Below are positions 1 to 24,000 of a stretch of 24,000 nt of DNA, piece after piece. This stretch comes from Alphaproteobacteria bacterium (GTDB lineage: Bacteria > Pseudomonadota > Alphaproteobacteria > Rickettsiales > UBA3002): positions 1 to 24,000 of the forward strand of contig JALHRI010000011.1 of NCBI GenBank assembly GCA_022841525.1. The letters run 5' to 3'. Numbering within the stretch: position 1 is the stretch's first letter; every line of letters begins with the position of its first letter. Both the position numbers and the translations under genes were made by a program. Under the pieces are notes generated by a model that was not told the origin of the DNA, did no database searches, and saw only the letters and a program-made list of their open reading frames with translations.

Positions 1-131
1 TTCCTGAATTTGCACCACCAGGCTTCTTCTTGTTGTTCTTCTGTTTTTTCTTCCACGCCGTACATCATGTCGGAATAACAGCCTTGCACCATGAGCATCA
101 GCGCAAGCAACGCAGCGGCACGGGCGGGCAT
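1..131 (-). CDS. 5' part of a putative lipoprotein gene (continues beyond the window edge)
   Basis: My own minus-strand translation from the ATG at 129-131 gives MPARAAALLALMLMVQGCYSDMMYGVEEKTEEQQEEAWWCKFR. This is a hydrophobic signal peptide ending in a lipobox-like VQGC. The gene starts 1 nt after the stop of the upstream NDUFA12-like gene, so it is probably co-transcribed. Confidence 0.4.
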   Translation of the reverse strand, partial: MPARAAALLALMLMVQGCYSDMMYGVEEKTEEQQEEAWWCKFR

Positions 132-132
132 A

Positions 133-495
133 TTACTGCGGCGTCCAGGCGGTGTAATCGGCGCTCGAGGCGGCGCGCTTGGCTTCTGCCTGCAAATGGC
201 CTTTAGGCAAATAGCGGTGCTTGGTGCCGGTTAAATTCGGCAGATGCGGGCGTTGCCAGCGGTAGCGTTTTTTTGCGTCACTCGGCACGCTGTCGGTCGT
301 GTAATGCAGCCATGTATGCCATTCGGCGGGTACTTTGGAAGGCTCAGGCCTGCCATGATAGATCACCCAGCGAGAACGGCGCTGACCTTCTTTCGCCTGC
401 GCGCGCGCCTGGTAATAGCGGTTGCCAAACACATCGCTGCCCACGTAGCTGCCAAAGAAAAACGTATGTAGTCGCGTACCAATGGTGGCGGACAT
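133..495 (-). CDS. NADH:ubiquinone oxidoreductase subunit NDUFA12 (B17.2)-like protein
   Basis: The 120-aa ORF carries the family pattern GSDVFGNRYYQ ... RWVIY ... SKVPAEWHTWLHYTTD, typical of alphaproteobacterial NDUFA12 homologues. It lies 8 nt downstream of rpoD on the same strand. Confidence 0.85.
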   Translation of the reverse strand: MSATIGTRLHTFFFGSYVGSDVFGNRYYQARAQAKEGQRRSRWVIYHGRPEPSKVPAEWHTWLHYTTDSVPSDAKKRYRWQRPHLPNLTGTKHRYLPKGHLQAEAKRAASSADYTAWTPQ

Positions 496-503
496 AAAAA
501 CTC

Positions 504-2825
504 CTAACCGTTATCGAGGAAGGAACGCATTTTGCGACTGCGGCTGGGGTGCTTAAGTTTGCGCAGCGCTTTGGCTTCAATCTGTCGGATACGCTCACGC
601 GTCACCGAGAATTGCTGCCCAACTTCTTCCAGCGTGTGATCGGTGTTCATGCCGATACCAAAACGCATGCGCAGCACGCGTTCCTCACGTGGCGTGAGGC
701 TGGCCAAAATACGGGTGGTGACTTCGCGCAGATTGCTCTGAATCGCAGAATCTACCGGCAAAATCGCGTTTTTATCTTCAATGAAATCACCTAAGCTTGA
801 ATCTTCCTCATCACCCACGGGGGTTTCGAGCGACACCGGCTCTTTGGCAATTTTCATCACCTTGCGAACTTTATCAATCGGCATCACCAAGCGGGTGGCA
901 AGCTCTTCGGGCGTCGGCTCACGCCCCATTTCATGCAGCATCTGGCGACCAGTGCGCACGATTTTATTGATGGTTTCGATCATATGCACCGGAATACGGA
1001 TGGTGCGCGCCTGATCGGCAATGGAGCGGGTGATCGCCTGACGAATCCACCACGTAGCGTAGGTCGAGAATTTGTAACCCCGACGATATTCAAACTTATC
1101 GACCGCTTTCATCAGGCCGATATTGCCTTCCTGAATCAAATCCAGAAACTGCAGACCGCGGTTGGTGTATTTTTTGGCAATCGAAATCACCAAGCGCAAA
1201 TTCGCCTCGATCATTTCTTTTTTTGCACGGTTCGCATCGCGCTCACCCTTGCTTACTGCCATGGCCACGCGCTTAAACTCGCTGATATCCAGGCCGGTTT
1301 CGGTAGCGATTTTGGCGATATCACTACGAAACACCTCCATCGCTTTCTTTTCTTTTTCGGCAAATTCTTTCCAGCCTTTTTCTTTGAGCTTGGCCACATC
1401 TTTCAGCCAATCCGGATCCAGCTCGCGGCCATTGTAATGCTGCAAAAAGCTCTGACGTTTCACGCCGTGTTTTTCAGCGGTTTTTAACAAACCCATTTCC
1501 AGCGCAATCAGGCGCTTATTCAGGCCGTAAAGGCGCTGCATCAACTCTTCCACTTTCATATTATTAAAGCGAATCGAGAGCATGATTTCGACCATCTGGC
1601 TTAAGAGCTCGGGGTATTTTTTACCATCACCGCTGGTGAATTTGGTATCTTCCCCCATCGCCAGGCTTTGCTTTTTTTCCTGTAATTTGCGCAGCTGTTT
1701 GGTCAGTTTGGCAAAGGCATCGAACTTCTCAAGCACTTGCGGCAGCAGCTCATTTTCCATCGCCACCAGTGAAAGCACGGCCTCATCATCGTCGTAATCG
1801 TCTTCTTCCTGTTCTTTGCGGCCACCTTCGAGCGCATCGTACTCGTCGGAGTCTTCGTCTTCATCATCGGTGGCGACTTGCGACTCACGCTCGCGCTGCG
1901 CATCGGCGAATTTTTCTTCCGTACCGGCACCGTAGGTCGCATCCAGATCGATCACTTCGCGCAGCAGCATCTCGCCGTTGCTTAAGCGGTCGCGCCATTC
2001 GAGAATCATGTGAATCACGGTAGGGCTTTCGCACAGGCTGGAGATAATCATCTCGCGGCCAGACTCGATGCGTTTGGCGATTTCAATTTCACCCTCGCGC
2101 GAGAGCAATTCTACATTCCCCATTTCGCGCAAATACATCCGCACCGGATCATCCGAGCGGCCGTAAGATTCTTCCTGCTTCTCGGCGGTTTCCGATTCCA
2201 GCACGAAGCCATCCGCGCTATCTTCATCATCGGTTACTAAGGGCACATCGTCAGATTTGTCTTCGACTTCGGGCAGCTCAATCACTTTTACGCCCTGCTT
2301 GCCCAGACGGCCAATCAGATCATCCAGCGCATCGGGCAAGATTTCTTCAGAAGGCAGGTGTTTATTGAGATCATCATAGGTCAGCACACCGCGGCTTTTA
2401 CCCAGTTTCGTAAGCTTGGTAATCAGCGCATCAGAGACGACAAATGCGGCGGCAGAGGCGGTCTTCGCAGCACCCTTAGCGGCAGGTGCAGGCTTGGCGG
2501 GCTGCTTTTGTGGCGCCGCTTTGACTGGAGCTTTCGTCGCAGCCTCTGGTTTTTTTGCTGCGGGCTTCGCTGCTTTGGTGACGGGTTTTGCTGACGCCAC
2601 TTTCGCCGCTGGCTTGGTCGCGACTTTTTGCTTCGGCGCGGGCACCGGTTTTTTAGCGACGGGCTTTTTTGCAGCTGGCTTCGCCGTTTTGGTGGCGGGC
2701 TTTTTTGACACCGCTTTGGCCACAGGCTTTGCTGCTGGCTTTTTTGCAGCTGGTTTTTTTGCGGCTGGTTTTTTCGACACTGGCGCAGATTTTTTCGGAG
2801 TCGGTTTTTTCGTTGGCATAGTCAC
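504..2825 (-). CDS. rpoD: RNA polymerase primary sigma factor (sigma-70) with a long Lys/Ala/Pro N-terminal extension
   Basis: 773 aa. Region 1.1 is present ([13 protein letters not shown]), followed by an acidic non-conserved region. Region 2 reads [32 protein letters not shown] and region 4 reads [30 protein letters not shown]. It sits directly downstream of dnaG, the classical arrangement. Confidence 0.97.
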
Positions 2826-2942
2826 CCTTTACACAAACAAAAACAGGCCGCCACATGGCAGCTGGGATTAAGCAGGCACTTATGCACGCACCTGCAGCGA
2901 AATCAACTGTAAAACAGCGAAAAAACACTTCACGGGAGTTTT

Positions 2943-4790
2943 TTATGACGCTACGCCGCCCAGTGGGTCTTGTTGGTAGAACAGATTGCGTTCGCGGTCG
3001 AGTTGTTCGAACTGGGCCTTGAGCGCTGCCAGCCGTTCAAAATGCGCCTCGCTGACTTCCTGTGCGAGGGCGTTTTCCGCCTGCGCAATATCGGCGAGTA
3101 ACTGACTACGTTGCACATCATTGATCAGCTGCGGCCACAACTGCAGCGCCGTGAGTTCGCGCTGTGTGTAATCCGCCCCGGGGGGGAGTTTTAGCGCCTC
3201 AGATGCCTGAGCAAGCGCGCGCACCGCCTCATTACTCAGCGGGATCGGCGCTGCAGAAGGCTGCAGTTCTGATACGTGTGCTTCGCGAAGCAGTGCGTGA
3301 TGAAGCTGCACCTGCCACGGCTTGGGAAGCGGCAAATTCAGCCACAATGTTTCGCGCTCGCCATCGGCTAAAATGGAGGGATGCCATGCAACCAGCGCGC
3401 AGAGTTTGGTGACTGCCTGCGCCACCTGATCTTCCGGCTTACTGAGTAATTTCGGCAAGGGTTGTGCGGGCATTTTTACAGCGTTGAACTTACCAGCGGA
3501 TGTGCCCGAACCAGCCTGCTGCTGGCGTGCGCGCAGGCGGCTGCGCATCTCATCGCGGTAGTAACGTTTCACGTCGCTGTCGCTAATGCGCTCCAGCCGC
3601 GCCATCAGTTCGCGTTCTTCGCGCGCCCTTCCCTCAGGCGTCGTCGTTGTGGCTGAAAAGGCCTGCTGCCAAAGCACGTCAGCCATGGAACTGGCCGATG
3701 CCAGCACTTCATCTAGCGCGCTGCGGCCTCTGGTTTTAAGCAGTGAATCCGGATCCTCCCCCGCTGGCAGGCGGGCGATGCGCAGGCTTTTTCCGGGCTT
3801 GAGCAGCGGCAGTGCCAGCTCGACAGCGCGGTTCATTGCACGCAAACCCGCATTATCCCCATCGAGGCATAAGACCGGCTCATCGGCCATGCTCCAGCAG
3901 AGCGCAAGCTGTTCTTGCGTAATTGCTGTACCTAGTGGCGCTACCACGTGCTGCAGTCCGGCTTGTACCATGGCCACCACATCCATATAGCCCTCGGCAA
4001 TGACCAACTGGCCGAGCTTCAGCGCTTCTTTGCGCGCACCATCAAGATGGTAGAGCTGGCGGCCTTTATGAAACCACGGTGTTTCCGGCGAGTTGATGTA
4101 TTTGGCAGCCTCATCATTCGCTTCACCCGGCAGTACGCGGCCACCAAAGGCGATCACTCTGCCCTTCGCGTCGCGGATGGGAAACATCAGCCTGCGCCGA
4201 AAACGCGCGTAGGGCGCTTTGCCTTCCACCGCAATCAGCATTCCCATGTCGATCAGGGCGGCGGGTGCGATCCCCTTATCTGCCATCACGCGACTCAGAA
4301 TATCGCGGTCTAGCGGCGCGTAACCGAGACCGAAGCGGCGAATCATCGCCTCATTCACGCCGCGACTATGCAAATAGCTGCGTGCCACCTCGCCCTCGCG
4401 CGACTCATAGAGTGACTTATGCAACCAGTCCGCGACCAGCTGAATATTCCTAAGTGACTGATCTTTCTTTTCTTCCTGCGCCATTAACACCGGATCGGGT
4501 GCTGGCAGAGCCAGGCCTGCCTCTCCGGCGAGTTTTTTGACCGCATCCGGATAGCTAAGATGCTCATATTCCATAGTGAAGCCGATGACATCGCCATGCG
4601 CACCACAGCCGAAACAATGGTAAAATCCCTTCTCGTCATTGATGGTAAAAGACGGTGTTTTCTCGTTATGAAACGGGCACAAAGCCTGATATTCCCGCCC
4701 GGCTTTCTTGACAGTGATCACGCGTCCGATCACCTGCGAAAGCCGCAATCTGGCTTTTAATTCGTCGATAAGGCTTTGGGGAAACTTCAT
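2943..4790 (-). CDS. dnaG: DNA primase
   Basis: 615 aa. It has a CHC2 zinc finger (CPFHNEKTPSFTIN...YHCFGCGAHGD) and a TOPRIM region (VIAEGYMDV, LDGDNAG), and sits upstream of rpoD. Confidence 0.95.
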   Translation of the reverse strand: MKFPQSLIDELKARLRLSQVIGRVITVKKAGREYQALCPFHNEKTPSFTINDEKGFYHCFGCGAHGDVIGFTMEYEHLSYPDAVKKLAGEAGLALPAPDPVLMAQEEKKDQSLRNIQLVADWLHKSLYESREGEVARSYLHSRGVNEAMIRRFGLGYAPLDRDILSRVMADKGIAPAALIDMGMLIAVEGKAPYARFRRRLMFPIRDAKGRVIAFGGRVLPGEANDEAAKYINSPETPWFHKGRQLYHLDGARKEALKLGQLVIAEGYMDVVAMVQAGLQHVVAPLGTAITQEQLALCWSMADEPVLCLDGDNAGLRAMNRAVELALPLLKPGKSLRIARLPAGEDPDSLLKTRGRSALDEVLASASSMADVLWQQAFSATTTTPEGRAREERELMARLERISDSDVKRYYRDEMRSRLRARQQQAGSGTSAGKFNAVKMPAQPLPKLLSKPEDQVAQAVTKLCALVAWHPSILADGERETLWLNLPLPKPWQVQLHHALLREAHVSELQPSAAPIPLSNEAVRALAQASEALKLPPGADYTQRELTALQLWPQLINDVQRSQLLADIAQAENALAQEVSEAHFERLAALKAQFEQLDRERNLFYQQDPLGGVAS

Positions 4791-4888
4791 GTTTTAATTG
4801 AACTCTCGTTCATTGAACGATAATATTGTATTCATGGGTTGACCGCACCCCACCCGCTTCGTATGGTGCCCCTCCCTAATAGAGCGCA

Positions 4889-5653
4889 ATGCTCAAAATA
4901 ACAAGTAACAATCAAGGTAAGCAGATGAGCGTGGGATCACACAGCGACGAGTGCAGCGATATTCCTGAATGGCTTCAGGTCGGTGAAGAAGTATTGCCGC
5001 TCGTCATTCGTAGACATCGTCGCGCAAAACGTATCTGCCTTCGTTACGACCCGACCGGACATGCCGTGAGCTTAACCCTTCCCCGCCATGCGCGTGTGAG
5101 TGAGGGGCTGCATTTCCTCAACCAAAAAAGTGAGTGGCTGATTACTACCCTCACCGAGATGCCGTGTAAAAAGCAGATCAAGCCCGGTGTGGTGATTCCG
5201 CTGTTTGGTGCACGTGTGCGCATCAAGCACGATGAAACGCTGCGCTGCGCCTGGCAACTCAAAGATGACGTGCTCACCGTCTCTGGCAAGCGCGAACATT
5301 TTGAACGCCGCGTGATGGATGCGATTCGTAAAATGGCGAAAAAACATATCAGCGATCTGGCGGCTTATCAGTCGCGCCGCATTGGGCGCATCGTGCGTCG
5401 CATCAGCGTGCGCGATACCCGTAGCCGCTGGGGCAGCTGTTCGTCGACGGGGAATCTTTCGTTCTCATGGCGGCTGATTTTTGCACCCTACGAAGTGTTT
5501 GAATATGTCGTCGCGCACGAAGTTTCGCACCTGCGCCACATGCATCACGGTGAGCGCTTCTGGCAGCTATGCGAATTTTTATGCCCCGGCCACGAAGTGG
5601 CTAAAGAATGGCTGCGCGTACACGGCAAGGAACTCTACCGCTTTAACGCTTAA
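4889..5653 (+). CDS. YgjP-like / M48-family (DUF45) zinc metallohydrolase
   Basis: C-terminal HExxH motif in VVAHEVSHLRHMHHGERFW, preceded by SRWGSCSSTGNLSFSWRL, which is typical of the YgjP/DUF45 family. The start is uncertain: ATG at 4889 or the internal Met at 4925. Confidence 0.8.
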   Translation: MLKITSNNQGKQMSVGSHSDECSDIPEWLQVGEEVLPLVIRRHRRAKRICLRYDPTGHAVSLTLPRHARVSEGLHFLNQKSEWLITTLTEMPCKKQIKPGVVIPLFGARVRIKHDETLRCAWQLKDDVLTVSGKREHFERRVMDAIRKMAKKHISDLAAYQSRRIGRIVRRISVRDTRSRWGSCSSTGNLSFSWRLIFAPYEVFEYVVAHEVSHLRHMHHGERFWQLCEFLCPGHEVAKEWLRVHGKELYRFNA

Positions 5654-5662
5654 GGATTTTTC

Positions 5663-7945
5663 CTAGCGTTTGTCGTTGGGGTATTCGTACTTCACGTCGC
5701 CTGCGGGCAGATCTTCTACCAGTTTTTCAAGAAACCCTTTGGGAAGTGGTGATTCATCTGCCTGTTGCGGCGAGGCAGATTGAGGATCCACTTCCTCAAT
5801 ACGCGGCGCGGCAGATTCTTCCACGACGGGTAGCGGCTCTGGCGCAATCACATTGCCCTGATTATCCTTCACCTCAAACGGTAGCGGCGTCGCCTCGCCT
5901 GAGGGCACTTCTTCCACACCCGGCGGGTTCGCGCCTTCTTCCGGCAGGGCATCGATCCCAAAAAGCCAGGGCAAGAAGCCCCCGCCCGAGCTGCGCGCAG
6001 GCAGCGGTTCTACCGGCATGTCTGCCACCGCTTTGACCATGAAGTCATGCCAGATGGTTGCCGGCAGCGACCCGCCGGTGACTTTGAGCATCGAACGATT
6101 ATCATCATTACCCACCCATACGCCGGTGGCGAGTTGCGCGGTGTAGCCCATAAACCAGGCATCCTTGAATTCCTGACTGGTGCCGGTTTTCCCCGCCACC
6201 TGACGTCCGGGAAGACGGGCGCGCGTGCCCGTGCCACCACTCACCACCCCCATCATCAAATAGTTCATCTGCTCGACAACATCGCTGGCAATCAGCTGGC
6301 GTGGCTCTTTGGCTTTGCGCTCATAGATTTCTTTTCCGGCCAGCGAACGTACACTCAGCACGCCGTAAGGCTTCACGCTCATCCCATGATTTGGCATATG
6401 CGCGTAGGCAGAGGTAAGGCTGATTAAGTTCGTTTCCTTCGAGCCCAGCGCAATGGAAGGGTGGCTTGGTACATTCGAAATCCCCAGACGCATCGCCGCC
6501 TGCGCCACGCGGCTGAAGCCCGCATATTGACCAATACGCACCGCCACCGTGTTAAGCGATTCGCGCATCGCCTGCGCGAGGGTAATCTCGCCCTTAAAGT
6601 CGCGGCCATAATTTTCCGGCGACCAGAGGCGACCATTCACCATCAGCGAAATTGGCGCATCCAGCACCAGCGAGGTTGGGCTTAATCCTGCTTCAATGGC
6701 CGCTAAATACACGAACATCTTAAATGCCGATCCGGGTTGGCGCTGCGCCTGCACCGCACGGTTATAGGGCGCTTTGAAATAATTCGTTCCCCCTACCATC
6801 GCGCGCACGGCGCCATCCGGACTCATCGCTACCAGCGCTCCCTGCGAGGCGCGCATCGCACCGCCTTTCTCGGCAATCACTTGCTGCACCGCGTCTTCTG
6901 CAAGGCCTTGCAAGCGCGGTTGCAAGGTGGTGGTCACCACCACATCTTCCTCCACGCTACCTAGCAGGCCGGGTAATTCTTCCATCACCCAATCGGTGAA
7001 ATAGCGCGCATCATTGCCTTCAGTGGTTTGCACGACCTGTGTGGTTTTCAGATTCACCCGCGCGGTGGCAAGCTCATGATCGTTGAGCATACCCGCATCG
7101 TGCATGTTGACCAGCGCCTGATCTGCACGCTGAATCGCTTTTTCTTTGCTATTGGTGGGTGAATAGCGCGAGGGAGCCTTGAGCATGCCCGCAATCATCG
7201 CCGCTTGCGAGAGATTGAGGCGGTGCCCGTTCGTATTAAAATAGCGCTTTGCGGCGGCATCAATCCCGAACACGCCAGAGCCAAGATAGACGCGGTTTAA
7301 GTAAATCGCCATGATTTCTTCTTTCGAATACCGCGCCTCAAGCGCCAGTGCTAGCAAGGCTTCCTGCAGCTTACGCATGATCGAGCGTTCCGGCGTTAGA
7401 AAGACGTTTTTGGCAAGCTGCTGCGTGATGGTGGAGCCGCCTTGCAGCACTTTCCCCGCGGTCGCATTAACAAAGGCGGCGCGAATAATGCCCCAAATAT
7501 CCACCCCCATATGCGAAAAAAAGCGGCGGTCTTCGGTGGCCAGCACCGCCTGGATCATCGGTCTTGGAATTTCACGGTACGGGATAAAGCGCCCCACCAC
7601 ATCGCCGTAGGTGGCGATCATTTTACCATCTTCGCTTTCAAACGTAATGCCGCGCTCTTTTTTCGCGGCGCTTAAATTGCGAATATCGGGCAGATCCTGC
7701 ACCATGTACAACAGCGCGCCACCGCCCATTAACATCGCCATCATGATCAGATTGCCCAGCGCCCGCCTGAGACGTGAGCGCCGCGCACCCGCACGTTTCT
7801 TGCCCTTCGGCAACGCGCCCGTATAGACGACATTGCGCTGCGCCGGTTTACGTTTTTGCGTGCTCGACGTGCCACGAATGCTCGGCCCGCGAGTGCGAGC
7901 GCCGCGAGCGGGAATAGATGCACGAGGTTTTTTCTTATCGGTCAT
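5663..7945 (-). CDS. mrcA: Penicillin-binding protein 1A (bifunctional glycosyltransferase/transpeptidase)
   Basis: GT51 motifs are present (ATEDRRFFSHMGVD, GGSTITQQLAKN, RKLQE). Transpeptidase motifs are also present: SxxK (SAFKMF), SxN (SLN) and KTG (GKTGTS). I chose the ATG at 7945 (MTDKKKP...); the ORF track begins at a GTG at 7972. There is a basic cytoplasmic tail followed by one TM segment. Confidence 0.92.
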   Translation of the reverse strand: MTDKKKPRASIPARGARTRGPSIRGTSSTQKRKPAQRNVVYTGALPKGKKRAGARRSRLRRALGNLIMMAMLMGGGALLYMVQDLPDIRNLSAAKKERGITFESEDGKMIATYGDVVGRFIPYREIPRPMIQAVLATEDRRFFSHMGVDIWGIIRAAFVNATAGKVLQGGSTITQQLAKNVFLTPERSIMRKLQEALLALALEARYSKEEIMAIYLNRVYLGSGVFGIDAAAKRYFNTNGHRLNLSQAAMIAGMLKAPSRYSPTNSKEKAIQRADQALVNMHDAGMLNDHELATARVNLKTTQVVQTTEGNDARYFTDWVMEELPGLLGSVEEDVVVTTTLQPRLQGLAEDAVQQVIAEKGGAMRASQGALVAMSPDGAVRAMVGGTNYFKAPYNRAVQAQRQPGSAFKMFVYLAAIEAGLSPTSLVLDAPISLMVNGRLWSPENYGRDFKGEITLAQAMRESLNTVAVRIGQYAGFSRVAQAAMRLGISNVPSHPSIALGSKETNLISLTSAYAHMPNHGMSVKPYGVLSVRSLAGKEIYERKAKEPRQLIASDVVEQMNYLMMGVVSGGTGTRARLPGRQVAGKTGTSQEFKDAWFMGYTAQLATGVWVGNDDNRSMLKVTGGSLPATIWHDFMVKAVADMPVEPLPARSSGGGFLPWLFGIDALPEEGANPPGVEEVPSGEATPLPFEVKDNQGNVIAPEPLPVVEESAAPRIEEVDPQSASPQQADESPLPKGFLEKLVEDLPAGDVKYEYPNDKR

Positions 7946-8026
7946 GGCAGGCTTTGCTAGCCGATGCCGCACGTAAGGTCACGAAAAACCTTTGCTTTAG
8001 CATAGACCATGCTAAATAGTGCCGCC

Positions 8027-8338
8027 ATGTTCTCATCCGATACTGACTTTCACAGCGTTGCCACGGCAACCCTGCAAGAGCTTCTCACCAAACTGCAACC
8101 GGCGTTTGATCAAGGCATGCTTGAAGAGCTGGATCTTGAAAACGGCGTGATGCGCATTGAGCACAGCGATGCGCGCAAATGGGTCGTGAACCGGCACGAA
8201 GCCTCAAAGCAGATCTGGCTGGCATCGCCAACGCTGGGCGGCCTGCATTTTTCATGGAATACGCAGCAGCAGCAGTGGCAACTTGCAGATGGTCGCGCAC
8301 TTGCGGAGATACTCATTAGTGACATAGGCCTGTCATGA
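8027..8338 (+). CDS. cyaY: Frataxin-like iron-binding protein CyaY
   Basis: The small acidic protein MFSSDTDFHSVATATLQELL...QIWLASPTLGGLHFSW matches the CyaY/frataxin pattern (E. coli MNDSEFHRLA...QVWLATKQGGYHF, from memory). An alternative ATG lies at 8009. The stop overlaps the next gene's start (ATGA). Confidence 0.8.
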   Translation: MFSSDTDFHSVATATLQELLTKLQPAFDQGMLEELDLENGVMRIEHSDARKWVVNRHEASKQIWLASPTLGGLHFSWNTQQQQWQLADGRALAEILISDIGLS

Positions 8339-10122
8339 CCTATCCTACGTCTTCTGCTAACTCCGCCGATTTGCCTAAAGGCAAAATCAGTAGTCTGAAA
8401 TGGCTGAAGCACTATCTGAAGCCTTACCGCAACCAGGTCATCTGTGCGACAGTTGCGCTGATGTTTACTTCGCTTGGCGTACTGGGCATTGGCCGCGCCC
8501 TCGCCTATTTAGTGGATGAAGGCATCGCCAAGGGCGATCCGCAGCTTCTGGGCACCGGTTATGTGGTCATGCTCGGCGTGGTGGTAATGCTGGCGGTGGC
8601 AACCTTTGCGCGTTATTTCTTCGTCTCATCGGTAGGGGAAAAAGTTGTCGCCGATATTCGCCGCGACGTATTTTCGCATTTGCTGAGCATGCATACCGGC
8701 TATTTTGAAACCGTGCGCGTGGGCGATGTACTCTCGCGCATCACCACCGATTCCACCTTGCTGCAAAACGTAGTGGGCTCAACGATTTCGATTTTTCTGC
8801 GCAACTCGCTACTCTTTATCGGCGGCGTGATCATGCTGCTGATCACCAGTGTGCGCCTCACGGAATATGTGCTGATCATGGTGCCGCTGGTGGTGCTTCC
8901 CATCATTCTGATTGGCAAGCGCGTACGCAAACTTTCGCGCGCCGCGCAAGATAAGGTGGGCGATATTTCGGTGCATGCGGAAGAAACGCTGCACGGCATT
9001 CGTACCATTCACGCCATGGCGATGGAAGATTTCGAGATGGCGCGCTTTGCCGCCATCGTCAGTGATGCAAAAACGGTGGCAATGCAGCGCATCCGCCTGC
9101 GCGCGGTGCTGACCGGCATTGTGATCTTTCTCATTTTTGGCGCGATTATTTCCGTACTCTATATTGGTGGGCAAGACGTGGTGGCCGGGCGCATCAGCGC
9201 CGGCGAACTCTCGGCGTTTATTTTTTACGCCGTGGTGGTGGCCGGTGCGGTAGGTGCGATCAGCGAAGTCATTGGCGAGCTGATGCGCGCCGGCGGCGCC
9301 GCAGAGCGTTTGTTTGAACTGCTCAGCCTCACCCCACAAATCAGCGCGCCGCAACAACCGCATGTTTTTACTAAAGCACCCAGCGGCCGCATTAGTTTTG
9401 AACATGTCACCTTCAGTTACCCATCAAGGCCAGAATCGCAGGCCACGCGCAATCTTTCCTTCCGCGTCGAGCCGGGCGAAACGCTGGCGATTGTCGGCCC
9501 CTCCGGCGCAGGCAAGAGCACTATTTTTCAGCTGATCCTTCGCTTTTATGATCCGCAGTTTGGGATCATTCGCATTGATTCGGTGGATATTCGCCACCTC
9601 AGTCCGCGTGACTGGCGCAGCCATATTGGTCTGGTGCCACAAGATCCGGTGATTTTTTCCGCAAGCGTACGCGACAACATCCGCGCCGGTTTCCCAAATG
9701 CCAGCGACGACGACATTACGGAGGCCGCACGCGCGGCGCAAGCGCTTGAGTTTATCGAGACGCTGCCAGAAGGCATGGATACCCATGTCGGTGAAAAAGG
9801 TGTGCAGCTTTCCGGCGGTCAGCGTCAGCGCATCGCGATTGCGCGTGCACTGATTCGCAAGCCGGTGCTGCTACTGCTCGATGAGGCCACCAGCGCCCTC
9901 GACAGCGTGAGCGAGAAAGCCATCGCCTCGGCGGTGGAAGAAATTTCCAAACGCTGCACGACGCTCATCATCGCCCACCGACTTTCCACCGTACAGCGTG
10001 CAGACAGAATTTTAGTGTTAAACGACGGCGCGCTGGAAGCCACCGGCACCCATGCGCAGCTTCTGGTAAGCTCGCCGCTGTATCAGGAACTCGCCGCTGG
10101 CCAACTAGCACTCAGCGCTTAG
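8335..10122 (+). CDS. ABC transporter, fused permease/ATPase (ABCB / MsbA-Atm1-like exporter)
   Basis: 595 aa. An N-terminal six-helix type transmembrane domain is followed by an NBD with Walker A (GPSGAGKST), the ABC signature (LSGGQRQR) and Walker B (LLLLDEATSALD). Confidence 0.9.
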   Translation: MTYPTSSANSADLPKGKISSLKWLKHYLKPYRNQVICATVALMFTSLGVLGIGRALAYLVDEGIAKGDPQLLGTGYVVMLGVVVMLAVATFARYFFVSSVGEKVVADIRRDVFSHLLSMHTGYFETVRVGDVLSRITTDSTLLQNVVGSTISIFLRNSLLFIGGVIMLLITSVRLTEYVLIMVPLVVLPIILIGKRVRKLSRAAQDKVGDISVHAEETLHGIRTIHAMAMEDFEMARFAAIVSDAKTVAMQRIRLRAVLTGIVIFLIFGAIISVLYIGGQDVVAGRISAGELSAFIFYAVVVAGAVGAISEVIGELMRAGGAAERLFELLSLTPQISAPQQPHVFTKAPSGRISFEHVTFSYPSRPESQATRNLSFRVEPGETLAIVGPSGAGKSTIFQLILRFYDPQFGIIRIDSVDIRHLSPRDWRSHIGLVPQDPVIFSASVRDNIRAGFPNASDDDITEAARAAQALEFIETLPEGMDTHVGEKGVQLSGGQRQRIAIARALIRKPVLLLLDEATSALDSVSEKAIASAVEEISKRCTTLIIAHRLSTVQRADRILVLNDGALEATGTHAQLLVSSPLYQELAAGQLALSA

Positions 10123-10158
10123 CTGTTATAGTCGTCTCAATAAATAATGTTACAATTT

Positions 10159-10245
10159 GTCATGCCAGCCCCGTCATTCGACGGGGTAAACTCGGCTGGC
10201 ATCCACCTGTTAAAGGGCTGGATTCCTGCTTCCGCAGGAATGACG
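10159..10245. repeat. REP/MITE-like nested palindromic element in a convergent intergenic spacer
   Basis: The outer stem is atgccagcc (10162-10170) paired with ggctggcat (10194-10202). It encloses a hairpin ccccgtc-attc-gacgggg (10169-10186). A second hairpin is attcctgc-ttcc-gcaggaat (10222-10241). The motif GTCAT(G/T)C occurs three times, counting both strands. The spurious ORF across the element reads ...WIPASAGMT..., a signature often seen when such repeats are mistranslated. Confidence 0.6.
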
Positions 10246-10287
10246 ATAGGTGTGGTTCTTCACTGGAATAAGTATAGCCTTGTCTAC

Positions 10288-12288
10288 TTATCTAATCATC
10301 ACATCGGCACGATCAGGGGCACCGGAAGGCACATTGTGCCCCATGGCCTGCACGTTGATTTTCAGCTGATCCACCCCTTCGCGAATCAGGAATGCACGCA
10401 CTGCCAGCGCGCGCGACATCGAGATGCGCCGAGCAATCGATGCTTCATCCGGCGTACCTTTGGCGTAGGCGGTAATGCGTACCGAATTTCCTTTTTCCTT
10501 CATGGTTTTTGACAGCGCTACCAGTTCTGATTTTGCCTCAGAGCTCAGCTCTGTCGCATCGGATGCAAAGACAATCGTGGCTGCTTTACTGCCCATCGCG
10601 CCAGAAGCAGGGGCTGGTGCAGGCGCAGGCGCTTTCGGCGCAGATTTAGGCGCTGCCAAAGGTGGGGGAGATGTTTTTTCAGGCGCTTTTTCCACGTTTG
10701 CAGGCGGCTTAGGCAGCTCAGCGGGCGGTGGCAATACCGGCAAGGCGGGAGCCAGTGCCGGTTCAGCACTGGATGGTTTTACCCCAGGCAGGGGTGGCAA
10801 AGAAGCAATCACCGTTTTTTCAGAAATATCCGGCTTGGGGCGCACTTGTTTTGGCGCTGGCGCCATTGGCGCAGGCGTCGGCAGTGGCGGCGCTTTTTTG
10901 ACAATTGGCGTAATCGCCAGCGGCGAGGCAGAAGGCTCAGGCAGCGGTGGCAGCGTAGCGGGTGGCAGCTTCTCTTGTTGAGCAGCGGGCTTGTCAACGC
11001 TTGCAGCGGCTGCTTTCTCCTCACCGCGCGTCACTTTAGGAAGCGCGTCTGCGACCGGATTAATCGTGCGCGTTTCATCCCTCAGCGTACCTTGTGTCGC
11101 CGGTTCTTTGGTGAACATTTTCTCCATCCGCGCGGAAATAGATGGCAGCATTTTCGGCGCTTCTTTGCGCGTGGTGACATTCGCGGGCACCTCCACCTCC
11201 GGCACCGTTGCAGCTTTCTTCACCACCATCGTTTCCACCGGTTTACCCAGTAATTGCTGCGGCGATAGGCCTTCGAGTTCGCCCGCCGGCTTCGACGTTT
11301 TCATGCCGGAAAAATCAAGTCCGGCCAGGCTGGGGGCTGGCGGTGCGCTGGGTAGAGCAACCGCTGCAGGTGTAGGAATAGGCGCGGCAACTGGCGGCGG
11401 TGGTGGCGGCGGTGGTGGCGGCGCTTTCATCAACGCATCAATCTCGGGGAGTTTTTTGGCAGGCGCTGGCGCGGGAACCACTGGCTTCTCTAGCGGTGGT
11501 AATGTCGGTAATGTTGGAATAGGTGCTGGCGCAGCTTTCACGTCAGGCGGCGGGCTCAGTTTCGCAAGCTGTGCCGGCTTGGGCGCAGGCGGTGCAGGCG
11601 GTTCTTTGGGCGATTTGGGCGCTTGCGCCGCAACCATCGGCGGTGCAGGAGGTGCAGCAACAGCAGGTTCAGGCGCTTTCACGATCGGTGGTGGCACTGC
11701 TTTTTTCACCGGAATCATCATCGGTGCGGTGCTGATTTTTGGCGCTGCCGCTTGCGGTACGGGTGCTGGCGGCGGTGGCACGGTTGCTGGCGGCGGCGCG
11801 GCGGCGGCGACTGTTTCTTTCACGTCTGCGGTAGCCATTGCTTTGGGCGCAGGCTGGCTGACGCGCGCGGCACGGCGCGGCGCAGTGGCAACGACGCTGC
11901 GGCGCTCTGGTGCTGGCGGCGCTGCACTCGATGCCTCCGATAAAATATGTGCCGGCGACTCACCGCGCGCAAAAGGCGTACCCGTACCCAACGGCGCGGC
12001 GGCGATGGCTACCGCGGCCGGAGCCGCCCCATCCGCCGGCAGTGCCACGGGTGGTGCATAGGGCTGATCACGCGGCACTTTGCGGATTTCGGCCGCCGAT
12101 GCCGGCGCAGATGCTACAGGCACCCCGCGTAATTTACTAAGCACATCGAGGTTAAGCTCAACACTGGGCGCGGCGCTTGGCACGCGACCATAGCCTGCAG
12201 ACTGAGCATACGCCGTAGGCGCAGCACTTGCCATCAGCAGCAAGGCCGCAGCAAACGGTAAAGAATGTATGAGCTTTTTCGCGCGCAT
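10288..12288 (-). CDS. OmpA/MotB-family peptidoglycan-binding protein with a very long Pro/Ala-rich region
   Basis: I placed the start at the ATG at 12288, giving the Sec signal peptide MRAKKLIHSLPFAAALLLMASAAPTAYAQ. About 560 aa of P/A/V/K-rich low complexity follow, including a run of 10 Pro. The C-terminal OmpA-like domain reads ATIVFASDATELS...RITAYAKG...RRISMSRALAVRAFLIREGV. The upstream 47 codons in the ORF track look non-coding. Confidence 0.85.
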   Translation of the reverse strand: MRAKKLIHSLPFAAALLLMASAAPTAYAQSAGYGRVPSAAPSVELNLDVLSKLRGVPVASAPASAAEIRKVPRDQPYAPPVALPADGAAPAAVAIAAAPLGTGTPFARGESPAHILSEASSAAPPAPERRSVVATAPRRAARVSQPAPKAMATADVKETVAAAAPPPATVPPPPAPVPQAAAPKISTAPMMIPVKKAVPPPIVKAPEPAVAAPPAPPMVAAQAPKSPKEPPAPPAPKPAQLAKLSPPPDVKAAPAPIPTLPTLPPLEKPVVPAPAPAKKLPEIDALMKAPPPPPPPPPPVAAPIPTPAAVALPSAPPAPSLAGLDFSGMKTSKPAGELEGLSPQQLLGKPVETMVVKKAATVPEVEVPANVTTRKEAPKMLPSISARMEKMFTKEPATQGTLRDETRTINPVADALPKVTRGEEKAAAASVDKPAAQQEKLPPATLPPLPEPSASPLAITPIVKKAPPLPTPAPMAPAPKQVRPKPDISEKTVIASLPPLPGVKPSSAEPALAPALPVLPPPAELPKPPANVEKAPEKTSPPPLAAPKSAPKAPAPAPAPASGAMGSKAATIVFASDATELSSEAKSELVALSKTMKEKGNSVRITAYAKGTPDEASIARRISMSRALAVRAFLIREGVDQLKINVQAMGHNVPSGAPDRADVMIR

Positions 12289-12522
12289 GCCGTAATAAAT
12301 TCCAGTGAGCCCAGAGTGTTTTTGCTTTGACGAGAAGTCTAGCAAACGCCCCCCCTCAGGCAAGCTGGTCTGGGCGATGTGTGGTAAAATGTGCATAACT
12401 TGACCGCGAATCCATGCAGCGTTTTGCATGGGTTGCGATGCGCACGTCAGTAATTTGCTGATGTGACTATCAACTCACGGATTGCGCTTGCTCTGCAGGG
12501 CGCGATCTATTAAAGCCTCGCC

Positions 12523-13314
12523 ATGCATTCTCCCTTAATTCATGTGATGATGAAAGCCGTGCGCGCCGCCGCCAAAGGCGTGATACGCGATTTCGGCGAG
12601 ATGGAAAAACTACAAGTCTCGAAAAAAGGCGTTGCTAATTTTGTGACCAGTGCAGATGTGCGCACGGAGAAAATCTTGCTCGAACAGCTGGCGCAAGCGC
12701 GCCCGAAATTCTCGTTCTTAAGCGAGGAAAGCGGGCTTAGCGGCAATGAAAAAGCTACCGAGCGCTTCGTGATCGACCCGATTGACGGCACCACGAATTT
12801 CATTCACGCCATTGCGTATGTGGCCATTTCTGTGGCCGCACAAAGCCTCGATAAAGACGGCAACTGGCAAACCACTGCCGGTATTATTTACGACCCGATT
12901 CACGATGAAATGTTCATCGCCGAAAAGGGCAAAGGTGCGTTTTTAGAAAATTATAAACTGCGCGTCTCTACCCGTGAGGAAGATGCGCTGATTGGCACCA
13001 CGAGCCCGCGCACCTACCGCAAAGATTTCGATTACACGCTGGAGGCGTATTCGCGTCTGTCGCGCTGTGGCCATACGCTTCGCAGCATGGGCTCTGCCGC
13101 GCTGGATCTGGCGTATGTGGCTGCCGGAAGGCTCGATGCCACTTGGTATCATAAGCTGAACTTATGGGATTTAGCCGCAGGCATGTTACTGGTGAGCGAA
13201 GCAGGCGGCAAAATTACCGATGAGCATGGTAATCCTTACACATCTGAAAATGGCAGTATTGTTGCCAGCAACCGATTGCTGCATGCAGGCATTATCGACG
13301 CGCTGAAGGTCTAA
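12523..13314 (+). CDS. suhB: Inositol monophosphatase family protein (SuhB-like)
   Basis: IMPase motifs are present: FLSEESG, VIDPIDGTTNF, and WDLAAG (as LWDLAAGMLLVSEAGG). Confidence 0.9.
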   Translation: MHSPLIHVMMKAVRAAAKGVIRDFGEMEKLQVSKKGVANFVTSADVRTEKILLEQLAQARPKFSFLSEESGLSGNEKATERFVIDPIDGTTNFIHAIAYVAISVAAQSLDKDGNWQTTAGIIYDPIHDEMFIAEKGKGAFLENYKLRVSTREEDALIGTTSPRTYRKDFDYTLEAYSRLSRCGHTLRSMGSAALDLAYVAAGRLDATWYHKLNLWDLAAGMLLVSEAGGKITDEHGNPYTSENGSIVASNRLLHAGIIDALKV

Positions 13315-14010
13315 CTACACCGTCTCTGCAAGTTTTTCTTTGCGCGCATGAAGCGCTTTTTTAATCGCATCGTTGAATGCTTTCACGGCAGCGCCTGCAC
13401 CTTCAGGATGTGTCCACACTGCGTTGATTGCGGCAATAAAATCAGCACCGGCTTCAATTTGCGGGGCGCAGTTTTGCGGGGTCATGCCGCCAATCGCCAC
13501 GCAGGGCACAACGGTATAGGTGCTCCACCACGTGATTAAATCGTTGCTGGGCGTGCCATATTTCGCAAGCTTCTCTGCCGATTTCGAGGCGGTGGGGTAA
13601 AACGCGCCGAACGCGACATAATCGGCACCGTTATCGCCCGCTTCCATCGCCATGTGCGAGGAATCATGGCAGCTAATACCAATCACTTTTTCTTCACCTA
13701 ACAGATCACGTGCTTGCTTTAAGCTCATATCTTCCTGACCTAAATGCACGCCGTCGGTGTTGAGTTCTTTGGCAAGCATTACATCATCATTGAGCAAAAA
13801 CGCCACGCCAAACTCACGGCAGATGGGCTGCAGCACGCGCACTGCTTCGGCAATCTTCTCGCGCGGTGTCTCTTTCAGGCGCAGCTGAAACGCACCAACA
13901 TCCCCCCCTGAGAACGCCGCGCGCAGCTGATCTGCAAAGGCGCTCGCATCTATCTGCATCGGCGAGATCAGATAGAAGCGACAGGGGAAATCGTTAGGGT
14001 CGTTACTCAC
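13315..14010 (-). CDS. thiE: Thiamine-phosphate synthase
   Basis: The 231-aa TMP-TENI family pattern is present (FQLRLKE..., GVHLGQEDM, VIGISCH, GADYVAFGAFYPT, VAIGGMTP). The GTG start overlaps the fba stop (GTGA), so the gene is part of the pgk-fba operon. Confidence 0.9.
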   Translation of the reverse strand: MSNDPNDFPCRFYLISPMQIDASAFADQLRAAFSGGDVGAFQLRLKETPREKIAEAVRVLQPICREFGVAFLLNDDVMLAKELNTDGVHLGQEDMSLKQARDLLGEEKVIGISCHDSSHMAMEAGDNGADYVAFGAFYPTASKSAEKLAKYGTPSNDLITWWSTYTVVPCVAIGGMTPQNCAPQIEAGADFIAAINAVWTHPEGAGAAVKAFNDAIKKALHARKEKLAETV

Positions 14011-14939
14011 ACCCGCTCCGCTTTTTTGAAGACATCGACAATCGTACCCAGCAGTTTTAGCGCATCTTCGCGCGGGCGCTGGAAGCTGTTGCGCCCCATG
14101 ATCGAACCATCCGCGCCACCGTCTGCCAAAGCTTGAATTTCCGCCAGCACTTCGATGTCGGATTTCGCACCGCCGCCAGAGAAAATCACCAACCGTTTGC
14201 CACCAAACGTGGTTTGCTTGATATGGGCAATGCGCGCCGCCAGCGTATCGACTTTAATTCCCTGTGCCGCGTACACTTTCTTAGCTTCTTCTTGCTCGAT
14301 ATGCGCGGTGGGTGGCTTGACTTTAATAATGTGCGCGCCCAGCAGTGCGGCGATATGCGCGGCGTAGGCCGTGACATCGATCGCGGTTTCACCGGCTTTG
14401 CTTAAGCCCTCGCCGCGCGGGTAACTCCAGATCACCACCGCGAGTCCGCACGCCTTGGCTTCGGCCGCCAGCTCGCGGATTTCTTCAAACATCTCGTAGG
14501 CCGCGTTCGAGCCCGGATAAATCGTAAAACCAATCGCGCTACATCCTAAGCGCAGCGCGTCGTTGACGGTGGCAGTGACGGCCTGATCGGGCGAGGCATC
14601 TTTGCTGGAAAGTGAATTATTGCTGTTCATTTTTAGAATGGTGGGAATTGCTCCGGCGAAGGTGCCGGCACCCGCCTCGATCATACCCAGCGGCGCGGCG
14701 TAGGCGTTTAGGCCAGCATCAATTCCGAGCTTGAAATGATAATGCGGATCGTAAGCATCGGCATTCACCGCAAAGCTGCGCGCGGGCCCGTGTTCAAACC
14801 CCTGATCGACCGGCAAGATCACCATTTTTCCGGTGCCGCCAAGCTTGCCGTGCATCAGCATCCGCGCGAGGTTGGCCTTAGTTCCCGGTGAATCTGCTTC
14901 GTACCAGGACAGAATTTTTTTCACAGTTTTCGTGGTCAT
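14007..14939 (-). CDS. fba: Class I fructose-bisphosphate aldolase (FbaB/DeoC-LacD type)
   Basis: MTTKTVKKILSWYE...GKMVILPVDQGFEHGP... closely resembles the FbaB-type ILPVDQGxEH motif. I placed the start at the ATG at 14939, preceded by GAGG with a 5-nt spacer. The 41 extra codons in the ORF track overlap the upstream ORF and look spurious. Confidence 0.9.
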   Translation of the reverse strand: MTTKTVKKILSWYEADSPGTKANLARMLMHGKLGGTGKMVILPVDQGFEHGPARSFAVNADAYDPHYHFKLGIDAGLNAYAAPLGMIEAGAGTFAGAIPTILKMNSNNSLSSKDASPDQAVTATVNDALRLGCSAIGFTIYPGSNAAYEMFEEIRELAAEAKACGLAVVIWSYPRGEGLSKAGETAIDVTAYAAHIAALLGAHIIKVKPPTAHIEQEEAKKVYAAQGIKVDTLAARIAHIKQTTFGGKRLVIFSGGGAKSDIEVLAEIQALADGGADGSIMGRNSFQRPREDALKLLGTIVDVFKKAERV

Positions 14940-14946
14940 AAATGCC

Positions 14947-15327
14947 TCATGATTGCTTGGCGATGTTTTCCCACCCATGCGTGCGGATGTCAACTGCGCC
15001 TGTGGGATAATCGGTGATGATGACGGCGCCAAGCGGCGCCGCGATGGCGCGAAGTTTTGCAATCATTTCCGGCGCGCAGGCGCTGTAAACATGGCGAATG
15101 CCCATGCGCAGCGCGTCATGGCAGATGGCGGCGTTATCGCCGCAGCCGATGAGGATTCGGCCTTCAGCATTCTGAATTTTTTTTGCTTTCTGAATCCTGA
15201 ATCCTGAATCCTGAATCCTGAGAGCCAGCCCCACACCCGCGTAACAACAAAAATCATGCGGGGTGATCAGGCGTGCACCGAGCGGCGCACGCGCTACATC
15301 CTCAGGCGTATGCACGATCAGCAGCAT
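14947..15327 (-). CDS. Hypothetical protein (126 aa) containing a translated heptanucleotide repeat
   Basis: The ORF fills the whole 360-bp pgk-fba gap. Its flanks have the G/C-rich third codon positions of neighbouring genes. Its stop (TGA at 14947-14949) overlaps the fba Shine-Dalgarno sequence (TGAGG). Its start overlaps the pgk 3' end by 26 nt. I recognised no family. Confidence 0.5.
   Translation of the reverse strand: MLLIVHTPEDVARAPLGARLITPHDFCCYAGVGLALRIQDSGFRIQKAKKIQNAEGRILIGCGDNAAICHDALRMGIRHVYSACAPEMIAKLRAIAAPLGAVIITDYPTGAVDIRTHGWENIAKQS
15190..15221. repeat. Heptanucleotide tandem repeat (CTGAATC) x4 plus a partial unit
   Basis: Direct reading gives ctgaatc ctgaatc ctgaatc ctgaatc ctga. 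A related degenerate unit ttctgaat lies at 15170-15177, followed by a T7 run. On the minus strand the repeat is translated as RIQDSGFRIQ. Confidence 0.95.
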
Positions 15328-16528
15328 GCGTCCCCATCAACGCTGCAATGCCCGGCAACTCCTTGCCTTCCAGCCATTCTAAAAACGCGCCGCCGGCGGT
15401 CGATAAATAGCTCAGCTGCGCGCTAAGTCCGGCGTGCGCTAGTGCGGCCACGGTATCGCCGCCACCGGCCACCGAATGCAGCAGGCCTGCGCGCGACTGC
15501 GCCGCCACCATGCGCGCCAGCTGCGTCGTTGCACTATCAAACGGCAGCGTTTCGTAGGCGCCGAGTGGGCCGTTCCATACCATGCTACGCGCGGTTTTTA
15601 CCGCATCGTAAAGCCGCATCAGCGAAGCCGGGCCGATGTCTAAAATCATCGCATCGTTTGGCACCGCATCCACCGGCACGATTTCGCACGGCGCGTGCGG
15701 GCTGAAAGCACGCGCAACTACCACATCCGAGGGCAAAAGAATCTCACAGTTGTTTTTCTTTGCTGCGCTTAAAATTTCTTTTGCGGTGGCGGTCATCTCG
15801 CGCTCAACCAGCGAGCCACCCACATCATGCCCTAAAGCCAGCAGAAACGTGCTGGCCATCGCGCCGCCAATCACCAGCATATCCACTTTTGCGGTGAGGT
15901 TGCCGAGCAGTTCGAGCTTGGTCGATATTTTGGAACCGCCTACTACCGCCATAAGCGGGCGTGCGGGGCTTTGCAACACTTTGCTGAGCGCAGCCACTTC
16001 TTCGGCGAGCAAAAACCCGGCAGCGCTTGGCAGATGGGCAGCAATGCCTGCAACACTGGCATGCGCGCGGTGCGAGCAGGAAAACGCATCGTTGATAAAC
16101 ACATCGCCAAGGCTGGCGAGAGCTTTGGCAAAGTCGCCGTCGCCGGCTTCTTCCTGCGCATGGAAGCGGACATTCTCCAGCAGTACGACATCGCCGTTTG
16201 CTGCATTTTCTACTGCCAGCCGCGCCGTATTGCCGATACAATCCGGTGCGAATTTTACCGGCTTATCCCATAAATGCGCCGATAACGTATCCACCAGTGG
16301 GGCAAGCGATAGGCCGGGGTCATAGCCTTTCGGGCGGCCCAGATGCGAGAGAATCACGACTTTGGCATCGCGCTCCATGAGATGTTGCAATGTGGGTAAA
16401 ATGCGTCGAATGCGCGTATCATCTACCACCCTGCCCGCCTTCATTGGCACGTTCAAATCGAGGCGCACCAGCGCCGTTTTGCCGGTGACGTCGAGGCTGG
16501 AAAGATGGGGGAGTGAAGATTTCATCAA
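15302..16528 (-). CDS. pgk: Phosphoglycerate kinase
   Basis: The 408-aa protein is a full-length PGK pattern (VRLDLNVPM, ILSHLGRPKG, FINDAFSCSHRAHAS, GGAMASTF, WNGPLGAYE, GGGDT). Confidence 0.97.
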   Translation of the reverse strand: MMKSSLPHLSSLDVTGKTALVRLDLNVPMKAGRVVDDTRIRRILPTLQHLMERDAKVVILSHLGRPKGYDPGLSLAPLVDTLSAHLWDKPVKFAPDCIGNTARLAVENAANGDVVLLENVRFHAQEEAGDGDFAKALASLGDVFINDAFSCSHRAHASVAGIAAHLPSAAGFLLAEEVAALSKVLQSPARPLMAVVGGSKISTKLELLGNLTAKVDMLVIGGAMASTFLLALGHDVGGSLVEREMTATAKEILSAAKKNNCEILLPSDVVVARAFSPHAPCEIVPVDAVPNDAMILDIGPASLMRLYDAVKTARSMVWNGPLGAYETLPFDSATTQLARMVAAQSRAGLLHSVAGGGDTVAALAHAGLSAQLSYLSTAGGAFLEWLEGKELPGIAALMGTHAADRAYA

Positions 16529-16593
16529 ATTGTCACACTATTAGTTGTAGGGCTTTGTAGGCTGAGACCTATCACAAGACAATAGAGTATTTT

Positions 16594-16827
16594 ATGACAA
16601 ATGTTAGCGACACAAAAACTTCTAAAGCATGGTCTACTAAGCCAGCCAACCGTCCTCGACCAGATCCAGCCGGTAATGATGATCAAAAATTCGCTAGAGG
16701 CGTTGAAAGATCTATTGCACGCAGTAAACGTGATTGGGTCGAAATTGAGGGAAGAAAAGGTGATCAGCGCGCACGCGTAGATGCAGCAAGAATGGCTGCT
16801 GCAGGCGTGGTTTTTGGTCGTAAATAG
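16594..16827 (+). CDS. Small hypothetical protein (77 aa), charged, low-complexity
   Basis: This is the only ORF in the 314-bp pgk-acs spacer. It starts at an ATG and has no strong SD. It is visibly more A+T-rich than its neighbours. I recognised no family. Confidence 0.35.
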   Translation: MTNVSDTKTSKAWSTKPANRPRPDPAGNDDQKFARGVERSIARSKRDWVEIEGRKGDQRARVDAARMAAAGVVFGRK

Positions 16828-16842
16828 TAAAACTGCAAGCTG

Positions 16843-18804
16843 TCACCTCTGTGCCGCCTTCACCAACTCGGCGACCACTTCTGGGTTCAACAATGTGGAA
16901 ATATCGCCCAGATTCTCGGTATCACCCTCGGCGATTTTGCGCAAAATGCGGCGCATAATTTTGCCGGAGCGTGTTTTGGGCAGCGCGGGCGTTAGCTGAA
17001 TAATGTCTGGGGCTGCGAGCGCGCCAATCGTGTTTCGCACATGTAACATCAGCGCTTTTGCCTCTGCCTCAGCACCTTCTTTTAAGGTCACAAACGCGTA
17101 AATACCCTGACCTTTAATATCGTGCGGGAAGCCCACCACGGCGGCTTCTGCCACCGCTTCATGCGCCACCAAGGCCGACTCAATTTCTGCCGTGCCTAAA
17201 CGGTGACCGGATACGTTAATCACATCGTCCACTCTGCCGGTGATCCAGTAATAGCCATCCGCATCGCGGCGCGCGCCATCGCCGGAAAAATACGTGCCTT
17301 TCACGGTGGAAAAATAGGTCTGCTCGAAGCGCGCATGATCGCCCCAGATGCTTCGCGCCTGCCCCGGCCAACTATCTGTGATACACAGCAACCCCTCGCC
17401 TTCACTCTCGATGCGCGCACCTGCGGCATCAAACAGCGCGGGCTGAATCCCGAAAAATGGCAGCGTCGCGCTGCCCGCTTTGGTAGGCGTGATGCCTGCA
17501 ATCGGCGTGATCATGTGGCCGCCGGTTTCGGTTTGCCACCAGGTGTCCACCAGTGCGCAGCGCGCACCTCCCACCACGTCATGATACCAGTGCCACGCTT
17601 CGGGATTAATCGGCTCGCCAACACTGCCAAGCACGCGCAAACTGGCGCGTGACGTGGATTTGACAGGCGCATCGCCGTAACGCATCAGCGCGCGAATGGC
17701 CGTAGGCGCCGTGTAAAATTCAGTGACGCGGTGACGATCAATCACCTCCCAAAAACGCGACGGCGTGGGATGCGTTGGCACGCCTTCAAACATCAGCGTG
17801 GTGCAGCCACCAAGCAGCGGGCCGTACACTACATACGAATGTCCGGTGATCCAGCCAACATCGGCAGAGCACCAGAATACCGAATCGGGCTGAATCGCAA
17901 ACGTAGTGCGGTGGGTATGCGCGGCGTACACCATATAGCCACCACATGTATGCAGCAGGCCTTTGGGCTTACCCGTCGATCCGGAAGTATAGAGAATAAA
18001 GAGCGGGTCTTCAGCATCCATCGTTTCCGGTGCGCAGCTAGCCGCTTGCTTGGGCACGAGTTCATGCCACCAGTGGTCGCGACCTTCCTGCATCGGGCAA
18101 TCCGCACCGGTGTGACGGTACACAAGCGTGCGGTATCGTAGCTCCTCCTCCCCTTGCGGGGGGAGGCTGGGAGGGGGGGGAGTGGAAGAGTTCCGTACCC
18201 CCCGGGTCACCCCCCCCCCCCCCGCCCCCGTAAAGGGGGAGGGAGTTTCAAGCAACGCATCAATCGCTCTATCCACCTGAGCTTTGAGGGCGATAGCTTT
18301 GCCGCCACGCATCACCTCATCGGCGGTGATGATGAAGCGGCTGCCGCCATCTTCCATCCGCGCGCGAATGGAGTCGGGCGCGAAACCGGCAAACACCACG
18401 CTGTGCACCGCGCCAATGCGCGCGCAGGCGAGCATGGCGTAGGCGGCTTCCGGCACCATTGGCATATAAATGGTAACCACATCGCCGCGCTTGACGCCGA
18501 GTTGTTTCAGCGCGTTTGCCACGCGGCAGACTTCATCGTGCAGTGTCTGAAACGTGATGTGGCGGATATGGTTCGCATCATCGCCTTCCCAGATAATCGC
18601 GGTTTTATTCGCCAGAGCCGGCAAATGCCGGTCAATCGCATTTTCGGTGATGTTCAGCGTCGCCCCTTCAAACCAGCGAATAGAAACCGGCGAATGAAAC
18701 GAGGTGTTTTTGACCGTGTGCCAACGCGTGCGCCAGTGGAAGCCTTCGGCGATGGTTTCCCAGTAGGCCGCAGGGTTGGTGATGGAGTGTGCGTACGTTG
18801 TCAT
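16843..18804 (-). CDS. acs: Acetyl-CoA synthetase (AMP-forming) with an in-frame repeat-element insertion
   Basis: 653 aa, collinear with Acs throughout ([83 protein letters not shown]). The exception is residues 187-221. Confidence 0.95.
18142..18245. mobile_element. G/C-run palindromic (MITE/RPE-like) element of about 105 bp inserted in frame in acs
   Basis: The two arms are imperfect reverse complements built from C-runs and G-runs (module CTCC(C)TCCCC-TTNC-GGGGG...). Local hairpins lie at 18147-18166 and 18225-18239. There is a C14 run at 18210-18223 and a G8 run at 18173-18180. The mobile-element interpretation is an inference; the boundaries are approximate. Confidence 0.55.
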
Positions 18805-18813
18805 CGCCCAAGC

Positions 18814-18882
18814 CTACAGCTAACAGCTTACAGCTTACAGCAAAAAATATGCTATTGAGCTGTCGGCTGTCGGCTGTTAGCT
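18814..18882. repeat. Inverted pair of heptamer tandem arrays (NNACAGC x4 / GCTGTNN x3.4) around a 17-nt A/T-rich spacer
   Basis: Array A is ctacagc taacagc ttacagc ttacagc (18814-18841). The spacer is aaaaaatatgctattga (18842-18858). Array B is gctgtcg gctgtcg gctgtta gct (18859-18882). The arms can pair over about 24 bp, with two T-C mismatches and two G-T/G-U wobble pairs. Together they fill nearly the whole 86-bp acs-truA divergent spacer. Confidence 0.9.
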
Positions 18883-18890
18883 AGACCCAC

Positions 18891-19631
18891 ATGCCACGCT
18901 ATAAACTCACGATTGAATATGACGGTACGCCTTTTCACGGCTGGCAAGCGCAAGATGGCCTGCTCACCGTGCAAGGCGTGCTGGATAGCGCGCTCAGCCA
19001 ATTTGCCGGCCACACGGTAGAGAGTTACTGCGCCGGCCGCACCGATGCGGGCGTGCATGCGCTTGGGCAAGTGGTGCATGTCGATTTCGCAAGCCCGCGC
19101 CGCGCCTTTAACATCATTCGCGGGGTGAATATCTACACGCTGCCGCATCCGGTCGTCATCACACATGCGGAGGAAGTGGCGGATGATTTTCATGCCCGCT
19201 TTGATGCGCGCATGCGCCATTACCGCTACCGCATCACGCGGCGTGCGGCACGCCTGAGTGTCGATGAATTTCGCAGCTGGCACATTTTCCGGCCAATGGA
19301 TATGGCCGCAATGCGCGAGGCGGCGGCGCATTTCATCGGCGATCATGATTTTACCAGTTTCCGCACCTCCGAATGTACGGCAAAATCGCCGCATAAAACC
19401 ATCACACGCTGCGATATTTCTGAGCATGGCGAGGAGGCATGGGTGGAAATTTCCGCGCGCAGCTTCATGCATAATCAGGTGCGCATTATGGTGGGCAGTC
19501 TGGTGCAAGTGGCCACCGGCCGCTGGCGCGCCGAGGATATCCGCGCCATGCTAGAAGCGCGCGACCGACGCGCAGCAGGCATCACCGCACCGGCGCACGG
19601 ATTATATTTTATGGGCGTGGAATATACATAA
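18891..19631 (+). CDS. truA: tRNA pseudouridine(38-40) synthase
   Basis: The sequence MPRYKLTIEYDGTPFHGWQAQ...AGRTDAGVHALGQVVHVDF contains the catalytic Asp motif RTDAGVHA. The protein is 246 aa. Confidence 0.95.
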   Translation: MPRYKLTIEYDGTPFHGWQAQDGLLTVQGVLDSALSQFAGHTVESYCAGRTDAGVHALGQVVHVDFASPRRAFNIIRGVNIYTLPHPVVITHAEEVADDFHARFDARMRHYRYRITRRAARLSVDEFRSWHIFRPMDMAAMREAAAHFIGDHDFTSFRTSECTAKSPHKTITRCDISEHGEEAWVEISARSFMHNQVRIMVGSLVQVATGRWRAEDIRAMLEARDRRAAGITAPAHGLYFMGVEYT

Positions 19632-19668
19632 AAAAAACCCCACCGTGTGAACGATGGGGTGGTGTTGT
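19632..19668. terminator. Candidate bidirectional rho-independent terminator between convergent truA and mucR
   Basis: The stem is accccaccg (19637-19645) paired with cgatggggt (19652-19660), 8 of 9 bp, with a 6-nt loop. An A8 run precedes it, which would serve as the U-tract for the minus strand. A T-rich ggtgttgtt follows it. Confidence 0.6.
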
Positions 19669-19688
19669 TAACCTAATGGAAGAAATGC

Positions 19689-20192
19689 TTAGGCTGCGTG
19701 ATGCTGCGCAGGGGCGGCTTTGCCCGCGCTCATCTGTCTGGCCGCCAGCGACATGCCGCGCGTCCCCAGACCAATTTGTTTTGCTAAATTACTGCGCACA
19801 CGCGCATAGTTCGGTGCCACCATCGGGTAAGAATCTGGCAGATTCCAACGATTGCGATATTGCTCGGGCGTCATGTTGTAATTCGTTTTCAGGTAACGCT
19901 TGAGCATCTTCACGCGCTTACCATCTTCCAGACAAATGAGATAATCCGGCTTCACCGACTCTTCCACCGATACAGGCACCAGCTTGCCTTGCTGAGCCGC
20001 AGGCACCGCGTGCGCGAGCTGTGCAAGCTGAGCGTACACATCCGCCATCAGTTGATTCAGGTTCAGCGTTTCCTGCGTACGCCCTGCGACATAGGCACTG
20101 ACAATCTGCGCGGTGGCTGACACCAGCACATCATGCGACAGCGTGGAAGATACCGTAGTACGGCGTGATTCATTCGCATGTAGCTGCGACAT
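19689..20192 (-). CDS. mucR: Ros/MucR-family transcriptional regulator (zinc ligands degenerate)
   Basis: The C-terminal half, LICLEDGKRVKMLKRYLKTNYNMTPEQYRNRWNLPDSYPMVAPNYARVRSNLAKQIGLG, aligns with A. tumefaciens Ros [59 protein letters not shown] (from memory). Confidence 0.9.
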   Translation of the reverse strand: MSQLHANESRRTTVSSTLSHDVLVSATAQIVSAYVAGRTQETLNLNQLMADVYAQLAQLAHAVPAAQQGKLVPVSVEESVKPDYLICLEDGKRVKMLKRYLKTNYNMTPEQYRNRWNLPDSYPMVAPNYARVRSNLAKQIGLGTRGMSLAARQMSAGKAAPAQHHAA

Positions 20193-20362
20193 AAGCTTGC
20201 TCCGAGATATATTTTTATTTTTTGATATTCTTAAGAGTTTATGGATTAGCCCCGCTTCGGCACCAAGTCAAGAACATATGATAAGTTACTGCTTTAACTT
20301 GCAATATGCAAACCCTTGGCCTATGGATAACCCTATCCTCACCCTCTGCTTTAAGGATGTTT

Positions 20363-20788
20363 ATGCCCAGTACGCTCGAGAAAAAATGTATCGAACATGG
20401 CCTGAAAATGACCGGCCAGCGTCGGGTCGTAGCGCGCGTACTTTCCGAATCGGCCGACCATCCGGATGTGGAAATGCTCTACGCCCGCGCCAGCGGCATT
20501 GATCCGAAAATCAGCATCGCCACGGTGTACCGCACGGTGAAATTATTCGAAGATACCGGCATGATCGAGCGCCATGATTTTGGCGATGGCCGCGCACGCT
20601 ACGAAGAAGCGCCGGAAGATCATCACGATCATCTGATCGATGTGCGCAGTGGTAAGGTGATCGAATTTGTGAACGAAGAAATTGAAAAACTGCAAGAACG
20701 CATCGCGCGCGAACTTGGCTACAAACTCGTCGGCCACCGCCTCGAACTTTACGGCGTGCCGATCAGCGAAAACCCGCGAGTCGATTGA
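20363..20788 (+). CDS. fur: Fur-family metalloregulator (Fur/Mur-like, no structural Cys site)
   Basis: MPSTLEKKCIEHGLKMTGQRRVVARVL...ATVYRTVKLFEDTGMI...EDHHDHLIDVRSGKVIEF is a Fur winged-helix domain with the HHDH motif. I placed the start at the ATG at 20363, preceded by AAGGA with a 5-nt spacer. The 19 extra codons in the ORF track look non-coding. Confidence 0.85.
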   Translation: MPSTLEKKCIEHGLKMTGQRRVVARVLSESADHPDVEMLYARASGIDPKISIATVYRTVKLFEDTGMIERHDFGDGRARYEEAPEDHHDHLIDVRSGKVIEFVNEEIEKLQERIARELGYKLVGHRLELYGVPISENPRVD

Positions 20789-20791
20789 GCG

Positions 20792-22522
20792 CTATTTAAA
20801 CGCCAGCCCTGCGCCTTCTAACTTTTTAAACGCCAGCCCTGCGCCTTCTAACTTTTGCTGGCTTGCAAGCGGACCACTATAGTTTGGCGGTATGAGTTGA
20901 CCACTCAGATCGCCCTTGATTTGCTGAGCAGCGCCTTCATACGTGACGCCCCCATTTGCAAAAGCGCTTTTTACTTGCTCGGGCGTCGGCAATGCAATCT
21001 CTCCGGCGTCGGCGCGCAGACCCAACCCATCGCCCAGGAAAATCTGCTTGCCCTGGTTTGCTTGCTCAATCGCCAGTTTCAGCGCCAGATAGGTAAAACC
21101 ATGATGCGGCATCCCCGCGTAATGATCCTTCAGCAACTTGCCAAGCGAATCACCCGACTGGACTGTGTATTTTCCAGTATCAGAAGGCGACGCAACTTCT
21201 GCTGGAGCTGCTGCTGCGGGAGATGCTGGTGTTGGTGTTGGTGCTGCTTGAGCTGGTGCTACTGCTGCTGGTGTTTTGGCATTGGGTGATGTAGCGCCTT
21301 TAGAAGCTGCGGCGATTGGCGGCGCAACCACTGATGGTATTGCCGGAGAACCCTTATCTCCTTGCGATGCAACAGGAATGAGCGAGGAATTATTCGGGTT
21401 AGCCCCGGCCACAAGTTTGTCAATAGCCTCTGGTGTGCGTGTATTCAGTGGACTTGGGGCTGCGTCTGAAGAAATCACGATCTGTGAAGGGTTGTTTTGA
21501 TTTGCTACAAAAGCATCAAATGCTTTCTTGTCTTCAAACGTTTGAAGCACAGAGTTGTCAGAAGCTTTCTGAATCACCACCTTGCCGTCATCTTGCTGAA
21601 TTACCCGGTAGCCATTGTTTTCTGAAATAGTTTCTCCAGCAATCACTGCTGGTGTTGGTGCTGGTGCGCCTACTGCTGGTACTTGTGCGCCTGCTGCCGG
21701 TGCTGTTGCGCCTGCTGCTAGTACTGGTGGCTGTGCTGGATTCAATCGCGCGGAGGCTTCAGCCATCAGCTGGCGAGCGACTGAAATACCCGTAGCGCCG
21801 CCATCATTAGTGTTATTCCTTGCTTCATTTGCTTGCTGAACAAAATGTGCACGGTGTTTTGTAAATTCGTCAGATACAATCAGACTGGGGTTACTTCTTA
21901 AAGAAGATACCGTCATCGCGGCGGCATAAGCATCAGCATGTTCAAGTTGTGCAGTATCACCAGAAGCTGCAGGTATCTGACTGAAATCTGTTTTAGAGTC
22001 TGAGCCGTAATATTTTTTGTAAGCTGCGGTTACAGACTCATTGCCAATTGCTGGAAGCACCCGATCAACTGAAACCTCTTGAGCCGGAGCTAAAACCCCT
22101 ACTATGGAGGCCTGATTCGGATATTGACGCTTAAGGTTAGTTAGTAATTCTGATTTTTTTTCATGAGATATATAATCACCATATTTTTTTTGGAAGCCTA
22201 CCTTATCTTTTATAGCTTCGTCTACTAGCGTCTTAACGGCTAGTGCGTTTAAGAGTGTGCCATAATCTATACTCTTAGCTTCCTCTCTTTCGAGAAGAGA
22301 TACTTGTCCATCACCATCTCTATCGATGGGATCATCAGCCAGAAACCTTTGTAACAAACCATCACCTGGTACATTGTGAGTAAGGCTGCCATCTGCCTTT
22401 TGTTTACCGAGCAGTTGAATATAGCCATTAGGCGGCAAAATATTCGTTAAGGTTCCACCCCCGATTTTCTCAAATACAATTTTCTCAGCTTCTGCCCTTG
22501 TAATGCCAGATGGTGCTTCCAT
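20792..22522 (-). CDS. Composite hypothetical protein: N-terminal domain with an EF-hand-type Ca-binding loop, Pro/Ala linkers, C-terminal LysM-like domain
   Basis: I placed the start at the ATG at 22522 (GGAG with a 6-nt spacer); the ORF track starts at a GTG at 22534. DRDGDGQVSLLE fits the 12-residue EF-hand loop consensus. YTVQSGDSLGKLL...IALP resembles a LysM domain with an insertion. I see no N-terminal signal peptide. The N-terminal half is visibly A+T-rich. Confidence 0.7.
   Translation of the reverse strand: MEAPSGITRAEAEKIVFEKIGGGTLTNILPPNGYIQLLGKQKADGSLTHNVPGDGLLQRFLADDPIDRDGDGQVSLLEREEAKSIDYGTLLNALAVKTLVDEAIKDKVGFQKKYGDYISHEKKSELLTNLKRQYPNQASIVGVLAPAQEVSVDRVLPAIGNESVTAAYKKYYGSDSKTDFSQIPAASGDTAQLEHADAYAAAMTVSSLRSNPSLIVSDEFTKHRAHFVQQANEARNNTNDGGATGISVARQLMAEASARLNPAQPPVLAAGATAPAAGAQVPAVGAPAPTPAVIAGETISENNGYRVIQQDDGKVVIQKASDNSVLQTFEDKKAFDAFVANQNNPSQIVISSDAAPSPLNTRTPEAIDKLVAGANPNNSSLIPVASQGDKGSPAIPSVVAPPIAAASKGATSPNAKTPAAVAPAQAAPTPTPASPAAAAPAEVASPSDTGKYTVQSGDSLGKLLKDHYAGMPHHGFTYLALKLAIEQANQGKQIFLGDGLGLRADAGEIALPTPEQVKSAFANGGVTYEGAAQQIKGDLSGQLIPPNYSGPLASQQKLEGAGLAFKKLEGAGLAFK
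20795..20854. repeat. Perfect 30-bp direct tandem duplication
   Basis: The unit tttaaacgccagccctgcgccttctaactt occurs at 20795-20824 and again at 20825-20854. The first copy begins immediately after the TAG stop (20792-20794) of the minus-strand gene. The duplication encodes KLEGAGLAFK twice. Confidence 0.97.
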
Positions 22523-22693
22523 AACGCTCTCCACGACTAGAAATTAGTAAAGTCCACCTCACCCTAGCATCCAATTGTTACACATTTATTAAGATGGATA
22601 AAATTTTTGTAATTTTTGCTGGATGATCACGATCCCCACCATCCACCGCTTCTTGTTTGCATGGCACGGCAATGTCGGCTAAGAATCCCATCT

Positions 22694-23476
22694 ATGTCGT
22701 TTGAACCCGTGTTTGAGCCTATTGTGCAAGGCTCGCTGGAAGTACGCCTGGCCATGAGCGAGGCGGAACTATTCAGTGCCCAGCGCCTGCGCTACCGCAT
22801 TTTCTGCGAGGAAATGGGTGCCGCCGCCAATCAGGATGTACAGACCCAAAAGCGCGATTTCGACCGCTTCGATGATGCCTGCCACCATGTGCTGGTGCTC
22901 GATCACACCCGCCCCGAGCCTGAGCGCGTGGTGGGCACCTACCGCTTGCTGACGCGCACGAACATGAAGCGTGTCGGTCATTTTTACACGGAAACTGAAT
23001 ACGACATCGCGCGCTTAAACGCGCTACAAGGTGAAGTGATGGAGCTGGGACGCTCGTGCGTGGAAGTGCCGTACCGCACCCGCCCCGTGATTCAGCTGCT
23101 CTGGAAAGGCATTGGTGCCTTCGTGGTCGCGCGCGACATTAAGGCGATGTTTGGCTGCGCCAGTTTCGCCGGCACCGATCCTAAAGCGCACATGCTTGCA
23201 CTTTCGTATTTGCATCATTTCCATCTGGCACCTGAACATCTGCGCCCGCGTGCGCTGGATCAGTACTACACCCCGATGAATCTGATGGCCAAAGAAGCGG
23301 TGGATGCGCGCTCGGCACTGAACGTCATGCCAACGCTGATTAAAGGCTACCTGCGGCTTGGCGGCATGGTTGGCGACGGCGCGGTGATCGATTATGCCTT
23401 CAACACCACCGATGTTTCCATCGTGCTGATGACCGATGCGATGCACGATAAATACGCCAAGCGCTACACTGCCTGA
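22694..23476 (+). CDS. olsB: Ornithine-lipid N-acyltransferase OlsB (GNAT family)
   Basis: GSLEVRLAMSEAELFSAQRLRYRIFCEEMGA...FDDACHHVLVLD...VVGTYRLL...LELGRSCV...LIKGYLRLGGMVGDGAVIDYAFNTTDV parallels S. meliloti OlsB (from memory). It is followed by an overlapping acyltransferase gene. The start is uncertain: ATG at 22694, ATG at 22661 or TTG at 22616. Confidence 0.85.
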   Translation: MSFEPVFEPIVQGSLEVRLAMSEAELFSAQRLRYRIFCEEMGAAANQDVQTQKRDFDRFDDACHHVLVLDHTRPEPERVVGTYRLLTRTNMKRVGHFYTETEYDIARLNALQGEVMELGRSCVEVPYRTRPVIQLLWKGIGAFVVARDIKAMFGCASFAGTDPKAHMLALSYLHHFHLAPEHLRPRALDQYYTPMNLMAKEAVDARSALNVMPTLIKGYLRLGGMVGDGAVIDYAFNTTDVSIVLMTDAMHDKYAKRYTA

Positions 23477-24000
23477 TGCCCTCCTCCTCTCGTGTTCGCG
23501 CTCTGTTTCGCACCGTGCTGATTGTGCTTTGGGTGCTGCTCTTGCTGCCGTTTGGACTGCTGCTTTATTTCACCGGGCAGAACCGACTGCGCGCAAGGCT
23601 GGTACATGTGTTTTATGTTGGCATGTGCCGTATTCTGTCCATTCGTATCACGCTGAAAGGAAGCGTTAGCGCGGCGCGGCCACTGCTGATTATCTCTAAT
23701 CACATCAGCTATCTGGATATATTTGTGCTCGGGGCAACCGCGCGCATGTCGTTTACGCCTAAGCACGATGTGCGCAGCTGGCCGCTGATCGGCTTTCTTT
23801 GCGTGCTTGCGGACTGCGTATTTGTGGAGCGCAAACCCAGCCAGATGCAAGAAGCGCGCGAGGCGATGCAAAAGCGTCTGAATGCTGGCCGTGCGGTATG
23901 TATTTTCCCCGAAGGCACTACCGGCAATGGCCGCGATGTTGCGCCGTTCAAAAGCGGATTTTTCAGCCTGACCGAACTGGTGGACATGCCCGTGCAACCG
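23476..24000 (+). CDS. olsA: Lyso-ornithine lipid O-acyltransferase (PlsC family), 5' part; continues beyond the window
   Basis: This ORF is not in the track because it has no stop within the window. My translation from the ATG at 23476 (1-nt overlap with the olsB TGA) is MPSSSRVRALFRTVLIVLWVLLLLPF...LLIISNHISYLDIFVL...VCIFPEGTTGNG. It contains the NHxxxxD and FPEGT acyltransferase motifs. Confidence 0.85.
   Translation, partial: MPSSSRVRALFRTVLIVLWVLLLLPFGLLLYFTGQNRLRARLVHVFYVGMCRILSIRITLKGSVSAARPLLIISNHISYLDIFVLGATARMSFTPKHDVRSWPLIGFLCVLADCVFVERKPSQMQEAREAMQKRLNAGRAVCIFPEGTTGNGRDVAPFKSGFFSLTELVDMPVQP

Follow-up and report, generated by a model that had tools for sequence, protein, structure and literature searches.

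Acs locus and the palindromic block

The 24-kb stretch of DNA analyzed in this study is referred to as the window. It contains the acs gene, which encodes acetyl-CoA synthetase (Acs), and a short block rich in G-runs and C-runs is found within this gene. The features dealt with below are as follows.

16843-18804, minus strand: acs (acetyl-CoA synthetase, 653 amino acids), the host gene; an open reading frame whose homologues carry the Pfam domains ACAS_N, AMP-binding and AMP-binding_C
18142-18246, no strand assigned: inserted palindromic element of 105 nt, consisting of two convergent arms and a short spacer; codons 187-221 of acs
18142-18180, plus strand: left arm; hairpin CCTCCCC-TTGCGG-GGGGAGG (18147-18166), then the G-rich tail CTGGGAGGGGGGGG (18167-18180), which contains G8
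18181-18209, no strand assigned: spacer AGTGGAAGAGTTCCGTACCCCCCGGGTCA between the arms; a DUF559 gene occupies the same place in full-length units
18210-18246, minus strand: right arm, read on the minus strand as CTCCCTCCCCC-TTTAC-GGGGG-C-G14; hairpin CCCCC/GGGGG at 18225-18239
18210-18223, no strand assigned: C14 homopolymer (G14 in the mRNA), which codes for Gly-Gly-Gly-Gly within GAGGGGV

When the limits are drawn exactly at codon boundaries, the block extends over 18142-18246, that is, residues 187-221 of Acs, and it is read in frame. The first-pass annotation had described it at 18142-18245, and every factual statement of that description holds. The runs in the block are G6 (18158-18163), G8 (18173-18180), C6 (18198-18203) and C14 (18210-18223), and no G or C run of 8 nt or longer is present outside the block in the whole 24 kb. 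Two arms of 36 nt, 18142-18177 and 18210-18245, stand inverted to each other around a centre near 18193, with a complementarity of 72%. Each arm also contains a local hairpin, namely CCTCCCC/GGGGAGG at 18147-18166 (7 bp) and CCCCC/GGGGG at 18225-18239. The same annotation had taken the block for two inverted copies of one module, and this can now be stated more precisely: each arm is composed of a hairpin followed by a G-rich tail, and the arms converge with their tails pointing inward.

We compared the window with 300 dinucleotide shuffles of itself. Over segments of 60 nt, G/C runs with a length of 4 nt or more reached a peak density of 0.55 against a shuffle maximum of 0.38, and the longest G/C run was 14 nt against a shuffle maximum of 10 nt. 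That is, the G/C-run content of the block exceeds chance. The fold of the block in mRNA sense has an energy of -77.6 kcal/mol with a z-score of only -2.7, a modest value because any sequence of such G/C-run composition folds strongly. The block is free of stop codons in four of the six frames. Rfam, used in permissive mode, gave generic sub-threshold hairpin matches to microRNA precursor models and no known RNA family. Across the window, the GC content per kb varies between 47 and 63%. Within these 24 kb we found neither a second copy of the module nor a DUF559 gene, and no transposase or RAYT was seen.

Insertion of the block in Acs

The Acs of the window is 100% identical to the protein P0001 of our set and matches Salmonella Acs (2P2F) with an E-value of 2.5e-253. 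Its named relatives, all of which show 60-64% identity, come from Alphaproteobacteria, Pseudomonadota, Rhizomicrobium, Pseudochelatococcus and, in one case (P0120), Rickettsiales. In the alignment of Acs homologues, the core and catalytic motifs of the protein are invariant and intact.

The first-pass annotation had suspected that the block is an insertion rather than ancestral sequence, and it had proposed an alignment of Acs orthologues and a mapping on an Acs crystal structure. Both were carried out, and both speak for the suspicion. Extra residues at the position of the block (loop 1) occur in 4 of the 119 best Acs homologues, with a patchy distribution. Most orthologues are without the segment, including one (L123) which is 77% identical to the window protein and lies in the same Fur-MucR-TruA-Acs neighbourhood. 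In the comparison with Salmonella Acs (PDB 2P2F/1PG4), the match splits, and residues 182-225 of the query (44 residues) stand against residues 207-216 of the crystal structure (10 residues). In the AlphaFold model, residues 189-221 have pLDDT values below 50 and are placed between a helix (173-186) and a strand (225-229).

These results support the view that the 105-nt block is an insertion and not ancestral sequence. The insert looks to occupy a permissive surface loop of the acs product, modelled at low confidence, where it replaces the 10-residue loop of Salmonella Acs. An insert of this kind would be tolerated in a coding gene owing to its place in a surface loop, to a net length that is a multiple of three, and to a G/C-run sequence that rarely gives stop codons.

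Dispersed repeat family

The left arm of the window holds an exact 19-mer core, GGGGGAGGCTGGGAGGGGG. In a scan of one genome per species, this 19-mer was found in at least 120 stretches across many phyla. For chance alone, our estimate is 4 to about 100 matches, according to composition; in G-rich genomes, part of the number by itself may be fortuitous. The taxa among the matches listed are Chloroflexota, Deinococcus, Alpha-, Beta- and Gammaproteobacteria, Bacteroidota, Spirochaetota, Planctomycetota, Geomonas, Oscillospiraceae and others. In several genomes, such as those of Dyella tabacisoli and Chloroflexaceae H28_384, copies are numerous.

The surroundings of the 19-mer are more informative than its number. 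Among the matches listed, a complementary C-arm is found 3-12 nt upstream of the 19-mer in 93 of 130 copies, and a second, inverted arm lies 21-95 nt downstream in 25 of the 130, giving a doublet like that of the window. The base at position -2 is C in 96 of the 98 C-arm-anchored copies listed, though C is not needed there for pairing. Judging from these sequence features, the hairpin context of the 19-mer copies cannot be explained by chance. The acs block shows the whole architecture of the family, that is, a C-arm, a short loop, a G-arm, a linker of 2-3 nt and a G-rich tail, with inverted arms whose tails point inward. On the evidence of its sequence, we regard it as a member of a repeat family spread over many phyla.

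Most of the copies among the matches listed are intergenic, and 5 of 129 scan copies were confirmed to lie within genes. Stop-free frames that run over a copy and have no domain support, which are many in high-GC genomes, were excluded from this number. Copies with Pfam domains on both sides are situated in the PolA linker (L115, Azonexus), the DUF3418 domain of HrpA (L024), the coiled coil of SbcC (L041, Dechloromonas), the N-domain of MoeA (L119, Rhodanobacter), and an HprK-like gene 2 kb upstream of acs in locus L002. The resemblance to Rickettsia palindromic elements that had been proposed from the window can be retained as an analogy: other bacteria, too, have members of this family lying in frame within several housekeeping genes.

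Repeated colonization of Acs loops

Loop 1 carries the same repeat family in P0001 (the window), P0012 (locus L002) and P0019 (locus L124), which share 62-63% mutual identity. The insert of P0012 (63% identical) lies in the same loop, and the exact 21-mer GGGGGGAGGCTGGGAGGGGGG is common to this insert and the left arm of the window. The nearest relatives of these carriers, with 71-83% core identity, are without the insert. In global alignments to the copies of L002 and L124, the window copy aligned better when it was read antisense to acs (scores of 42 versus 25.5 and of 41.5 versus 30.5). The window copy thus seems to be inverted relative to the other two, which points to a separate insertion event. 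Differences between the A-arm and the B-arm were also considered as a marker of orientation, and this approach was partly given up, the arms within one unit being nearly identical.

The closest relative of the window protein, P0002 (79% identical), has an unrelated palindrome in loop 1, TCATCCCG...CGGGATGA, which is translated as IPAFAGMTG. Palindrome-type inserts of other Acs proteins are found in a second loop (six proteins) and in a third loop (three proteins). One loop-3 insert is common to L002 and L206 (83% core identity) and is missing from L207; it is therefore older than the loop-1 insert of L002.

The best comparison between filled and empty sites is that of L002 with L206 and L207, in which about 18 nt of the host loop appear to have been replaced and not duplicated. 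Neither the junctions in the window, nor the DUF559 units described below, nor L002 against L206 and L207 show a target-site duplication; the exact limits of the element are uncertain. A shared GCATG had hinted that the host loop is retained in the spacer of L002; we judged this to be chance.

C14 tract

The C14 tract of the window is an outlier for the repeat family, since in element-rich loci amounting to 1.04 Mb no G/C run exceeds 9 nt. The family consensus is GGGGGAGGG-TT-GGGGAGGGG, and the family tails have the form GGGGGAGGG-TT-GGGG(A/T)GGGG; the right arm of the window, GGGGG-C-G14, is four substitutions away from it. The tail of the right arm reads as if four substitutions had merged it into one G run, and the C14 tract is most likely a by-product of such tail decay. 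Because the tract lies within the open reading frame, a change of one base breaks the frame of acs, and the gene is fragile to frameshifts.

It might be supposed that the C14 and G8 runs make acs a phase-variable contingency gene, in which slipped-strand switching of acetate activation has been selected. The block does resemble the homopolymer contingency loci: C14 and G8 both reach a length of 8 nt, the 14-nt tract lies inside the open reading frame and is at present in frame, a one-base change shifts that frame, and its length is far above the longest run of the other family copies (9 nt) or of the shuffles (10 nt). However, the tract is embedded in a decaying repeat, it can be derived from the family tail by four substitutions, the other carriers of the insert have no long tract, and acs, as a core metabolic gene, is an untypical contingency locus. 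We consider selected switching to be rather improbable, and we prefer to see the tract as a product of tail decay.

Another concern is that sequencing or assembly may have produced the block as an artefact, or may at any rate have given its homopolymers a wrong length. Long G/C homopolymers are error-prone, C14 is an outlier, and the Acs protein is alone in its cluster, its source being one contig of 43.8 kb. Against this, acs is continuous on both flanks of the block and its frame is held through the 105 nt, while a wrong tract length would destroy the frame in two cases of three; moreover, independent assemblies contain the same family in the same Acs loop. An artefact is, in our opinion, quite unlikely, and we treat the block as a genuine insert. 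The warning already given in the first-pass annotation, that the long runs are an assembly-error hazard, nevertheless stands, because a tract of 14 nt is so atypical for a family whose maximum is 9 nt in 1.04 Mb.

Association with a DUF559 nuclease gene

We clustered 2406 ORFs from 118 element loci (windows of up to 8 kb). The DUF559 gene was the sole recurrent gene adjacent to the element, and no recurrent transposase or RAYT was found in these windows near the approximately 120 copies. Clusters of ABC transporter, histidine kinase and DnaX genes were dismissed as associated genes, being abundant paralogues. The DUF559 gene adjoins the arms in five loci of the scan, namely those of Devosia (L070), Luteimonas (L064), Deinococcus (L019), Crenothrix (L083) and a metagenome-assembled genome (L091). 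It lies between an upstream arm and an inverted downstream arm in L070 and L091; in L019 the arms are reversed and their tails point outward. The DUF559 proteins at the element loci match NCBIfam NF007294, which is the type of E. coli YcjD, and the solved structure 3HRL. DUF559 has been grouped with Vsr and a group I intron homing endonuclease (PMC3424549).

In 80 metagenomic DUF559 loci, a C-run/G-run hairpin occurs within 200 nt upstream of the gene in 61 loci, within 200 nt downstream in 59, and on both sides in 47, and these loci were gathered with an alignment of the element-adjacent DUF559 proteins, so that the association holds for that subfamily only. The background of such hairpins, at more than 300 nt from the gene, is 0.22 per kb; the hairpins were selected for perfect stems. 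The loops of the two arms that flank a DUF559 gene are reverse complementary to each other, and the G-rich tail after each hairpin faces the gene. The arms are therefore terminal inverted repeats, and their layout is that of the window arms. Both arms of each DUF559 unit are nearly identical, which suggests that the unit has been copied whole.

An arm profile was built solely from 120 arms of DUF559 flanks. It matched the window at 18142-18187 on the plus strand (E 9.6e-5) and at 18246-18207 on the minus strand (E 1.2e-3), values which are modest and go with a high composition bias, and elsewhere in the window it gave nothing below E 0.05. These matches bear on another explanation, namely that a low-complexity loop grew in place by slippage and that no repeat was ever inserted. 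The block does consist of simple runs, and it has no second copy in the 24-kb window. However, growth by slippage does not account for an exact 21-mer and an arm architecture held in common with elements in unrelated genomes and genes, for the match of an independent profile to both arms, or for the patchy distribution among orthologues. We regard it as very improbable.

We think it probable, instead, that a dispersed palindromic repeat entered acs at a permissive surface loop in the form of a gene-less copy, that this copy, the present block, is translated into a Pro/Gly-rich loop of 35 residues, and that its arms correspond to the ends of a DUF559 unit without the gene. The DUF559 gene is always found exactly where the doublets have their spacer, and the acs copy looks like the two ends of a unit of about 0.5 kb from which the gene is missing. 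The doublet would then be an internal-deletion derivative, related to the full unit as a MITE is to its autonomous element or a REPIN to the RAYT gene. Gene-less copies are far more numerous than gene-carrying ones. The repeat family appears to be mobile, and the DUF559 nuclease, which has the Vsr fold, may recognize the folded hairpin arms and move or copy them. To our knowledge, no PD-(D/E)xK nuclease of the DUF559 type is known to move such repeats. The literature searched on the core repeat sequence, on DUF559, on ycjD and on REP together with Vsr gave nothing that ties this repeat to a gene, and none of these papers relates DUF559 or ycjD to repeats.

The association with DUF559 does not reveal which partner depends on which. 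The repeat family may be real and inserted in acs while DUF559 is not its mobilizer: the gene could be a homing-type passenger that targets the centres of doublets, or the hairpins could be terminators or regulators of the gene, and the spread would be due to another enzyme or to host recombination or replication. The grouping of DUF559 with Vsr and a homing endonuclease (PMC3424549) is in line with this possibility, as are the reversed arms of L019 with their outward tails, and the constant place of the gene at the doublet spacer fits an insertion into the doublet as well as a deletion from the full unit. On the other side, no other recurrent gene, notably a transposase or RAYT, accompanies the 120 copies in windows of up to 8 kb, and the near-identity of the arms in each unit suggests copying of the unit as a whole. 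This reverse dependence agrees with the same observations and is the foremost alternative; we consider a non-mobilizing DUF559 to be possible but doubtful, and we continue with the reading in which the acs block is a gene-less derivative of the DUF559 unit.

E. coli ycjD and BoxC

E. coli K-12 has the module CCCCTCGCCCCTCT-GGGGAGAGGG-TTA-GGGTGAGGGG in its ycjD-fabI spacer. Each of the 5426 complete E. coli genomes contains this module, the median being 17 places per genome. The module is probably the BoxC repeat, which was reportedly first described beside envM (fabI). The spacer module has the layout of the family, that is, a C-arm, a loop, a G-arm, a linker of 2-3 nt and a G-tail, and it is dispersed; BoxC differs in having been described as an intergenic enterobacterial repeat of unknown function. 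The reported BoxC of E. coli is 50-56 bp long and present in 22-32 copies (PMC2267715). Our search of the literature returned no report of a link between BoxC and ycjD, of a spread across phyla, or of in-frame copies. The RU-3 of Delihas was considered as another candidate for the family; it is related to REP/BIME instead.

Taken comprehensively, these observations allow a wider proposal, which we put forward tentatively. G/C-run modules of a hairpin plus a tail, together with the DUF559 nuclease, might form an unrecognized class of mobile elements that crosses phyla. Its autonomous form would measure about 0.5 kb, and beside it there would be numerous copies without the gene, either singlets or doublets of some 100 nt. 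The nuclease might act on folded or cruciform arms, perhaps at built-in mismatches; gene-less copies might repeatedly enter permissive loops of core enzymes in frame and thereby seed disordered segments; and BoxC with ycjD in E. coli might be the enterobacterial version of this class.

Comparison with known systems

The Rickettsia palindromic elements (RPE; Ogata et al. 2000, as cited in PMC3184786) resemble the acs block in that they are palindromic repeats of about 100-150 bp which lie in frame in housekeeping genes and are tolerated as an extra surface peptide. RPE are reported from many genes of a single genome. In contrast, the family of the acs block is made of C/G runs, occurs in many phyla far beyond Rickettsia and has a form that carries DUF559, and it is unlikely that the acs block belongs to the Rickettsia RPE families. 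We know of no sequence relationship between the two.

REP/REPIN repeats reportedly occur with RAYT transposases, as Nunvar in 2010 and Bertels and Rainey in 2011 are said to have described. Like the present family, they are built of short hairpin units, which also form inverted doublets of about 100 nt; a genome contains many copies that carry no gene, and inverted units stand on either side of a nuclease gene. They differ from it in the partner, which in our family is a DUF559 protein of the Vsr-fold PD-(D/E)xK type and not an HUH/Y1 transposase; in addition, our family has an extra G-rich tail in each unit and copies within genes. REP sequences have been surveyed (PMC3733652). A GTAG stands just before the left arm of the window, and family-wide, in the 98 copies among the matches listed, conservation is limited to a C at -2 and a T at -1; a REP-type GTAG or CGTC tag is absent at the family level from these copies.

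Bacterial MITEs (Correia/NEMIS, ERIC and Nezha; reviewed in PMC3184786 and PMC10969869) are also similar, being non-coding elements of about 100 nt which have terminal inverted repeats, share their ends with a longer gene-carrying form, and are in some copies fused to ORFs. The acs block likewise is small, ends in terminal inverted repeats and encodes nothing by itself. The difference is that the gene-carrying form of its family encodes no known transposase; within the uncertainty of the element's limits, no target-site duplication was seen.

The block itself is a further case of a known type of event, the entry of an RPE-like palindrome that is translated in frame. What is likely to be new is the form in which repeat and nuclease are paired here, with a cross-phylum hairpin family tied to DUF559 and with the same enzyme loops colonized repeatedly.

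Significance

In-frame palindromes in housekeeping genes have been treated mainly as a curiosity of Rickettsia. One G/C-run family does likewise in free-living Proteobacteria, in Acs, PolA, HrpA, SbcC and MoeA. In alphaproteobacterial Acs, several repeat families have entered three loops again and again, and nature thus provides a map of the sites at which a core enzyme can bear 20-40 additional residues. For annotation, such blocks account for odd Pro/Gly-rich inserts and mark tracts that are prone to frameshifts. If the link with DUF559 is true, it would give a testable function to a very common uncharacterized nuclease family (E. coli YcjD) and a partner to an orphan repeat, probably BoxC, and REP-RAYT would be joined by a second example of a repeat family that is bound up with one nuclease gene.

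Palindromes in the loops of Acs and in a neighboring gene

The palindromes lying within coding sequence at other loci were as follows.

L001 1142-1260: nested palindrome in the gene for P0002, the closest relative of the window's acetyl-CoA synthetase (Acs), in the same loop as the window insert
L002 10950-11025, also L206: paired hairpins CCCCGCC-loop-GGCGGGG in Acs loop 3, in frame, between FDYH and GDIFW
L002 8100-8220: in-frame doublet of the window's hairpin-repeat family, inside an HprK-like gene 2 kb upstream of acs

The nested palindrome of P0002 (GTCATCCCG..CGGGATCTCCG...CGGAGATCCCG..CGGGATGAC) differs from the window element, and its translation includes ...IPAFAGMTG... It represents a second repeat family at the same landing site in Acs. 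The paired hairpins of loop 3 were common to L002 and L206 and were absent from L207; they are a third repeat family, present as an older, decaying insert. The doublet in the HprK-like gene reads ASSPSPALAGEGRGGG...TTPSLTLPPAGRGD, which brings the number of coding palindromes in a 22-kb stretch of the L002 genome to at least three.

Another irregularity was found in P0007, an Acs homologue of 814 residues, in which about 170 residues are exactly duplicated, so that AVHSVVFGGF...GPLANGA occurs twice. This internal duplication probably arose as an artefact during assembly rather than through insertion of a repeat.

Other features of the window

Two further features of the window are listed below.

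18818-18882: intergenic palindrome between acs and truA, directly upstream of the acs start
10288-12429, minus strand: 713-aa ORF, the only domain of which is a C-terminal OmpA domain

The arms of the intergenic palindrome (AGCTAACAGCTTACAGCTTACAGC / GCTGTCGGCTGTCGGCTGTTAGCT) are 24 nt each, 83% complementary and separated by 17 nt, and both contain short tandem heptamers. This palindrome may function as an operator or as a shared regulatory site. The 713-aa ORF overlaps 11001-12000, the kilobase with the highest G+C content in the window (0.63), and the 580-aa ORF at 20792-22534 on the minus strand gave no Pfam matches.

Arrays of hairpin arms and DUF559 loci

Arms of the hairpin-repeat family were also arranged in arrays, which resemble BIME clusters.

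L083 1340-2030: alternating A/B arm array, Crenothrix MAG, downstream of DUF559
L030 5560-6000: three doublets in tandem, Enterobacterales CwR94
L064 1950-2400: 222-nt tandem, Luteimonas

In two Dyella species the element occupies the same syntenic position (L021 7538 and L068 485) with the 19-mer core unaltered, reflecting either an old insertion with a conserved core or gene conversion.

Downstream of the DUF559 nuclease gene ycjD of E. coli K-12 (L205 3760-3920), the final 50 nt or so of ycjD are partly duplicated directly after the stop codon (aatgaggagacggtgctggagaatattctg... vs aacatggagacggtgctggagaatattcgg...). The duplicated part is flanked by two repeat modules, as if a rearrangement of the unit had taken place. 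At L091 2535-3317 and L083 968-2095, the DUF559 frame is free of stop codons for hundreds of codons, through the flanking arms and arrays, so that annotated nucleases may include Pro/Gly peptides that derive from the repeats and were joined on by the gene caller.
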